From a virus (lineage: Duplodnaviria > Caudoviricetes): a stretch of 64,000 bases of DNA. Made by a program: the position numbers and the translations under genes. The notes under the pieces were generated by a model that did not search any database, was not told the origin of the DNA, and was given only the letters and a program-made list of their open reading frames with translations. The DNA is taken from the IMG/VR virus record IMGVR_UViG_2786546892_000007. One strand, given 5' to 3'. Positions within the stretch are counted from its first letter, which is position 1. Each line of letters opens with the position of its first letter. Shown in pieces: positions 1 to 64,000 of the stretch.

Positions 1-21
1 CCAGTCAGTTGGTCGCATGAC

Positions 22-204
22 TTACCTCCCTGTTTCATGGTTTTCTTTCAACTCCCACCGCGGCGGGAATTGCCACTCGATCCCACGGATCTCTCGGCGT
101 ACGCCCGGCACGCACACGAACAGCCCGAGTCCGTCAACCGGCCAGCGGGTGCCAAGCAGCCCCTCATGGGCAAGCGGCAACAGAAAGGTGCGCGGCGGGG
201 TCAC
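22..204 (-). CDS. Small hypothetical phage early protein
   Basis: GTGA overlap with upstream 201-434 gene. Confidence 0.45.
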   Translation of the reverse strand: MTPPRTFLLPLAHEGLLGTRWPVDGLGLFVCVPGVRREIRGIEWQFPPRWELKENHETGR

Positions 205-434
205 GGGCGGCCCTCAACGTGCGCCATGAACACCGTTCTCTTCCCGTGATCGATGCGGCTTAGGCAGGTCCACTTGCCACTCGTACATCCGGGAATGCCC
301 CGAACTAACCGGTACAGGTGAACCGGTTGCCCGTACTCGGCCGGCGGGAACGCACTGACGGCCAAACCGACCAGGGCCATCATGAACAGGGAGGACATCC
401 ACCCGTGCATTAAGATTCGATCGAAGGTGCTCAT
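201..434 (-). CDS. Small hypothetical membrane protein (MSTFDRIL...)
   Basis: Hydrophobic segment SSLFMMALVGLAVSAF; ATGA-coupled to a 35-aa ORF at 431-538 that has a GGAGG RBS. Confidence 0.5.
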   Translation of the reverse strand: MSTFDRILMHGWMSSLFMMALVGLAVSAFPPAEYGQPVHLYRLVRGIPGCTSGKWTCLSRIDHGKRTVFMAHVEGRP

Positions 435-558
435 AGCCACCCCCGATGAATCGCGGTCAGGAAGAACTCTTCCATCCCGAGAAACGTGACGACAGCGAGG
501 AGATACCACTTGGCCAGGTACGTGAGTGCATTTCGCATGACGGCCTCCAAAGAAGTGA

Positions 559-587
559 TTGACGTGTTTCGTTAGTAATACTATTGT
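559..587 (+). promoter_or_regulatory. Sigma70-like rightward early promoter in divergent control region
   Basis: TTGACG-N17-TATTGT in the AT-rich gap between divergent ORFs. Confidence 0.5.
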
Positions 588-641
588 TAGCACGATACAC
601 AATCACGCGCAACAACTAAGTTTCGCAAAAATGAGACAGTC

Positions 642-863
642 ATGCAGGTTTCTCGCAAGTCCCTGAAAGAATTAAAGAACGAAGCGAAAGAACGCGGGTA
701 CGGCGTGCGGAAGTGGGCCGAGTTGGCAGGTCTGCCCTGGCAAATCGTCTACCGTCGGATCGGCAACGAAGAGGCGCTCCGGATTTCGGAATACGAGCGA
801 CTCGTGTCGGCGATTGAGAAAATGAAAGGGATGGGGGATGAATCTCACAGGCAAGAGGCTTGA
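642..863 (+). CDS. Cro-like HTH regulator
   Basis: 73 aa, VRKWAELAGLPWQIVYR HTH-like pattern, first gene of rightward operon. Confidence 0.65.
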   Translation: MQVSRKSLKELKNEAKERGYGVRKWAELAGLPWQIVYRRIGNEEALRISEYERLVSAIEKMKGMGDESHRQEA

Positions 864-1050
864 CCTGCTGGAGCGGGCCGACGAGTGCGCCCGCATTCTC
901 GGCCACCCGAAACACGAGGCCAGGCGATTCGCCCAGTTGAACCCCGGTGACCGGGGCGTCGCGGTTGCCCTTCAGGAGTACCTGGACGCGCAACTGGCAC
1001 AGATCCGAGCCGAACTCTTCGCTATCACCACGCGCGGACAGACGGAATGA
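838..1050 (+). CDS. Hypothetical phage protein
   Basis: Overlapping operon arrangement. Confidence 0.5.
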   Translation: MNLTGKRLDLLERADECARILGHPKHEARRFAQLNPGDRGVAVALQEYLDAQLAQIRAELFAITTRGQTE

Positions 1051-1379
1051 GAAAACCGCCGAAGTCATCCCCGATCGTCATTCACCTGTCGAAGGGGAAG
1101 AGGGCCACGCCGCAAGCCTCGCAAAAGAAGCGGCACGAGCCGGACCACCGCGGGGGCTGCCAGGAAGGCCCACCCGCCATCCGTAAAGAGGTCGATCCCG
1201 ATAGCCTTCGCAATGCCTGGGCGATCGCGTTCGGCGGTCGCTTGCGAATCGACGACCGGATGGGTTTCCTGCTCGACGGTCGCCCCATCGGCCTTGATGA
1301 CTTAATGCTGGAGACCAATCGCGTCCGAAAGGCGAAGAGGATGCCGCCGGTCGGGAAGAAGCCCGGGTGGCTCCCGTGA
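1047..1379 (+). CDS. Hypothetical phage protein
   Basis: ATGA/GTGA coupling on both sides. Confidence 0.5.
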   Translation: MRKPPKSSPIVIHLSKGKRATPQASQKKRHEPDHRGGCQEGPPAIRKEVDPDSLRNAWAIAFGGRLRIDDRMGFLLDGRPIGLDDLMLETNRVRKAKRMPPVGKKPGWLP

Positions 1380-1816
1380 GGATTTCCGAGAGGGATTTTC
1401 AACGCCTCCTTCCCGGTTTCCAACTCCCGAAACGTGCCCGCAAAACGAAAAACAGCACCACAGAAAATCCCGTTCGGGAAGCGGGCCGGGCGTGGCTGGA
1501 GTATCACGGCTGCGATGTTATCCGAAACAACACCGCCGCAGGTTGGCTGTTCCCCTACGTGAAGGGGAAAGCCACCTTCCACTCGCACGAAGGTCGCTTC
1601 ATCCGGTTCGGGAAGCCCGGAAGTGCCGATTTGTTGGCGATCAGCCCTTCCGGGCGTTGGGTCGAGGCCGAAGCAAAAAGTGAGGACGGGAGCCAGAGCC
1701 CGGAACAGATCGACCGCCAGCAAGAGGTGGAACGCCGGGGTGGAGTGTACGTTCTCTTCCGAAGCGTCGGAGACCTGGAGGCCCGAAAAAGGGAGATCCT
1801 GGCAACGGATTGGTAG
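1376..1816 (+). CDS. VRR-NUC-like PD-(D/E)xK nuclease
   Basis: GKPGSADLLA...EAEAKSEDGSQSPEQ...GGVYVLFRS motifs. Confidence 0.8.
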   Translation: MRISERDFQRLLPGFQLPKRARKTKNSTTENPVREAGRAWLEYHGCDVIRNNTAAGWLFPYVKGKATFHSHEGRFIRFGKPGSADLLAISPSGRWVEAEAKSEDGSQSPEQIDRQQEVERRGGVYVLFRSVGDLEARKREILATDW

Positions 1817-1846
1817 GCCGGGCTCACACCCGGCCCTTTTCCTTTT
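1817..1846 (+). terminator. Intrinsic terminator
   Basis: GGCCGGG-ctcaca-CCCGGCC followed by CTTTTCCTTTT. Confidence 0.7.
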
Positions 1847-1847
1847 G

Positions 1848-1988
1848 CTAACGCCCGGCGAAGATGTCGGCCGCGTTAGCGGCATGCACCAACTTGACGT
1901 GCATCGCGTCTCCAGAAACAAATTCGGCCAGGATGATGGTCACGAAGAATAAACTCGTCAGGCTCCAGGTCAGCATGATATTTTTCAT
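1848..1988 (-). CDS. 46-aa single-TM peptide, antisense to early operon
   Basis: GAGGAG RBS then MKNIMLTWSLTSLFFVTIILAEF. Confidence 0.45.
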   Translation of the reverse strand: MKNIMLTWSLTSLFFVTIILAEFVSGDAMHVKLVHAANAADIFAGR

Positions 1989-2261
1989 AAGCACTCCTCT
2001 ACTCCCGGACGGAATTGCCCGGTAGGGCCAACATACAGCGGCGAAGTTAATGCAAGGTAAGTAATTGATTGACATCGGGTTAACGAGGTCGAATAAATTC
2101 TGTCGCAATGCGAAAGTGCTGGACACCGTATCAATTTTTCATCAAGGTGGCGGGACAGCTTTGTAGAGGAGGCTGCTATGAGAAACACTCCCAAAACCGA
2201 ATGACCTTTTGGTGCAGGCCGGGTGGCCTCTACCGCCCGTGCCTGTGCCGCCAGGGGGATT

Positions 2262-2939
2262 ATGCCCACATATCGCGTCAAGAACTGGGAGAAGTTCCAG
2301 CACTACAAGGACCGCACTCCGCCTTGGATCCGGCTGCACCGGGGACTTCTGGATGATTATGAATTCCATTCGTTGCCGGATGCTAGCAAGGCGCTAGCAC
2401 CATGTCTTTGGCTTCTCGCCAGCGAAAACCCGGACCCCTCACGGGGGGAAATATCCGCATCCGACGACAAAATTGCCTTCCGCCTCCGCATGCCAGTCAA
2501 AAAGTTCCAGGAGTCGATCAAGCCATTAATAGATCATGGTTTCTTTGAGATGGATCACGACGCTAGCAACTTGCTAGCGGAACGGGAGCAAGTTGCTACC
2601 CCAGAGACAGAGACAGAGGCAGATAGAGTTAAAAAGCGACGCGTGCGTGTTGCGTTAGAAGATTTGTCCGTTGACCACATTCAGACTTGGCTTTCGGAAA
2701 AGCGAGCCCAAGGTAAATATCTCGGCCACGACGAACATTTCATCCTCGACTACTTCCGTAATTACTGCATATCGAAAGGGAAAAAATATGAAGACTATCT
2801 CGCAGCTTACCGAAACGCTTTTACATGGGATGCCTGCCAGCCGAAACTTGGCCTCGGCGGAGGGAACAAAGCTGACCGCGGGAAAGCCGCCGTCATGCGT
2901 GCCGCCGTCGCGGGAGGTTTTGCCCCTCAGCAGGAATGA
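2262..2939 (+). CDS. Phage replication initiator / replisome organiser
   Basis: RVKNWEKFQHYKDRTPPWIRLHRGLLDDYEF N-terminus and ETETE linker typical of lambdoid-type initiators. Confidence 0.75.
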   Translation: MPTYRVKNWEKFQHYKDRTPPWIRLHRGLLDDYEFHSLPDASKALAPCLWLLASENPDPSRGEISASDDKIAFRLRMPVKKFQESIKPLIDHGFFEMDHDASNLLAEREQVATPETETEADRVKKRRVRVALEDLSVDHIQTWLSEKRAQGKYLGHDEHFILDYFRNYCISKGKKYEDYLAAYRNAFTWDACQPKLGLGGGNKADRGKAAVMRAAVAGGFAPQQE

Positions 2940-3549
2940 GCGGGGCAAGCAGTTGCTGGCAGCCCGGTTGTACCGCGACTTCCAGGCGATGAAGACCTAC
3001 GGTAAGGAGCCGGAATCGCTGGAAAGCATCATCTCGCTGTTCACGGAGGCGTTGGCCAGTTTCCCACCCGAACAGATCATGCAGGCTCTGACACTTCACG
3101 CCCAACGCAGCGCAGAATTCCCCACTCCGGCCGACATTGTGGGGCTCATTAAGCGAAATGGGAAACCACCTCTCTCGCAAGCGGTCTACATCGCGATTCA
3201 GAAGAAAGCCGGCGAAGACCGCTCACCGGAGGACTGGCAGTATCTGCGCGAATACGAAGCCCAGCAGCGCGAGGAGTTCGAGGGGCCGCGCGACACACGA
3301 CAGGCTGAGGAGATGCGGCAGGAGAATCGGCGACTCCACACCGAACTGACTGAACTTCGCAAGGAATGCAACCGGCTGGCCAAACTCCTGCAGGATGCCA
3401 GAGTCGCGAAAGGAATCGAGCCACCCGTCCTGAAGGACGGAGACAAAGTTCGCGCCACCATCGCGGCCATGCGGGAAGCGGGGGCGCCCGCGGAGGATAT
3501 TGAGCAATTCGCCCGTGAACATGGCGTCTCGGTTGAGGTCGCTGCGTGA
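2920..3549 (+). CDS. Putative helicase loader-like replication protein (start uncertain)
   Basis: Follows initiator; EFPTPADI motif, coiled coil. Confidence 0.55.
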   Translation: MPLSRNERGKQLLAARLYRDFQAMKTYGKEPESLESIISLFTEALASFPPEQIMQALTLHAQRSAEFPTPADIVGLIKRNGKPPLSQAVYIAIQKKAGEDRSPEDWQYLREYEAQQREEFEGPRDTRQAEEMRQENRRLHTELTELRKECNRLAKLLQDARVAKGIEPPVLKDGDKVRATIAAMREAGAPAEDIEQFAREHGVSVEVAA

Positions 3550-3875
3550 GCCAGGGAGCCGAACTTTCCGACCTCCTTGACCGTGCCCGGGCAAAGGGCA
3601 CCGACAAGCAGTTCCGGGAATTTATCCAGCGCCAGCCGTCTTGCATCTCCGGTCGGTTCAGCGAGTTCCTGGAAACCGGGGAAGGTCGGTGCGTCGCGGC
3701 TCACATCCGCCGGGCCGGGGAATCGGGGACTGGGTTTAAAGGCGAATACGCCTGTGTCCCCATGACCCAGAGCGAACATCTCCTCCAACACCAGCACGGC
3801 GAGAGCTATTTCGGCGGTAAAGAATTCTTTGATGCCCAACGGGTCCGCTACCTCGGAATGTGGGTCGATTCGTAA
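3546..3875 (+). CDS. HNH-like nin-region protein (DUF968/DUF1364-like)
   Basis: QPSCISG...AAHIR...GTGFK...ACVPMT..EHLLQH. Confidence 0.65.
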   Translation: MSQGAELSDLLDRARAKGTDKQFREFIQRQPSCISGRFSEFLETGEGRCVAAHIRRAGESGTGFKGEYACVPMTQSEHLLQHQHGESYFGGKEFFDAQRVRYLGMWVDS

Positions 3876-3933
3876 TCGCTACTACCGCTTGCGCTTCCAC
3901 TCTGCCCGCGCTACACTCCGGCAAACGCGGGGG

Positions 3934-4182
3934 ATGCGGATGTCAGAAGAATTAAAGATTGTCCTTCAGCCACATTGGAGAAAACTGGCGGGGATGCGGC
4001 GCATCTTCGTCATGTTTAAAATCGGCGATCAAGGCTGCCTCTCGGAAGTTATATCGAACGCTTATCCGCGCCAATGGTATATCAACCGCAATTGGCATCG
4101 CGGTCTGCTCTCTCCAGTCCAAAGTGGAACCATTGAAAAATCAGCCGTGAACCTCATGCTCGCGGGCTCACCGAATGCTTGA
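3934..4182 (+). CDS. Hypothetical protein
   Basis: ORF filling the gap, overlaps next start. Confidence 0.4.
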   Translation: MRMSEELKIVLQPHWRKLAGMRRIFVMFKIGDQGCLSEVISNAYPRQWYINRNWHRGLLSPVQSGTIEKSAVNLMLAGSPNA

Positions 4183-4564
4183 TGCCGTCGAAGTCTTCGA
4201 ACAGATCGAGCGGGCCACCCGCACCCTCAAGAAGCTTCCCCGCGTCGGCGTCAAATCCCGCTTCTGTAACTGGCCCGAGGTGATCCAGAACTTCATGGAC
4301 GCCTACGGGTACACCGATCCCGTCCCGCCGAAGATCGTTCCCACGGCCCGGCAACTCACGGAAATGGACCAGGTGATACGCTGGCTTGCATGGCTCTCCA
4401 GCTTCGGCGAGGAATATCCCCGAATCGTCTGGTCACGGGCCGCCGGGGCATCATGGCGGGGGATTGCGGGTCGAGTCGGGCTGTCTCCTCCTACCTGCAA
4501 GGAGCGATTCCGGATCGGGGTATGCGCCATCATGTACGCGATCGAAGAGAAAAAGGTTTCATAG
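4175..4564 (+). CDS. DUF6362-like late-gene regulator with C-terminal HTH
   Basis: TLKKLP...WPE...WLAWL...IVWSRAAGASWRGIAGRVG; directly before terS. Confidence 0.65.
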   Translation: MLDAVEVFEQIERATRTLKKLPRVGVKSRFCNWPEVIQNFMDAYGYTDPVPPKIVPTARQLTEMDQVIRWLAWLSSFGEEYPRIVWSRAAGASWRGIAGRVGLSPPTCKERFRIGVCAIMYAIEEKKVS

Positions 4565-4677
4565 AAATCAACGGCATAAAAAATAGTTCAAATACCGTTT
4601 TACATTCATGCAGAAAAATGGCAGGATCGGCAACATAATGGGGCGATTACGCACCCACACCGCACGAAGCGGGTTTT

Positions 4678-5307
4678 ATGGCCTCCGATCACATCACACC
4701 AAAACAAGAAAAATTCTGCCAGAAGTTCATCGAACTCGGGAACGCGAGCGAAGCATACCGCCGGGCGTATGACGCCGAAAACATGAGCCCCGAGGCGATC
4801 CACGAGGAAGCCTACCGGCTCACCATCCACCCTGATGTCGCCCTGAGAATTGAAGGCCTTCAGCAGCTCGCCCGGAAACGACACGAAGTCACGGCCGACC
4901 GCGTAATCGCAGAATACGCCAAACTGGCATTCCTCGACATCCGCAAGGCGTTCGATGAAGACGGCAACTTGAAGCCGATACACGAACTCGATGACGACAC
5001 GGCAGCGGCGATCGCCGGACTGGAAGTGGAAGTCAAACGGCTGGCGGGGAGTGGCTCGGAGGACCTGGAGTCTCAAGCCCACGGTGGTGCTTTGAAGCGG
5101 ACGTATGCGGACCTCTCGACCCGCATCCACAAGATCAAACTCGCGGACAAAAAAGGTGCCCTCGATTCTCTTGCCCGGCACCTTGGCATGTTCACCGACA
5201 AGACCGAACTCTCCGGCCCGAACGGGACGCCGTTACCATCGGCAGTGATCGCCGTGACCCCCGAGGCCGTGAAAGCGATCGTCCAGCAAGTTCGTGACGA
5301 GTTCTGA
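4678..5307 (+). CDS. terS: Terminase small subunit
   Basis: [25 protein letters not shown]; [21 protein letters not shown]. Confidence 0.93.
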
Positions 5308-6832
5308 GCCGAGAGCTACAGAAGACGAGATCCGCCAGGCGGTCATCAAGGCCGAGTGCGAAGAAGACCACCTGTTCTTCACGCGGTACTTCTTCAAGAC
5401 CCGACAGAACCTCAAGTTCATCGTCAATTGGCACCACCACCTGATCGCCGACGCCCTCCAGCGCGTCCTCGACGGGAAGTGCCAGAACTTAATTATTAAC
5501 GTCCCGCCAGGGTCTTCGAAGACCGAGATGGCGGTGATCAATTTCATCGCCCGCGGCCTCGCGCTGAATCCCAACGCCCGGTTCCTTCACATCACCTCCG
5601 GCGACGATCTCGCCCTCCTGAACTCGCAGACGGCACGGGACATCGTCCAGAGCGACGAGTATCAGGAGAACTGGCCGCTTCAGATCGCGGACGATGCCAA
5701 AGCGAAAAAACGCTGGAACGTCATCGTTGACGGCAAGAAGGCCGGCGGCGTCTACGCCGTTTCACTTGGGGGCCAGATTACGGGTTTCCGCGCGGGGCAC
5801 ATGGCCCCCGGATTCCAGGGCGCGATCATTCTCGATGACTTGCTCAAAGCCGACGAGGCCTACAGCCCGGCCGCGATCAAGGCTACGAACCGCCGCCTAC
5901 TCAGCACGGTCAAGTCCCGGAAGGCCAACCCCGCTACCCCGGTCATCCTGATCATGCAGCGGGTGGGGGAGAACGATCCCACCGGATTCATCAAGGGCGG
6001 CAATCTTCCGGGAAATTGGGAGTACGTCACGATCCCGGCCTTGATCGATCACGATTACGTAGCCACGCTGCCGGAAAAGCTCCGTCCCCTCGTGGTGGAC
6101 ACACCGCAAGACGACAAGGGCCGGTTCTCGTACTGGCCGTACAAGGAACCGCTGGACGACATGCTCGCGTTGGAAGCGGGCCAGGGTGCCGACGCGGACG
6201 GCAATACCGTCAGCCGGTTCGTCTTCTCCAGCCAGTACCAGCAGGCACCGCGGGCCATCGGCGGCAACATCATCAAGGGGTTATGGTTCCCCCGAGCGAA
6301 CCCACCAAAGATTCTCTTTCGGAAGATTTACGGCGACACGGCCCAGAAGACGGCCGAGCGGAACGACTACACCGTGTTCGAATGCTGGGGGTACGGCGAG
6401 GATAAGAAGATCCACTTACTCGACCTCCTGCGGGGAAAGTGGGAAGCCCCGGAATTGAAGCGCCAGGCGATCGACTTCTGGAACAAGCACCACGCCGTCA
6501 CCGGCCTTGGAGTCCTGCGGGAACTGGTGGTGGAAGACAAATCGAGCGGCACCGGTCTGATTCAGGAGATCAAGCGCACCGAGCGGATTCCCGTCCGCGG
6601 GATGGAGCGCAACAAAGACAAACTCACCCGGGTCATGGACGCCGTCGGGTTCATTGAGGCGGGATTCGTCGTGTTGCCGGAGAACGCCCCGTTTGTGAGC
6701 GATTTCCTGGTCGAATGCGAAGCGTTCACGGCCGACGACAGCCACGCCCATGACGACCAGATCGACCCGATGTGCGACGCCATCGCCGACATGCTGGCGG
6801 CGAAGCCGAAATCATTCTTTGACGTAACGTAG
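5294..6832 (+). CDS. terL: Terminase large subunit
   Basis: Walker [11 protein letters not shown], Walker B IILDD, IMQR, DTA, VEDKSSG, HDDQID nuclease motifs. Confidence 0.95.
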
Positions 6833-6839
6833 GATCTTC

Positions 6840-8399
6840 ATGTGGCCTTGGAAGTCGAAAGCACCTTCGGTTCCGTCCGTACTCCCACGTAACAGTTTCT
6901 TTTCCACCGAGGGCACGGTTCCGGCTCGTGACAATACCGTTCAGCGATTCCGGCGGATGCAGGACCAAATGGCCCTCACGTTTCAGCGGTCCGTCGAGGA
7001 TCTGAAACCGGTCGACGAGAACGGCAACTTTATCGCGATGGACAGCGGCGACACCGCCCGGCTCAAAAATGGGGTTGGCCTCGGTGGGTTCATCCCCGAT
7101 ACGCAGTTCACCTGGTACTGCGGGCAGGGATTCATTGGGTATCAGGCCGCCGCCCTGATCAGCCAGAACTGGTTGGTCAAGAAAGCCTGCGCGATGCCGG
7201 CCAAGGACGCGGTCCGCAACGGGTACGAGATCAGCGTCAACGACGGCACCGAGGTTGAAGCTGAGGTACTCGACTACATCCGCGAGCAAGACAAAAAGTT
7301 CGAGGTCCTCCGCAACTGCGTCGAGATGGTCGATCTGGGGCGCGTGTTCGGCATTCGCATCGCGCTCTTCCTGGTCGATTCCAACGATCTGGACTATTAC
7401 ACGAAACCATTCAACCCGGACGGGGTGAAACCGGGGAGCTACAAAGGGATCTCGCAAATCGACCCGTACTGGATCACCCCCGAACTCGGCGGGGAAGCGG
7501 CGGGCAACCCGGCGGCCCCAGACTTTTACGAACCGACGTGGTGGCGGGTCAACGGAAAGCGGGTCCACCGAACTCACCTGGTCATCTTCCGCAACGACAA
7601 CCTGCCGGACATCTTGAAGCCTGCTTATTTGTACGGCGGTATCCCGGTCCCGCAAAAGATCGCGGAGCGGGTGTACGCGGCCGAGCGGACCGCGAACGAG
7701 GCCCCCATGCTGGCCATGACCAAGCGGCTGACCGTTCTCAAATGCGACATCACCCAGGCGGTCGCCAACCCGGAGGCGTTCAACGCCAGAATGACATTGT
7801 GGACGGAGTTGATGAACAACTTCGGGGTGAAGATCATCGGCGAGGCGGACGAGGTCCAGCAGTACGACACGGCGCTGGCCGACCTCGATGCCGCCATCAT
7901 GACGCAATACCAGCTCGTGGCGGCCGCCGCGTCCGTCCCGGCGACCAAACTCCTCGGGACGAGTCCCAAGGGCTTCAACGCGACCGGCGAGTTCGAGGAA
8001 TCGAGTTACCACGAGGAACTGGAAAGCATCCAGCAGCACGACCTCTCACCACTGGTGAACCGTCACCATTTGCTCCTGATCCGTTCGCACGTCGCCCCGA
8101 AGTTCAAGATCGCCGCATTTAATACGGAAGCGGTCTGGAAACCGGTCGATGCCTTAACTGCGGACGAGCAGGCCGAGGTGAACCTGAAGAAGGCCCAGAC
8201 CGACGTTCATCTCGCGGAAGCGGGTGCCGTCGACGGGACCGACATCCGACAGCGATTAATTACCGACCCCGATTCGGGTTACAACGGCATGGACCCGGTT
8301 GTGCCTAACGGCCCCGGAGACCGCGAATTCCAGGCGGAACTGGCAGCCCAGTCGTCGGAGTCGGAAGTCAACCCGGACGAGAATGAAACGGCCGAATAA
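6840..8399 (+). CDS. Portal protein (DUF1073 type)
   Basis: After terL; [39 protein letters not shown]. Confidence 0.9.
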
Positions 8400-9241
8400 T
8401 GGTCCGCAAGCAGCCCTGGTCGAACCGCTCGCAGAAGGGCATCGTCATGGGCAAGCCGCTTAACCCGTCTACCGCGATCGAGCAGCGGTACTACAACGCC
8501 CTGCACGTTCTGATCGCGAGGATGATTGCCGATACGGAGCTGGAACTCAAAAAGCTGTTCAAGACCGAACACGCCGAGGAATACTTCGCCCAGGACGCGA
8601 GCATATCCAGTCAGGCCCGCATCCTGACGAACGCACTGATCAAGAAGTACACCGACCTGTTCGCCTCCCTCTCCCGGCCGATGGCCGAAGAGTTCGCCCG
8701 GGAATCGAACAAGTCCAGCGACATCGCGGTGAAATCGAGCATACGGCATCTGAGCGACGAACTTACGCTCTCGACGAAAACGATCACCTCGGGCCCACTG
8801 AACGACATCCTGACCGCCACCGTGGCGGAGAACGTCGGGCTCATCAAGTCCATCCCGGCCCAGTATCTGAGTGGCGTTCAGGGTGCTGTGATGCGGTCGA
8901 TCACCACAGGCAACGGGATGCAAGACCTGGTGCCGTACCTGCAAAAGCATAAGGACATCACGCTGCGCCGGGCCCGGATGATTGCCCAAGACCAGACCAA
9001 GAAAAACTTTAGTGCGCTCAGCAAGGCCCGGATGGAGAAGATCGGGGTACAAGAATATCGGTGGTTGCATACCAGTGGCTCGCGGCATCCCCGCAAACTG
9101 CACATTCAGATGTCGGGGTCGATTTTCCGCTACGACGACCCACCGGTCATAGATGAGCGTACCGGCGAGCGTGGCATTCCTGGACAAGCCATCAATTGTG
9201 CTTGTAGAATGCAGCCGATCTTAAATTTCAGCGAGGGTTGA
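8399..9241 (+). CDS. Minor head morphogenesis protein (Mu gpF/SPP1 gp7 family)
   Basis: RARMIAQDQT, YRWLH..SRHPRKLH, PGQAINCAC. Confidence 0.9.
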   Translation: MVRKQPWSNRSQKGIVMGKPLNPSTAIEQRYYNALHVLIARMIADTELELKKLFKTEHAEEYFAQDASISSQARILTNALIKKYTDLFASLSRPMAEEFARESNKSSDIAVKSSIRHLSDELTLSTKTITSGPLNDILTATVAENVGLIKSIPAQYLSGVQGAVMRSITTGNGMQDLVPYLQKHKDITLRRARMIAQDQTKKNFSALSKARMEKIGVQEYRWLHTSGSRHPRKLHIQMSGSIFRYDDPPVIDERTGERGIPGQAINCACRMQPILNFSEG

Positions 9242-11382
<2,141 letters not shown>

Positions 11383-11410
11383 CGGTCCAAACCCCCAAGG
11401 AGAACCCATC

Positions 11411-12388
11411 ATGGTTGCATCGTTCCAATCTACCGTTAACATCTGGTCGGCCGCCGGCGTCGTCGGCGAACTGGCCTTCGAAGGCCCCAACCGCGTCGCC
11501 CCGTACAACCTCTTTTCGAGCGGCACGCCGAACCTCGTCGGCAATGCGTTTACCGTCTCCAGCGGCGGCAACCCCGAACCGTCCGGCAACAGCGCCGTCG
11601 CCGGCACCGCCACCGTCGGCGGATCGGGCGTGTTCGGCGGCATCCTGGTCAACCCCAAGGACTACGCCTCCTACGGCACGACCAACGGCCCACTGAACCC
11701 GACCCTCGTACTTCCCGACTACTCGGTCGGTTTCCTCGCCACGATGGGCTACTGGTGGGTGAGCTTGCCCGGGCCCGCGAACGTCGGCGACCTGGTGACC
11801 TACGACCCGCTCACCGGCAACCTGAACAGCATCACCCCGACCACGAGCTTCACCGGCACGATCAGCACGACCACCCTCACGGTGTCCGCCGTGTCCGCCG
11901 GCCAACTCGCCGTCGGCCAGATCATCTCCGGTTCCGGTGTCACCCCGGGCACCCGGATCACGGCCCTGGGAACGGGCACGGGTTACACCGGCACGTACAC
12001 GATCAGCGTCAGCCAGACCGTGAGCTCGGCCACCGCCATGACCGCAGCCAACCAGCCGGCCCCGGCGTTCGCCGCGTCCGCCGCCTACATCACCACCTCG
12101 ACCGGCGTGGACACCTTGCACATCGCCACCCTCACCTCCGGCGAGGTTCTCCTCGGCCAGCAGGTGTTCGGCACCGGCGTGGCACCCAACACGGTCATCA
12201 CCGCGTTCGGCAGTGGCACCGGCGGCACCGGCACCTACACGCTCAACACCAGCGGCCAGACGGTCGCCAGTTCGGGCAGCCCCGAGGCCATGACCGGCCC
12301 GTCCAACCTGTTCGTGCCGAACTGCGTGGTCGACCGGTTCACGACCAACACCACCGGCGGCCTCGCGGTCATCAAGCTGACGAACTAA
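11411..12388 (+). CDS. Head decoration/cement protein with inserted Thr/Gly-rich modules
   Basis: Between scaffold and capsid; [31 protein letters not shown]. Confidence 0.75.
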
Positions 12389-12417
12389 ATCACATCCAAC
12401 ACATAAGGAGACTCTTC

Positions 12418-13518
12418 ATGGAAACCATTACTCACTCCGCGTTGGATGGCCACAGCGTCCGACCCCTCGTGTTCAAGAACGTCGAGGACTACGACGACCT
12501 GCACCGCATCGGCCTCGGCGGGTTCGACGAGATCATGTCCGGCGGCCTGGCCGACCGGTTCGCGGCGGACTCGATCCAGACCGGCGTGACGACCGCGTCG
12601 ATCCCCGTCCAACTCCAGTTCCTCCAGCAGTTCCTGCCCGGCTTCGTGTACGTCATGACCGCCGCCCGCAAGATCGACGAGCTGATCGGCATCAACACCG
12701 CCGGCAACTGGGAGGACGAAGAGGTCGTCCAGGGCGTCATCGAAAACACCGGGACCGCGGTGCCGTACGGCGACGAGACCAACGTCCCGCTGGCCAGCTG
12801 GAACGAGAACTGGGTGCCCCGCACGGTGGTCCGGTTCGAGCTCGGCATGCGGGTCGATTACCTCGAAGCCAAGCGTTCCGCGCGGATCATGGTGGACACC
12901 GCCGGCCGCAAGCGCGAGTCGTGCGGCCTGATCCTGGAGCAGCAGCGGAACATGGTGGGTTTCTACGGGTACAACTCCGGGAACAACTACACCTACGGGT
13001 TCCTGAACGACCCGAACCTGCCCGCGTACAAGACCGTGGCCGCGTCCGGGACGGGCAGTTCGACCCTGTGGTCGACCAAGAACTTCCAGGAGATCACCGC
13101 CGACCTGATCACCGCCTTCGCCCAACTCCAGACCCAGTCCCAGGACACGATCAACCCGGAAGACGTGCCGACGACCCTGGCACTGGCGACGGCGGACTAC
13201 CAGTACCTGTCCGTGACCACCGACTTCGGTCTGTCGGTCCGCGAGTGGCTCCGCCAGACGTACCCGAAGTGCCGGGTCGTGTCGGCCCCGCAACTGAACG
13301 GCGCGAACGGCGGTGCGAACGTGTTCTACATCTACGCCGACGCGGTGAGGGACCTGTCCTCGGACGACGGCAAGACGTTCGCCCAGCTCGTCCCGGCCAA
13401 GTTCCAGGTGCTCGGCGTGCAGCAGCTCACGAAAGGCTACGAGGAGGACTACTCGAACGCCACCGCCGGCGTGATGGTGAAACGTCCGTGGGCCTGCGTT
13501 CGGTATAGCGGCATTTAA
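12418..13518 (+). CDS. Major capsid protein (DUF2184-like)
   Basis: AAGGAG RBS; GFYGYN..TYGFLNDPNLPA, EDYSNATAGVMVKRP. Confidence 0.9.
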   Translation: METITHSALDGHSVRPLVFKNVEDYDDLHRIGLGGFDEIMSGGLADRFAADSIQTGVTTASIPVQLQFLQQFLPGFVYVMTAARKIDELIGINTAGNWEDEEVVQGVIENTGTAVPYGDETNVPLASWNENWVPRTVVRFELGMRVDYLEAKRSARIMVDTAGRKRESCGLILEQQRNMVGFYGYNSGNNYTYGFLNDPNLPAYKTVAASGTGSSTLWSTKNFQEITADLITAFAQLQTQSQDTINPEDVPTTLALATADYQYLSVTTDFGLSVREWLRQTYPKCRVVSAPQLNGANGGANVFYIYADAVRDLSSDDGKTFAQLVPAKFQVLGVQQLTKGYEEDYSNATAGVMVKRPWACVRYSGI

Positions 13519-13542
13519 TTCTCACAAACCGAAGGATCGCGT

Positions 13543-13938
13543 ATGCATCACATCTATTCAACGATGGCCAACAACAACGAGTACGTCCGCTACAGCCAGC
13601 ACGGCCCCAACGGGGTCAACGTGGCCGAGCGGTCGGTGCTGATCAAGGGCGGGGCGGGGGTGAATAAAAAGCACCTCCAGACCCCGCTCGGCGTCCACAC
13701 CGCCGTGGAAGACGCGGACATGGAGTGGCTGAAGGACGACTTCGCTTTCAAGCAGCACATGGCGAACGGGTACATCGTCGTGCAGAAGCATAAGACCGAT
13801 CCCGAAGTGGCGGCCGCGGACATGGTGACTCATGACCGCAAGACCGACGCCTGCCCGATCGTCCCCCAGGATTTCAAGGACGATGCCAAGAAAGAGACTC
13901 TGAAGCCCGTGGTGAACAAGAAGGCTAAAGCGGCGTAA
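13543..13938 (+). CDS. Hypothetical virion-associated protein
   Basis: Post-capsid position; SVLIKGGAG, FKQHMANGYI. Confidence 0.7.
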   Translation: MHHIYSTMANNNEYVRYSQHGPNGVNVAERSVLIKGGAGVNKKHLQTPLGVHTAVEDADMEWLKDDFAFKQHMANGYIVVQKHKTDPEVAAADMVTHDRKTDACPIVPQDFKDDAKKETLKPVVNKKAKAA

Positions 13939-13949
13939 CGGAGGATCGG

Positions 13950-14395
13950 GTGGGCTGCATCAACTACAACGATCCGGCCTTCCGGGCTCTCTTCTCCCTT
14001 ATGCCAACACGGTCCTCTACCCGGCCACGATGGTTCAGGCGTTCTGGGACACGGCGACCGCGTATGTCAGTAACCGCAAAGGCGGGTGCTACACGGGCGG
14101 CATGACCGCGGCCCAGCAGACGCTGGCTCTCAACCAGATGACGGCGCATCTCCTCTACCTGTCGGGGTTGATCCAGGCGGGCAACACGCCGGGGGTGATG
14201 ACGGGCGCCACGATCGACAAAATCAGCGTCACCCTGGAACCACCGCCGGCCCCGAACGCGTGGCAGTATTGGCTGCAATCGAGCCCTTACGGTCAGCAAC
14301 TGCTCGCGCTGTTACAGGTGGCTTCGGCGGGCGGCTTCTACGTCACGACAAGCGTTCCGGGGCAAGCCGGATTCCGGTTCGGGAACGGCTGGTAA
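13950..14395 (+). pseudogene. DUF4054-like head-tail adaptor, -1 frameshift at ~13996-13998
   Basis: GTG start with GGAGG; DPAFRALF continues as YANTVLYPATMV...WLQSSPYGQQLLALL only if one C is added to the C3 run. Confidence 0.75.
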
Positions 14396-14943
14396 TGGAA
14401 GTCAAGCGCGGCAACCCCAAGGCGTTCGAGACGCTGGCCGCGAAACTGAAAGAACTCTCGGGAATCGAAACGAAAGTCGGATGGTTCCCCTCAGCAACCT
14501 ACGAGGACGGAACGCCTGTCGCCCTTGTGGCATCCGTTCAGGAATTCGGTCACGGTCCGATCCCACCCCGCCCGTTCTTCCGGCCGACGATCGCTGCGGA
14601 AGAAAACAACTGGAAACAGTACGCCGCTCAAGGGGCAAAAGCCGTCCTGAAGGGTTCACTCACAGCGTTCGCAGTGATGGACGGACTCGGAGAACGAGCC
14701 CAGGAAGACGTAAAAGAAACGATCAACCAGATCACATCCCCGCCGCTCTCACCCATCACCTTGGAACTCCGCGCGATGAAGTACAAGAACCCGGCTCTGA
14801 AAATCACCGGCGCGACCGTCGGCGAAGCCGCCGCGCGTGTTCGCCAACCCGGCTACCAATTGGCAAGCGGAACACCAGACAAACCGTTAATCGACTCAAA
14901 GCTCATGATTACAACCCTGACGCATACGACCGAAACGAAATGA
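14395..14943 (+). CDS. Neck/tail completion protein
   Basis: KVGWF..ATYEDGTPVA, IPPRPFFRPT, KPLIDS; TAATG overlap. Confidence 0.8.
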   Translation: MEVKRGNPKAFETLAAKLKELSGIETKVGWFPSATYEDGTPVALVASVQEFGHGPIPPRPFFRPTIAAEENNWKQYAAQGAKAVLKGSLTAFAVMDGLGERAQEDVKETINQITSPPLSPITLELRAMKYKNPALKITGATVGEAAARVRQPGYQLASGTPDKPLIDSKLMITTLTHTTETK

Positions 14944-15317
14944 TTCCCGGCGCGAATATCTTGGGGATGGCCTTCCGCGTCCTCGGGAAGCAGTGTTTTC
15001 AGTATTACGCCTACCAGTCCCGCACCCCAAACGACGTCGGGCAATACGTCACCACGTATGCCCCGCCGGTCACGTTTTACGGGAGCGTCCAACCGGTCCC
15101 CCGCGACCTCTACGAGCGGTACGGCCTGGAGTTCCAGCGGAGCTACGTGAACGTCTACCTTCAGCGAAACGTCATCGACGTGGCTCGGGATGTGTCGGGT
15201 GATCAGATCGTGTTCAACGGCGCGACCTACCAGTGCGTCTCAAAAACCGCGTGGGACGCCATCGACGGCTGGGACGCCGTTCTCTGCGTTCTGATTACGG
15301 AGCCGGCGGCGTGCTGA
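14940..15317 (+). CDS. Head closure protein
   Basis: GSVQPV, GDQIVFNG; ATGA overlap. Confidence 0.72.
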   Translation: MIPGANILGMAFRVLGKQCFQYYAYQSRTPNDVGQYVTTYAPPVTFYGSVQPVPRDLYERYGLEFQRSYVNVYLQRNVIDVARDVSGDQIVFNGATYQCVSKTAWDAIDGWDAVLCVLITEPAAC

Positions 15318-15603
15318 GGGACTTCTCCGCCTCGCGAAGGTAGAAGTCGTCTTTCGCTTGCCTCACCCGGTTGCGGTATGCCATGTCATTTTTGCTCGGA
15401 GCGAGCGAGAGAAGAGCGGCAGCGATCCATCCGATGAGTGTCCACCCGGCCAGAAGATTGACCCAAAAACAGAGGGGCAGAGCGGCGCTCTTATTCCACG
15501 CGGCCAACAGAGTCGGCAGGAAATAGAAGGTCAGAATCAGCCACAGCTTCGGATCGCTCGCGAGCAAAGTGAGATCAGTGGTTAAAGAAGTGTCGGCATC
15601 CAT
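15295..15603 (-). CDS. Superinfection immunity protein (T4 Imm family)
   Basis: YFLPTLLA...VNLLAGWTLIGWIAA signature. Confidence 0.85.
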   Translation of the reverse strand: MDADTSLTTDLTLLASDPKLWLILTFYFLPTLLAAWNKSAALPLCFWVNLLAGWTLIGWIAAALLSLAPSKNDMAYRNRVRQAKDDFYLREAEKSLSTPPAP

Positions 15604-15630
15604 AAGTCCTCCATCCGTTAAAGCCCGTTA

Positions 15631-15658
15631 AGCATAACAAATTGGGTAAGAATGTCAA
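15631..15658 (-). promoter_or_regulatory. Sigma70 promoter of imm moron
   Basis: TTGACA-N16-TATGCT with TG extended -10, then GGAGG RBS. Confidence 0.65.
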
Positions 15659-16198
15659 ATGTTAGATAACCAACTGATATCCCTGGTTATCAGCACCATC
15701 ATCGCCCAGGAAGCGGCTGCCGGGATTCCCGGAACCCCCCTCGCGCAGGCCTTCCAGCCGACGCAGCAAGGGGTGAACACCGTGCCGACCGTCTACCTCT
15801 ACAAGGTCGGCGACAAGCGGTACGGGTTCCGCGGCGTGACCGACATCTGGAACGTCCAAACCAGTCAGATGGTCCACACGGAAACGCAGCAGTACGAAAC
15901 CACCCTCCAGTTCAGCGCCCTGGCCACCCAAAACCCAGCGACGCCGTCCCAGTACACCGCGTCCGACATCCTGAATCTGGTCGCTTACATCGTGCAGAGC
16001 AGCGCGACTGTCGCGGCGTTGGAAGCTCAGGGAGTCGGGGTCGAGCGGGTGACGGACGTGCGGAACCCGTACTTTTCCGATGATCGCGACCGCTTCGAGG
16101 CGTCCCCGAACTTCGACGTCGTCCTCACGCACAAGCAGATCATCACCACTACCACGCCGATCCTGCAAACCACCGAGATTCAAATCGCGACCGTGTGA
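15659..16198 (+). CDS. Tail terminator/neck protein
   Basis: Before sheath; QPTQQG, VRNPYFSDDRDRFEASPNFD. Confidence 0.75.
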   Translation: MLDNQLISLVISTIIAQEAAAGIPGTPLAQAFQPTQQGVNTVPTVYLYKVGDKRYGFRGVTDIWNVQTSQMVHTETQQYETTLQFSALATQNPATPSQYTASDILNLVAYIVQSSATVAALEAQGVGVERVTDVRNPYFSDDRDRFEASPNFDVVLTHKQIITTTTPILQTTEIQIATV

Positions 16199-16234
16199 TC
16201 ACGGACCAGCACCCGAAAAACACAGGAGAATCAA

Positions 16235-17761
16235 ATGCCTATCCCAATTTCAAACTACGTCGCGATCACGTCCGGCATCGGCGCGGCCTCGAACGTCTCC
16301 ACCCGCAACCTCGGGGCTCTCATCATCACGGGCAACGCGCTCGTCCCGACCGGTGTGGTCAAGAACTTCACCTCGGCAGCAGACGTCGGCACGTACTTCG
16401 GCACCGGGTCGGAAGAATACGCCCGCGCCGAGTTTTATTTCGGGTGGGTGAGCAAGGACACTACCGTCCCCCAACAGATCAGCTTCTGGTTCTGGAACGA
16501 CGACGCAGCGACCGCCGACCTCATCTACGGCGCCAGCGCGACCTACGCACTCGCCACCTTCACCGCCATCACGTCCGGCGAACTCGACCTGACGATGGGC
16601 GGGTTCACCCACACGATCACGGGCATCAACCTCGGCTCGGCCGGCAGCCTCGCGGCGGTCGCGGCGGACATCCAGACGGCCATCCAGGCGTACAGCGCGG
16701 GTGGGGCCGCGTGGACGGGCGCGACCGTCGCCTATGATTCGACCAACAGCCGCTTCACGCTCATCGGCGGGGCGACCGGGGCGGACACGATCGCCGTGAC
16801 GACGGCCGTGAGCAACGACCTCGCCGGACCTTTAGGCTGGTTGACGGGAGCAATCCTCTCCAACGGAACGGCGGCGCAGTCGATCGCCACCAACCTCAAC
16901 GAATTGATCAGCGTCAGTAACAACTTCGGCTCGTTTACTACCACCTTCGCGCTGGCCCTGACGCTCTCCAACACCACGGCCGCCGCGACCTGGAACAACA
17001 GCCTCACCCCGAACATCCAGTTCATCTACTCGGTCAACGTCACCCCGGCGAACGCCTCGACGTGGAACGCGGCCCTGGCCAACATCGGTGGAGTTTCCCT
17101 CACCCTGCAATCCCCCGCTCCCGTTGCCACCGCGGAATACCCCGAGATGGCCCCGATGATGATCCTGGCCGCGACCGACTACACCCAGCGCAACAGCGTG
17201 CAGAACTATATGTTCCAGCAATTCGCCCTGACTCCCTCGGTCACGACCTCTGCATTCCAGCAAACCTACGACGCCCTCCTGATCAATTACTACGGGCAGA
17301 CCCAGACCGCCGGGCAGTTGCTTTCCTTCTACCAGCGCGGGGTCATGCTAGGACTCCCGGTCAACCCGTCCGACCAGAACGTGTACGCCGACGAGATCTG
17401 GTTCAAGGACGCCCTCGGCGCGGCCCTGATGAATCTGCTCTTGGCCCTCTCCCAGGTTCCGGCCAATGCCGCCGGGCAGGTGCAGATCCTTTCCACCTTG
17501 CAGAGCATCATCAACCAGGCCCTGTTCAACGGCACCATTTCCGTCGGCAAGACCCTCTCGGTCAATCAGCAGCTTTACATCGCCCAGGTGACCGGCAGTT
17601 CTACGGCCTGGAAGCAGGTCCAAAACATCGGTTACTGGGTGAACGTGGTCATCGAACCCTACGTCGTCGACGGGGTCACCGAATACAAGGCGGTCTACAC
17701 ATTAATATATTCCAAAGATGATGACATCAGACTGATTCAAGGCTCTGATATCTTGATTTAA
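16235..17761 (+). CDS. Tail sheath protein (DUF3383)
   Basis: FTSAADVGTYFGTGSEEY..A..YF, NYYGQTQ, YSKDDDIR.I.G. Confidence 0.9.
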   Translation: MPIPISNYVAITSGIGAASNVSTRNLGALIITGNALVPTGVVKNFTSAADVGTYFGTGSEEYARAEFYFGWVSKDTTVPQQISFWFWNDDAATADLIYGASATYALATFTAITSGELDLTMGGFTHTITGINLGSAGSLAAVAADIQTAIQAYSAGGAAWTGATVAYDSTNSRFTLIGGATGADTIAVTTAVSNDLAGPLGWLTGAILSNGTAAQSIATNLNELISVSNNFGSFTTTFALALTLSNTTAAATWNNSLTPNIQFIYSVNVTPANASTWNAALANIGGVSLTLQSPAPVATAEYPEMAPMMILAATDYTQRNSVQNYMFQQFALTPSVTTSAFQQTYDALLINYYGQTQTAGQLLSFYQRGVMLGLPVNPSDQNVYADEIWFKDALGAALMNLLLALSQVPANAAGQVQILSTLQSIINQALFNGTISVGKTLSVNQQLYIAQVTGSSTAWKQVQNIGYWVNVVIEPYVVDGVTEYKAVYTLIYSKDDDIRLIQGSDILI

Positions 17762-17774
17762 TCACCTCGGATCT

Positions 17775-18278
17775 ATGACCAGCAATTTAGTCACCTACGA
17801 AACTGCCTCAACTTTATTGAGTTATGAGCCTGAGACCGGACTCGTCCGTCGACGCAAAACGGGAAAGGTCGCTGGCACCCTGACGGACAATGGGTACATC
17901 CGCATCGTGATTCAGGGCAAAGAGCACAAGGCACATCGCCTTGCGTGGCTGTTAATGACTGGCAAATGGCCCATTCAGGTGGATCACATCAACGGTGCCC
18001 GCGCCGACAACCGGTGGATCAATTTGCGCGAGACCACCCAAGCCGAAAACACTCGGAATTGCAAACTCTACAAGTCTTCAAAGTCTGGCGTCCCGGGGGT
18101 TCATTGGAACAAGGCAAAAAAGAGGTGGCAGGTTTACATCAGTGATCGAGGCGCAATGCTTCATCTTGGATTTTTCGCGGAGTTTGATGCCGCAGTGGCG
18201 ACTCGTAAGCAGGCGGAGCGGGCTCTAAATTATCACGAAAATCACGGCAGATCAGACACAATAGGAGTATCAGCATGA
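17775..18278 (+). CDS. HNH homing endonuclease with AP2 domain
   Basis: LSYEPETG, AHRLAW, VDHINGARADNRWINLR, SGVPGVHW...HLGFF. Confidence 0.92.
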   Translation: MTSNLVTYETASTLLSYEPETGLVRRRKTGKVAGTLTDNGYIRIVIQGKEHKAHRLAWLLMTGKWPIQVDHINGARADNRWINLRETTQAENTRNCKLYKSSKSGVPGVHWNKAKKRWQVYISDRGAMLHLGFFAEFDAAVATRKQAERALNYHENHGRSDTIGVSA

Positions 18279-18724
18279 GTAACGACATCACTGGCTTTGG
18301 CTCGGCGATCAGCCTCGTCGCGTCCAGCACTTTTCCGGTCGGCATCGCGATCACCCAACTGGCCGACGATTCCGATCCGTTCGACATGTCGAGCGTGAAG
18401 ATCGCCGACACCGCGATGGGCGTGAACGGGGACCTCATCAAGTGGAGCCGGGCGATCGGTAAACCGGTCACCATCAGCGTCATCCCGGGGTCGCTCGACG
18501 ACATCAATCTGGCCACCCTCGCGGCCGCGAACAACGCCACTCAGGGGCAGGCGAATGCCCAGGACGTCATTACGATCACCATCCTTTACCCCGACGGGAG
18601 TGTCATTACGTTCTCGAACGGGTTCCTCACGGATGCCCCGTTCGGTAGTTCGCTGGCGAGCAGTGGTCGTTTAAAAACAAAGACTTATGGCTTCATGTTC
18701 CAAGCCATCACGGGCACGGTGTAG
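18275..18724 (+). CDS. Tail tube protein (DUF3277-like)
   Basis: ITQLADDSDP, AMGVNGDL, SSGRLKTKTYGF. Confidence 0.85.
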   Translation: MSNDITGFGSAISLVASSTFPVGIAITQLADDSDPFDMSSVKIADTAMGVNGDLIKWSRAIGKPVTISVIPGSLDDINLATLAAANNATQGQANAQDVITITILYPDGSVITFSNGFLTDAPFGSSLASSGRLKTKTYGFMFQAITGTV

Positions 18725-18725
18725 C

Positions 18726-19178
18726 ATGGACCTCCGCGATCCGAAAGCGATTACCCTGACCGACGGCGACGGCCGCGACCGGCCCTTCATCCTGTCCAAG
18801 ATGCCGGCGTTCGAGGGCCTAGAAATCATGGCTCGATACCCCACCAGCCTCGCTATGGCGGCCGTCCCCAAACTTAGCGACTGGCCCGTAGTGGAAGACC
18901 TTCAGCGCAAAATCCTGAAGTACGCGGCCGTCGAGATCAACGGCAAGCCTGTCCCCTTGACCACCCAGGCCCTGATCGACAACCACGTCGGCGACTGGGA
19001 GTGCCTGGCCAAGCTCCTCCTCGCGGAGGTGCAGTACAACAACAGTTTTTTTCGGAACGGGACGATCTCCGATTTCTTCGCCGACATCATGCGGACGTCC
19101 CTCGCGAAGATCCAAGAAATCTTGACCCCCTCCTCGCCGCCGTCATCGACGCCAAACTCGCCACCCTCCACGAACTGA
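18726..19178 (+). CDS. Tail assembly chaperone (gpG-like)
   Basis: Between tube and tape measure; T7 slippery run at 19046-19052. Confidence 0.75.
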   Translation: MDLRDPKAITLTDGDGRDRPFILSKMPAFEGLEIMARYPTSLAMAAVPKLSDWPVVEDLQRKILKYAAVEINGKPVPLTTQALIDNHVGDWECLAKLLLAEVQYNNSFFRNGTISDFFADIMRTSLAKIQEILTPSSPPSSTPNSPPSTN

Positions 19179-19285
19179 GAACGGTGTACACCATTGAGGA
19201 CGCGTGGCTCCTGTGGGAGGTCATCGCCGTTTCCGCGCATAACGAGTGGCTGGCGGCGGAACACACCCGGAAGGAACGGAAATGA
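19046..19285 (+). CDS. gpT-like -1 frame extension of tail chaperone
   Basis: LATLHELRTVYTIEDAWLLWEVI motif in -1 frame, no clear own start, ATGA overlap with tape measure. Confidence 0.65.
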   Translation, partial: FFSERDDLRFLRRHHADVPREDPRNLDPLLAAVIDAKLATLHELRTVYTIEDAWLLWEVIAVSAHNEWLAAEHTRKERK

Positions 19286-20942
19286 CCATTCTCGATACCT
19301 TCCTTCTCGTCTTTAAGACCGACATCCCGAAGGAAGCCGGTGCCGACATCGCCAAACTCGACAAGCAACTCGACGAGATGGGCAAGAAGGGGAAGAAGCG
19401 GACCGAGGACGAAAACAAGCAGTACGAAGTCCTCAAGAAGCAGCGCAAGGAACTCCTCGACGCCACCAAGCAGCAGCGGCAAGAGACCGACAAACTCGGG
19501 GATTCGTTCGCCGGGATGATCGAGAACGCCGTCGGGGCGGTCACCGCCTACGCCACGTTCGGGGCGCTGAAGACCGCCCTCATCGACGCCAACAAGCTAA
19601 ACTCGTCACTGACGATTCTGGGCAAGACGTTCAGTCAAAGTCCGCGGGACATCAAGGCGTTCGGGCAAGCCCTTCAACTCTCGGGCGGCGACGCCCAGTC
19701 CCTGTACAACTTCGTGGCGGCCGAGGGCACCGATCTGGCGGGCAAGCGGCTCCCGTTCGACCTCAAGCGGGCCATCGAGAACATCCACACCAACGTCCAG
19801 AACGATCCGTCCTTCCTGACCAAGCTCTTGCAAGTCCCGGGCGGCGCGGGCCTCGCGCCCCTGGTCGCGTTGCCGGATGGCGAGTTCCGCAAGAAGCTCG
19901 ACGAAGGGTTCGCCTTCGCCGGGTCGGACAAGGACTTCCAGGCCGCGCTTGCGAACGAGAAGTCGGCCTCCGAGAGAAACATCGCGTTCGGCAAGCTGGC
20001 GACCGAGGTCGACACGGACCTGGCGGGCGTCATCAAACGGTTGAATGCCGCCCTGACCCGGCTGGCGGAAACGTTTGAAGGGCACCCCGGTCGGACGGAA
20101 GCGGCGGGACTGTTGGGAGCGCTCGGCGGCTTGAAATTAGGGAAATGGCTATCTCGCGGCTTATTCGGGCGGTTGCTGGGGGCGGGGCGGTTCCCGCAGC
20201 GTCCGAGGGACTGGCAGGAGCGGGTGGTATCGGTCTCGCATTCCCCGCGCTGGTCGCGGCGAGTTTTTACGAAGCATTCTTCGGCGATCCGGAAGCGCTG
20301 GGGGCGAAAATCGCCAATTCGTTCAAAGGCGGCGGGTCGGCATCTCCCGCCCCCGTCATCGGGGGTTCGTCCCGGGATCAAGTTCTGTCCTTCTGGCAGT
20401 CCCAAGGGTATAGCCCCGGCGCCGCTGCGGGATGGGCGGCAAACGCCCAGGCCGAGAGCAGCTTCAACCCGTCCGCCAGCAACGGCACTCATTTCGGGAT
20501 TTACCAGTGGTCGGCGGCGCGGCGGGCGAAGATCAAGGACGCCCTCGGGATCGACGTGGCGACCGCCAGTCTTCAAGACCAACTACGGGCGGCCGCGTGG
20601 GAGGCAGGGAATATGGGCCTCGGGCCGAACGCCCTCCCCGACAATGCCGGGCAGTCTGCGGCGGCCATCAGCAACCGGTTCGAGGTTCCTTCGCTCACTG
20701 CCGGTGGCCTCGCTTCTGAAGCGGCGAAGCGGGCGGCGATCGCCAACAGCTACGGGGCGGTTCCCTCGATTTCCTCACTCGGAGCGTCCAGCCCGGGCCG
20801 GAACACCAATGTTAAAATCGACAACATCACCATTCAGACCCAGGCCAGCGACAGCGCCGGGATCGCCCGCGAGGTGGGCGTCGAGTTGAAGAACCAGATC
20901 CGCATGGCCATGAGCAATTTCGACGACGGAGTCACCGCCTAA
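19282..20942 (+). pseudogene. Tape measure protein with C-terminal tail lysozyme domain, -1 frameshift at G run 20178-20182
   Basis: N-terminal helical part and AAGWAANAQAESSFNP..FGIYQW domain are in different frames; one extra G fuses them (~553 aa). Confidence 0.8.
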
Positions 20943-21604
20943 TGACCCTCCTGTCCGACATCAACTTCGGCCTCGGGCTGCTCAGCTCGTTCGGGCAACA
21001 GGTCGACGTCGTCGGCATCTACGCCAACGGGGCGGACACGAACAACCCCACGGCGGCCGTCAGCAGCACGATCCTGAACTCCATCCTGGGCACCTCGAAC
21101 GCCCCCGCGTTCGGGCAACTGTTCGCGAACGCCCGGCCCATGAAGGCGACCGTCCGCGAGACCTCGAAGGTCATGGAACACCCGGTCGAGACCGGGTCCG
21201 TGATCGCCGACCACCACGTCATCAACCCCGTGGAAATCGACCTCCCGCTGATCGTCAACTCGCAATATTACGCCGCCACCTACAGCCAGATCCGCCAGGC
21301 GTTCGTGAACGCCACCGCCCTCTCGGTCAAGACCCGCGTCGGCATCTACTCCGATATGATCGTCGCCGACATGCCCCACGAGGAAGAGGCGGACATGTAC
21401 GACGTCATCACTATCAACCTGCGGCTCAAGCAGGTCCTGTACGTCGTCCCGGGCGGGGGCCAACTGGTCAACTTCCAGCCCGCCGACCCGCTGAACAGCA
21501 ATACGCTCGCGGGCGGCTTGCAACAGGCCGTCGCCCTGGGCACGCAAGCGTCGAACGCGGCCGGGGCCGTCCTGAGCTACGTCAAACTGGGTAAATTCTT
21601 GTGA
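20942..21604 (+). CDS. Baseplate/tail tube initiator protein
   Basis: EHPVETGSVIADH motif. Confidence 0.8.
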   Translation: MTLLSDINFGLGLLSSFGQQVDVVGIYANGADTNNPTAAVSSTILNSILGTSNAPAFGQLFANARPMKATVRETSKVMEHPVETGSVIADHHVINPVEIDLPLIVNSQYYAATYSQIRQAFVNATALSVKTRVGIYSDMIVADMPHEEEADMYDVITINLRLKQVLYVVPGGGQLVNFQPADPLNSNTLAGGLQQAVALGTQASNAAGAVLSYVKLGKFL

Positions 21605-21989
21605 TGAATGTTCCCCTCCAGGCCGTCCCGAACCAGACCCTGACGGTCATCCTCGACAACAACACGTGGGCCGTCACGCTGAAGACCGTCGAGGACACCA
21701 CCGTTGTCAGCCTGGTGCTGAACAACACCGACCTCCTCGATAGCGCCCGCGCCGTCGCCGGAGCGTTAATTATTCCCTCGCAGTACGAGGAGAGCGGCAA
21801 CTTCCTCTTCCTCTCGTCGAACAACCAGTTGCCCTACTACACCCAGTTCGGGGTGACCCAGTCGCTCGTCTACGTCAGCGCGGCGGAACTGGCCGTCTTC
21901 CGGATGCCCCCGCTCCGCCGATCACGGCCGCCGACTTCAACCCGATTGCCGCACTCCCCTTGCGCTTCGCACCCCAGGGATATATGTGA
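21601..21989 (+). pseudogene. Small baseplate protein, -1 frameshift at C run 21907-21911
   Basis: VPLQAVPNQ...FGVTQSLVY; adding one C gives a stop at 21987-21989 in a GTGA overlap with the next gene. Confidence 0.7.
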
Positions 21990-22873
21990 CCAGCGCGTTC
22001 GATTCGCGGCTCGTCGAGGTCGACATCGTCCTGCCGGGCCAGACCTACACGTTCTCCGCCGACTCCCAGGGCTTCGCGATCCTCGCCTCGGGCATCAAGT
22101 TCGGCAACGCCAACATGAACACCTGCGAGTGTCGAATTTACAACCTCACCGCCGAGCTGCGGAACACGATCTTGACCTTGGCCTCCCCACTCATCAACCC
22201 GCCCGCCAACAATCCTTCGGCGGGACCGCGAAAACCCGTGATCCTGAACCTCAAAGCGGGCCGCGAGTCGACCGGGACGTTCTTGCTTTACACCGGGAAC
22301 GTCATCTCCTGCGAGGTCACCCAACCACCGGACATCGGGATCACGCTTCGGTCCCTGACCAACAACTACAATACCGCCGTCATCCTGGGCTTCCAGCAGC
22401 CAGCCGTCACCCTCCTCTCGGAAATCGCCCAGCAGATCGCCATCCAGAACAAACTCTTCTTCGACTTCGAGGCGACCGACCGACAGATCGACAACTACAA
22501 CTTCACCGGCTCGCTTCAAACCAACCTCGCCAAGCTCAATCAGATGGGAGGAATTCAGGCCGGCGTCGACAACCAGACTCTCTGGGTCACCAACGCAGGA
22601 TCGGCTCGGAAGAACACCGGCTATCTCATCTCCGAGGGCACCGGCATGGTCGGTATCCCGCAGGTATCCGATCAAGGCGTCACCGTCCGGGTGATGCTCA
22701 CCAGCGCCATCCAGATCGGCGGGCAGGTCACGGTTCAGAGCATTACCAACCCCGCAGCTAACGGCACGTTCAAGGTGATGAAGATGGACTACGAGATTGC
22801 CAGCCGCGACCAGCCGTTCTGGTTCACCCTGCTCTGCTCCAACCTCGCCGTCTTCCAGGGCTCGGCCGGATGA
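21986..22873 (+). CDS. Baseplate hub protein
   Basis: CRIYNL, LKAG, GMVGIP, NGTFKV. Confidence 0.8.
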   Translation: MTSAFDSRLVEVDIVLPGQTYTFSADSQGFAILASGIKFGNANMNTCECRIYNLTAELRNTILTLASPLINPPANNPSAGPRKPVILNLKAGRESTGTFLLYTGNVISCEVTQPPDIGITLRSLTNNYNTAVILGFQQPAVTLLSEIAQQIAIQNKLFFDFEATDRQIDNYNFTGSLQTNLAKLNQMGGIQAGVDNQTLWVTNAGSARKNTGYLISEGTGMVGIPQVSDQGVTVRVMLTSAIQIGGQVTVQSITNPAANGTFKVMKMDYEIASRDQPFWFTLLCSNLAVFQGSAG

Positions 22874-23577
22874 CGGATTACGCTCCTCCTTCGCGAAACC
22901 CGGCCGACAACGACACGCTGACTGGGCTGTTGAAGCTGGTCCTGACCAAGGCCCTGCAAAACACCGCCGACATGCTCCCGGCCCAGGTCATCGCCTACGA
23001 CCGCACCTCGAACCGCGCCCAGGTACAACCGTTGATCGCGGTCGTCACCACGGCCAACCAGGTCGTGCAACGGGCGCAAGTCGCATCCGTCCCGGTCTTC
23101 CAGTACGGCGGCGGCGGGTTCGTCCTCAGTTTCCCCGTGATGACCGGGGATACGGGGTGGATCAAGGCCAACGACCGCGACATTTCACTATTCAAGCAGA
23201 CGACCGCTGCCTCATCGCCGAACACCGCCCGGCTACACGACTTCGCCGACGCCATGTTCTTCCCCGACACCCTCCTGAACGGCGTCACGATCGCAACCGA
23301 GGACGCGGCCAACGCCGTCCTCCAGAACTTCGCCGGGACGGTCAAGGTGGCACTGTGGAGCGACCTGATCAAAATCCTGGCCCCCAAAGGAGTCGGCATC
23401 AACGGCACGCCGGACGCGAATGCGATTCTCGACCTGCAAAGCACGACGCAGGCGTTCCTGCCGCCGCGGATGACCACGGTGGAGAAACTCGCCATCCCGT
23501 CGCCGAAAATTGGCATGACAGTCTACGACACGACTGAACTGGGGCTTTCCACCTACAACGGCAGCGCCTGGAGTTGA
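22870..23577 (+). CDS. Central spike (Gp138 N-terminal type)
   Basis: LPAQVIAYD..RAQVQP, GDTG....DRDIS, RLHDFADA. Confidence 0.85.
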   Translation: MTDYAPPSRNPADNDTLTGLLKLVLTKALQNTADMLPAQVIAYDRTSNRAQVQPLIAVVTTANQVVQRAQVASVPVFQYGGGGFVLSFPVMTGDTGWIKANDRDISLFKQTTAASSPNTARLHDFADAMFFPDTLLNGVTIATEDAANAVLQNFAGTVKVALWSDLIKILAPKGVGINGTPDANAILDLQSTTQAFLPPRMTTVEKLAIPSPKIGMTVYDTTELGLSTYNGSAWS

Positions 23578-23578
23578 C

Positions 23579-23926
23579 ATGGTCCAAACATTCGGCACGA
23601 ACGGCGCAGGAGATATTTACTTGGGAGCCGACGGCAACCTCGCCGTCCTCTCCGGAATTCAGGCGATCGCGGGAGCCTGCGTCACCGCCTGCCGCACCCA
23701 ACTCGGCGAGTGCGTCCTCCAGACCGGGGTCGGCCTGCCCAACTTCCAGACGGTGTGGGTCGGTGTCCCCGACTACGCTCTGTGGCAGTCCTACTTGCAA
23801 AACACCCTGCTCGCTGTCGAGGGGGTCACGGCGGTGCAGTCGGTCAACTTGACCGCACTGGACAACGTGCTGCGCTTCACGGCGGAGATTCAAACGATTT
23901 ACGGGAGCACGGTCGTCAATGGCTGA
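23579..23926 (+). CDS. Baseplate wedge (gp25/gp46-like)
   Basis: LGEC....G.P, VEGVTAV, IQTIYG. Confidence 0.78.
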   Translation: MVQTFGTNGAGDIYLGADGNLAVLSGIQAIAGACVTACRTQLGECVLQTGVGLPNFQTVWVGVPDYALWQSYLQNTLLAVEGVTAVQSVNLTALDNVLRFTAEIQTIYGSTVVNG

Positions 23927-25118
23927 TTACGAGTACATCGAGCCGACCGGCGTCGTCGTGCCCGACACGTCCGGCCTCCTGACCGATGTCCAGTCCGAGT
24001 ACCAAGCCGTGTTCGGGGCGGACCTCGTTGTCACCCCGGATACCCCTCAAGGGGTCTTGATCACCGCCGAAACGCTCGCCCGGACCGAAGTCGTCGCCAA
24101 CAACGCGGCGCTGTCGAATCAAATTAACCCGAACGTCGCCGGGGGCGTGTTTCTCGACGCCCTCATGGCGCTCACGGGCATGCAGCGGACCGTCGCGACA
24201 CCAACCGTCGTGTCCAACGTCACTCTCTCCGGGGTGTCGGGAACCGTCATCCCCGCCGGATCGCTGGCCGCCACATCTGCGGGCGACCAATTCCAGTCTG
24301 TGTCGACGGTCACTCTGAACAGCGGCGGAACAGCGACCGTCAACTTCCAATCCGTCGCCACCGGCCCGATTCCCTGCGCGGGGTCGGCACTCACGACCAT
24401 CGTCTCCGCTGTCCTCGGCTGGGAAACGGTGACCAATAATCCCTCGGGAACCCCCGCCTCCGCCACTACCCTCGGGACCGTCACCCAGTCCGACCAGGCC
24501 GCGCGGGCGCTGCGACAAAACACCCTCGCCTTCCAAGGGGTTTCGCTGGCCGAGGCCATTACCTCGGCCCTGTACAACGTCCAGGGAGTGACGAGCCTGA
24601 CCTTCCAGGAGAACGTCGCGGCCACCACTCAGACGATCAACGGCATCTCGATGGTCGGGCACTCGATCTACGCTTGTATCGAGGGCGGGACGGACACCGC
24701 GGTCGCAGCCGCCCTGCTGGAGAACAAAAGCTCCGGGTGCGCGTGGAACGGGGGCACTTCGGTCAGCGTCGTCGAGCCGGCCAGCGGTCAGTCGTACACC
24801 GTCCTGTTCGACCGCCCGACGCAAATCGGCATTCTCATCAAGGTCACGACCACCAACGGCAACGAGGCGAACATCATCCAGGCGATCCTGGATTACGCGG
24901 CCGGGAATATTAACGGGTTGGCCGGGTTCGTCGTCGGGGCCGATGTCTCGCCGTTCGAGATCGCGGGTGCGATCATGAGCGAGTTCCCGGGGTATTACAT
25001 CAGCCAGGTCGAGATTAGCCTTGTTAGCCCGGTCAGTTACACCACCAGCGTCATCGCCATCGGGGTCAACGCAATCGCCCAGACGCAGGCCTCGTACATC
25101 AGCGTGATCATTGCGTAG
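23919..25118 (+). CDS. Baseplate J-like protein
   Basis: PDTPQGVLI, GTVIPAGS, VLGWETVTN, HSIYACIEGG. Confidence 0.9.
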   Translation: MADYEYIEPTGVVVPDTSGLLTDVQSEYQAVFGADLVVTPDTPQGVLITAETLARTEVVANNAALSNQINPNVAGGVFLDALMALTGMQRTVATPTVVSNVTLSGVSGTVIPAGSLAATSAGDQFQSVSTVTLNSGGTATVNFQSVATGPIPCAGSALTTIVSAVLGWETVTNNPSGTPASATTLGTVTQSDQAARALRQNTLAFQGVSLAEAITSALYNVQGVTSLTFQENVAATTQTINGISMVGHSIYACIEGGTDTAVAAALLENKSSGCAWNGGTSVSVVEPASGQSYTVLFDRPTQIGILIKVTTTNGNEANIIQAILDYAAGNINGLAGFVVGADVSPFEIAGAIMSEFPGYYISQVEISLVSPVSYTTSVIAIGVNAIAQTQASYISVIIA

Positions 25119-25123
25119 GGGAT

Positions 25124-25795
25124 ATGTCGCTCACAAATGACGAGGACACCGGAGCAATCCAGCAGTTCGATTTCTCGGTCGACCTCCTGCGGGCGATTCT
25201 GTGGCAGTACACAACCGCCACCAATCTCCAGGGGCTGCTCAATCAGAAGGCCGCCTGGTACGACACTAACCAGACGCAGTTCTGGGAAGACTGGTACACG
25301 AACGTCTTCGACCTCGCGACCGCGAACGACTTCGGCCTGAGCGTCTGGTCGATCATTCTTGGCCTTCCGCTATTCGTCAACACCGGCACGCCCACAGGCC
25401 CGGTCTTCGGGTTCGATGCCCAGACCGGGAACAACTTCGACAACGGCATCTTCGGCGGGAGTACGAGCTACGACCTGCCCACCGAGACCAAGCGGATCGC
25501 CCTGCAACTGCGGTACTTCCAGCTGACGAGCAGCGGAACCGTGCCGGAGACCAACCGGATGCTCAAGTACGTCTTCCGGAACTTCGGGCAGGCGTGGCTG
25601 ATTGACTACCACGACATGGCCCAGGCCTACGTGTTCAATTTCCCGGTCACGTTCGATCTGGAGTACCTGTTCAACAACTACGACGTTCTGCCCCGCCCGG
25701 CGGGCGTTCAGTCCACCTGGATCGACGCCACGATGCTCTACTTCGGCTTTGCGACCGGAGACTTTAACTTCGACAACGGAATTTTTGGAGGCTAA
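25124..25795 (+). CDS. Baseplate protein DUF2612
   Basis: ILWQY, FDLATANDFGLSVWSIILG, LPRPAGV. Confidence 0.88.
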   Translation: MSLTNDEDTGAIQQFDFSVDLLRAILWQYTTATNLQGLLNQKAAWYDTNQTQFWEDWYTNVFDLATANDFGLSVWSIILGLPLFVNTGTPTGPVFGFDAQTGNNFDNGIFGGSTSYDLPTETKRIALQLRYFQLTSSGTVPETNRMLKYVFRNFGQAWLIDYHDMAQAYVFNFPVTFDLEYLFNNYDVLPRPAGVQSTWIDATMLYFGFATGDFNFDNGIFGG

Positions 25796-25798
25796 CGC

Positions 25799-27262
25799 AT
25801 GCCCATCAACGGCTATTTCGACACCCCGTTCGCCGTCGGCGGCGACCTCAATACCATCCCCGACGCCACCCAACCCAGCGGGACAGTCAGTTACGAGCAG
25901 GGCTTCCCGGTCGGGTACAGTACGCCGGTCTCTTCGGGCGGGTTCAACGTCCCCCGAACGGCGATCAACCAGGCGCTGAACGATATCACCACGGCGATTC
26001 AGGCCTATCAGCAATTCGGCACGCCCCCCTTTATCACGACCACCATGAACGGCGGCACCCCATTCTCCTACGGGCAATACGCCCGCGTGGTGAACGCCGG
26101 CGTCGTCTACCAGTCACTGGTCGGCTCGAACACCGATACCCCGCCCTCCGCGAAGTGGGTCGTCGTCAACCCCGTGACTCAAATCCAAACCACTCAGACG
26201 ATCACCGGTACGTCGCACACGTTCGCGACCGGCGATAGCGGGTATCTCACGCTCCGGTCCAACTCCGGGACGTTGATGACCGACACCCTGCCGGGCACCA
26301 GCCCCGGCGTTCTGAGCCAGGGATGGAGCGCTATCGCCGAGAATAATGACGCCTCCGCCCTCTACGCCTTCTCCGTCGGCAGCGGGGCCGACCTCAACGG
26401 CAGCAGCACTGGCACCATCATCCTCGGCCCCGGCCAGCGCTGCTCGATTTTCTCCGACGGGTCGAATTACTGGACGAAGGATTTGCCCAGCCGAACCCGG
26501 CTCGGTGCCAATACGACCTTCTACGTCTCAACGACCGGCAGTGATGCCAACACCGGCCTGGCTTCCGGCACCCCGTGGGCGACGATCCAGCACGCGATCA
26601 ACTTCGTCGCCAACAATCTCGACCTCGGCGGGTTCGGTGCTACGATCTCGGTCGCCGACGGCACCTACACCGGCGGCGTTTCCGTGAGCCTTCCCTTCGT
26701 GGGCAGCACCAACGTGACCCTCCAGGGCAACACGACTACGCCGACGAACTGCATCCTTTCGACCTCCGGGGATTGCATTGCCGTGATCAAAGGGGCGATC
26801 TTGAACGTGACCGGGTTCAAGACCACGTCCAGCGGCGGCAACTGCATCTCGGCCTCGGGGGGCGGAATCGTCACCGTGGGCGCGGAGATGAATTTCGGGT
26901 CGGCGGCCTCCGGGTCGGCCCACCTCAATGCGTTCGACGGCGGCCGCATCTTCTGCTCGGACGGAGCCTACACCGTCTCGGGAGGGGCGAGTTGGCACTG
27001 GATCGCGATCCGCACGTCGCAAGTCTTCATCAACTCCTCCCTGACGGTCACCCTCTCCGGGACGCCCGCATTCGCGGCCGCCTTCGCACAGTCCTCCGAC
27101 AACAGCTCGATTTACTGCGCGAGTCTGACCTTCTCGGGCTCCGCGACGGGCGTCCGTTACGTGGCCAACGCCAACGGCACCATCGACACCAACGGCGGCG
27201 GGGCGACCTATCTCCCCGGCAATTCGGCCGGCACCACCGCCAACGGCGGTCAATACATCTGA
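25799..27262 (+). CDS. Tail fibre/spike with beta-helix-like C-terminus
   Basis: PFAVGGD...VSYEQGF anchor; FYVSTTGSDANTG...PWATIQHA...DGTY. Confidence 0.85.
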   Translation: MPINGYFDTPFAVGGDLNTIPDATQPSGTVSYEQGFPVGYSTPVSSGGFNVPRTAINQALNDITTAIQAYQQFGTPPFITTTMNGGTPFSYGQYARVVNAGVVYQSLVGSNTDTPPSAKWVVVNPVTQIQTTQTITGTSHTFATGDSGYLTLRSNSGTLMTDTLPGTSPGVLSQGWSAIAENNDASALYAFSVGSGADLNGSSTGTIILGPGQRCSIFSDGSNYWTKDLPSRTRLGANTTFYVSTTGSDANTGLASGTPWATIQHAINFVANNLDLGGFGATISVADGTYTGGVSVSLPFVGSTNVTLQGNTTTPTNCILSTSGDCIAVIKGAILNVTGFKTTSSGGNCISASGGGIVTVGAEMNFGSAASGSAHLNAFDGGRIFCSDGAYTVSGGASWHWIAIRTSQVFINSSLTVTLSGTPAFAAAFAQSSDNSSIYCASLTFSGSATGVRYVANANGTIDTNGGGATYLPGNSAGTTANGGQYI

Positions 27263-27327
27263 CGGCCGTCACCGAGACCATCACCCCGTTCTGCACTCAG
27301 TAACCCATCCACCGAAAGGACTCGCCC

Positions 27328-27756
27328 ATGACCGGCACCAACCCGACTTTCGCAGGAGACCTCCTGGCTCTGATCTTCAACGCCACCACCATCGCCAACA
27401 TCGCGATCAACGCCACCTCGTCCCCGATCACGAACGTGTACGTCTCGCTGCACACGGCCGACCCCACGAGCGGCACCCAGGCTACCAGCGAGGCGGCGTA
27501 CACCAGCTACGCCCGCGTCGGCGTCGCCCGCACGTCCGGCGGGTGGACGGTCAGCACGAATACGGTGGTCCCGGTCGCCACGATCAGCTTCCCGGCCGCC
27601 ACCGGCGGGAGCGAGACCGAATCGTACGCCGGCCTCGGCCAGTCCGCCAGCGGGGCCACCTTGTTGTTCTTCGCGGGGTCGATTTCGCCAACAATTTCAG
27701 TGAGTAACGGGGTCACGCCCCAACTTTCTACTTCGTCGCAATTGACTCTTTCGTAG
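27328..27756 (+). CDS. Phage fibre/structural protein
   Basis: YVSLHTADP...EAAYTSYARV...ISFPAATG family motif. Confidence 0.75.
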   Translation: MTGTNPTFAGDLLALIFNATTIANIAINATSSPITNVYVSLHTADPTSGTQATSEAAYTSYARVGVARTSGGWTVSTNTVVPVATISFPAATGGSETESYAGLGQSASGATLLFFAGSISPTISVSNGVTPQLSTSSQLTLS

Positions 27757-27830
27757 GCAACATATTATTGCTTGTGGCCTTACGCCTATTGTAGTATATC
27801 TGCCAATCTAATTGGAGCAGATTACGGTAT

Positions 27831-28628
27831 ATGGTTGACAGGTCGAGATATATTAAGCAGACCGACGAGGAAATCGTCACGGCGTATCAAACTCTGAAAT
27901 CTGCGGCCAAGGTTGCCAAGCATTTCGGGATTGGCGGGACAACTGTCGAGCGAATACTCAAGCGGAATAAAGTGACGCGCGATGGCAGGTCGCATTACCT
28001 TACTACCGTCCGTGCCTACACCCCCGAACAAGAATTCGAAATCGTCGCCAAGTACAGGAACGGCACTTGGGCTTCTGACCTGATTAAGGAATACGGCGGA
28101 AGCGCGTACTCAATCAATCAGGCGATAGATCGACATGGGGTTACGAAGCGACCAAACCCCTACCCCGATTTGACTTCTGACCAACTCGAAACGATCAAAC
28201 GCCTTCACGCAGACGGCATGGGGCAAACTCAAATATCCATCGAAATCAGACGCTCACAAACCTTCGTGAGCCATGCCATGAAGAAGCACGGGATAGCTCC
28301 CCACCGCCCTATGAACTACACGCACGGCATGTGGAAAGGAGGTAAGCTCCAGTCGGGCAAATATTTCGCCGTCCTGCTGGACCGGAATGACCCGTACTAT
28401 GCGATGGCTCGGTCGGGTGGTTACGTCATGGAACACCGAATCGTCATGGCGCGCCACCTCGGTCGCCCACTAACACCCACGGAAACGGTCCACCACATCA
28501 ACGGCGACTCGACTGACAACCGGATCGAAAACCTGCAACTCCGGCAAGGGAGGCACGGCAAAGGGGCCGTCGCCTACTGCGTCGATTGTGGTTCACACAA
28601 CATCGATCACAAGCCATTACCAGAATAA
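27831..28628 (+). CDS. HNH homing endonuclease with N-terminal HTH repeats
   Basis: WKGG, GYVMEHRIVMARHLGRPL..ETVHHINGDSTDNRIENL. Confidence 0.9.
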   Translation: MVDRSRYIKQTDEEIVTAYQTLKSAAKVAKHFGIGGTTVERILKRNKVTRDGRSHYLTTVRAYTPEQEFEIVAKYRNGTWASDLIKEYGGSAYSINQAIDRHGVTKRPNPYPDLTSDQLETIKRLHADGMGQTQISIEIRRSQTFVSHAMKKHGIAPHRPMNYTHGMWKGGKLQSGKYFAVLLDRNDPYYAMARSGGYVMEHRIVMARHLGRPLTPTETVHHINGDSTDNRIENLQLRQGRHGKGAVAYCVDCGSHNIDHKPLPE

Positions 28629-28657
28629 CTAGCCACCCTCAAACTCAAGGAGCACCT

Positions 28658-28843
28658 ATGGACTTCGGACAAGCATTAGCGGCCGTGAAGGCCGGAGGAA
28701 AAGCCACCCGCCAGGAGTGGGCGGCCAACGGCGCCCACATCTTCCTGAACGAAGGGGCAATCCAATGGCAATCGAACGACCATCCCCCGCAGGTCTACCA
28801 CCCCAACGCCGGCGACATGCTGGCGGAAGACTGGCAGGCGTAG
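28658..28843 (+). CDS. DUF2829 / Tad2-like small protein
   Basis: MDFGQALAAVKAG.KATR..W...P...DMLAEDW; AAGGAG RBS. Confidence 0.75.
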   Translation: MDFGQALAAVKAGGKATRQEWAANGAHIFLNEGAIQWQSNDHPPQVYHPNAGDMLAEDWQA

Positions 28844-28844
28844 C

Positions 28845-29450
28845 ATGGTGACCGCGTACGTCTCCCTGCACACCGGCCGCCCCGACTCGCAGACCGATCA
28901 GGAAGTCTCCTACGAGGGTTACTCCCGCCTTCCAGTAGAGTTCTCCGACGACTTCGGGAACGTGAAACTGGACCTGTTCTTTCCGGCCGTTCTCAAGGAT
29001 TCCGGGCAAACGCTGAACTACATCGCCATCGGGGCTCACGAGCGGGGTCAAGGCGGACTCTTCATGCGCGTGCCCACCCTCCCGATGTTGCTCGACGCCG
29101 CGCCGCCCGAGCGACGCACCGAGCAATTCTGGATCGACAACGGCGTTCCGGCTCAGAACGCGGCCGACTACGTGCAAAAGCACGGCTCGTTCTGCCCTCA
29201 CGTCGTGATCTGCAACACCGACCCCGTTGTCCTCCCGAAGGACCTGCACCCGATCGCACGGGTCGCTCGCAAGCTGTTCGACGCGGGCATGCTGGATGCG
29301 GCCGTGCTCCCGCCGAAACTGTACGAGGCCATCAACGACGAACTCCAACGCGCCGGCGTACCCGTCATCCCGGTCACCCGCACCGCCACGGCCACCATGA
29401 CGGAATCGATCAGCAAGATGAAATCCCTTCGTGCGTACGGGGTGGAATGA
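28845..29450 (+). CDS. Hypothetical protein, N-terminus paralogous to 27328-27756
   Basis: YVSLHTGRP...EVSYEGYSRL. Confidence 0.65.
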   Translation: MVTAYVSLHTGRPDSQTDQEVSYEGYSRLPVEFSDDFGNVKLDLFFPAVLKDSGQTLNYIAIGAHERGQGGLFMRVPTLPMLLDAAPPERRTEQFWIDNGVPAQNAADYVQKHGSFCPHVVICNTDPVVLPKDLHPIARVARKLFDAGMLDAAVLPPKLYEAINDELQRAGVPVIPVTRTATATMTESISKMKSLRAYGVE

Positions 29451-29451
29451 G

Positions 29452-29937
29452 ATGGCCTCCTGCACCCTCTACACCTTCGATTCGACCGGCCACATCGGGG
29501 GCCGAAGCGGGGGCGTCATCGGCGCCCCGGTTCCCGCAGGCGGAATCCTCTCCGGGAACACTTTGACGACATCGCAGATGATCCCGGCCACCGTCACCGT
29601 GACCCAACCGGACGGGAGCACGTCGAGCTACGGCGCGGTCGTGGACAGCGGCTGGTCGTTCGTGTTGGACGCGAACGGGGCACCCACACACGACACCGAG
29701 GGGAACTTCGTGGTCGTCCCGCCCGCGTACGACCCCGGCAGGCCCAGTGTCGCAATCTACAATCTGCTGAGCGCCGTCAAGAGCGGCGTCCTCGACCCCA
29801 AAACCGACATCGATCCCGACACGATCAATGACGTGAACCGGTCACTCGCGGCCGCCGGTCTGCCGATCCTGCCCGGCACCACCCTGGTCCCCGCCCCCAC
29901 GTACACCGCCGTCAGCCAGCCGATCCCCAACGGGTAA
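29452..29937 (+). CDS. Hypothetical protein
   Basis: Tight operon spacing, phage-like codon bias. Confidence 0.6.
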   Translation: MASCTLYTFDSTGHIGGRSGGVIGAPVPAGGILSGNTLTTSQMIPATVTVTQPDGSTSSYGAVVDSGWSFVLDANGAPTHDTEGNFVVVPPAYDPGRPSVAIYNLLSAVKSGVLDPKTDIDPDTINDVNRSLAAAGLPILPGTTLVPAPTYTAVSQPIPNG

Positions 29938-29940
29938 CTC

Positions 29941-32328
29941 GTGACCGTCATCGCCTCGATCCAGCCGTTCTCGATCGCGATCGGGTCGGGCAGCACGTCG
30001 GCCACCGCGACGATCACGACCGTTAACACTTCGAACGCGGTGGTGTTTTTTCAGGGTTTCAACACCGCCTACACCAGTTTGTTGATCGAATTCGCCCTGG
30101 CGCGGGTGGCGCTCACAAATTCCACCACCGTCACCGCGACGATCAACAGCAGCGGGAACGCTTGCACGGTGTATGGGACCGTGGTCGAGTTCACGTCTGC
30201 GGCGATGGCGACATCGGTCCAAGCCGGCACCATCGCCCTGAGTTCGGTGGTGACCAGCGCGACCGCCACCATCAGCAGCGTCACGACCGCGGACGCGGCC
30301 GTGTTCTACCTGGGGCTTTCCGCATCCAGTTCCAGCTCCACCCAGGCGGATTACTGGACGACGCTGTCGCTCACCAACTCCACCACGGTCACGGCAGTAA
30401 AAGCCGCAGCGGGTGCGGCGATTACGGTGGGGTATGCGGTGGTGAATTTCGCCAGCGGACTAATTAACTCCGTTCAGCCGCGGTCGGTGACTTTAACGAC
30501 CGCGAACACCAGCGACACGGACACCATCACCAGCGTCGTGACCGCCAACGCGATGGTGGTGTATGGCGGCTGCCAGGCGAACAACAATTCCCCCAGCGCG
30601 TTTTGCTACATCCCGCAGATCACCGGCAGCACGACGGTCACGCTCACGCGCGGCGGAACCAGCACGGCTTCGCGCACCATGAATTACACCGTGGTCGAGT
30701 TCGCCAGCGGGGTGCTGAACAGCGTGCAGCGTGGCACGATTGCCATGCACAACGTGACCAGCAATACCGCCACCATCACGTCCGTCAGCACGTCCCACGC
30801 CGTCGCGAATCTGAACAACTTCTCCAGTTCGCTGACCAGTGTCACGTCGTCGGAGCAATTCCCGGCCCTGGCACTGACCAATGCGACCACCGTCACCGCG
30901 ACGGTTCAAGCCACCGCCAGCAGTATTACGGCAACCGCCGGGTACGAAGTCGTCGAATTCTCCAACGCCAGCCCCGCCGCCACATGGACCGCCTCGGCCC
31001 TCTTGGCCGCATCGGGTTCCAAACTGGTCAATTCCACCCTTACCCTCACCGCTGCCGCATCCTTCACCGCCAGGGGCGGAAGCCTGGCCACGCGCTCCGT
31101 CACCATCGCGTCGGCCGGGTCATTTTCACCCAAGGGCGTCGCAGTCAAGAAGGCGACGGCGACATGGGCCGGAATCGGAAGTTTTACCCCCAAGGGCGTC
31201 CCTCTCGCGAAGGGCATCGCCACCTGGGCCACTGGTGCCGTGTTCGCCGCCGTCGGTAGGGCGACCAAGAAATCCACCGCGACATGGTCATCCGCCGCAG
31301 CGTTCGCGGGAATCGGGCGTCCGCTCGCAAAAACAACCGCCACCTGGACCGTGCAGGCGACCCTTGCTGCCAACGGACGGCGAGTGATCAGTGCGGTGGC
31401 GACGTGGTTCGCGGCCGGCACGGCCGGTTTTACCGGGAAATCCACCGCCACGGCCATCGGCACCTGGTCGCCGCATGTCGCATTCTCTGCAGTGGGACGA
31501 TCGCTGGCTAAGACCACCTATTCCGTGTCTCCGGGCACGGTATTCAGTGCGGTCGGGCGACCCGTGGCGAACGCAATCGCCAGTTGGGCCTCGCACGCCT
31601 CCCTGGCGGCATCCGGTCTCGCGGTGCGGATCACCAGCTTTGCGATCACCGCCTTCAGCGTTTTATCCGTCCACCCGGCGGGAACGCACAAGGCGACATT
31701 CGCCGGCAGCACCACCTTCTCGGCCACGGGCAACGCACTCAAGGTTTCCGCCGCGACGTGGACCGCTTCCGCGAACCTCGCTGCGGTCGGCCACAGCCTC
31801 AAGACGGGAACCGCCATCATCACCCCGCACGCGACCCTGGCCGCGACGGGAGCGAAACAGGAGACCGGTACGGTCACGATCGGCGCGGCAGCAACTCTGG
31901 CAGCCTTCGGGACATCGCTCCGCAAAACCGTCCTTTCGATTACGGCCTCCTCAACAGTGTCCCCACGCGGCGGGGCGCTGGTGACGCGCGGGGCAACGTG
32001 GACCGCCTCCTCGGCGCTCGTCGCCGACAGTGCCGCGACCAGAACCGGGACTGTCGCCTTTACCCCCGACGCCGTGCTAACCGCCAGCGGGAGTGCGCGA
32101 AAAACCGCAGCCGTCACGGTCCACGCCCGCACGTCCCTCACCGCCGCCGGAGGCTCTCGCTTCTTAGGTGCCGTCCAGATCCTGGCCCGTGCCACGGTCG
32201 CATTCGCCCGGCTGTTCCCACCGACACCCTGCCGCCGCATCCTCGACCCGAGCCTGAATAACCGAACCCTCACCGCCCGGGGCTTGTTCCGCATCCTGAA
32301 ACCCAACTCGAACGGCCGCACCTTATGA
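29941..32328 (+). CDS. Ala/Thr/Ser-rich repetitive fibre/adhesin-like protein
   Basis: Four ~85-aa repeats ending VVEF/VVNF, then ~20-aa ATW..A.F.A.G periodic repeats. Confidence 0.75.
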   Translation: MTVIASIQPFSIAIGSGSTSATATITTVNTSNAVVFFQGFNTAYTSLLIEFALARVALTNSTTVTATINSSGNACTVYGTVVEFTSAAMATSVQAGTIALSSVVTSATATISSVTTADAAVFYLGLSASSSSSTQADYWTTLSLTNSTTVTAVKAAAGAAITVGYAVVNFASGLINSVQPRSVTLTTANTSDTDTITSVVTANAMVVYGGCQANNNSPSAFCYIPQITGSTTVTLTRGGTSTASRTMNYTVVEFASGVLNSVQRGTIAMHNVTSNTATITSVSTSHAVANLNNFSSSLTSVTSSEQFPALALTNATTVTATVQATASSITATAGYEVVEFSNASPAATWTASALLAASGSKLVNSTLTLTAAASFTARGGSLATRSVTIASAGSFSPKGVAVKKATATWAGIGSFTPKGVPLAKGIATWATGAVFAAVGRATKKSTATWSSAAAFAGIGRPLAKTTATWTVQATLAANGRRVISAVATWFAAGTAGFTGKSTATAIGTWSPHVAFSAVGRSLAKTTYSVSPGTVFSAVGRPVANAIASWASHASLAASGLAVRITSFAITAFSVLSVHPAGTHKATFAGSTTFSATGNALKVSAATWTASANLAAVGHSLKTGTAIITPHATLAATGAKQETGTVTIGAAATLAAFGTSLRKTVLSITASSTVSPRGGALVTRGATWTASSALVADSAATRTGTVAFTPDAVLTASGSARKTAAVTVHARTSLTAAGGSRFLGAVQILARATVAFARLFPPTPCRRILDPSLNNRTLTARGLFRILKPNSNGRTL

Positions 32329-32621
32329 ACCCCGATGTCGTCTTGCAGCAAACCCCCGCCGAGATCCTCGATTACACCATCGACTGGACGACCCGCGGCC
32401 TGGGCACGGATACCATCGCCACCAGTGTCTGGACCGTCTTCCCGACCGACATGAGCGCTGCGTCCCCCGCTCCGTCGTTCACAGGCACAACGACGACCGT
32501 GTGGCTTTCCCAAGGGACCGCGGGAACCTACTACGCCGTCACCAACACGATCACCACCGCCGGGGGCCGCGAGATGCAGGAGACGTTCGTCATCAACTGC
32601 GTCCCGCAGCGATTCATTTGA
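32325..32621 (+). CDS. Fibre adaptor-like protein
   Basis: LDYTIDW...DTIATSVW...TVWLS.GTAG..Y.VTNTITT.GGR. Confidence 0.7.
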   Translation: MNPDVVLQQTPAEILDYTIDWTTRGLGTDTIATSVWTVFPTDMSAASPAPSFTGTTTTVWLSQGTAGTYYAVTNTITTAGGREMQETFVINCVPQRFI

Positions 32622-32744
32622 CCCAAAGAATCCTTGCGGACACCGGTCGGTCGTGATTTACCCGCAATGAACCCGCAGGAGAGCCCTATGTCTACGAACC
32701 CCGAAGAACGCCCGCGCGGCGACGCCGTGAGCCGGTAAGTGCCG

Positions 32745-32957
32745 ATGGACCGAGAAACCGCCGAACGCCTCACCCGGGTAGAAATCCTCCTCGAAGACAC
32801 CAAGGCCGAGGTCAAGGTCCTGGAGGAGAAGCTGGAATACTACGACCGGCTGGCCCTCAAGTGGGGCGGGGCGTGCATGGGAGCGGTGGCACTGGGGGCT
32901 CTCATCAGCGGGCACTTCGACAAGATCTGTGAAAAATTATGGGCGTTCTTCCAATGA
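32745..32957 (+). CDS. Coiled-coil plus TM protein (holin-like)
   Basis: ERLTRVE coiled coil, one TM, upstream of endolysin. Confidence 0.55.
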   Translation: MDRETAERLTRVEILLEDTKAEVKVLEEKLEYYDRLALKWGGACMGAVALGALISGHFDKICEKLWAFFQ

Positions 32958-33127
32958 TCCGAAAACTTATGTACGCACAACTGTCCGTGTTTCTCTTCTA
33001 CGGGCTCGTGAGCGGGGCCGCAATCACCCTACTCATCCATTACAAGTGCCGGCAGGCCGAGGCGTCCGCGACGGCCGCCGTCCTCCTCCAGCTTTCACCC
33101 CGCGCCCTCAGCGAGGTGACGATATGA
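32954..33127 (+). CDS. Small membrane protein
   Basis: Hydrophobic; ATGA coupling. Confidence 0.45.
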   Translation: MIRKLMYAQLSVFLFYGLVSGAAITLLIHYKCRQAEASATAAVLLQLSPRALSEVTI

Positions 33128-33324
33128 CCGACCCGCTCATCGAGATGATGCGGGACGCCACCTGGAGGCCAGAAGCCGCCCTGGAGCATGAGGCCGACGA
33201 GTTGTGCGAACAGGCGTATTTCGCGCTGCCGTGGATCGGGCGACTCACCGAGGAGCAGCAGGACCAAATCCTGCTCTTTGCCTTCTGCTACGCCGAACAG
33301 CGGTTGAAAAGGATTTTGACATGA
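33124..33324 (+). CDS. Hypothetical protein
   Basis: GAGGTG RBS, ATGA overlaps. Confidence 0.5.
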   Translation: MTDPLIEMMRDATWRPEAALEHEADELCEQAYFALPWIGRLTEEQQDQILLFAFCYAEQRLKRILT

Positions 33325-33770
33325 AAACGAGCCCCGCCGGAATCGCCTTCATTCAGAGCTTTGAAAAGCTTTGCCTCCAGCGCTACCAAGACTCCGTCGG
33401 TCTGTGGACGATCGGGTACGGGCACCGGATTCAACCGGGCGAGGCGTACCAACTGATTTCTCCCGAGCAGGCCGGGGCCATCTTCCTCCAAGACCTGTCG
33501 GTAGCTGAACGGGCCATCAACCAGGCCGTCGAAGTCCTCCTCTCCCAGAACGAATATGACGCCTGCGCGAGCCTTGCTTTTAACGTCGGTGCCGGGAACT
33601 TCGCTCGCAGCACCTTGGTGAAACTCCTGAACAGCGGGAACACGGCCCTCGCCGCCCAACAGTTCCTCCGCTGGGACTTCGCCGGGGGGAAGGAATCGCC
33701 CGGGCTCTGGGGCCGCCGCGTCGCCGAGAAGGTCATGTTTGAAGACGGGGTTTACACCAACCATACCTGA
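33321..33770 (+). CDS. Endolysin, GH24 lysozyme
   Basis: E-x8-D-x5-T triad (FEKLCLQRYQDSVGLWTIGYGH), FNVG, STL, GL..RR.AE. Confidence 0.95.
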   Translation: MKTSPAGIAFIQSFEKLCLQRYQDSVGLWTIGYGHRIQPGEAYQLISPEQAGAIFLQDLSVAERAINQAVEVLLSQNEYDACASLAFNVGAGNFARSTLVKLLNSGNTALAAQQFLRWDFAGGKESPGLWGRRVAEKVMFEDGVYTNHT

Positions 33771-33841
33771 CACGAAACGCTTGCGCGAATCGTCGGACGG
33801 GAGCATACTGCGCGAGACAACCAACCAACCAAGGGGTACTT

Positions 33842-34216
33842 ATGAGCATACTCTCCAGTCTGGAAGCCTTTTTCAGCAGCACCGAAACCAAGATCGAGGA
33901 CGTGCTGACACCCTTCGAGCATAGCCTCCTGAAGAAATTTCACCCCCTCTTTCAACAGATCGAAGCCACGCTGGGCACCCAGGGCCTCCAGATCGTCGAT
34001 GACGCCGCGACCGGCCTCCTGACGACCGCTGCGACCGGCGGGAACATCGCTGCGGGGATCACCGCCGCCGCCACGCAAGCCCTCGGCCAGATCGAAAGCG
34101 ACGCCAAAGCCGACGCGAAGAATGCTGTGTATGGCGTATTGGCCGCGACTGTGGCGTCTTTGCCCGCACCGGCAGAACCCGCCGCGCCTACCCCGGCACC
34201 GACTCCCGCCGTTTAA
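33842..34216 (+). CDS. Hypothetical protein
   Basis: ORF followed by GC hairpin. Confidence 0.6.
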   Translation: MSILSSLEAFFSSTETKIEDVLTPFEHSLLKKFHPLFQQIEATLGTQGLQIVDDAATGLLTTAATGGNIAAGITAAATQALGQIESDAKADAKNAVYGVLAATVASLPAPAEPAAPTPAPTPAV

Positions 34217-34272
34217 TCTCCGGCCGCGGTGCTTTAGCGACCGCCGCGGCCGCCAATTTCACGCGAGGACGA

Positions 34273-34452
34273 ATGGCCGAAGTTCTTCCGCACCCAGACA
34301 TGGACCGCGATTTCTCGCAGTTTCCGTTTTCGTTCGCAGACGGATACGTGGACATCCGAACCCGGAACGGCGAGCCCCTCACCCCGGCGATGGGCGTTTA
34401 CCTCCTCGAACTTGCCAAGCAAATCCTTTTGAACGAAGCGCTGGAGGGATAA
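34273..34452 (+). CDS. Hypothetical 59-aa protein
   Basis: GAGG RBS, MAEVLPHP..., abuts next ATG. Confidence 0.5.
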   Translation: MAEVLPHPDMDRDFSQFPFSFADGYVDIRTRNGEPLTPAMGVYLLELAKQILLNEALEG

Positions 34453-34614
34453 ATGCTCGAACTGCTTGAGATCGCCTGCAAGCTGATCGGACTCGCCGAG
34501 TGGTTCAAAAGCTGGAAAGGAGCGCGGGATACGCGCAAGCAGCAACAGGCCGTCGCAGACGCCCCAACCACCAGGGAGGAACTCGATGCCCGTCTCAAAG
34601 ACCATCAGTTTTAG
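34453..34614 (+). CDS. Possible i-spanin-like peptide
   Basis: Amphipathic N-terminus; overlaps lipoprotein gene out of frame. Confidence 0.4.
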   Translation: MLELLEIACKLIGLAEWFKSWKGARDTRKQQQAVADAPTTREELDARLKDHQF

Positions 34615-34792
34615 CCTACTCCTGCTGCTGTCCGCTTGCGCCCAGCCCAGTTGCCCCCGAATCGCCGTCAAACAATGGTCGCCCCGCGAGCAGGATCAAA
34701 TCCGCGCCGCCCTCGATCTGCTCCCCGCAAACTCCATCCTGATCCCCGCGATCGAGGACTACGAGCGTCTCCGGCTCGAAGCCGCGCAGTAG
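34586..34792 (+). CDS. Lipoprotein, possible o-spanin
   Basis: Lipobox LLSAC; in lysis module. Confidence 0.55.
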   Translation: MPVSKTISFSLLLLLSACAQPSCPRIAVKQWSPREQDQIRAALDLLPANSILIPAIEDYERLRLEAAQ

Positions 34793-35702
34793 CGGCATGA
34801 GCTACCGCCGGCGGATAGACATCAACGGGCGTCGAATTCAGCGCGAATTGCTCAGCGGGAAGGACACAGTGCCGGGCGAGGAAACGGCCCGTCAGCTTGT
34901 CTTTCTCACCGTGACGGGAATTGCGATGGGAGCCTTGGGCCTCGCGGCAGTCGCGACTGTCATGGGCTTGGGGCAGTAGCAACCAGCCGCTGCCAATCGC
35001 ACCGAAGCTCACCTTAAGCGCCCGTGAAAGCCAATTCGGAGCGCACCCCCAACACCTCCGGCTCCGCTCAGACTCAAGGATGACCCGCTAAAACGCCTTC
35101 TGCAGCGCCGCCGTCTCTGCCCCACCATCGGCGTGGGGACAGGACCGCATTTTAGCGCTATCGCGCTTGCGGCCCTGTAACCCCCACACCGACGGCGAGG
35201 CGACGACGACGGGAAGACCGACAGGGCGGAAAATGACGATGTAAAAAGATAAGACCGATGAACAGATGCCCCAGCCGCGCGAAAGCCGGCTGCGACTTTG
35301 TTGTTTCAAGTTATCACTCACCGCTCAAGTGCTGCGAATTGTCTACAGCGGTCGCGAGCTTGTCGTCGTCGAATCCGTCCCGATCGATGGGTCGATCAAG
35401 CAATGCACAGAGGAGGCAGCGAAGAAATGACACGGCGATTATCTCTTCAGAAATTTTAATGGCCAAGGCTGTCTGTTTGGCTGTAGCGACTGTAAATCGA
35501 TGCCACAGAATGTGGCGGCAAGGGCAATTGCCAAGACGGCTCTTTCGGGAGGTATCGCACTGCTCCGGAGCTTTTTCAAAATGTACTTTAAACTTAATTG
35601 GTTTCCAATATCAACTGAATGTATGTTATTTTGGGGGATTACGTATTTGACAAACCCAATCACATGATGTAGTATCGGCCTCATAAACTTAATGAGGTTG
35701 TT

Positions 35703-36614
35703 ATGTCAGTTCTTTCCGCCCCGCATTTTCACAACGAAGAAGCTGCAATCCTGCATCTTGAAAGCATCCTGTGGCCGAACGGAGCAAACTGCCCGCACTG
35801 TGGCAGCGTGGAACGGCTTAACAAGCTAAAGGGTAAGTCAGTACGTCCAGGGCTGTGGAAGTGCTATGCCTGCCGCAAACAATTCACTGTGAAGGTAGGA
35901 ACCGTGTTCGAGTCCAGCCATGTTCCAGTACATAAATGGCTGCAAGCTGCATTTCTTATGGCATCCAGCAAAAAGGGAATCAGCGCCCACCAGATTCACC
36001 GGACATTGGAAGTGCAATACAACACGGCATGGTTCATGGCACACAGGCTCCGTGAAGCAATGCGTGTGCTGAATATCGAGCCTATGGGCGGCGAAGGTTC
36101 CATTGTAGAAGCTGACGAAACCTTTGTGGGCGGTTTGGAAAAGAATAAACACGCAAGGGACAGGAAACACCAAGGTCGTGGTGCCGTTGGTAAAGAAGCC
36201 GTGTTTAGCCTCGTAGAACGCGGCGGCAGAGTCAGATCAACGCACGTTCCGTCAGTGAGCGCAGAAACACTCGGCAAGGTTATGCGTGAGCAATTATATA
36301 CTGACACGCATTTGATGACGGACGATGCAAGGCAATATATTCCACTCGGCAAGCACTTCATGATGCACGAAAGCGTCAATCATAGCATCGGTGAATACGT
36401 GCGTGGTGGAACGCATACCAACACTATTGAAGGCTATTTCTCAATTTTCAAGCGTGGGATGAAAGGCGTCTACCAGCATTGCAACGCAAAGCATCTGAAG
36501 CGGTATTTATGTGAATTTGATTTCCGTTATAACGAACGCGACACTACGGATGCGGAGCGCATGATAACTGCATTACAAGGAATCAAAGGGAAAAGACTTA
36601 CCTATCGGGCTTAA
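35703..36614 (+). CDS. IS1595 family transposase
   Basis: CPHCG...CYACRKQF zinc ribbon, VEADETFVGG, MTDD, HTNTIEGYFS, YLCEFDFRYN. Confidence 0.95.
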   Translation: MSVLSAPHFHNEEAAILHLESILWPNGANCPHCGSVERLNKLKGKSVRPGLWKCYACRKQFTVKVGTVFESSHVPVHKWLQAAFLMASSKKGISAHQIHRTLEVQYNTAWFMAHRLREAMRVLNIEPMGGEGSIVEADETFVGGLEKNKHARDRKHQGRGAVGKEAVFSLVERGGRVRSTHVPSVSAETLGKVMREQLYTDTHLMTDDARQYIPLGKHFMMHESVNHSIGEYVRGGTHTNTIEGYFSIFKRGMKGVYQHCNAKHLKRYLCEFDFRYNERDTTDAERMITALQGIKGKRLTYRA

Positions 36615-36728
36615 ACTGGGCGCAATCAAAAGGTTAAATAGAATTAATCCGTTGCTTAGTTGCAATCAATCCCTTTGCGTCAAGGGTTTCTTTATCATTT
36701 GGCTTTAAAATGATAGATATAACAAATG

Positions 36729-36755
36729 GAATGACGTTCATGCCCTGCGAAGGCC
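36729..36755. repeat. Fused copy of two segments found at 37290-37299 and 37326-37342
   Basis: GAATGACGTT + CATGCCCTGCGAAGGCC exact matches. Confidence 0.85.
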
Positions 36756-36769
36756 GACATTCCCAAGGG

Positions 36770-36845
36770 TGGTGGACCCGACCCGACTCGAACGGGCACA
36801 CGGGACTTAGTAGGAACCTGCTCTATCCAGTTGAGCTACGGGTCC
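36770..36845 (-). tRNA. tRNA-like gene, Arg-type body, anticodon ACT, mismatched anticodon stem, encoded CCA
   Basis: GGACCCG TA GCTC AACTGGATA GAGC A GGTTC CTACTAA GTCCC GTGT GCCCG TTCGAGT CGGGT CGGGTCC ACCA. Confidence 0.8.
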
Positions 36846-36857
36846 ACCGCCGACCTA

Positions 36858-37277
36858 CTAATTCAAAGATGAACTAGCAGGTATTTGTGTGGCGCTTTGT
36901 TTTGGCGCATATTCCACCAGATAGTATCTATCATTTGCCAAAGTGGCAACGCCGGCACCCTTCAATCGGCTGAGTAAAGAAGATACGGAAGCGCGATTGT
37001 ATTTGCCCCCCGACTGCGTAACTGCCTCATCAGCAATTAAGCCGTTTTCCTTGGCGTTTTGCAGATAAGTCAACACATCATACTTAATAGGGATGCGTTG
37101 CTTGCGAGCCGTGGGGTTTTCATTGGCAGCAATAATATCTGCACCTTTAGCTTCGTATTTGCGAATAGAAAACTCTAGGCCAGCCAGCTCGCCTTGCAGC
37201 TTGCTGATTTGCTCCTTTAGTTCGACCTGCCTGTCTCTAAGCGATTGCAAATACACTTTTCCTGACATGCTACTCAT
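36858..37277 (-). CDS. Coiled-coil plus winged-helix-like protein
   Basis: GGAG RBS; heptad N-terminus; NRASVSSLLSRLK..G......RYYL; ends TAG TAG. Confidence 0.75.
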   Translation of the reverse strand: MSSMSGKVYLQSLRDRQVELKEQISKLQGELAGLEFSIRKYEAKGADIIAANENPTARKQRIPIKYDVLTYLQNAKENGLIADEAVTQSGGKYNRASVSSLLSRLKGAGVATLANDRYYLVEYAPKQSATQIPASSSLN

Positions 37278-37301
37278 GTTATAACTCCAGAATGACGTTT
37301 C

Positions 37302-37385
37302 TGCTCCTGACGGGAATCGAACCCGCATGCCCTGCGAAGGCCACTGTTTTAAAGACAGATGCGTCTACCATTCCGCCACAGGAGC
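37302..37385 (-). tRNA. Leu-type class II tRNA with TTA (ochre-reading) anticodon
   Basis: GCTCCTG TG GCG GAATGGTAGA CGC A TCTGT CTTTAAA ACAGT [long variable arm] GCGGG TTCGATT CCCGT CAGGAGC A; no encoded CCA. Confidence 0.82.
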
Positions 37386-37391
37386 AGGCGC

Positions 37392-37419
37392 ATTATAACA
37401 TATATATTCTGACAAGCAA
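37392..37419 (-). promoter_or_regulatory. Sigma70 promoter of tRNA-wHTH-tRNA unit
   Basis: TTGCTT-N16-TATAAT with TG extension, 6 nt before the tRNA 5' end. Confidence 0.65.
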
Positions 37420-37431
37420 TAGGGCATCAAT

Positions 37432-37593
37432 ATGAAAAAGCGTAAGAATGACTCCGTTACGCAACGAACAAAGTTCATAGAAACAGCCCGCGCTCTAGGC
37501 TGTGAAGACAATGGAGACCGCTTTGACGCTGTTGTGAAAAAGCTGGCCGAACAGCCGCCACAGCCGCGCAAGCCCAAGAAGGGCAAGAAATGA
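37432..37593 (+). CDS. 53-aa basic protein of a type often seen beside IS1595 transposases
   Basis: Q..KFIETARALGCED...FD..VKKLA. Confidence 0.65.
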   Translation: MKKRKNDSVTQRTKFIETARALGCEDNGDRFDAVVKKLAEQPPQPRKPKKGKK

Positions 37594-37895
37594 TGCGCTG
37601 GTGCTTGATATTATTGCCGCTGCTCCTAACAGGATGCCTCGAAGATAAAGTGGCGATTCTATCTGAATGCCGATTGAAATACGACCAAGATGGAGCGGGT
37701 CAGCAAGGCGTGATGCTTTGCATGAGTGCTAAGGGTTATGAATTTGAATCAGCATGGCTGTCGCCCCACGATTACACCGCCCCTAATAAAAAATGCTGGA
37801 CTGGAAATGGGTCGTCACCGCTTCCGGTAAATCCTTCTTATGTGTTTTCTGATTGTTATAGCAAAAGATCGCTATGGAGCGTATTTAGCCATTAA
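37590..37895 (+). CDS. Cys-rich lipoprotein
   Basis: Lipobox LLTGC; CMSAKGY motif. Confidence 0.7.
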   Translation: MMRWCLILLPLLLTGCLEDKVAILSECRLKYDQDGAGQQGVMLCMSAKGYEFESAWLSPHDYTAPNKKCWTGNGSSPLPVNPSYVFSDCYSKRSLWSVFSH

Positions 37896-37979
37896 CTAGA
37901 TATTGTGGTGGGTTTGCAATCTACGCAATCCCCATATTTTGATATAAACAATAAACCTGGGCAATGGTTCTCTTACGGC

Positions 37980-38024
37980 CCGGCACAGAATCCGGCACAG
38001 AATAGGTAGCAATCGGCACGGAAT
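37980..38024 (+). repeat. Putative integrase arm-type sites
   Basis: CCGGCACAGAAT x2 tandem plus TCGGCACGGAAT, ~100 bp from att core. Confidence 0.65.
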
Positions 38025-38128
38025 GGCGCTAAAATATGGAAAGTCGCGGCAACTTTCGGCTGCCTCATATGCGGCGGAAAATCAGTGAGAATCGGTGGTT
38101 ATGGCGGAGTGGTCAGTTTCGGACCTCA

Positions 38129-38173
38129 CGACTGAAAATCGCTAGGTCCCCGGTTCAAGCCCGGGACTGCCCA
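38129..38173 (+). other. att core: 3' fragment of tRNA-Phe(GAA)
   Basis: CGACTGAAAATCGCTAGGTCCCCGGTTCAAGCCCGGGACTGCCCA has anticodon loop, T arm and 3' acceptor strand but no D arm or 5' acceptor strand. Confidence 0.85.
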
Positions 38174-38323
38174 CTGGAAATTCAAGCGTTTTGTGTCGAT
38201 TCGAGATACTCTGAACTCTGCCTAAGTCTGGCAGTGCCAGAGTAAAACCCTCGGGGAGCCTGCCAGCTACCCCGAGGGCCGAGCGGCCTTCCGGCACACC
38301 CGTGCTCCCGGAGGGTCGCGACG

Positions 38324-39556
38324 ATGTCGAAGAAGAACGGGCCGGAACCTTTTTTTCGGCCGAAAAAAAATCGCTGGTACGTCGAGGTCGGCGGTAAGCA
38401 CGTGAACCTCGGCCCGGACGAGGCGCAGGCTCGCGTCCGCTGGCACCAGATCATGGCGGGCACGCCCGCTTCCTCCCTCATCCCCGGCCAACTACCCGAC
38501 GGCGTCCTGGTCTGTCGCGTCATCGACCTGTTCGTCGGCTGGTCGCACAAGCACCGTCCCGGCCGCACGGCCGAGTGGTACCAGAAGCACCTCCAATCGT
38601 TCCTGGATTCGCTGCCCGATGCCGCCACTTTGACCGTCGACCAACTCCGGCGGTTGCACGTCACCAACTGGATCGATGCCCACGGCAACTGGGGAGCAAA
38701 CCACCGCCGCGGTGCCATCACCGCCGTCCAGCGGGCGTTCACGTGGGCGGAGCGCGAGGGGCACATCGCCAAGAGTCCCGTCCGGGGGATCGAAAAACCG
38801 CCCGCCAAACGCCGCGAGCAGGTCCTGACGATCGAGGAATTTCAGTCCCTCTTAGCCCGCATCAAAGACCCGTGCTTCCGCGACGTCCTCGAATTTTGCT
38901 GGGAGACCGGATGCCGGGTGCAGGAGATCCGTCTCATCGAAGGTCGGCATCTCCGGTTCGACCGCGGCCGCGTCGAATTTCCCCCGGAGGAAGCCAAGGG
39001 CAAAAAACGCTGGCGGTTTATTTACCTGACCCCGCGGGCCGAGGAAATCGTCCGCGCCCTGGTCGCCCGTCACAAAGTCGGGGTCATTTTCCGCAATACC
39101 GACGGCAAACCGTGGGACGCCCAGAACTTCAACAACCGCTTCTGCCGGCTCCAGCACCGGTTCGGCCGCGAGGAACTGAAGCGGAGGGGGTTCGTGCTCG
39201 ATCCCGCACGGGTGGCGGAATTCGCTGAGACGCTACACCCGAAGAAAAAGGTGGCGGGAAAAACATTTCCGAAGGCGCCCAACGAGTTGCTCCGCGAAGC
39301 CCGCAAGAAACTTACCATCAAGGCGGCGAAGAAACTCGGGACAAAATACGCCCTGACGACCATCCGCCACAGCTTCGCCACCCGGTTACTCGAAGCCGGG
39401 GTCGACCACATCACCGTCGCCGCCCTCATGGGGCACGTCGACGCCACCATGTTGAGCCGCGTTTACAGCCACGTGGGGGAGAAGACCGACTTCCTGCGCG
39501 TCGAACTGCTCAGGGCTTCAGGCGCATGTGCCGCAGGACAGGTTGGGGCGGCTTGA
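38324..39556 (+). CDS. int: Tyrosine recombinase/integrase
   Basis: ETGCRVQE, K, RHSFAT, LMGH, VYSH catalytic motifs; next to att. Confidence 0.95.
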   Translation: MSKKNGPEPFFRPKKNRWYVEVGGKHVNLGPDEAQARVRWHQIMAGTPASSLIPGQLPDGVLVCRVIDLFVGWSHKHRPGRTAEWYQKHLQSFLDSLPDAATLTVDQLRRLHVTNWIDAHGNWGANHRRGAITAVQRAFTWAEREGHIAKSPVRGIEKPPAKRREQVLTIEEFQSLLARIKDPCFRDVLEFCWETGCRVQEIRLIEGRHLRFDRGRVEFPPEEAKGKKRWRFIYLTPRAEEIVRALVARHKVGVIFRNTDGKPWDAQNFNNRFCRLQHRFGREELKRRGFVLDPARVAEFAETLHPKKKVAGKTFPKAPNELLREARKKLTIKAAKKLGTKYALTTIRHSFATRLLEAGVDHITVAALMGHVDATMLSRVYSHVGEKTDFLRVELLRASGACAAGQVGAA

Positions 39557-39767
39557 CCGGTTTCGGGGCCGGAGCGACCGTGGGCTCCGGCTTCCCGACC
39601 TTGAACCCCGCCATCACGCCGTCCAAATCCTCGACCTCGATCAAAATTTTCCCGCGCTTCCCCTTCGCACCGACCCGGAAGTGCGGAAGCGTCCCATCGG
39701 CTATCCACTGGTACACGAGGCTCTCGCTGATACAAGCCCGGGCCGCGGCTTCCTTCACGGTTAACAC
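39510..39767 (-). CDS. xis: Excisionase (HTH_17/MerR-like)
   Basis: MLTVKEAAARACISESLVYQWIADGTLPHFRVG; convergent with int. Confidence 0.88.
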   Translation of the reverse strand: MLTVKEAAARACISESLVYQWIADGTLPHFRVGAKGKRGKILIEVEDLDGVMAGFKVGKPEPTVAPAPKPVKPPQPVLRHMRLKP

Positions 39768-39922
39768 GGTACACCGTCCTTTCTCTTCCGCCTTCGCGGT
39801 CGATCTGGGTGCTTGGAAATTCGGGATTTAGAAAATGGGGACGCTCAGACCGGGTTTGAACCTGGTCATCGGCGTGCGGAGGTTTAAAGACGTTAGGGGT
39901 TAGCCAGACCGGTGACGGCCAG

Positions 39923-40312
39923 TTATCGAGTAGAGTTAGTCGCGTTCAGCTTTCGGCAGGCCGCGACGGACGCGACAAGGACGGCATGCGCCAAGTCGTT
40001 GGACACGATGAAGTATTTTGCTTTCAAGTGAGAAAGAACCGAGCCAAAGTGATCAGTGAGTCGAACGTGCAGTCCGTCGCGGTCTTCGGTCATCTGCCAA
40101 TCGAGGCTATTTTTCTGGCACCAAGAGCGTGCCATCGTGAAAACGGCGTTTAAGTCGGTTGGAACAAAGGTTGAAAAATTGGTCTTCTCTGGATCGCTAA
40201 AGCCGTAGACCCTGCCTGGTTCATCAGGCGATACTGGCGAGTCCCAAGCGATATCGCTCCACCCCAAGCACGTTTGACAAAACTCAAGGGCAATCGCCGC
40301 AAGGACTGTCAC
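39923..40312 (-). CDS. Hypothetical phage protein
   Basis: CLGW...FVPTDLNA...A pattern; leftward operon. Confidence 0.55.
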   Translation of the reverse strand: MTVLAAIALEFCQTCLGWSDIAWDSPVSPDEPGRVYGFSDPEKTNFSTFVPTDLNAVFTMARSWCQKNSLDWQMTEDRDGLHVRLTDHFGSVLSHLKAKYFIVSNDLAHAVLVASVAACRKLNATNSTR

Positions 40313-40806
40313 GCCCTTCCCCGCCGGCCTTCCTCAACGACTGCCGCCTCACATCGTTCGCCTCGCCTTTGCATGAAGTCGGAGAAGAGCATCACCGAAC
40401 CGCACATTGCCGCGATAAGGGCAGCCATTGCAAGAAGGCTGTCGCGGTTGCTGGGAGTGGAGGTCATGGCTTTGGAGCTTCTATATGGGTTGTCGCTTTT
40501 TCAAGATATGCAATTACCGTTCCCCAAGCAGCTACCCACTTTTTTCCCATTTCTTCGAGCGGCGATCCGTGGTTATATGCTTCTTGTTTCTTGCGTTTTG
40601 CATATTTTATCAACTGCTGTAGACGCTCTTGGTCAACGATTTCCCTCTCCGTTGCTGTCGCCTTTGCCTTATAGCCGGCTGCGTAGCCCTTCGCGTAAGC
40701 ATCCCCAACAGGATCATTGTCGGTGACGTCGGTGATCTCATCCAATTGTTCCTTGGCCGATACTTCCCAAACCTCGCCAGCTTCTGGTTGATACTCGGAG
40801 TTTACC

Positions 40807-42510
40807 TAGGCTGATCGGAAGTTGGGCTTGTCGCGGATTATTCGCGCGATTCTACTTCCGGGAACTGTTTCCCGCTTGTCGGGCACGAGGCTCGCATGGC
40901 AACCGCAACGGCATTCCACACCCCGCCCCGGATTCTGATCCCCAAACTGGTCCGCTCGCGGGACGCCTGGAAAGCGAAAGCGGCCGCCCGCAAAGCCGAA
41001 CAGAAAGCCTTGACCATCCGCGTCCGGGATCTCGTCGCGTCCCGCCAACGTCATCGTCAGCGGGCCGAGGACCTGCAACAGCGGGTCGACCACCTGCAAC
41101 AACGGGTCGACCACCTCGAACAGGAAGTCGCCCGGTATCGCCCGGATGGGGCCGACGCGGGCGATGTCGCGCCCCCCAAAAAGATTTGTCCCCCCGCGGC
41201 GGCCAATACCCCGTCGCCGTCATCGGTCTCGCCGTCGCCCTCGTCCGGCAGGCCGGGTTGTCGTTCCGCGGAACGGCCGCCGCGCTGGCCGTCGTGGCCG
41301 CCGCCGGGCCGACCGCCCTGGACACCGACCGGACGCCGTGCCCGACCACCGTCCGGTCGTGGGTCGTCCGACTCGGGTACGCCCACCTCACGCGCCCCCT
41401 GGCCCACGACCACTCGTGGGCGTGGCTGATCGACCACACCCTCCAGATCGGTCACCAGAAATTGTTCGCCATCTTTGGCATCCCACTCGATCAGGTGCCG
41501 TTCGGGGTCCGCCCCCTCCCGTTGGCTGATGTGCATCTCCTGGCCCTGGTTCCGATGGCCACCACGAACCGCGCGCAGGTCGCCACCGCGCTGGCCGACG
41601 CGGTCGCCCGGACCGGGCCGCCGCGGCAGATCGTGTCCGACGGGGCGACCGAATGGCGGGCCGGCATTCAGGACTTCCGGGTCCGGTATCCGGACACCGT
41701 CGGGGTGGCGGACGTGACCCACGTCGCGGCTAACCTGCTCAAGCACTACTGGGAGGGCGATCCCCAGTGGGCGGCGTTCACCCGCCAGATGGCGGCCACC
41801 GCGGCGGCGATTCGCCAGACCCGGTCGGCGCACCTGATGGCCCCAACGTTGCGGGCTCGGGGACGGTACCTGAGTGTGGCCGCGTTCGTCCGGTTCGGCC
41901 CGTTCGTTCTGCGGAAGTTGCAGGCCGCGGAACCGGATGCGGACGTGGTGGCGCACTACGGGTGGGTGGCCGGGTACGCGGCGGCGCTGCCGGTCTGGGC
42001 CGACCAACACGCGCTGGCCCAGGCGACCGTCCGGGTGGTCCGGGTCGAGGGGTTCGGCGCCCGGACCCCGGCCCTGGTCGCCGAGGCGTGGGAACCGTTG
42101 GCGACCCGCGACCATCCGACCACGGAACGCTTGCGGAACCGGTTGCGGGCGTACGTCGGTCGGGAGACCCGGGCGGCCCACCCGGGCGAACGGCTGGTCG
42201 GGAGTACGGAGATCGTGGAATCCGCGTTCGGGGTTCTCAAGCGCTTGTCCGGGGACCAATCGGCCAGTGGGTTGACGGGGTTGAGCGTGGGGTTGGGGGC
42301 CATGATCGGGACGACTACCCCGGAGCAGATCCAGGGCGACCTCGAGCGGGTTCCCGAGAAGGTCGTTCAGACGTGGGCGAAACAGATGTTCGGGTCGACG
42401 GTCCAGTGGCTACGGCGGAAGTTCCTCGGGACCGACTCGGCCCCGGGAAAAACCGTACCAGATCCGGGATGAACCCGAAACCACGGCCAGCCTGACTTCC
42501 GATCAGCCTA
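40807..42510 (+). mobile_element. Unclassified insertion sequence (1704 bp)
   Basis: Terminal IR TAGGCTGATCGGAAGT; 9-bp TSD GAGTTTACC. Confidence 0.9.
40896..42472 (+). CDS. Putative DDE transposase, orfA/orfB joined by -1 shift at CCCCCCAAAAAG (41172-41183)
   Basis: WLIDH, IVSDGA, DVTH, GSTEIVESAFG; coiled-coil orfA with 21-bp tandem repeats. Confidence 0.75.
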
Positions 42511-42932
42511 GAGTTTACCCTTATTGTGCCACTACCAAGCAAAGTGCAATCCGGCTGTTCGCGCGTGGCAAGTATCTCTTTGATGACCCGCTCCGACTTC
42601 TCCACACCGAGGAAATCCCCTTTATCAAGAATCTCTCTCGCCTCTACAGCCTCACCCGACACCGGCTCCGTTGTGCAGAGGTAGGGGCGGAGAAACCGCA
42701 TAGCGGCGTAGGAAACCTGCCAAGCCATCGCGACGGCATCGTTGTGTTTTATGTATCGCTCCGAAAGCGATCCGTCGTCGTTTTGCCTCATGATGAAATC
42801 GGACTCAACAAAGTCAGTCATCGCCTTTGCCACAGCATTTCGCAAAGCATACTCATCGACGTTCAGAGCTTCATTCTTGTAAACAGGGGGATGCGGAGGG
42901 CACTTCGTACCAACCTCCGCACCTGATGCACC

Positions 42933-44567
42933 GTAGCTGTCTATTCTGTACGTACGGGAACGGCCTGAGAATTTCCCAGTTCAGACGCGTGCCCGCTTCT
43001 ACGAGGTAGCCATTTCGACCTTGGGAAAGATGCGATCCAGGATCGAGTCTTCCGGGCGTGGAATCTTCAGTTTGATCAGGAGATCTTCGAAGCAACTTCG
43101 CCCTGCCTCCATCCACCGCGTCACTTCCGCGATCACGCTCGCCAACGTCCACTCCGTCAAGTACAACCGCAGCGATTCCAGTACGCTCATCAGGATCGTC
43201 CGCCGCCGCGCGCCGGCCGGGGTCTTACTCGTCCGACCCGTCTTCCGCGCGTCCGCCGAACCCCGGAGGGTCCGCTCGGCTTCGTTGTTCGTCCCCGCGA
43301 CCGGGGCCGTTGCACCGTTCGGTTGCGTCACCGCCGGGGCCGTTACGAACGGGAACAATTCCTTGGCCAGCATCAACCGCATCAGTTCATTGACCAGCAG
43401 GCGGTAGTCATTCCGGCATCCGTCGCCCGGCGGTTCGTCGGCCAGCCACTGGGCCGAACACAGGTCGTACACCCGCTGTTCCAGACCCTCGACCCGGGCG
43501 GTCCGGCCGGCATCGCTCAACCGGCCGTCGTCCCGTGCCCGGCACGCCGCCCGGTAGATCTCCAGCAACCGGTCGGTGAACGTCCGGTAGCCCTCGTGGT
43601 CGGGTTCCTGCAGGGTCAGCTTAATCGCCTTGCGGAGGAGGTGCGCCCAGCACTTTTGCGCGATCGTGAAAGTCGCGTACACGGCCGCGTCGTCGCTCAC
43701 CAGAACACCCTCGAACGTCTCCGGATCGAGAATGGTCTTGAGCGTCCCGGCATCCTTGTGAACCCCGAACAGCAACACCCGGGCCTGTTCGGACAGGAAT
43801 GCCCACACGCTGTTCAGACTCCACCGGGTCTCGTCCGCGTGGACGACGGCCGCGTGGGCCAACAGGGTACACAGGGTGTCGAACTCCTTCTCCCAGTGCC
43901 GCGACAACTGGCGGAGCAAGGCGTCGGCTTGGGACTTCGGCAGCCGGAGTTGTTGGAAGAACGTCAGCACCTGGCACACTTTGTCGAACGACAGGCCGAC
44001 GCCATGGACCAGGAATGCGATCGCGACGACGATCTCGACCGCGAATTCACTGCGGCCGAACACCCCGGGGATCTGACCGTACTGGTTCTTGGGTCCGCGA
44101 TAGATCTCGTACGCGACCAGGACCGCACGCCCGCTCTCGAACCGCCACACCGGGCGGACGTGAGACCGGCGGCAGTCGGCGGGCGGGATGCCGGCCGGGA
44201 ACACCTTCTCGGTGCGTTCCGCGCGAGCGATCTTGTCCGCGGTCGTGACCCGCCCGTGTCGCTTCGGCTTCTTCCTTTTCTGGGGCTTGTTCGAACGGGC
44301 GTGTTGTCGTTGCTCTTCGGCCCGCATGGAGAACGGTTGATCGAGTTTGGCGGTCGGCGGGGTGGGGAGGTGTTGCTCAAGTTCGCGGATGCGTTGGCGA
44401 GCGGCCAGGAGTTCGGCTTGGAGGGACACGATCAGGTCGACCAGGTGTTCGGGTGACACCTTGCCCTGCCGAACGTCCTGTTTGAGCTGCTCATCCCCCA
44501 TGACGGAAAATTAGCGGCCACGGGCACATCCGGAAAGGCCCCTCAGCTGTACAGAATAGACAGCTAC
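42933..44567 (-). mobile_element. IS66-family element, single-ORF (ISBst12-like)
   Basis: IR GTAGCTGTCTATTCTGTAC; 8-bp TSD GATGCACC. Confidence 0.92.
42999..44501 (-). CDS. IS66 transposase TnpC
   Basis: HADET.W, LVSDD, QKCWAHLLR, TNNEAERTLR. Confidence 0.93.
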   Translation of the reverse strand: MGDEQLKQDVRQGKVSPEHLVDLIVSLQAELLAARQRIRELEQHLPTPPTAKLDQPFSMRAEEQRQHARSNKPQKRKKPKRHGRVTTADKIARAERTEKVFPAGIPPADCRRSHVRPVWRFESGRAVLVAYEIYRGPKNQYGQIPGVFGRSEFAVEIVVAIAFLVHGVGLSFDKVCQVLTFFQQLRLPKSQADALLRQLSRHWEKEFDTLCTLLAHAAVVHADETRWSLNSVWAFLSEQARVLLFGVHKDAGTLKTILDPETFEGVLVSDDAAVYATFTIAQKCWAHLLRKAIKLTLQEPDHEGYRTFTDRLLEIYRAACRARDDGRLSDAGRTARVEGLEQRVYDLCSAQWLADEPPGDGCRNDYRLLVNELMRLMLAKELFPFVTAPAVTQPNGATAPVAGTNNEAERTLRGSADARKTGRTSKTPAGARRRTILMSVLESLRLYLTEWTLASVIAEVTRWMEAGRSCFEDLLIKLKIPRPEDSILDRIFPKVEMATS

Positions 44568-45145
44568 GATGCACCACGCTCCTCATCCTTACGGGCAGAG
44601 ACATCCCCCATAGCGAAAAATGCGTCGATTAACTTACGCTGCCCCACGATAGGCGTAGTGTCGCGTATTTCCTTAAGAAGGCTGATGGCCATATCAATTG
44701 GCAGTTCGACGTTCATGCGATTTTCCTCAATCGGGCGGCTGTCTTGTTAAAGGCGCCGGGGTTGCTGGCGATTAGTTCGCCGTACACGTCAAACACGATA
44801 GGCGCGAACATCGCTGCCGCGTCCTTCATGCTGTCCAGGCCGGAATGTGTGCAGAAAAGCGCCACGTCGCCTTTGATTTGGCCAGCGAACTCATCTGCCG
44901 AACCGAACAGGTAACTCACGTGCTTCGGCTTATTGACTAGCAGGGAGGCGATGAAAGACGACGACCATATGGGATTCGCCTCGATGCAATAGACTCGCTC
45001 GGCATACATCCCCATGTGGAGGGCCAACAGGCCGATCCCCCCGCCGATCTCCACCACCGTCTTTCCTCCGATCAAAGGAGCAAGAGACGCAGCTATCATC
45101 GCGGCGGTTTCGTCATCTGTGACTGTCAAGATGCCCGCGGACTCA

Positions 45146-46096
45146 GAGCCTGTCTGGGAAGTACTATTTTGATGCAACTCTATATTTAAATGGGGGATAA
45201 CACTTTTTGGGGTCCATGCGATTGAGGATCAATTGAATCGACCGCACTTTAACCATAGATTCACTAGAACTAGTATTTCGTTCGTAGTCCCGACTTAGCC
45301 TGCGGGCGCGACCGAGCCACCCGAAGGTCCGCTCCCCCACCCACCGCTTGGGCAACAGGACGAACCCCTTCGCCCCGTCCGGCCGGCGGACGATGACGAG
45401 TTCCCATCTGAGTTCCGGATGACCGTCCTTCCACCCGTTCAGGGCATGGTTGTGGTACTTCCCGTCGGCCCATACGACCTTCAACCGCGGGTACGCCTCA
45501 CGGTCCAACGATTCGAGCACGGACGGGGCCGCGGCCGCATCGTCGACGTGCCCGGCGGTGACCGCCACGGTCATCAACAACCCGAGCGTGTCGACCACGA
45601 TCGACCGCTTCCGGCCCTGGATTTTCTTGCCCGCGTCATACCCGTTCCCACCCGCATGCTCGGTCCCCTTGACCGACTGACTATCGATGCTCGCGGCGCT
45701 CGGGGTCGGCTCGTGACTCGGAGCATGGACCTCCCGATACCCCTCCCGGAGGACATCCAGGAGGTGTTGCCAGGTGCCGTCATCCCGCCACTGGCGAAGT
45801 ATTCGTACACCGTACTCTTGGCCGGGAAATCGTGCGGGAGCAGGGACCACTGGCACCCGGTCCGGTTCACGTACAGGATCGCGTTCATCACCTCCCGGAG
45901 GTCGACCGACCGGGGCCGCCCTCCGAACCGGGCGGCGGGCAGAAGGGGCTCGATGGTCTCCCATTGGACATCGGTCAAATCCGTCAGATACGGTTTACGA
46001 ACGGGCGCGTCCATGACCTCGCTCCTGAATGATGAAGGAGCGACTAACTTAAAGGAATCTCACGACTTACAGCAAGGGCACTTTTCGGACAGCCTC
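45146..46096 (-). mobile_element. IS5 family (IS1031-like), 951 bp
   Basis: IRs GAGCCTGTCTGGGAAGT / GAGGCTGTCCGAAAAGT; 3-bp TSD TCA. Confidence 0.9.
45164..46014 (-). pseudogene. IS5 transposase, -1 frameshift at ~45793
   Basis: [47 protein letters not shown]; one C short in GCC CAG TGG. Confidence 0.88.
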
Positions 46097-46336
46097 TCAA
46101 TGCCGTGACGCTTCGTATAATCCTGCAACTGGTCGGAGCCATCAAAGGCTTCGTATGCCTCGTTTAGCAATTCCTTCAGCGGCTTCTCAATCAGCGAATG
46201 TGGCATCTCACCTCACTCCCAGCCCCTTTGCGTTGCGGACAGCAGAAAGTCTGCGGACACTCGCCGACCGCAACGCACAGAAGCCATGAAATGAAAATGA
46301 TGAGGTGCCCGCATGGGATCGAGACGTAGCAGGGAT

Positions 46337-46780
46337 TTAAGCTTCGCGCAACAACTTTTCGGGGTCGGCGTTCTTCGACCCGTGGTCGAGCCGAGCCAGG
46401 CACCCGATCAGCGCCGCTTCGAGGATCGCCCGGCGCTCCAGATTCAGTTCAGCAATGCTTTTCAACATCATGCTGAACTTCTCGCTATTCCCTTTATTCC
46501 AAGCGGCCTTGTTCTTCGCCGCATCCCGGACGCATTGGGTCAAGAGCGTGTCGGGCTTGAAGTCCTTGAGCCAGTCCGGGGAGTGGGGCAACTGGCGGAT
46601 CAGTTTCGCCAATTCCGCCGTTGTTTGCTTGCGGCCAGCGGCCTCCAGCAGGCCGGTGAGTTGGGCCAGCGTCGTTTCACATTGCGCCTGGAACTCGACC
46701 GGGTTGATCGGCGCCACCTTGAGGAGAATAACCGGTTCCTCCTGCAAGGGGCAGCCGCATGTGGGGCATTTGAATTTCAT
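46337..46780 (-). CDS. Hypothetical protein with N-terminal CxxC
   Basis: MKFKCPTCG... Confidence 0.6.
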   Translation of the reverse strand: MKFKCPTCGCPLQEEPVILLKVAPINPVEFQAQCETTLAQLTGLLEAAGRKQTTAELAKLIRQLPHSPDWLKDFKPDTLLTQCVRDAAKNKAAWNKGNSEKFSMMLKSIAELNLERRAILEAALIGCLARLDHGSKNADPEKLLREA

Positions 46781-46845
46781 GGCTTGATACCGATGGTTGA
46801 GGGGGAAATTCGACAAAATGACCCGCCACGTTCGGCGGCCATCAA

Positions 46846-47007
46846 TCACATTTCTCGTCCACCGTCCCGTTCCTTCGACTTGTCGTGGTCGTCGCTTTCT
46901 TTCGCCACGCCTTCGTTAATTTGTTTGCGGGCGGCGTAGTCTTTCGACCATTCGGCGAAGAGTGCGCGGACTTGTTCCGGGGTGAGCGGTGGTTCGTTTT
47001 TGTCCAC
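46846..47007 (-). CDS. 53-aa protein ending KERDGGREM
   Basis: GTG start after AGGGGAG; below the ORF-track size cutoff. Confidence 0.6.
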   Translation of the reverse strand: MDKNEPPLTPEQVRALFAEWSKDYAARKQINEGVAKESDDHDKSKERDGGREM

Positions 47008-47021
47008 GGAAGTGTTCTCCC

Positions 47022-47246
47022 CTATTGGGTGTTCTCGTCTTCAGAAGACTCGTCGGCGGTTTGACGAGCCGCATTTTTGGGTACATTGGGCTTTGCCGAC
47101 ATCGCCGGAATCAGGATGTGCTCCGCAATCAGCCGCGCGGCCTCCGGGTTGACCCGAAGGTGTGCGAGGACGCGCTGAAAACAGAACCACGCCAACACCA
47201 CGTAAAAGGCTGTCGTCGCCAGGAACGTTAAAAGAATCGCGATCAT
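47022..47246 (-). CDS. Small single-TM protein
   Basis: MIAILLTFLATTAFYVVLAWF. Confidence 0.55.
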   Translation of the reverse strand: MIAILLTFLATTAFYVVLAWFCFQRVLAHLRVNPEAARLIAEHILIPAMSAKPNVPKNAARQTADESSEDENTQ

Positions 47247-47470
47247 GACTTGGGCTCCCCGTCCGGCGCGTCGTCGGTAGCTGGCTCGTCGTCGTATTGC
47301 TGTCGCACCTCGTCCATATCCGCCACCAATTTGCGATCCAAATCGTCGAGGCCATCGAGGTCGTCCGGGTGCTTGTCGGGTGCCATCCATTATTCTCCGG
47401 TTGCGTAGTTTCAGACGAAAAAGCCCGGCATCGCTGCCGGATTCGATATGGGCGACTCAGTAAGTCCGGA

Positions 47471-47941
47471 CTAAATCATCCCGCACTGCTGGAGTTTCAA
47501 ATCCAACGCGTTGACTTCGTGGCACAACGCTTCGCAAATGGTCGAGAAGGTCAAAGCGTTGAGGCCGCCGATCAGCGCGGAATAACTAGCCACGAGACGG
47601 GCCTTCCCGAACTCGGTGTCGTAGGTATGCCACGAGTGGAGTGTTCCACGCCCGTTTCTGGCCAGGAGGTGGTATGCCAAATCTCCCGGTGCATTGCGGG
47701 TTGAAATTTCCCCGGCACTGAGCACGGAAAACACGACCAGGCCGCTTGCTTTCGAAATCACGACGTTCACTTTGCGGATTCCGACCACCGAGTCCTTGAA
47801 GTGCAAGACGATCCCCCAGTCACCGAGCCGCTCGTCGATCCCCCAACCGAGTTGCGAACAGAGGGATTCGATGTGGAACAACGAGAACTCATCCTTAACG
47901 GCATCAGCCAGCCGATTGAAAACATTTTCGAGCAGGCCCAT
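47471..47941 (-). CDS. YbjN/T3SS-chaperone-fold-like protein
   Basis: AYHLLARN...W..., EALCHEVNALD pattern. Confidence 0.55.
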   Translation of the reverse strand: MGLLENVFNRLADAVKDEFSLFHIESLCSQLGWGIDERLGDWGIVLHFKDSVVGIRKVNVVISKASGLVVFSVLSAGEISTRNAPGDLAYHLLARNGRGTLHSWHTYDTEFGKARLVASYSALIGGLNALTFSTICEALCHEVNALDLKLQQCGMI

Positions 47942-48090
47942 GAGGCTCTCCCGATTGAGAAAAGGCAAGAATTAGCCATCTGATTTGCTACAGCAGAAAA
48001 CCCTGACAAACCCCAGAAAAGCAGCGATATTCGCTGTCGCTAGGAATTTATCAGGGCTTCAGGCACGTCCGCCCGATCGGGCGACTCGGC

Positions 48091-48366
48091 TCAGCGGAAG
48101 AATATCTTGGCGACTTCCGCAAGGAACCCGGCGTTTCGTCGCAGATTTTCTTTTCTCGCCAGCTCCATCTGTGCCTTCAGCCGTTCCTGCTCCAGTTTGA
48201 CCATTTCTTTCCGTTCCCAGGCTTCCGGGTTCTTCCGCAGGAGTTCCTTGTCCTCCCATTCTGCCTGCCATTTCTTGAGGACCGGTATTATCCGCGGCAG
48301 ACAGAAGAGGAAGACGACGAACAGAACGCACGCGATTTGCGCGATGCCTTGGAGAATCTCGACCAT
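48091..48366 (-). CDS. Small TM plus coiled-coil protein
   Basis: AAGGAG RBS; TM helix then charged helix. Confidence 0.65.
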   Translation of the reverse strand: MVEILQGIAQIACVLFVVFLFCLPRIIPVLKKWQAEWEDKELLRKNPEAWERKEMVKLEQERLKAQMELARKENLRRNAGFLAEVAKIFFR

Positions 48367-48628
48367 TTTCCCACTCCTTCACATCCACAGAAAAAACACC
48401 CGGAGGCACAATGCCGTCGGGTAAAAAGCGGGCTCATCTAGACACGCGGTTTTGATGAGCCTTGTTTCACAGTGCGCAACCGTCCCCAGGCCTAACCCGA
48501 GGCGGAGTTGCGCGTTTTGATGTTGTTGGCCGAGCTAGCGAGCCGCTGCACAAATGTGGCGATATAGCTGAGCAGGGCGTGAAGAACCTTCACAACGCCT
48601 GATTGAATCGACATCGATCCAGGAGGCT

Positions 48629-48943
48629 TTACATCTCGCGCCCGTGATCCTGCTCGACCTCGGGCGGTTTCATCCCCTCGATGGGAAGGCCTTGCTGCGG
48701 GTCTTCTTGACCCTGGTGCGGGTACATCACGAACCCGTCGTACCCCCGGAACATCCCCGCTGCCAACTCGTGGGCACCTTGCTTGCCCAGGTGCGACAAC
48801 TCATCGCCGACATCGGCCAAGATCTTGCTCAACGACAGGCCGGGGGCGATTGTCTGAATCCCTTCCTTGATCGCTTCGATGGCACCCATAGAGGGTTCGC
48901 CTTCTTTGAGTTGATCGAGGAACTCACGCGTTTTCTTGGACAC
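48629..48943 (-). CDS. Hypothetical protein ending EQDHGREM
   Basis: Directly downstream of virD4. Confidence 0.7.
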   Translation of the reverse strand: MSKKTREFLDQLKEGEPSMGAIEAIKEGIQTIAPGLSLSKILADVGDELSHLGKQGAHELAAGMFRGYDGFVMYPHQGQEDPQQGLPIEGMKPPEVEQDHGREM

Positions 48944-48952
48944 AGCCCCACC

Positions 48953-50671
48953 TTATTTGGTGATTAGGTCTACCAAGGCCGCCGTGATTAACGCGGCGAG
49001 GATGGTCACGGAGATAAAAAGGCACGCAGTATCGAAGATGGCTTTCCAAAGGCGAATGCCCTGGTCGGCTCGGAAATCGTTCTCGTAGTGGCGGGCGAGC
49101 CACGTTGCGATGGGAGGAACACCCGGCGTGAAAGTAATGGCCAGGCGTTCAGGTAAGGCAATGACTTCAGACGGCTGGAGAAGGCTTCTTCCGTGTTGAG
49201 CCCAGTTGTAGTTTGTATTTGACGAATAACTGAAGTTGCTGCCTTGCTGCGAGTGCTGCGTGGAACGGCCCGAACTCGAACCGCCACTTTCGACCAGGAT
49301 CGTTTCTTGGCCAAGCCGTTTGCTGACGTACTCTGCGGTTTCCGGGTCATTGACGCCGAAAAACACCTGCGTGACATTGCTCAGGAGCGTCTGCTCTTGG
49401 CCTTTCGGCCAACAAACCTTTAGCTGCCCCAGGCTCTGGTACAGGAACAGTAACCTGATGCCGTAACCCCGGAATTTATCGACGGCATCATCGAGTTGTT
49501 CCATATGCCCGAGGCTTGCGGCTTCGTCGAGAATGAACCGGACTTTACGCTGGTCTTGCAGCCCTCCCTTAATGACCGCCCGGAGCAACGATCCGATCCA
49601 CAGGCGAAGGAGCGACGATTGTGCCCGCTGGTGCTCGGGCGGAAGAACCAGGTAGATCGTCATCTTTCCCGAGAGCAGTTCCGACGGATTAAAACTGCTA
49701 CGTTTCGTGCTGTCGGCGATCGCGAGCGTATCCAGGAACTTGAGGTGCCGGTTTGTCGTCGTGATTGTCGAACCGAGTTCCTTGTCTTTGTAATGGGTCA
49801 ACTGGTTGCCGTAGCGAGCCAGCATTCCCTCCCAGGCCTCGGATTCGCACATGACCCGCATCGCGTCCTGCATCGCGTCAGGCTTCGTCAGGATGCGACG
49901 GACGGTTTGGAAGGACTTCTTGCCATCTTCGCCGTGCGCCAACACCATAGCTATCATCGCGGTGATCCACAATTCAGCCGAATCTGACCAGTGCGCGTCT
50001 TTATCTTCTCCAGTCCTCAGCACCATCGCGGCAGCCAGATCCCGGCAATCGTCGAGTGCGGTGCGGGAGTCTTTATCGATCCAGTCGAGCGGGTTAAAAG
50101 TGTCTTTGCCACCGACGACATTGAACGGGTCAAGCACCGCGACTCGGTGGCCCATCCGCTGACGGGCGGCGGCCGTTTCACGCACCAACTCACCTTTAAA
50201 ATCAACTATTGCCATCGAATCCGGGCAAGTGAGCAGGTGGGGCAAGACGAGGGAACTCGTTTTGCCCACGCCTGTCGGCGCGAAGCCGGCTATGTGAACC
50301 GCTTTTGTTAGTTGGACGAGGTGCCGGGACTTTTTACGTTGGCAAGAAGCGAGAAATCGCCTCACGGCTTGTTTCGCGGGCAAACGCCGACTGAACAATG
50401 CTTTAACGCCCTCGCGTTTCCCGATCTTCTCCTCGGTGTGGCCGAGGATCACCCCGCTACCCTCTGGGGCATCGAGCATATGCGGCATGTCGGCCGTGAT
50501 CGCATAGCGGGATGTCCCGTGGGCACTGAGCTTCGGTTTTTTCTTGCGTGCCATCCCGAGCGCGAGCCCGAGGGCGACCACCCATCCGTACGGGATGACG
50601 GCGACGGCCAAGACAGCGATGTACGCCGCCATCAGCACCGTCGCCATCAGGATCAAGCGGAGCAATTTCAT
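48953..50671 (-). CDS. virD4: Type IV coupling protein VirD4/TraG
   Basis: N-terminal TMs, APTGVGKT, DFKGE, FNPLD, FILDEAASLG, YQSLGQL, TAEYVSKRLG. Confidence 0.93.
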   Translation of the reverse strand: MKLLRLILMATVLMAAYIAVLAVAVIPYGWVVALGLALGMARKKKPKLSAHGTSRYAITADMPHMLDAPEGSGVILGHTEEKIGKREGVKALFSRRLPAKQAVRRFLASCQRKKSRHLVQLTKAVHIAGFAPTGVGKTSSLVLPHLLTCPDSMAIVDFKGELVRETAAARQRMGHRVAVLDPFNVVGGKDTFNPLDWIDKDSRTALDDCRDLAAAMVLRTGEDKDAHWSDSAELWITAMIAMVLAHGEDGKKSFQTVRRILTKPDAMQDAMRVMCESEAWEGMLARYGNQLTHYKDKELGSTITTTNRHLKFLDTLAIADSTKRSSFNPSELLSGKMTIYLVLPPEHQRAQSSLLRLWIGSLLRAVIKGGLQDQRKVRFILDEAASLGHMEQLDDAVDKFRGYGIRLLFLYQSLGQLKVCWPKGQEQTLLSNVTQVFFGVNDPETAEYVSKRLGQETILVESGGSSSGRSTQHSQQGSNFSYSSNTNYNWAQHGRSLLQPSEVIALPERLAITFTPGVPPIATWLARHYENDFRADQGIRLWKAIFDTACLFISVTILAALITAALVDLITK

Positions 50672-50708
50672 TGTCGTTTCCCTTGTTTCAAGACATGGCC
50701 GAGGTAAC

Positions 50709-51521
50709 TCATCCCTTCTTGGACAGGTCGTGGCAGATCTTTTGGAACGTCGTTATCGAGGTTCCTTTTTCGTTTTCGCGCTTGGCCAGTTTCACCAGGT
50801 CGTTCAGCGTTTCGATGAATTCGTCGAAGGTCACGCCCGCGCCGCTGACCAAGACGGTCGAGGATTTGCCGGGGACGGGGCATTTGATCCGCGTCACTTT
50901 TTGGGTGCCCGTGGCGGCTGGCTTTCGCATCTTCCGGCTCTTCGCTTCGATTTCGGCGACGGGCATTTTCGAGAGGTACATCTGGAGAAGGCCGAGCTGA
51001 TTGCATTCGGGCTGTAGGCTGATCGAGTACCAATTTTTAAGGCCGATGTGTCCTTCCTCGGCCGCTTTCATCACTTCCGGAATCGTTTTCCATAGTGACA
51101 ATAGTTTGGTAATAAGGCTCTGGTCGCGGTCAATTTTTTCGGCGAGTTCTTTCGCGGTGCCGTTGCCTTGCTCCATCCACTCTTTGCACGCCAGGGCTTG
51201 TTCGTAGACCGTAAGCGAGATGGAGTGCATCGCTGAAATAAGCTGCATTTCCTTAATTTCCGCGGGGCTGACTTCGTGGTCGACGCAGATCACGTCGAAT
51301 TCAAATTCGGGGTTTTCGAGCATCATCCCCCGGAAACGGCACTCGCCATCAATAAGATAGTCGCTCGTCAGAATGATGAGCGGGTGCATTTGGCGCTTCA
51401 TCACCGAGCGGGCCAAGGCGCGGAGCGTTTCTTCGGCCGGGAAGGTCTTGCGCACTTGGGGGTTCGTCTTTAGGTCTTTGGCGCGTCGCTTCTCGACCTT
51501 ACGGAAAGTCGGTACAACCAT
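50709..51521 (-). CDS. ParB/Spo0J-like protein
   Basis: QVRKTF...LARSV...HPLII...LIDGECRF; HTH AKELAEKIDRDQSLITK. Confidence 0.85.
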   Translation of the reverse strand: MVVPTFRKVEKRRAKDLKTNPQVRKTFPAEETLRALARSVMKRQMHPLIILTSDYLIDGECRFRGMMLENPEFEFDVICVDHEVSPAEIKEMQLISAMHSISLTVYEQALACKEWMEQGNGTAKELAEKIDRDQSLITKLLSLWKTIPEVMKAAEEGHIGLKNWYSISLQPECNQLGLLQMYLSKMPVAEIEAKSRKMRKPAATGTQKVTRIKCPVPGKSSTVLVSGAGVTFDEFIETLNDLVKLAKRENEKGTSITTFQKICHDLSKKG

Positions 51522-51572
51522 GGGTTTTCCTCGTTATCAAAGCTAAACGTGACTCATCAATCGGTGGGCAAT

Positions 51573-51624
51573 AGGGCATCGGGGGATCGAACCCCGTCTT
51601 TCAGCACTGCCGTCCGGCATGCCC
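51573..51624 (-). ncRNA. Mini tRNA-like element in parB leader
   Basis: GGGCAT/ATGCCC stem stacked on CGGGG-TTCGATC-CCCCG T arm. Confidence 0.4.
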
Positions 51625-51935
51625 GACGCAGCGAATGTCTCGCTGCCAGACCTTCTCCCACTACCTGATTCCGTGCCGGGCTCTCGCATCCCGGATTTCT
51701 CGCGGGCGGCACAGGGGGAGGGTTTGATTTGTCAAAGAGCAGGCGCGCGGGTATCCAGGACCGAACCTCTGGAAGGATCGGCCTGATTTGCTAAAAAGAA
51801 TTTCGCTGTTCTTAAGCTGATTGCCGCAGTGAGAGGTCTTTTGATCTCACTCTGACAAATTACATTGCAGACCGAAAGCTGGATACGAAGCTTGCTAGCA
51901 AGTACCAAGCAACCTGCACGAACGAGAGCCCCAAG

Positions 51936-52808
51936 ATGGCAGAAAAGCTAGATTCACGCACAGTTGTGCTTCATTCGGAAACGCTTAGACAACGCAAAAT
52001 TGATCTGGGCTTTTCAAATCAAACTCTTGCTACGAAAGCGAAGGTATCCCTAAGGACAATCACAAATGCCATGAATAATATTCCTATTCATTTAGAATCA
52101 TACAACCGAATTGCCGAAGCTTTGGACTATAAAAGTGAAGATAAAAGTCTATTAATTCTCAACCCTTCTGCTTCATCATTATCACAGAATTTTGCAATTA
52201 AAGTCGGTATCGTTATCACAGGCAATTTGAAATCGTTTGCCGAATCGCAAAAGGCCAGTTATTTCCTTGAACTCCTAAAGAATTTGGTTGATGCGAGCGA
52301 TGGGAAAATTCAACTAACTGGATTCGGAGAAGGGAGCGTAATTGTATATATTCAAATGGAGGAAAACGATGTCTTGAAACTCGTAAAAATGTTTCCGAAT
52401 TTTCACGAATACTCTCGTGAAGCAATTCGCAGAATGCCATACGGTGAGGCCTATTTTGGGGGAGAAGGTAGGGATAACGAAGCGGCGGTCAAGATAAGTG
52501 AAATATTAGAAGTCGCCGATTCTGTGCGAGAGTTGCGGATCGCTGCCATCAATGATCTCGATGAAGATATTCAAGACGATACTCAGCCTGGTCCTGAACC
52601 AAAACCTCGATTTCCGCAAACTACCATCGAAAACCTATTGTTACTGCCTCTCGATCTTGACGCATTGCGTGCACATTATGCCAAATTTGGCTCTCATTTG
52701 ATGATGCGGGATTACGCTTTCTTAGGGCAGCTACCGCCCAGTAAGGAGAGGGATTTTTTGCGCAATGCTCTCTGGGATTTTTTTGAAGCGTCCGGAGAGG
52801 GCATATAG
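51936..52808 (+). CDS. XRE-type HTH regulator with unknown C-terminal domain
   Basis: LGFSNQTLATKAKVSLRTITNA; AT-rich; divergent from parB. Confidence 0.75.
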   Translation: MAEKLDSRTVVLHSETLRQRKIDLGFSNQTLATKAKVSLRTITNAMNNIPIHLESYNRIAEALDYKSEDKSLLILNPSASSLSQNFAIKVGIVITGNLKSFAESQKASYFLELLKNLVDASDGKIQLTGFGEGSVIVYIQMEENDVLKLVKMFPNFHEYSREAIRRMPYGEAYFGGEGRDNEAAVKISEILEVADSVRELRIAAINDLDEDIQDDTQPGPEPKPRFPQTTIENLLLLPLDLDALRAHYAKFGSHLMMRDYAFLGQLPPSKERDFLRNALWDFFEASGEGI

Positions 52809-52963
52809 AGTGTTCTTGACCGGCGATCGTTTAGCATTCCAGCCTTTTATTGATATCGCTAAGTTGTTGACACCCCTCTTTTCCTGAGCTAATCCTTTCG
52901 CGCTCGCCCATGCTCTTTCAGGGTCGTGGGCGGGCGTTAACCCTGAAAGAAAGGATTCGCACC

Positions 52964-53698
52964 ATGGCACGCACACGAGGAAAGAAAGCCGAAGCAGAAA
53001 CACTTCCAGCCGGAGCCACCGACTTTACTCCCGCAGACTTTGATCCCGAAATGCAGCAACAGGCCGGTGATATCGTCCACGCGGTTGCAGAATCAACCCG
53101 CATCGAACCGGATGCCTACACTCCACCCGCTACTGCCTCGGGCGACCCTGGCACTGTCCGTGAGGGTGGATTCTCAAGCCAGCATGCGCCCGAAGGACGC
53201 ACTTTCGCCCCGGGCCACATCGCCAACCCGTCTTCTACCCGCCGAAGCTATTCGGAATCGGTGAATGCCCGCCGCCAAGCTGCACTCCCGGATAAGCTGT
53301 CCGTGGCCGCTGGCGACATGAAGGTCCGGCTCGTGGACAAGGGTGATAACGCCGCCGGCATCGGCATCCGTGTCGAATTCCCGGAAGGCAGTACGAACCG
53401 CCCCACCCCCGATGAGAAAGAGGTCATCCGCCGCCACATCAAAGGCGAGGAAGGCGAACAAACCGGGTTCAACTGGAACGGCTCAATGGGCATGTGGCAT
53501 AAGCCCATCGCCCGCCCGGGTGAACATGCGGATGACGTCCCGAGTGCCCGCGCGATTGCCATCCGGTTGGATGCCGAGAACCGTGTCGAGTCGCTTGCTG
53601 AAGCATTACGCGAACATGCCGCCGACCCTCTCAGCTATGCCCAGATGGTTCGCCGGCGACGCGAGGAAGCGGCCGAAGGCCAGCGGGTTCCTGACTGA
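52964..53698 (+). CDS. Hypothetical protein
   Basis: AAGGA RBS, followed by terminator. Confidence 0.7.
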   Translation: MARTRGKKAEAETLPAGATDFTPADFDPEMQQQAGDIVHAVAESTRIEPDAYTPPATASGDPGTVREGGFSSQHAPEGRTFAPGHIANPSSTRRSYSESVNARRQAALPDKLSVAAGDMKVRLVDKGDNAAGIGIRVEFPEGSTNRPTPDEKEVIRRHIKGEEGEQTGFNWNGSMGMWHKPIARPGEHADDVPSARAIAIRLDAENRVESLAEALREHAADPLSYAQMVRRRREEAAEGQRVPD

Positions 53699-53706
53699 CA
53701 TAACGA

Positions 53707-53740
53707 GAAAGCCCCGGTTCATCACCGGGGCTGTTTCTTC
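53707..53740. terminator. Intrinsic terminator hairpin
   Basis: AGCCCCGGT-tcatc-ACCGGGGCT with A/T flanks. Confidence 0.7.
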
Positions 53741-54235
53741 CTGCCTCTTATTATCACTTCGCTTTTGCTATTCGTGGTTTTCATGTCGGTGGGCGATCAC
53801 TTCCCGGACGAGGGCAATTTTCGCCTCAGCCAAAGTCAGCCTCGTGTCCATCCTTTCCAGCACGTCGTGAGAATCACGCACGAGGACAGCTGCCCATTCA
53901 GACATCGCCATCATTTTCCGCTGGGACAGATCGGTTTCGGTTGCAGCAACCATGGTAATTCCTAAGTGCGGGTTAGGGATGGGCGGCTCATACCGATTAT
54001 GCAACGGATGTGCCGGACGAAGCCGAGAGTGAGGAGGAAGTGATGAGAGCCGAGCGGCTATTCCCTAACGGTTCCCCTCTGGTCGGGCAAGTAGTTTCCA
54101 CCACGCTGCTGGCCTTTTTTCCTTTGGCAACGGACATCGACTTCAGAGCCCTGGCTGCGGAATGATAGCTGCTTGTGAATTGCTTAGTTACCCATGCCGA
54201 ATTCGATCCGCCAAACACCACTCCCGGAGCCAGCG

Positions 54236-54880
54236 ATGCCTTTGAATTCCCTCCACGACCTTTACGTGGACGAACTGAAAGACCTGTACAGTGCCGAAAA
54301 CCAACTCCTCAAAGCCCTCCCGAAGATGGCCAAAAAGGCTTCGGCACCAGAACTTAAGACCGCCTTCACGGAACACCTGGAAGTCACCCGCAAACAGGTC
54401 GAACGGCTGGAACAGATTTTCACCGAACTCGGGGTCAGCCCCAAGGGCAAGAAATGCAAGGCGATGGAAGGGCTGGTGGAAGAAGGCAAGGAAGTGCTCG
54501 AAGAGGATGGTAAACCGGAAGTGATCGACGCAGCCCTGATCGCTTGCGCCCAGCGGGTAGAGCATTACGAGATGGCCGGGTACGGTTGCGTACGGACGTT
54601 CGCCAAGCTCCTCGGATATGAAGATGCGGAGGAGCTGCTCCAGGCGACACTCGATGAAGAGGGCGAGGCCGACCAGAAGCTGACCGAACTGGCCGAGACG
54701 GTCATCAACGTCGAAGCGGAAGAGGCCGGCGATGAAGGCGATGAAGAACGGGAAGAACACGAAGAAGAAGGTGAGGGCACCGAAGAAGAGGAAGAATCTC
54801 CGGCACCGAAATCCGTGGGCAGTAACGGGGTGGCTGCGAAAGCTAGCCCCGCCAAGCCAAAGCCGCCCGGCAAAAAATAG
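54236..54880 (+). CDS. yciF: Ferritin-like DUF892 (YciE/YciF) protein with acidic tail
   Basis: ELKDLYSAENQL..ALPKMA, CKAMEGLVEE, AQRVEHYEMAGYG. Confidence 0.92.
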   Translation: MPLNSLHDLYVDELKDLYSAENQLLKALPKMAKKASAPELKTAFTEHLEVTRKQVERLEQIFTELGVSPKGKKCKAMEGLVEEGKEVLEEDGKPEVIDAALIACAQRVEHYEMAGYGCVRTFAKLLGYEDAEELLQATLDEEGEADQKLTELAETVINVEAEEAGDEGDEEREEHEEEGEGTEEEEESPAPKSVGSNGVAAKASPAKPKPPGKK

Positions 54881-55002
54881 TCCATAAGCCGAAAACCAAC
54901 CACGCCAGCAGCCCATATAGGGTTGCTGGCGTTTATCGTTTCCATCAACAAAAAGCCCCCGGCGTCGCCGAGGGCCGTCGACAATTTCACCGTTCAATCG
55001 GC

Positions 55003-55302
55003 TTAGTAGCGGTTTCCGCCACCATAGCCCCGGCTCCCACCGCTGGTGGACCGCGGCTTGTCTTCACGCGGCTTCGCTTCGTTCACGGTCAGCGTGCGGC
55101 CTTGGAATTCCCGCTCGTTCAACTGCTCGATGGCGTTCTCGGCCCCGTTGCTCATCTCCACGAACGCGAAGCCCCGGCTCCGGCCCGTTTCCCGGTCGGT
55201 TACCAAGCTGGTGCTGGTCACTTCCCCGTATTCCCCGCACAGGGTCCGGAGGTCATCCGCGGTCGTGCCAAAAGCCAGGTTCCCGACGTATAGCTTCTTC
55301 AA
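55003..55302 (-). CDS. RRM RNA-binding protein
   Basis: RNP2 LYVGNL, RNP1 RGFAFVEM, VNEAKPRE, Gly-rich tail. Confidence 0.95.
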   Translation of the reverse strand: MKKLYVGNLAFGTTADDLRTLCGEYGEVTSTSLVTDRETGRSRGFAFVEMSNGAENAIEQLNEREFQGRTLTVNEAKPREDKPRSTSGGSRGYGGGNRY

Positions 55303-55658
55303 GAATCACCTTCCGGCGACCAAAAACGGTCGCCGATGGACACAAAGCAGTCCCGGCCGGCAAGATGCCAGCGGAACGGACGCGCGAACGAGGCCAGGTA
55401 ATACGAACCTGTCCCATCAGCAGCACTTGAATGAACAATCTGGGGTATGCAGTCGAAGGGGAGGCTCAGGGTCGCGATACCAAGACAGGTCAAACGGGAG
55501 CGGAGATTAAGTTCGGCGTCTCGGGTGCGGGTCCTGCCACACCCACAGTCATTATCGGCAGACGGAGAGCGGTTTGCGAGCGAAATTTAAATAAAAAGCT
55601 CCAGTTTTCACCGGAGCCATGTCGTCTCTAGATATTTCTAGCAAAGCCGTGGTTGAAA

Positions 55659-56102
55659 TTAGCTCTTGGCCAGTCCTTCTAGCTCCGTGATGTGCCGCCG
55701 GCAGTTGGGCAGGAACTCCGACCGGAACATTACCTTGCATTCCTGATTCACATCGGCATTGGCGATGGCCGCTTCGTACTCGCTGATGCCGTGTTCTTCG
55801 CCTTTCTTAAGGGCAGAGATCACGGTGTCCGGGCCGATCACCTTTGCAGTACCCGTGACGGCGCCGGCGAAAGTGCCCCACGTCCCGGAGCTAGTCGTCG
55901 GCTCGCCCCCGAATTGCGTAACGCGGTGCTTAAGCGTGCTGACTGCGTGGACGTGTTCATCCCGGATGCGGCGGAGGTCCGATGCACCGGGTTTGCCCGC
56001 GAACTTCTCAATGGCTTGCTCGTAGGTCTCGACGGCCGAGATTTCGCCTTTAAGGAGTTGGTTAAGGGCATCGACGTCGCAGTTCTTGGCTGTCTTTTGC
56101 AT
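55659..56102 (-). CDS. PA2169/DUF2383 four-helix bundle protein
   Basis: LNQLLKGEISAVETYEQA, LKKGEEHG..EY. Confidence 0.85.
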   Translation of the reverse strand: MQKTAKNCDVDALNQLLKGEISAVETYEQAIEKFAGKPGASDLRRIRDEHVHAVSTLKHRVTQFGGEPTTSSGTWGTFAGAVTGTAKVIGPDTVISALKKGEEHGISEYEAAIANADVNQECKVMFRSEFLPNCRRHITELEGLAKS

Positions 56103-56327
56103 GTCGCCTCCTTGATGTTCGTCTCGATTTTGTGAACAGTCGGATCAATTGCAAGCGTCATGCCGAATTGGGCGTCGCCGCGATGCGGCCGTGCTGATCC
56201 GGGGTTCCGTGCCTGCGGCACCGGCTTCGCCGCCCTCCCATCACTGACGCGGGATTCCCGATCGGCCCGCGAAATGCTATCTAGCCTGCCGAAGTCCCCT
56301 CCCTTTACATCCTTAACGGAGCCCACG

Positions 56328-56540
56328 ATGCCAGTTATTTCCTTACCTGATCGGTACGCAAGCGTACGGTTTGACCGATACCCCATCGAGGCTGTAGCAG
56401 CGGTCGATGAAGATGAAGTTGACGATGACGACGAGCTAGACGATGACGAACTCGAAGACGACGAATTGGACGATGACGAACTCGACGATGAGGACGAGGA
56501 AGAAGAGGACACTGAAGAAGACGAAGAACCCGTGGGTTAA
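56328..56540 (+). CDS. Extremely acidic 70-aa protein (DDDEL repeats)
   Basis: GGAG RBS; degenerate 15-bp repeats varying mainly at synonymous positions. Confidence 0.6.
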   Translation: MPVISLPDRYASVRFDRYPIEAVAAVDEDEVDDDDELDDDELEDDELDDDELDDEDEEEEDTEEDEEPVG

Positions 56541-56568
56541 ATCGCCACGGGAAACTCCCCGGTGTCAT

Positions 56569-57240
56569 TTAACTATCTTCGCTGGCAAATGGCGAATCCC
56601 GGTAGTGGGCAAGAAGGTCCGCCGGGTCGTCGTAAATACGAATCGCCCCGCGGAGGTCCGGGTCGCCCCACCCACCGCAGCGGACGGCGACGACCCGGAT
56701 GCCGGCCTTCAATGATGCCTCCACGTCGTAAGGCGTATCCCCGAGCAGGATGACCCGTTCCGGGGGATGGCCAAGGCGGCCGAGGGCGGAATGGACGATG
56801 TCCGGATCGGGCTTCGAGTTTTCGGCATCGTCCGAAGAAGTGCTTGCCTTGATGAACTCGTCCACCCCACAGACGCGCAGGAGTGCGCCCAGTTCATCCT
56901 TCTTGGAGGAGCTTGCGACCGCTAGTTCCAACCCATCCTGTTTCATACGGGAGAGTAATTTCTTCACACCTGGGAACGCTCGGAGCGTCGGAAGATATTC
57001 CTTCCGGAAAATCTCACCCCGCCGTTTACTGACCGCTTGTCCCTTGGCCGAGTCGCCCTCAATGCCCGCTACCTCGGGCAAAAGTTTGTCGCCGCCCTTG
57101 CCGATCTTTCGGCGGACATCGGCGTACTCAACGGATATGCCAGCCTCGGCCAGCGCCTTAACCCACGAGTGGGCGTGGGCATCGTTGCTGTCGAGGAGCG
57201 TACCGTCAACATCGAGCAGCACACCTGAAGGCCGTTGCAT
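56569..57240 (-). CDS. HAD-superfamily hydrolase
   Basis: DVDGTLLDS, VASS, KPDPD, GDTPYD. Confidence 0.95.
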   Translation of the reverse strand: MQRPSGVLLDVDGTLLDSNDAHAHSWVKALAEAGISVEYADVRRKIGKGGDKLLPEVAGIEGDSAKGQAVSKRRGEIFRKEYLPTLRAFPGVKKLLSRMKQDGLELAVASSSKKDELGALLRVCGVDEFIKASTSSDDAENSKPDPDIVHSALGRLGHPPERVILLGDTPYDVEASLKAGIRVVAVRCGGWGDPDLRGAIRIYDDPADLLAHYRDSPFASEDS

Positions 57241-57535
57241 TATTCACTCCGGGAAAACGAAAGGCCCCGGTTGGAACCGGAGCCTTCAAGTTACGTTTGT
57301 TCCTGCCTTACCTAACCAGACACCCAGGCTTGGAGATGCGGTGCAAACGGTGCGCCCTTGGATCCGCAATGACATTCCGCCGGCTTGGGGATGGAAAACG
57401 TGAATGAGGACGGCGAAGACAAGCCAAAGGGCCATGAACAGCCAGGAAACTGCTTGACCGAAGATCAAAAAGGACGCAGAGTCCTCGAACGCAGGGGCAA
57501 TGAAGCCCGGCTATTGGACGACGGAGATCAAGAAG

Positions 57536-58192
57536 ATGGAAGCAACAAATAGCACATCAATCGAGATAGGGACTGTTCCTACGATCGGTGACTTCATCAG
57601 GCGGCGCAGGACTGCGCTTGGCATGACCCAATCGGAATTATGCCGAAAGCTCGGGAAGCATCAGGTCTGGGCTTCCCAACGAGAATGTGGCCACATGCCC
57701 GTGCGGAGTGAGGATGTGCCGAGTTTGGCGGATGCACTCCAGATAGATGCGATGGAACTGCGGACCATGGCAGGCATTCAGTATCAGCCAGCGGAACCCA
57801 AAGCAGAGGTAATCGCCACAGTCGTCGGCATCGTGACCGAAGAAACTGTGACAGACCATGTACTCCGTTGGCAAGTGGGTGACGACTCCATGCCGATCGA
57901 TGATTTGAGCCGTGAAGATTTGCTCGGTGCCGTTAGATCACTGTTCGAGGCCAACGGGAAGTTGCGGGCCGAGTTCGACATGGCGATGGGCGAAATAGCC
58001 AACATGTATGAGCGGAAGATTAGCTCGCTGCATCACATCCTAGCTGCCCAAGTCGAATTGGAAATTCGTGATGCGGTGCGGGACAAGATGGAGACGATCC
58101 TCGAGGCGGTGATGGCCGAGGTGGAGCGTCGGTCTCCAATGGCGGTGGAAATGGGAAAAGATAGCAAGGAGAGCACAAACAATGGACATTAA
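57536..58192 (+). CDS. XRE HTH protein with coiled-coil C-terminus
   Basis: IRRRRTALGMTQSELCRKLG...SQRECG. Confidence 0.8.
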   Translation: MEATNSTSIEIGTVPTIGDFIRRRRTALGMTQSELCRKLGKHQVWASQRECGHMPVRSEDVPSLADALQIDAMELRTMAGIQYQPAEPKAEVIATVVGIVTEETVTDHVLRWQVGDDSMPIDDLSREDLLGAVRSLFEANGKLRAEFDMAMGEIANMYERKISSLHHILAAQVELEIRDAVRDKMETILEAVMAEVERRSPMAVEMGKDSKESTNNGH

Positions 58193-58835
58193 CACAATTA
58201 CAATGGACCCGCACGCCGCATGGCTGAAGGCCCATAACTACAAAGAACGATTGGCACAGATGAAACCCAGCCTCAGTAACGCTTCGATTCGTGCAGAATA
58301 CGAGACAGCGCTCAAGGGTTTTGAGGCGCTCGCCAAGGGCACGAAGCTCATCGATCTGGACGATGTGATGGCGAACTGCCCGCTGGACTCCAAGGCAAGG
58401 CCGAAGATGGCAATCGCTCGCCACGACCGGAAGCAGGTAAAGTTCGAGTGGAATTGGTTCACGTCTAAAGCAAGATTCCACACTGACTTAGACCGGGAAT
58501 CCAGTCCACGGGAATCTCTCATCGTGCGGGTAAACATGAACCGAGAGCATTCGCAGGTTGACTCTCAGGGGCAACGTCTGCGAATGGTCAAGGGATATGG
58601 ACTTGTCCCGATGATCCCGCTGGACGTGCGCCCGAAGCCAGGCATCCCGGAGAACGCCTGCATCCTCTGGGAGGTGGAGCAGTGGGCGGATCACCGTTTA
58701 GATGTCGCGCCCGATATTGACCCCTATCTCCTCAAGCACATCACGGGTTCGCTCTACGCGGTCATCGCGGAGTGGGACTTGACGGAATTGGAAAGGTCGA
58801 TCTTGCGCGGCAGGATAACAAGTATCCTACGTTAA
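58182..58835 (+). CDS. Hypothetical phage-type protein
   Basis: LVPMIP, ILWEVEQW, DPYLLKH...AEWDLTELE. Confidence 0.7.
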   Translation: MDINTITMDPHAAWLKAHNYKERLAQMKPSLSNASIRAEYETALKGFEALAKGTKLIDLDDVMANCPLDSKARPKMAIARHDRKQVKFEWNWFTSKARFHTDLDRESSPRESLIVRVNMNREHSQVDSQGQRLRMVKGYGLVPMIPLDVRPKPGIPENACILWEVEQWADHRLDVAPDIDPYLLKHITGSLYAVIAEWDLTELERSILRGRITSILR

Positions 58836-58842
58836 CCGGATC

Positions 58843-59040
58843 ATGACCCCCACCGAACTCCGCAACCTAGGTGACAAGCACGGAAGAGGATGGCAAACCC
58901 GCCTCGCCCGTGCGGTGCCGGTCGATGTCCGCACTGTCCGCCGCTATTTGTCGGGAAAGGTCGCGATCAGACCGGTTATTGCCATGCGGATTCGACAGGT
59001 GTTTGCGGAATGGCTGAAGAGCAAGAAGTCAGAACGTTAA
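58843..59040 (+). CDS. Small HTH protein
   Basis: WQTRLARAVPVDVRTVRRYLSG. Confidence 0.75.
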   Translation: MTPTELRNLGDKHGRGWQTRLARAVPVDVRTVRRYLSGKVAIRPVIAMRIRQVFAEWLKSKKSER

Positions 59041-59250
59041 CAGACAGCAACAGTCTTATGAATGCAAAGGAGGAAGAATGAAGTTTACGGCAATAATGGC
59101 TATGGCGGTTGTTGGATTTGATTGCATCGAGAAAGCAAGTGGGTCTCAATCGCAGGTGCTATTTGCTCCAGGATATACCTGGTTATGGTGGCTCGTAGCA
59201 GCGGCCTGGTTAATTAACGCGTTGGCCATGTGTTTCGCAACGGTCGAGCT

Positions 59251-59604
59251 ATGACTGCCGACCTCAACCAACAACTCGGCGCCACCATCCGCCAGAACCG
59301 CGTCTTACTCGGCCTGTCGCAGGAAGCCCTGGGCAAAAGAATCGGCGTGACCTTCCAGCAAATCCAGAAGTACGAAAAGGGAAAGAACCAAGTCAGCTTA
59401 ACCACGCTCGTGAGGCTTGCTGAGGCCTTCGAGACCACAGTCGGGGAGTTGGTTGAATCGGCACTCGGCAAGGAGAAGCCAGAGAGTGGCGGCCTGTCCA
59501 ACCGGCAGATGCTGGAACTGCAGAAGCGGCTGGCGAAGCTGAAGCCCCACCAGTTACGTGGGATAAAGTTGTTGGTGCATAATTTGGTCGATGAAACTGA
59601 TTAA
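59251..59604 (+). CDS. XRE HTH regulator
   Basis: LSQEALGKRIGVTFQQIQKYEKGKN. Confidence 0.9.
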   Translation: MTADLNQQLGATIRQNRVLLGLSQEALGKRIGVTFQQIQKYEKGKNQVSLTTLVRLAEAFETTVGELVESALGKEKPESGGLSNRQMLELQKRLAKLKPHQLRGIKLLVHNLVDETD

Positions 59605-60000
59605 CAACCGCCCGATGGGCGGAAGGAGGAAGAATGCGAGATTTTATTATAGATCTTGCGATAGGAGTAATTATAGGCGTATCAGCACTGGGCATGTTGG
59701 CCCATGTCGTAGTTAATGAGAACGACAACCTTTGCGAAAAACAGGGATGGGTAGGTGAGGCATGTCAGTGCCGGATTCTTGACAAGAACTGGGAAAAACC
59801 ATGACCTCTCTTCTCCTATGCTGGTATTCCTTGGGTTGGGCAACTTGCGGGATTAACTTCATCGCGATGCCCGCTACGTTACGCGCTCCTTTTGTTGTTT
59901 GCATCCTGGCGTGGCTAGTGTTGATAGTAATCGCGGTTGCGGTTTGTTTGCCAATAATACCCACAGTTAACCCGTCGAAACAGTATCTCTGGAGGCGGAA

Positions 60001-60318
60001 ATGACCGCCCCGGACAGCAAGCTCATCGAGACGGTGGCTAAAGCAATCCACAAAAAACGCCAGGAACTTGGTTTTGGTGGGCATGCTACATGGGAGTATG
60101 AACCGGATTCGATTCACTTCGTGCATCGCGAAACTGCTATCGCCGCACTGGATTCCTGCCACGCCGAGGAACTGATTGAGGCGTTGCAGATTTTGTTGGA
60201 GGCGGTGCGAATGGATCTCGGCTTATTCCCCGATCAGCTGCACAAAAAGAGTGCTATCGGGAGGGTGGAGATTGTCCTCGCCAAGTTGGACGGCAAGCCG
60301 TCGGGAGGCGCCAGGTGA
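60001..60318 (+). CDS. Hypothetical phage-type protein
   Basis: IETVAKAI, ELIEALQ; GGAGG RBS. Confidence 0.6.
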   Translation: MTAPDSKLIETVAKAIHKKRQELGFGGHATWEYEPDSIHFVHRETAIAALDSCHAEELIEALQILLEAVRMDLGLFPDQLHKKSAIGRVEIVLAKLDGKPSGGAR

Positions 60319-60893
60319 CCGCCCAGGCCTTTCCTCTCACTTGGCCCGATTCCTGGCCTCGAACCACTTCCCCGGCCAAAAGCCAGTTCAAGACGAGCCT
60401 CACCGCCGCGATTGACAACGTCCAGGGATCACTCAAGCGGTTCTCTGCCGACAGCGGCAAGAAGGTCGAAAACGTCCTCGTATCCAGCAACGTCTCCCTG
60501 ATGGAGCGGAACCCGAAAGATGCCGGCGTGGCAGTTTACTTCACCTGGGACGGCATCTCGACCTGCATCGCGGTGGACCGATACCAACGCATCGAAGAGA
60601 ACCTTCAGGCTATCCACCATGTCATCGAAGCGGAGCGAACCAAGCTCCGGCATGGCGGCTTGAATCTGGTCCGAGCGGCGTTTCGCGGGTATGCCGCGTT
60701 GCCACCACCGAATTCTGGATTGTCGAACCCGTGGGAGGTATTGGGCGTAAAGGAAGGCGCAACGACCTCCGAAATTGAAGCCGCTTTCCGCGAGAAGGCG
60801 AAAAAGGCGCATCCCGATCACCAGAGCGGTAGCAACGAGCAGATGGCCAAACTTAATGCCGCGAGGGCAGAGTTGCTCAGGAGGAAGGCATGA
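60315..60893 (+). CDS. Phage-type J-domain protein
   Basis: AFPLTWPDSWPRT N-domain; C-terminal PWEVLGV...KKAHPD...LNAA. Confidence 0.88.
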   Translation: MTAQAFPLTWPDSWPRTTSPAKSQFKTSLTAAIDNVQGSLKRFSADSGKKVENVLVSSNVSLMERNPKDAGVAVYFTWDGISTCIAVDRYQRIEENLQAIHHVIEAERTKLRHGGLNLVRAAFRGYAALPPPNSGLSNPWEVLGVKEGATTSEIEAAFREKAKKAHPDHQSGSNEQMAKLNAARAELLRRKA

Positions 60894-61044
60894 TTTTCAC
60901 CTGGACAATGCTCTGCGCGAGATCCAAAGGACTGCTCGACAGAGGAGACATTTACGCATCCATCTTGGTTTGCTCCGTTGTGATCGATGCATGTCTTTTG
61001 ACAATCGCACTGCTCGCGCTCATTTAGTTGAAAGGATAACGCCC

Positions 61045-61434
61045 ATGACCGACAAACCCCTCAACTGTATAGGCATCGACACGGCGAAACAGCAGTTCGG
61101 AATACACGACTTCCGCGACTATACGACCACGAATTCATCCGCACAACCCGTGGAATTCAGGATGGAACCGTTGTCCAAAGCACTTGAGTTGCTGAAGGCT
61201 ATGCCTCCCGAAGAAGAGAGAATCGACCACGCATGCGTTGGGAAAGATTACCTGAAGATGCTGGAGAGAAACTGCGCCAGAGCTCATGAACCGCCCGTCT
61301 ACGGGGAGGAGGGTGGGATGCTTGGGCTTCTCGGCGGAACGAGATTCATCCTCGACGAAGAACTGCCACCGGACGTGTGCGAGTTCCGGAACAAGGACGA
61401 GAAGGTGCTGAGAACGCTGAGGTTGAAGCCGTGA
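61045..61434 (+). CDS. Hypothetical protein
   Basis: AAGGA RBS; GTGA coupling. Confidence 0.55.
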   Translation: MTDKPLNCIGIDTAKQQFGIHDFRDYTTTNSSAQPVEFRMEPLSKALELLKAMPPEEERIDHACVGKDYLKMLERNCARAHEPPVYGEEGGMLGLLGGTRFILDEELPPDVCEFRNKDEKVLRTLRLKP

Positions 61435-61661
61435 CCGACCGCATTCCCATCACCCGGGCGTCCCAGCTCGCTGTACTTAACCTCGAAGATATGGTGGATG
61501 CTTACCGCGATGGGTACGAAGGCAGTCACGAGCCGGGAAACAACCGGACGTTCTCGTTTTGGCATGGCTGGAGATTCGGAGCGGTGGATGGTAGGCATCA
61601 AAAGAGTGACGCAGCACAAATCGCTCTTGCCCACGATGTGGTTGAGAAGGGAGCTTTATGA
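61431..61661 (+). CDS. Hypothetical protein
   Basis: YRDG...PGNNR..SFWHGWR.G. Confidence 0.55.
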   Translation: MTDRIPITRASQLAVLNLEDMVDAYRDGYEGSHEPGNNRTFSFWHGWRFGAVDGRHQKSDAAQIALAHDVVEKGAL

Positions 61662-61873
61662 CCGATGACCCCCAATCACTGGCCGTGGAAAACGCACTTT
61701 TACGCGGAAGCCTTTTTCTGACCGCGCGCTCCCTTAAGAACTACCTCGACGCGAAACATCTCCCGACTGAATCCGGGCTGCAACTGACGGTTCCCGAAGC
61801 GATTCGAGAGAAGGCGGCAGACGCACTCGCCAGGGCAGACGGCATGCTGCGGGATAAGGGTCGGGGACGGTGA
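61658..61873 (+). CDS. Hypothetical protein
   Basis: GGAG RBS, ATGA overlap. Confidence 0.55.
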   Translation: MTDDPQSLAVENALLRGSLFLTARSLKNYLDAKHLPTESGLQLTVPEAIREKAADALARADGMLRDKGRGR

Positions 61874-62145
61874 CGTTGGCTTTCACATCGCTCGGTAAGT
61901 CGCCGCTCTTGGGGAAAGCTGGAATCGATCAGGCCATCTCGTTTAAACGCCAACTCCGATCCGTGCTGCCGTTCATCGACGGGGCTTCGGCCATGATCGT
62001 TACGGATGCCGACCGGCAAACGTGTGAAGTGAGGGCGGTTTACGACCGGGGGGATAAATACGCGGTGGCGTGGGCGGAAAAAGCTGCTGAAGTTTCACCG
62101 GAAATATGGGGGACGATGGCGAAAAGAAGAAGGGAAAGGGAGTAA
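61870..62145 (+). CDS. Hypothetical protein
   Basis: GTGA overlap. Confidence 0.5.
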   Translation: MTLAFTSLGKSPLLGKAGIDQAISFKRQLRSVLPFIDGASAMIVTDADRQTCEVRAVYDRGDKYAVAWAEKAAEVSPEIWGTMAKRRRERE

Positions 62146-62557
62146 GGAGTTGGGCGTCCCGGCCTTTAGCCGTCGCGTCCTGTGCGGGTTTCGTCGCTAC
62201 GCGACCGCTTCGCGCCGCTCCGGCCGCTGACGCGGAGTTTTACGGCACGGCAGTTGCCTATGGTTCTCTTGCCGGAAACCTGGGATTCACGGGTTAGGTT
62301 AAACTGTTACCCTTGGGTTAATAAACATGACTACCGACACCGATTTACAGCGCATGATGGACGACGGTTGCCCGAATTTCCAGATCGAGGATTTCCAGCC
62401 GTATAACCTTGCTGAACTCCTGGCCAAGTTTGAAATCGTTTAGAAATCCAGCAAGTAATCGTATCCAATCGTAGACAATGACCGGAGCCTACGCGAACCC
62501 GCTAATCAAGCGGAAACTCGCGTAGGCTCTGATTCATTTACCAGGGCGGAGGCCGTG

Positions 62558-64000
62558 ATGTCTCGATTCACCCGCAGGGAGGCAATAGCCCTGACGGCCG
62601 GCCTAGCCCTGACACAGCCAACCCAAGCGGGCGCACGCAATAATACGGCCCTTGTCCGGCTATCCGTCTTGGAGGACGAGGTATTCGCACCAACAGAAGT
62701 TGGGAACTTGGTTGCTCGGCCATACGACAAGATCACCCGTGTCGGTGAACTCGGGCGTGTGCCAGCTTCCGAGTTCGCAGGGGCGGATTTTCTCACGTAC
62801 TTCAAGGATTCCATCAGCGAACATGCGACACGGCTCGGAAATTCCCCGGTCGTGATTATGGTTCACGGCTTCATGGCAGACCCACGCGAGGACATCCGCC
62901 CCGAGGCACCCCAGCGAACCAACAACCCCCACGACTTTTGTTACCACTACTCGGCCGGCCCAGGCCCTTACTGGCGGCACACCGCAAGCTGGCCGCGCGG
63001 GCTGGGCTTCACCGAAGGTGACGACGGTACTGCAGGGCTGGGAATCGCGTTCGGCTGGAACAGCACTCCTGATCTCGTCACCCAAGGACTCGGGGCAACG
63101 CTCACGGCCGCCCGCAAAAAACTTTCCCGGGCGGACCTGCTCACGGTGCCGATCGACCTTCTAGAACTTGCTTCTACGACACCCGCGATCGTGGCGGCGG
63201 CCAAGGCGATACCCGTGCCCATGAGCATCGAACGGGTGCGTCAAGGGATCGAACGCCTGGATGAACTCCTCACCGCCGTGGAAGAACCCCTGGCCAAATT
63301 GGGGGACCGTCTTCCGGACCTCTACCGGCAGCCGTACCAGCGAGCCGATCTCGCGGCCTGGGTGCTGGTCAACGTCGTTCGGGCCGTATCGTTCGCCCTT
63401 CCGGGCCGTACCGTCGACTTGTTCTGCCACAGCCTCGGCTCCCGTGTGGTCATTCAGGCGCTTCATCAGATGGCGGTGGAAGCCCACAAGCCCGGCAAGG
63501 GCGAGTTGAAGGCATTGTTGGGTCGCATCGGCCGAATCATCATCGTGGGCGGCGCGGAGTACACCACACCAACGAAGCAGATGCTCGCCGAAGTCCGAAA
63601 GGTCGGCCCGGCGCCATCGTTCTACAACTTCATGGCGCGCCGGGATCGCATCCTCGCGTTGCTGGCGCAACGGTTCCATCCCGTCGATCTCAGGTTGCGG
63701 CGCGTCGTGGGGCTCTACGGGCTCACGCCCGGGGAACAAGACCCGAATTGGCTGGACCTACAAATCGACTCCAATTCCGATGCGACACATCCTCTCAACG
63801 ACTGGCTGCGGCCGCGCGGGATGTCGGTCTCGGGAGCCCACCTGACGGGCGTACTGAACCACTGGCATTACTTCACGGACGAGAAGAACATGCAGGTGTT
63901 CAAGGCGATCCTGCGGGACCGAAAGGCGTGGGACATCGCGCGGCTCCGCAAGGAGGGGATTCCCGAACGGGAGGGTGTCATTTGGCCGTCCGAGGGATAA
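62558..64000 (+). CDS. Tat-signal alpha/beta hydrolase (DUF900-like)
   Basis: SRFTRREA twin-Arg signal, VHGF, CHSLG nucleophile elbow, DRIL, NHWHY. Confidence 0.8.
   Translation: MSRFTRREAIALTAGLALTQPTQAGARNNTALVRLSVLEDEVFAPTEVGNLVARPYDKITRVGELGRVPASEFAGADFLTYFKDSISEHATRLGNSPVVIMVHGFMADPREDIRPEAPQRTNNPHDFCYHYSAGPGPYWRHTASWPRGLGFTEGDDGTAGLGIAFGWNSTPDLVTQGLGATLTAARKKLSRADLLTVPIDLLELASTTPAIVAAAKAIPVPMSIERVRQGIERLDELLTAVEEPLAKLGDRLPDLYRQPYQRADLAAWVLVNVVRAVSFALPGRTVDLFCHSLGSRVVIQALHQMAVEAHKPGKGELKALLGRIGRIIIVGGAEYTTPTKQMLAEVRKVGPAPSFYNFMARRDRILALLAQRFHPVDLRLRRVVGLYGLTPGEQDPNWLDLQIDSNSDATHPLNDWLRPRGMSVSGAHLTGVLNHWHYFTDEKNMQVFKAILRDRKAWDIARLRKEGIPEREGVIWPSEG

Follow-up and report, generated by a model that had tools for sequence, protein, structure and literature searches.

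The question raised by this locus is what two tRNA genes with unexpected anticodons, and the small protein gene lying between them, are doing inside an insertion sequence. The window, that is, the whole 64,000-nucleotide stretch of DNA that was analysed, contains a 2.3-kb element that is an IS1595-family transporter insertion sequence (IS) carrying a cassette that is both conserved and self-contained (Table 1). Members of this group are bounded by terminal inverted repeats, encode a DDE transposase that has a zinc ribbon, and duplicate 8 bp of their target, a length typical of the family; passenger genes located inside the repeats of such transporters are said to have been described by Siguier and colleagues in 2009. 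The transposase ORF matched DDE_Tnp_IS1595 (PF12762; 1.9e-38) and Zn_ribbon_IS1595 (PF12760; 1.2e-13) in Pfam and transpos_IS1595 (NF033547; 1.8e-59 and 201 bits, the cutoff being 75) in NCBIfam; the transposase type with its zinc ribbon is found here together with terminal inverted repeats and 8-bp flanks. The repeats and flanks named in a preliminary description of the locus were recovered, the 25-nt repeats being 80% complementary and the flanking 8-mers identical at 7 of 8 positions, so that the duplication is inexact. The G+C content of the element is 45–51% (about 47%) versus 60–67% (about 63%) in its neighbourhood, and a single copy is present in the 12.36-Mb assembly. Given this low G+C and the absence of the 139-aa cassette protein from all 60 relatives that were searched, the element appears to have arrived recently in this host. 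According to the ORF listing, the genes within the IS end in ordinary stop codons. The 53-aa basic protein and the lipoprotein noted earlier exist as divergent ORFs, but they lie outside the conserved unit, with no tblastn match for either in any related locus. The PADLOC defence models gave a single match to the four proteins of the element, at chance level (E 0.044).

Table 1. Features of the IS1595-family element and its cassette, with positions in the window
Feature	Position	Strand	Basis
Left flanking 8-mer TTATTTTG, putative target-site duplication	35626..35633	.	Read from sequence
Left terminal inverted repeat	35634..35658	+	Repeat search
Promoter-like site for transposase, TTGACA-17-TAGTAT, beginning in the left inverted repeat	35647-35675	+	Scan, 10/12 matches
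IS1595-family DDE transposase, 303 aa, N-terminal zinc ribbon	35703..36614	+	Pfam and NCBIfam matches
Partial tRNA1 copy (core mimic)	36729..36755	-	Repeat search
tRNA2, Arg-type, anticodon ACU (reads Ser codon AGU), 3' CCA encoded	36770..36845	-	ARAGORN tRNA(act); Rfam, 44.9 bits
139-aa basic protein (pI 9.4), N-terminal long helix/coiled coil and C-terminal winged helix (predicted)	36858..37277	-	AlphaFold and fold searches
tRNA1, Leu-type, anticodon UUA	37302..37385 (ARAGORN call, 37301-37386)	-	ARAGORN tRNA(tta); Rfam tRNA model
Promoter-like region abutting tRNA1	37392..37419	-	Read from sequence
53-aa basic ORF, divergent from tRNA1	37432..37593	+	ORF listing; no Pfam/NCBIfam family
101-aa ORF, lipoprotein-type signal, lipobox LTGC	37590..37895	+	ORF listing; no Pfam/NCBIfam family
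Right terminal inverted repeat	37909..37933	-	Repeat search, paired with left end
Right flanking 8-mer ATATTTTG	37934-37941		Read from sequence

Both tRNA genes proposed from the letters are real: ARAGORN called two tRNAs, and no others, across the 64-kb window, tRNA(tta) and tRNA(act), and the Rfam tRNA model scored them at 58.3 and 44.9 bits, respectively (gathering score 29). The first, tRNA1, has a long variable arm, A73, no encoded CCA, and one U-U mismatch in the anticodon stem, and its UUA anticodon reads the UAA stop codon, as in an ochre suppressor. Under R2, a covariance model of the upstream tRNAs of the family, tRNA1 scored 91.8 bits, more than any of the five genuine tRNA-Leu genes that this genome contains; the next-best R2 matches in six genomes were called as tRNA-Leu in 26 of 27 loci, which bears out the leucine-type body assigned to it. 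For tRNA2, which scored 88.1 bits under the family model R1, 12 of the 18 genuine loci matched best encode tRNA-Arg, in agreement with the proposed arginine-type body; its anticodon stem contains two non-standard pairs. ArgRS recognizes A20 in the D loop, C35, and U36 or G36, and tRNA2 carries these determinants. Across the family, tRNA2 is optional, following the protein gene in 10/23 loci and missing from 13/23, a point on which the preliminary description needs correcting. A20 was invariant in the seven aligned tRNA2 copies, and seven of the ten copies have C35 with U36 or G36 (ACU in the window, GCU in four, UCG in two), while the remaining three depart from the ArgRS rules or have odd loops (L006 with GGU, L020 unclear, L013 ambiguous). 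Insertions of 18 and 38 nt were located in the D loops of the L022 and L006 copies, respectively.

The cassette reads, in transcription order, as promoter, tRNA1, ribosome-binding site and protein gene, optional tRNA2, and a truncated copy of the tRNA1 core. A perfect TATAAT (37397-37392) with a TG-type extension (TGT-TATAAT, 37400-37392) ends 6 nt before position 1 of tRNA1, whereas the -35 is poor (TTGTCA at 12-nt or TTGCTT at 16-nt spacing) and the consensus promoter scan did not include the site among its calls; the promoter first described as near-consensus thus holds for its -10 region only. In 11 of 21 related loci, a TTGAC is situated 35–38 nt ahead of tRNA1 position 1. A GGAG-type ribosome-binding site and a start codon follow 17–40 nt 3' of tRNA1 in the examined loci, with the exception of L008, with a TTG start 113 nt after tRNA1, and L019, where the first in-frame ATG comes 5 nt after it.

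The AlphaFold model of the 139-aa protein (mean pLDDT 79.6) places a long helix at residues 3–50 and a winged helix at residues 64–120, composed of helices 64–75, 82–88, and 95–108 and strands 111–114 and 117–120, consistent with the coiled-coil/winged-helix gene suggested at the outset. With three helices and a beta wing, the model predicts a winged-helix nucleic-acid-binding protein. Structural alignment with VIA-align yielded Z scores of 8–9.4 (rmsd about 2 Å over about 60 residues) against many winged-helix domains, such as IdeR, Z-alpha, ArsR-type, and SelB domains, and no single family stood out. As the RNA-binding winged helices of SelB are among the matches (Z 8.5–9.0), DNA is no more than a candidate ligand of the protein. 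No Pfam, NCBIfam, or PADLOC family was found for it. The family proteins are basic (pI >8 in 21 of 23 members), are 27–41% identical across the compared loci, and share an invariant RASVSSLLS motif. Codons readable by a cassette's own tRNA1 are not avoided in the partner gene; for example, the L015 gene (tRNA1 UGC) contains five GCA and four GCG codons, and the L010 gene (tRNA1 UCC) three GGA and three GGG codons.

The census comprised 22 distinct loci encoding homologues of the 139-aa protein and one further close homologue, L032, from an independent genome sample, giving 23. The preliminary description had named homologous protein genes lacking flanking tRNA-like RNAs, or related copies with ordinary Leu(UAA)/Arg(UCU) anticodons, among the outcomes that would speak against it, and this check came out in its favour: a Leu-type, long-arm tRNA is located directly upstream and on the same strand in 21 of the 22 loci (19 whole, at 82–90 nt, and two as a 3' part cut by a contig end) and is present in L032 with anticodon CCU. 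In L017, tRNA1 is reduced to a remnant recognized by eye, and the L007 copy has an altered T loop and a shortened D loop. Eleven kinds of anticodon occur (UUA, CUA, UCA, UGA, AGA, UCC, ACC, AGG, UGG, UGC, and CCU), most family members being of the missense type, with A34 in 6/23; none of the 23 tRNA1 genes carries a Leu anticodon (NAG or YAA). The body is that of a type II tRNA-Leu, with a long variable arm and 7/5 geometry: A73, A14, A15, and G18 were invariant in 20/20 aligned sequences. These positions are among the LeuRS determinants known from E. coli. The anticodon loop always has 7 nt, with U33 in 18/20 and A37 in 20/20, and CCA is encoded in 15/20. In the covariation analysis of the cloverleaf, 98.4% of cells were paired and 17 of 22 pairs showed changes on both sides, a result reached by 0/500 shuffles, while slid controls were 36–46% paired. 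Per-site divergence in tRNA1 was 0.60 in the anticodon and 0.33 elsewhere, about twofold. Well-supported sister loci in the tree bear unlike anticodons (UGA/UCA and UUA/CUA, with UCC adjoining ACC), and UUA, UCC, and ACC each arise at at least two places.

Every module is closed by an incomplete duplicate of the variable arm of its tRNA1, a third RNA element that the preliminary description did not mention. In the window, this core mimic consists of a 17-nt exact copy of the variable arm (36739-36755 identical to 37326-37342, 17/17) and a copy of the trailer (36729-36743 resembles 37290-37304), with neither T arm nor acceptor end. Across the modules, the variable arm is retained letter for letter, and the anticodon loop is deleted or exchanged for a tetraloop; in L032, the mimic holds a complete anticodon arm with a triplet differing from that of tRNA1. 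The match exceeded all 200 shuffles in 14 of 21 loci versus none of 26 genuine tRNA-Leu loci, at which no mimic-type copy was found, and the mimic follows the arm changes of tRNA1 between the close pairs L004/L014 and L009/L010. A tRNA or tRNA-like core sits 3' of the protein gene in all modules examined. Decoding alone would not account for the mimic, which hints at a role in RNA-protein interaction or recombination.

Carriage by mobile elements recurs in the family. An IS1595 transposase, 26–55% identical to that of the window, adjoins the cassette in 8 of 23 loci, and a tyrosine integrase does so in two, L007 and L019. In L005, a second IS1595-family element, with a transposase 39% identical, encloses the same cargo in its own 39-nt inverted repeats, which upholds the original assignment to a transporter IS. 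The L007 and L023 cassettes are 80% identical, the former adjoining the tyrosine integrase and the latter an IS1595 transposase. A conserved nuclease or modifying enzyme beside the cassette was not found in the loci. Given the recurrence of tRNA1 and its lack of Leu anticodons, the unit is strongly supported as real, selected cargo rather than decay, and as undescribed: our literature search found no description of this tRNA1-protein cassette, and the available portions of the literature yielded no report of tRNA genes or of the 139-aa protein as IS1595 cargo.

The closest known systems are allo-tRNAs, tRNAProX, and nev-tRNAs. A dedicated ProRS paralogue accompanies tRNAProX, and the nev-tRNAs of nematodes receive Leu although their anticodons are those for Gly and Ile. 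The allo-tRNAs and irregular-tRNA polycistrons of Acidobacteria and soil metatranscriptomes (Mukai et al. 2017, PMC5389517) share with the cassette a long variable arm, diverse non-cognate anticodons including nonsense ones, proximity to transposon-related and toxin-antitoxin genes, and companions in the form of irregular GCU/GGU tRNAs with extra loops, comparable to the GCU and GGU tRNA2 copies, of which those of L022 and L006 have insertions in the D loop. Likewise, our 23 tRNA1 genes display 11 anticodons, with IS1595 transposases or integrases in 10/23 loci. However, the allo-tRNAs of that report have 8/4 or 9/3 acceptor/T-stem geometry and are mostly of Ser type, while tRNA1 is of canonical 7/5 tRNA-Leu type; its supplement contains sequences unlike those of the cassette and a text free of the words 'transposase', 'helix', and 'Leu', and the accessible text describes neither a winged-helix partner nor a core mimic (PMC5389517). 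A classification of tRNA1 as an allo-tRNA was rejected on the 12-bp acceptor branch, as 7 acceptor and 5 T-stem pairs are present, with covariation in both. The tRNAProX genes (tRNAProA, tRNAProN, and tRNAProT) of Streptomyces and Kitasatospora are a natural mixture of identity and anticodon with frequent A34, like the cassette, but have Pro identity with anticodon-dependent charging, and are not type-II tRNAs; the available part of the source mentions neither carriage on insertion sequences nor an accompanying winged-helix gene (PMC11415595). The nev-tRNAs (Hamashima et al. 2012, PMC3333845) resemble tRNA1 in belonging to class II (V-arm), in their Leu-type body, and in anticodons that are neither Leu nor Ser. 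They are eukaryotic and chromosomal, and are not known to lie on mobile elements or to have a partner protein. In stop-codon-recoded phages, a mobile element also supplies a nonsense-suppressor tRNA; according to the accessible text, these suppressors serve a phage genome that is itself recoded, in most cases with TAG read as Gln (PMC10879173), in contrast to the ordinary stops of the IS genes and the predominance of missense types among tRNA1 genes, and none of 50,697 phage records gave a homologue in tblastn with the L004 protein.

Among the three mechanisms originally put forward, miscoding tRNAs under winged-helix control are favoured because the 7-nt anticodon loop context and the identity elements are preserved. 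Bacterial LeuRS does not read the anticodon. We give about an even chance to a recoding cassette that regulates itself and places Leu at stop codons or at codons for other amino acids; observed in about two dozen other bacteria, the cassette may be a mobile way of altering the reading of the genetic code. The sequences show its anatomy and conservation, the covariation in the tRNA structure, the switching of anticodons, and the carriage on mobile elements, whereas charging and decoding, regulation by the protein, and any benefit, be it suppression, stress variation, addiction, or defence, are what we infer. Under this model, tRNA1 would be a tRNA-Leu derivative with a switched anticodon (UUA in the window), charged with leucine by the host LeuRS and decoding a non-Leu or stop codon at a low level, in the window as UAA readthrough with Leu. 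The tRNA-Arg derivative tRNA2, keeping A20, C35, and U36, would insert Arg at AGU. The winged-helix protein, presumably made from one transcript with tRNA1, may feed back on the promoter or bind the tRNA core and its mimic, which would keep the dose of a potentially harmful tRNA low at any copy number. Several observations count against decoding: the missing encoded CCA of tRNA1 in the window, the two mismatches in the anticodon stem of tRNA2, the lack of codon avoidance in the partner gene, the damaged copies L007 and L017, the three tRNA2 copies off the ArgRS rules or with odd loops, and the precedent of analogous irregular tRNAs that accept an amino acid yet take no part in translation.

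Some of these observations are shared with a reading that we consider possible though rather doubtful, namely that the tRNA-like RNAs do not decode and are structured ligands of the protein, whether they form a ribonucleoprotein with it, act as regulatory RNA, or lure away enzymes attacking or modifying anticodon loops. The anticodon would then vary because something besides the ribosome targets it or takes its specificity from it. Such a role would suit the truncated tRNA1-core copy in every module and the way it tracks the arm of tRNA1, the match of the protein to RNA-binding SelB domains, and the absence of codon avoidance; moreover, in the accessible text of Mukai et al. (PMC5389517), several irregular tRNAs either are inactive or, once charged, stay out of translation. 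A ligand or decoy, however, needs no A73, encoded CCA, D- and T-loop tertiary nucleotides, or strict 7-nt loop with U33 and A37, and a nuclease decoy should copy the whole anticodon arm of its target, whereas the differences between related loci are confined to single bases of the triplet; the missing nuclease or modifying enzyme beside the cassette also speaks against it. The spacing of tRNA1 just ahead of the protein start (bar L008 and L019), with a tRNA or tRNA-like core 3' of the gene, could alternatively reflect processing punctuation, in which RNase P and 3'-end enzymes release and stabilize the protein mRNA and the anticodon is unconstrained. We regard this as improbable, since the promoter abuts tRNA1 and leaves little or no leader for removal, tRNA2 is missing in 13/23 loci, LeuRS and ArgRS identity elements are kept, and an unconstrained loop should vary in length and yield some Leu anticodons, while none is Leu in 23 and the same anticodons recur independently.

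Least probable is a reading of the tRNAs as pseudogenes in decay or as scars of recombination, such as attachment-site remnants, hitch-hiking beside a regulator gene of mobile elements. The damaged copies and the partial tRNA1 copy at the cassette end would fit, as would the tyrosine integrases adjoining L007 and L019, in the manner of the tRNA-fragment repeats left by integration. Neutral decay is incompatible with the compensatory changes in 17 of 22 tRNA1 pairs, found among loci whose proteins are only 27–41% identical; in addition, the duplication covers the central part of the tRNA and not the 3' end that integrases usually copy, and in both the window and L005 the IS inverted repeats enclose the entire unit.

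In a further reading, rather unlikely in our estimate, the cassette could be a new kind of mobile genetic-code module, in which a tRNA-Leu chassis is repeatedly re-aimed at stop, Gly, Ser, Pro, Ala, or Arg codons and held in check by a dedicated coiled-coil/winged-helix protein recognizing the tRNA core and its RNA mimic. If so, the toxin would be a miscoding tRNA, an RNA, and its keeper a protein, and the pair would serve insertion sequences and integrative elements either as an addiction device or as a means to disrupt translation of incoming foreign DNA. A further role for the partial tRNA copy could be that of a silent donor for swaps of the anticodon arm, as the L032 copy may illustrate.

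ARAGORN called only two tRNA genes in the whole 64-kb window, both within the IS1595-family element singled out in the preliminary description, and the Rfam tRNA model (gathering score 29) agreed with both calls. The two genes, a leucine-type tRNA with anticodon UUA (tRNA1) and an arginine-type tRNA with anticodon ACU (tRNA2), enclose the gene for a 139-aa coiled-coil/winged-helix protein, and a partial copy of tRNA1, here termed the core mimic, closes the cassette. The transposase of the element matched DDE_Tnp_IS1595 (1.9e-38), a zinc ribbon (1.2e-13), and an NCBIfam model (1.8e-59). The inverted repeats described earlier are present, whereas the proposed 8-bp flanks are not exact and agree at 7/8 positions. 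The element has a G+C content of 45–51%, compared with 60–67% around it, and occurs as a single copy within the 12.36-Mb assembly. The 139-aa protein was absent in all 60 relatives searched, including nine same-genus genomes, and the element has therefore entered this host recently.

The region around the insertion sequence is rich in mobile DNA, with a prophage-like stretch containing a phage lysozyme gene on one side and a tyrosine integrase gene on the other. A truncated tRNA-like stretch 150 nt 5' of the integrase gene, lacking the D arm and reaching 22 bits (E 0.29) with the Rfam tRNA model, looks like the attachment-site remnant of an integrated element; positions 38129–38175 recur in multiple contigs from the run that is the probable source, so the genome seems to have more than one copy of this fragment. 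A 12-mer is exactly tandem-duplicated just beyond the right end of the insertion sequence. A search of sequencing runs listed no RNA dataset with the element. Of two DNA runs compared with it, one gave only the probable source assembly; in the other, an unrelated run from 2025 (X2), one contig matches 228 nt of the transposase gene with zero differences, and the same insertion sequence, or a very close one, is thus present elsewhere. The assembly containing the window (G000) compares with 4.8–5.9 Mb in the nine same-genus genomes, has a stated contamination of 3.8%, and bears, outside the window, a segment of about 2 kb with at least 12 tRNA-model matches that resembles a tRNA gene array.

Coordinates of features in the window and, with a locus or assembly prefix, elsewhere
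Feature	Position	Strand	Remarks
HNH endonuclease/HTH protein	27831-28628		upstream of the IS
Phage lysozyme	33204-33770		upstream of the IS
Inverted repeats, 25 nt	35634-35658 and 37909-37933		80% complementary
IS1595-family transposase, 303 aa	35703-36614	+	Pfam and NCBIfam matches
Transposase-gene piece identical in X2	35938-36165		228 nt
Core mimic, variable-arm copy	36739-36755		17/17 identical to tRNA1 variable arm (37326-37342)
tRNA2, tRNA(act)	36770-36845	-	ARAGORN; Rfam tRNA 44.9 bits
139-aa ORF	36858-37277	-	between both tRNAs; GGAG 8 nt 5' of ATG
tRNA1, tRNA(tta)	37301-37386	-	ARAGORN; Rfam tRNA 58.3 bits
Tandem 12-mer CCGGCACAGAAT	37980-38003		beyond right IS end
Truncated tRNA-like stretch	38108-38173	+	
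Tyrosine integrase, 410 aa	38324-39556	+	
IS66-family transposase	42999-44501		downstream of the IS
DDE_Tnp_1 transposase	45164-45964		downstream of the IS
tRNA2 with D-loop insertion	L022:5362-5452		insertion 18 nt
tRNA2 with D-loop insertion	L006:5457-5569		insertion 38 nt
Distant homologue region	L036:1372-2225		tRNAs with anticodon UGC (Ala), within tandem duplication
Gene X	L003:1601-2041		
Gene X	L014:72-527		
Gene X	L024:303-770		
Gene X	L022:4248-4673		
Gene X	L018:5762-6199	-	
tRNA-model matches	G000:C4:281499-283412		outside the window

The 139-aa protein belongs to no family in Pfam, NCBIfam, or PADLOC, and the same holds for the 53-aa and 101-aa proteins of the window. The 139-aa protein had four matches among 5.8 billion proteins in a word-based search; with a profile, 1.84 billion representatives yielded 1276 matches at E <= 1e-3, of which 352 reached <= 1e-10 and 37 reached <= 1e-30. 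Its invariant motif turned up in public contigs at nine genome, 13 metagenome, and one viral locus, the last being a duplicate of a metagenome locus, so that 22 distinct loci were retained (numbered with the prefix L); all named carriers among them are Alphaproteobacteria. Whether homologues are flanked by odd-anticodon tRNAs had been set beforehand as the test of the unit, and ARAGORN placed a co-oriented 82–90-nt tRNA immediately 5' of the protein gene in 19/22 loci; in two others (L013, L021) the contig begins within the upstream tRNA, and in L017 the tRNA is reduced to a fragment, as judged by eye. The protein profile also had matches (E <= 1e-5) in 11 of 401 alphaproteobacterial genomes that were sampled independently. 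The sole close homologue among these new loci (L032) has a tRNA upstream, and a distant one (L036, E 3e-10) has two tandem 89-nt Leu-type tRNAs downstream and none preceding, so the protein–tRNA link includes a second arrangement. No tRNA was found within 1.5 kb of the distant homologues (E 1e-14 to 6e-6) in 9/11 loci, which makes the link mainly a property of the close subfamily. Carrier genomes usually contain one cassette copy each, and at least one carrier, Nitratireductor alexandrii Z3-1 (L004), is cultured. Its family member had no tblastn homologue among 72,556 plasmid or 50,697 phage records, and a DNA search with the whole element had no matches beyond ordinary tRNA-Leu genes and distantly related IS1595 transposases.

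Regarding tRNA1, the leucine-type body proposed from the window sequence was borne out across the family. An alignment of 20 whole copies showed a long variable arm and 7/5 geometry common to all, with A73 (the discriminator), A14, A15, and G18 invariant. Paired bases occupied 98.4% of cells, with changes on both sides in 17/22 pairs, a level reached by 0/500 shuffles and compared with 36–46% pairing in slid controls. The family covariance model scored the window tRNA1 at 91.8 bits, more than any of the five genuine tRNA-Leu genes in its own genome (68.5–79.2 bits); genuine tRNA-Leu genes were likewise the remaining top matches in five carrier genomes, and the best matches outside cassettes were tRNA-Leu in 26/27 loci and without a call in one.

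The anticodon varies on this conserved body, and a leucine anticodon was present in 0/23 tRNA1 genes; the related copies thus do not have the ordinary Leu(UAA). Stop codons would be read by UUA (UAA; window, L005, L007, L016), CUA (UAG; L023), and UCA (UGA; L020), serine by UGA (L006, L024) and AGA (L008, L022), glycine by UCC (L004, L009, L010, L014) and ACC (L003, L011, L018), proline by AGG (L012) and UGG (L019), alanine by UGC (L015 and the two copies of L036), and arginine by CCU (L032). At position 34, U occurs in 15 genes, A in six, C in two, and G in none. The anticodon loop is constantly 7 nt long, with U33 in 18/20 and A37 in 20/20 copies, and per-site differences in the anticodon exceed those in the remainder of the molecule both overall (0.60 vs 0.33) and in the five closest pairs (0.20 vs 0.08). 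On the tree of the partner protein, well-supported sisters have unlike anticodons (L006 UGA and L020 UCA; L007 UUA and L023 CUA), UUA, UCC, and ACC each occur at two or more places, and 12 label changes are required on 20 rows. Repeated anticodon switching on a conserved chassis looks like selection on the codon that is hit.

The second tRNA is present in 10/23 loci according to its family model (window, L005, L006, L007, L008, L013, L020, L021, L022, L023), all within the group in which A is the last base of the tRNA1 anticodon. The genuine tRNAs most like this second one were tRNA-Arg in 12 of 18 loci, in agreement with the arginine-type body assigned to it earlier, followed by Met (three), Ile (two), and Trp (one), and A20 is invariant in 7/7 aligned copies. 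The anticodon is ACU in the window, GCU in L005, L007, L021, and L022, of the UCG type in L008 and L023, and GGU in L006; it is ambiguous in L013 and not clearly readable in L020. C35 together with U36 or G36 constitutes the anticodon determinants of ArgRS, and this combination in 7/10 copies, a small sample, is consistent with charging by ArgRS; the GCU and ACU copies are consistent with tRNAs that would read Ser AGY codons as Arg. The anticodon stem of the window tRNA2 contains two non-standard pairs. The D-loop insertions of two copies recall irregular tRNAs of the 'E-loop' kind, bearing GCU and GGU anticodons, that were reported from soil metatranscriptomes (PMC5389517).

The core mimic lies 3' of the protein gene, or 3' of tRNA2 if present, and copies part of the module's own tRNA1. 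In the window, the 10 nt following the variable-arm copy repeat the tRNA1 trailer, and the T arm and acceptor end are absent. When each tRNA1 was aligned to the 250 nt 3' of its operon, the score exceeded all of 200 shuffles in 14/21 loci, and the best match fell at tRNA1 positions ~40–60 in 18/21. The same test at genuine tRNA-Leu loci gave 0/26, with a maximum score of 19 compared with 20–50 in the modules. The mimicked variable arm varies among loci, yet it is faithful to its own tRNA1 inside each, and it changes in parallel with the tRNA1 arm between the close relatives L004/L014 and L009/L010. In the group with Gly and Pro anticodons, the mimic starts with the D-stem word GACGC, has a tetraloop-capped hairpin whose stem covaries between loci instead of the anticodon arm, and carries a short U-rich word in place of the T arm. 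The L032 mimic keeps the entire anticodon arm with a different triplet, and that of L019 covers tRNA1 positions 7–56. A role as terminator was rejected, as single-sequence folds were no better than shuffles (z -1.9 to +0.4 in 10/11); U tracts are short. Candidate roles are a protein binding site or decoy, a recombination scar, or a donor for anticodon-arm exchange.

The AlphaFold model of the protein, built from a 23-sequence alignment (pLDDT 79.6), has an N-terminal helix 48 residues long and, at residues 64–120, a winged helix whose predicted recognition helix contains the invariant RASVSSLLS. Foldseek returned generic winged-helix regulators only, with zero matches at E <= 0.001, and VIA-align (Z 8–9.4 over ~60 residues) matched the DNA-binding IdeR, ArsR-type, and Fur folds as well as the RNA- or Z-DNA-binding SelB and Z-alpha. 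The predicted winged-helix fold can be regarded as settled, with matches spanning DNA and RNA binders. The pI is above 8 in 21/23 members, and a PDB sequence search with the protein gave nothing beyond coiled-coil noise. Atlas offered unnamed clusters and two weak leads, AbiEi_4 (31% of one cluster) and the RNase R winged helix (0.88), which were not relied on.

At the loci examined, the start codon lies 17–40 nt 3' of tRNA1 behind a GGAG-type site, except in L008 (TTG start 113 nt after tRNA1) and L019 (first in-frame ATG 5 nt after it). TTGAC occurs 35–38 nt 5' of tRNA1 position 1 in 11/21 loci, and the window has a TG-extended TATAAT that stops 6 nt ahead of that position. This placing, together with the close protein start, argues for tRNA1 and the protein mRNA being a single transcript, which, judged from these motifs, most likely starts at the mature tRNA 5' end or a few bases off. 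TTGCG/CGCAA words are enriched 5' of tRNA1, with ACGCAA/TTGCGT in 13/21 loci compared with 22/694 background windows; no operator is claimed, since the -35 element itself supplies part of the signal. GACGC was not enriched there (8/21 loci vs 254/694).

An IS1595-family transposase, 26–55% identical to that of the window, adjoins the cassette in 8/23 loci (window, L003, L005, L014, L018, L020, L022, L023), and L008 retains fragmentary transposase ORFs. In L005, for example, 39-nt inverted repeats surround the transposase gene together with tRNA1, the protein gene, tRNA2, and the mimic. In L007 and L019, a tyrosine integrase takes the place of the transposase. The cassettes of L007 and L023 are 80% identical over ~1.05 kb, one at an integrase and the other at an IS1595 transposase, and the cassette is therefore a module moving between backbones. 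The divergent 53-aa protein and the lipoprotein do not belong to the conserved unit, as neither has a counterpart at the related loci. At transposase-free loci, the large ORFs next to the cassette had no NCBIfam matches. Another gene of ~146 aa (gene X), absent in the window, stands beside the cassette in 8/24 loci, namely the five in the table and L008, L010, and L011. It has no Pfam family, and its layout resembles that of the 139-aa protein (a coiled coil plus a winged-helix-like part), to whose family it aligns weakly in hhalign (probability 65%, E 6e-5).

From the sequence comparisons, the most likely reading, which we consider about evenly poised, is one in which the cassette recodes at a low level: tRNA1 would be charged with leucine whatever its anticodon and would then decode its cognate non-Leu or stop codon, tRNA2 would likewise place Arg at AGY, and the co-transcribed protein would hold the tRNA dose down. 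The kept decoding loop and the independent recurrence of the same triplets are expected if the anticodon triplet is the selected variable. Against recoding stand several points. The protein gene shows no pattern of codon avoidance or altered stop use relative to its partner tRNA in 19 genes, some cassette copies are imperfect, and the core mimic is left unaccounted for. Moreover, among the nearest known analogues, some irregular tRNAs were reported to be charged, yet the ribosome made no use of them (PMC5389517). The main rival, an RNA–protein system in which the RNAs do not decode, seems to us rather unlikely.

To our knowledge, natural tRNAs that misread the code are limited to a few cases, namely tRNAProX, allo-tRNAs, nev-tRNAs, and those of the CUG yeasts. 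The cassette tRNAs resemble allo-tRNAs, tRNAProX, and nev-tRNAs in being natural tRNAs with one identity and another's anticodon, but the cassette stands apart from them in chassis, partner gene, built-in mimic, and vehicle. The tRNA1 family lacks the 8/4 or 9/3 geometry that defines allo-tRNAs and the Pro identity of tRNAProX, and nev-tRNAs, unlike this family, are neither bacterial nor mobile. As far as its accessible text goes, a 2024 review of mistranslating tRNAs has only tRNAProX under the bacterial dual-identity heading (PMC11415595). The cargo had been put forward as undescribed, and our search of the full-text literature, which covered article text rather than supplements at bioRxiv or figures in PMC5389517, likewise gave no account of a Leu-type tRNA with a switched anticodon, either beside this protein or carried by IS1595.

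The cultured carrier makes the question open to direct test, and a Leu chassis with exchangeable anticodons and a regulator could supply parts for genetic-code engineering. If the recoding reading is true, the cassette would represent a bacterial family of Leu-inserting tRNAs with a defined gene partner, promoter, and vehicle (an insertion sequence or integrative element), and insertion sequences would be able to move decoding capacity besides genes.

Follow-up and report, generated by a model that had tools for sequence, protein, structure and literature searches.

Results and discussion

An IS1595-family element in a prophage carries a tRNA gene with a stop anticodon

The window, by which we mean the whole stretch of 64,000 nucleotides analysed, holds a myovirus-like prophage with small and large terminase, portal, protease, major capsid protein, sheath, baseplate and tail fibres. 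Between its lysis genes (endolysin, 33204-33770) and its tyrosine integrase (38324-39556), where GC content falls to 47.5% (flanks about 60%, contig 63%), lies a low-GC element of 2.3 kb (35634-37933; Table 1). Its transposase matches the Pfam domains DDE_Tnp_IS1595 (1.9e-38) and, at the N-terminus, Zn_ribbon_IS1595 (1.2e-13), and its terminal repeats, of a type (..GATTGTATATTTGACAAACCC) that also bounds related elements, enclose the transposase, two tRNA-like genes (tRNA1 and tRNA2) and three small ORFs. Because the repeats enclose this module and a duplication matching at 7/8 bases flanks them, we regard tRNA1 as cargo of an insertion sequence (IS) that has inserted in the prophage. In the 12.4-Mb genome there is one copy of the transposase. 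Searches of Pfam and PHROG returned no family match for orfB or orfC, and look-alikes of orfB occur in 8 of 63 genome loci described below.

Table 1. Features of the tRNA1-bearing element and its borders, with the basis of each assignment
Feature	Position	Strand	Description and basis
Left target-site duplication copy	35626..35633		TTATTTTG; 7/8 bases identical to 37934-37941
Left terminal inverted repeat	35634..35658	+	25 nt, 80% complementary to 37909-37933; repeat search
Promoter-like site for the transposase, within the left repeat	35647..35675	+	TTGACA-17-TAGTAT; 10/12 consensus matches, pattern match only
IS1595-family DDE transposase	35703..36614	+	303 aa; last codon is the gate TAA, 36612-36614; Pfam
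In-frame readthrough tail	36615..36641	+	8 sense codons, then TAG; more in-frame TAA and TAG codons lie beyond it, the first in-frame TGA standing 32 codons past the gate; codon reading
Terminator-like hairpin and T run, 3' of the transposase	36672..36696	+	Consensus scan, pattern match only
Copy 2, hairpin	36729..36765	-	Repeats the tRNA1 variable arm, fused to a copy of the tRNA1 3' trailer; repeat search and fold
tRNA2, second tRNA-like gene	36770..36845	-	Class I, Arg-like body, anticodon ACT; ARAGORN 'Ser act'
orfA	36858..37277	-	139 aa; long N-terminal helix and C-terminal winged helix; AlphaFold
tRNA1	37302..37385	-	Leu-type class II tRNA gene, anticodon UUA; ARAGORN, Rfam, reading of the sequence
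Extended -10 box, TGnTATAAT	37392..37400	-	6 nt upstream of tRNA1 base 1; read by eye
orfB	37432-37593	+	Small ORF, divergent, within the element; ORF list
orfC	37590-37895	+	Small ORF, divergent, within the element; ORF list
Right terminal inverted repeat	37909..37933	-	25 nt, pairs with 35634-35658
Right target-site duplication copy	37934..37941		ATATTTTG; 7/8 bases identical to TTATTTTG

ARAGORN predicts a tRNA-Stop (anticodon tta) at 37301-37386, and Rfam RF00005 matches 37302-37385 over the full model (positions 1-71) with 58.3 bits and an E-value of 5.1e-10; this is the sole match within the 64-kb window above the gathering score of that model (29 bits). The gene is on the minus strand, at the coordinates of the original prediction, and the features that this prediction had listed, namely the CTTTAAA loop, the long variable arm, A73, the T-T opposition at 27-43 and the lack of CCA, are all present in the sequence. 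The acceptor stem has 7 bp and is followed by U8; the D stem has 3 bp, with GG in its loop; and the anticodon stem is TCTGT/ACAGT, in which T27 faces T43. The 7-nt anticodon loop, C-T-T-T-A-A-A, presents UUA between U33 and a purine at 37, as in an ochre suppressor. A variable region of 16 nt with its own stem makes this a class II tRNA, the T stem has 5 bp and the loop TTCGATT, and GAA stands in place of CCA after the discriminator A73. The absence of CCA is normal for this genome, since all ten of the host tRNA-Leu genes listed also lack it. No tRNA1 promoter appears in the output of the consensus promoter scan, which passed over the -10 box of Table 1, there being no good -35 box at a spacing of 16-18 nt; we count this against the role proposed below.

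A tRNA with a stop anticodon in a phage might point to a recoded genome. Here terminase, portal, capsid, sheath, baseplate, endolysin and integrase are all full-length under the standard code (table 11), so the phage is not TAA-recoded and we reject a recoded prophage. Nor is another tRNA with a stop anticodon found among the 100 ARAGORN calls in the host genome.

The anticodon itself is no assembly slip, as the same CTTTAAA loop occurs in homologous tRNAs of many related elements. A Logan contig of sequencing run X1 spans 35400-38158 with no letter different, no gap and a word depth of 66, an agreement that is not independent because run X1 is probably the source sample; run X2, with a small share of the sequence, yielded just short, diverged transposase-like pieces, and among the runs listed as containing the sequence none is of RNA. 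The host tRNAs nearest to tRNA1 are 67-71% identical, the top one being an array-borne class II tRNA-Tyr (71%), and the best matches among 50,697 phage records are five weak DNA matches, all annotated tRNA-Leu, at 79-83%. A 24-base pattern without the anticodon found no near-identical tRNA1 in viral contigs, and 60 relatives of the host gave none either, only generic D-arm matches to tRNA2.

We also weighed the possibility that tRNA1 has no function: it might be a tRNA-Leu(UAA) gene that has decayed or been misread in sequencing, or else the tRNA side of the attachment site of a prophage. Its loop is indeed one substitution from that of Leu(UAA), the integrase of the prophage is 940 bp away, and a partial repeat of tRNA1 (copy 2) is found nearby. 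The UUA loop, however, is kept in dozens of diverged homologues, the re-assembled contigs agree with the window, and the nearest host class II tRNA is just 71% identical, which together lead us to reject both sequencing error and mutation of a host gene. An attachment site is rejected as well, since the only repeat corresponds to the middle of tRNA1 and not to its 3' end, and both copies lie inside the IS. We consider a functionless remnant of any of these kinds extremely improbable. The statement in the original prediction that the loop is one base from that of Leu(TAA) is thus correct as a distance, while descent by one step from a Leu(UAA) gene does not hold: judged by these comparisons, tRNA1 belongs to a conserved lineage in which UUA is retained.

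The tRNA is part of a recurrent mobile module

A pattern combining the Leu-type D arm with CTTTAAA retrieved 51 stretches from IMG/VR, nine of which are long tRNA-Stop(tta) genes, the others being chance matches or intron-containing Leu genes. With the window transposase as query, 48 loci were found in viral contigs, and a family tRNA is present in one of them (L091), where the genes follow one another as in the window, with the transposase first, then an odd tRNA of 75 nt, a homologue of orfA and the tRNA-Stop. A tighter pattern applied to species-representative genomes gave 63 loci, mostly from Alphaproteobacteria (Rhodobacterales, Sphingomonadales, Acetobacteraceae, Hyphomicrobiales and Caulobacterales), with some from Gamma- and Betaproteobacteria, Oligoflexia and one Kofleriaceae genome. 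In this set, which was chosen by a pattern requiring the CTTTAAA loop, the tRNA is found at 58 loci, an orfA match directly downstream at 35 and a transposase match, usually convergent, at 42.

The module, consisting of the tRNA, a coiled-coil/winged-helix ORF, an optional second odd tRNA, a partial tRNA mimic and a convergent transposase, is found in 127 of the 145 loci retrieved. Perfect 8-bp duplications and one type of terminal repeat bracket the whole module at many loci, among them L119, L248, L164, L116, L177 and L148, and related elements measure about 1.9-3.3 kb. The elements are mobile units carrying the tRNA.

A conserved Leu-type tRNA family with freely changing anticodons

Since the DNA patterns demand a UUA loop, a second search, covering viral contigs and metagenomes, was anchored on orfA by means of alignments. 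This anticodon-blind sample comprises 73 loci, with a long Leu-type tRNA directly upstream of orfA in 64, none in six, and a contig end cutting off the region in three. The anticodon is TTA in 30 of the 64, TCC in 17, ACC in five, TGG in four and CCA in two, and CCC, GCC, TGC, GTC, TCA and CTA occur once each. A Leu anticodon (NAG or YAA) is found in none of these 64 and in none of the 55 distinct family members, and tRNA1, with UUA, is likewise no Leu isoacceptor.

The 55 distinct sequences were aligned with a covariance model (R1) built from ten members, against which tRNA1 scores 93.3 bits. The family has a 7-bp acceptor stem and a 5-bp T stem, that is, the standard 7/5 cloverleaf. Standard pairs are found in 53-55 of the 55 at the acceptor, D and T-stem positions and at anticodon-stem positions 28-42 to 31-39, and the pairs that vary show two to five pair types each; the variable region is 13-20 nt long. 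A14, A15, G19, A21, T54, T55, C56, A58 and the discriminator A73 are invariant (55/55), U8, G18 and U33 are each present in 54 and A37 in 53, and an encoded CCA is common (C74 in 41, C75 in 46 and A76 in 39). The 27-43 pair is non-standard in 27 of the 55, which identifies the T-T opposition of tRNA1 as a habit of the family and which we count against the decoding role proposed below. Such a pattern is what one expects of a tRNA that has to serve both the ribosome and a synthetase which recognises A73 and the core and not the anticodon; on this alignment the family is a real tRNA under selection.

A73 and a Leu-type D arm are determinants for leucyl-tRNA synthetase (LeuRS), which disregards the anticodon. 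The D arm of the family (3-bp stem, A14, A15 and G18G19) is like that of the host Leu genes and is combined with A73, and the free change of anticodon within the family is something that only an anticodon-blind synthetase such as LeuRS would tolerate. Charging with Tyr or Ser in place of Leu would also give a working suppressor: bacterial Tyr and Ser tRNAs are long-armed too, and the single most similar host tRNA is the tRNA-Tyr noted above. Against Ser stands A73, and against Tyr the free anticodon change, as TyrRS reads the anticodon; the host-Leu type of the D arm, the tRNA-Leu annotation of the best phage matches and one element in which a Leu codon replaces the decoded stop (L176, below) argue against both, so that we hold charging with either to be very unlikely. 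Most likely, then, tRNA1 would be charged with Leu, and the original prediction of an ochre-suppressor-type tRNA with Leu identity is supported by the invariant A73, the D arm, the phage matches and the varying anticodon.

One codon of the transposase tracks the anticodon

Reading the transposase genes codon by codon, we find that the third codon after the conserved motif GKRLTY, which we call the gate, occupies a fixed place and matches the anticodon of the tRNA encoded by the same element. At 50 distinct loci with UUA-type tRNAs the gate is TAA in 26, TAG in 23 and TTG in one, so that TAA or TAG accompanies UUA in 49 of 50; the sole exception, L176, has a Leu codon at this place. The other anticodon classes follow the same rule, with GGA at the gate for UCC (5/5 loci), GGG for CCC (1/1) and TGA for UCA (1/1). 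These covariation counts are not phylogenetically independent, and they rest on four anticodon classes because the DNA retrieved for the TGG, ACC, CCA, TGC, GTC, GCC and CTA types lacks the transposase. Transposases of the UCC type are 56-60% identical to that of the window and those of the UUA type 47-63%; since UCC-type transposases are similarly close to that of the window and occupy at least two positions in a quick tree, anticodon and gate codon appear to have changed together more than once.

This correspondence is further supported by the relatives that have no tRNA. In 36 of 38 distinct sequences of this kind the gate is a sense codon, mostly ACT, CCT, GCT or TCN, and the frame continues for several codons; the exceptions are L091, which does have the tRNA, and one locus that is truncated. 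The choice of stop codons points the same way: the 42 transposase stops of UUA-type elements are TAA in 23 and TAG in 19, and TGA is absent, compared with 15 of 42 for TGA among transposase relatives in IMG/VR. The orfA genes of UUA-type elements end in TGA in 38 of 59 cases. The other 21 end in TAA or TAG, which we count against a role of the tRNA at the gate; readthrough of orfA itself was considered and rejected, there being no consistent stop codon and no conserved extension.

Several further observations count against a dedicated role at the gate. The tail that follows it is short and not conserved across groups, ranging from 3 to 81 codons, and in the window it reaches TAG after 8 codons. 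For the fixed 20-codon tail of the Rhodobacterales group, protein-level selection is not detected, since changes are spread evenly over the three codon positions (10, 11 and 11 of 20) with no excess at the third. The cognate codon is not avoided elsewhere, as GGA accounts for 9% of the codons for Gly in elements of the UCC type and for 10% in those of the UUA type. Finally, the element is single-copy in the genome.

Alternatively, tRNA1 might be a general suppressor or mistranslator acting on host or phage genes, whether through stress-adaptive mistranslation, as a toxin-like agent or by poisoning AT-rich invaders, in whose genes codons uncommon in GC-rich hosts are used, with the match to the transposase being secondary. 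The anticodons of 48 of the 55 distinct tRNAs read codons expected to be rare in GC-rich hosts (UAA, GGA, GGU, CCA and GCA), and at L181, L182, L183 and L188 the tRNA and orfA occur without a transposase in the surrounding 2-2.5 kb. TAA closes about 32% of the long host ORFs (1263/3955 in a crude count), so that effects on the host would be unavoidable if tRNA1 is expressed. In addition, allo-tRNAs with odd anticodons are described as toxic in E. coli and as lying near toxin-antitoxin genes (PMC5389517). General suppression leaves unexplained, however, why one fixed transposase codon tracks the anticodon through four classes and why none of 42 transposase stops is TGA, and we regard it as an unlikely primary function. 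Comparison of the genes instead suggests that the main target of tRNA1 is likely the one TAA that ends the neighbouring transposase gene, and not host stops in general.

A partial tRNA repeat, a second tRNA and a winged-helix protein accompany tRNA1

Copy 2 shares an exact 17-nt stretch with tRNA1 (36739-36755 and 37326-37342, the latter within the variable arm), 587 bp away. In the family as a whole it repeats the 3' strand of the D stem, the anticodon stem, with a tetraloop in place of the loop, and the variable arm; the copy in the window repeats just the variable arm and the 3' trailer. Copy 2 shares the strand of tRNA1, 0.5-0.8 kb further downstream, and in the window the terminator-like hairpin stands between copy 2 and the gate.

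These properties bear on a reading in which the tRNA-shaped RNA regulates without decoding, using its anticodon and variable arm to bind the transcript of the transposase or the orfA protein, with copy 2 as a mimic or competitor. Copy 2 matches the variable arm of its own element by at least 11 exact nt in 62 of 93 elements versus 5 of 735 cross-element pairs, and its distance past the gate, counted along the transposase strand, is 88-240 nt, with copy 2 itself on the opposite strand. The frequent mismatch at 27-43 would also agree with a non-decoding RNA, and some allo-tRNAs are apparently not used in translation (PMC5389517). On the other hand, the cognate codon never leaves the reading frame or its one place in the protein, the invariants of translation are kept (T54-T55-C56, U33, A37 and A73, with C74-C75-A76 encoded in most), and in L176 the gate is exchanged for a Leu codon. 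A purely regulatory RNA consequently seems improbable to us, and decoding of the gate codon remains the reading that we prefer.

The second tRNA-like gene is less regular than tRNA1. It has two anticodon-stem mismatches and an encoded CCA, scores below the Rfam gathering threshold, and is nearest, at 72%, to the host Arg tct/cct tRNAs. Across elements its anticodons are GCT, ACT, CGT, AGT, GGT, GTC, CCG, TCG, ACA, TGC and ACC. Inspection by eye of the codons after the gate in three elements did not find a partner codon for tRNA2.

The orfA product has no match in Pfam or PHROG. Its AlphaFold model (pLDDT 86.4) combines a long helix with a winged helix, for which Foldseek gave no PDB match at E <= 0.001, just generic winged helices. 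A single-protein search of viral contigs returned 11 pattern matches, none of them confirmed; the alignment-based search of viral contigs did find homologues, and in related elements orfA homologues follow the tRNA.

Proposed mechanism

Taken together, we propose, with a probability of roughly 0.7, that tRNA1 is a working cargo gene which decodes the gate codon so that a tailed transposase is made. As the gate codon matches the element's own tRNA and relatives without the tRNA have a sense codon there, tRNA1 most likely would serve as a private decoder that lets ribosomes pass the gate TAA. Its expression, its charging with Leu, the readthrough and the importance of the tail for transposition are steps that we infer from sequence comparison.

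The element would transcribe tRNA1 together with orfA, whose winged-helix product is probably the regulator. With a body recognised by LeuRS and a UUA anticodon, tRNA1 should bring Leu to UAA and, by wobble, to UAG. Without it, a ribosome would halt at the gate TAA; in its presence, tRNA1 would compete with release factor, and a share of ribosomes would insert Leu and add the C-terminal tail, which in the window would amount to 8 residues up to the next TAG. In elements of the UCC and CCC types the competitor at the gate would be the host tRNA-Gly. Relatives without the tRNA would make the tailed transposase constitutively, and the tailed form could be either the active enzyme or an inhibitor. 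Output of tailed transposase may thus depend on an RNA that the element itself makes.

In its broadest form, this proposal holds that a family of transposons of the IS1595 type runs a natural orthogonal tRNA/codon switch. The anticodon would be swappable (UUA, UCA, UCC, CCC and probably more) and matched by a lock codon close to the transposase end, a stop or Gly codon would be read as Leu for the element only, and the system would be tuned by copy 2, as a co-evolving partial mimic of the tRNA, and the winged-helix protein. For this extended version we consider the odds about even.

Relation to known decoding systems

The tRNA1 system, as proposed, is a variant of two known phenomena, natural suppressor or mismatch tRNAs and transposases controlled by recoding. 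IS1595 elements with passenger genes have a zinc-ribbon DDE transposase, short terminal repeats, an 8-bp duplication and extra genes inside; the elements described here are like them in layout, with a tRNA as the passenger. In transposases of the IS1 and IS3 families, output is set by programmed frameshifting, which uses host tRNAs and a slippery site. The likeness lies in recoding near a fixed site of the transposase message, whereas the decoder proposed here is a tRNA of the element itself. Classical ochre suppressors were selected in the laboratory as single mutants of a host's tRNA-Leu or tRNA-Tyr gene, whose product then has UUA on a class II body and reads UAA and UAG. The tRNAs described here, by contrast, occur in nature as a conserved lineage borne by mobile elements.

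Phages are known to pair a suppressor tRNA with TAG or TGA recoded across many late genes, and in the sections of that study drawn on here TAA suppressors appear only in tabulated form (10.1101/2021.08.26.457843). These phage systems resemble ours in that a mobile element's own genes hold the stop that its tRNA reads, which would control the timing of their completion (Borges et al., 10.1101/2021.08.26.457843). They differ in that the carrier here is an IS, a single codon is concerned, sense codons (GGA and GGG) are possible and the prophage genes are intact.

A parallel in tRNA design is with allo-tRNAs, which have an 8/4 or 9/3 cloverleaf and Ser or Ala identity and come mostly from Acidobacteria (Mukai et al. 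2017, PMC5389517). The same source describes irregular tRNA polycistrons near toxin-antitoxin or transposon genes, sometimes with a second odd tRNA in tandem whose anticodon is GGU or GCU (PMC5389517). Shared with our family are the long arm, a synthetase that ignores the anticodon and the many non-cognate anticodons, UAA among them (PMC5389517). Our family is set apart by its 7/5 geometry, in place of 8/4 or 9/3, by a Leu-type body with A73, and by its location inside IS1595 elements mostly of Proteobacteria. A partner codon is identified here, and none is reported for allo-tRNAs in the sections of PMC5389517 consulted. The tRNAProX/ProRSx pair of Streptomyces offers another natural tRNA, one whose body goes with one amino acid and its anticodon with another (PMC11415595). 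Unlike the family described here, tRNAProX has a Pro body and a dedicated extra synthetase, is chromosomal and, in the portions of PMC11415595 drawn on, shows no link to a transposase codon. Neither a tRNA as passenger of an IS1595-type element nor a transposase gated by an element-encoded tRNA was found in full-text searches of the openly accessible literature.

Implications

For annotators, a 'tRNA-Sup' or a long 'tRNA-Gly/Pro' next to an IS1595 transposase would be neither noise nor the sign of a recoded genome. The covariation of anticodon and codon yields a concrete mechanism that is open to test. If that mechanism is true, it would represent a new form of transposon self-control, in which the element itself encodes what decodes a single codon in its transposase gene and depends on neither frameshifting nor host factors, and a bacterial transposon would moreover be regulating a gene by reassigning a sense codon. 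It would likewise mean that a large natural set of anticodon-swapped Leu-type tRNAs is compatible with living cells, a set that would include suppressors of UAA, UAG and UGA along with missense decoders of Gly, Pro and Trp codons, and that would be relevant both to the evolution of the genetic code and to tools for its expansion.

Insertions and word depth at the prophage end

An IS66-family transposase gene and a further transposase-like gene lie just past the integrase, which makes this end of the prophage an insertion hotspot. Further inside, two HNH endonuclease genes interrupt the tail and baseplate gene block. In the sequencing run that is probably the source sample (X1), the Logan re-assembly contig containing the IS1595-family element (window 35209-38158) has a word depth of 66, compared with 31-43 in adjacent contigs, and several contigs of this run join at window 38129-38175. 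The excess depth and the contig junction could reflect GC bias, a second copy collapsed during assembly, or structural variation.

Features of the prophage and its host genome (G000, contigs C4 and C17)
Feature	Location	Strand	Setting
HNH endonuclease gene	window 17775-18278		among tail and baseplate genes
HNH endonuclease gene	window 27831-28628		among tail and baseplate genes
Copy 2, partial tRNA1 mimic	window 36729-36765	-	
tRNA2, class I tRNA-like gene, Arg-like body	window 36770-36845	-	downstream of orfA
Exact tandem duplication, 12-nt unit CCGGCACAGAAT x2	window 37980-38003		between IS end and integrase gene
IS66-family transposase	window 42999-44501	-	just past integrase
Another transposase-like gene	window 45164-45964	-	just past integrase
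Dense tRNA array, about 25 genes	C4:281282-283409		
Dense tRNA array, about 10 genes	C17:218190-218935		

tRNA-like genes of the element and its relatives

In many elements the winged-helix ORF (orfA) is followed by a tRNA-like gene of class I whose body is Arg-like, with homologues of tRNA2 at L112, L116, L121, L129, L130, L139, L149, L151, L167, L170, L174, L177 and L180 as well as at metagenome loci. The anticodon of this gene differs from element to element (GCT, ACT, CGT, AGT, GGT, GTC, CCG, TCG, ACA, TGC, ACC), and the window tRNA2 has two mismatches in its anticodon stem. Inspection by eye of the codons after the gate in three elements found no partner codon for tRNA2.

Among the members of the tRNA arrays elsewhere in the genome are 74-75-nt 'Leu' tRNAs with no long variable arm, plus a Tyr tRNA of 83 nt.

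The partial mimic of tRNA1, the Leu-type class II tRNA gene, consists of a tetraloop-capped anticodon stem and the variable arm, without the T arm and acceptor. Relatives place it 0.5-0.8 kb downstream of tRNA1. It retains sequence identity to the tRNA1 of its own element, yet varies across elements.

Within the tRNA1 family, A37 is found in 53 of 55 members, whereas the two members with the Pro anticodon UGG (L232 and L188) have G37, in the loops CTTGGGT and TTTGGGT. One UUA-type member, at metagenome locus L244, carries C33 in place of the near-universal U33 (loop CCTTAAA). Judging from the two UGG members, adaptation to the codon read appears to extend beyond the triplet, over the entire anticodon loop.
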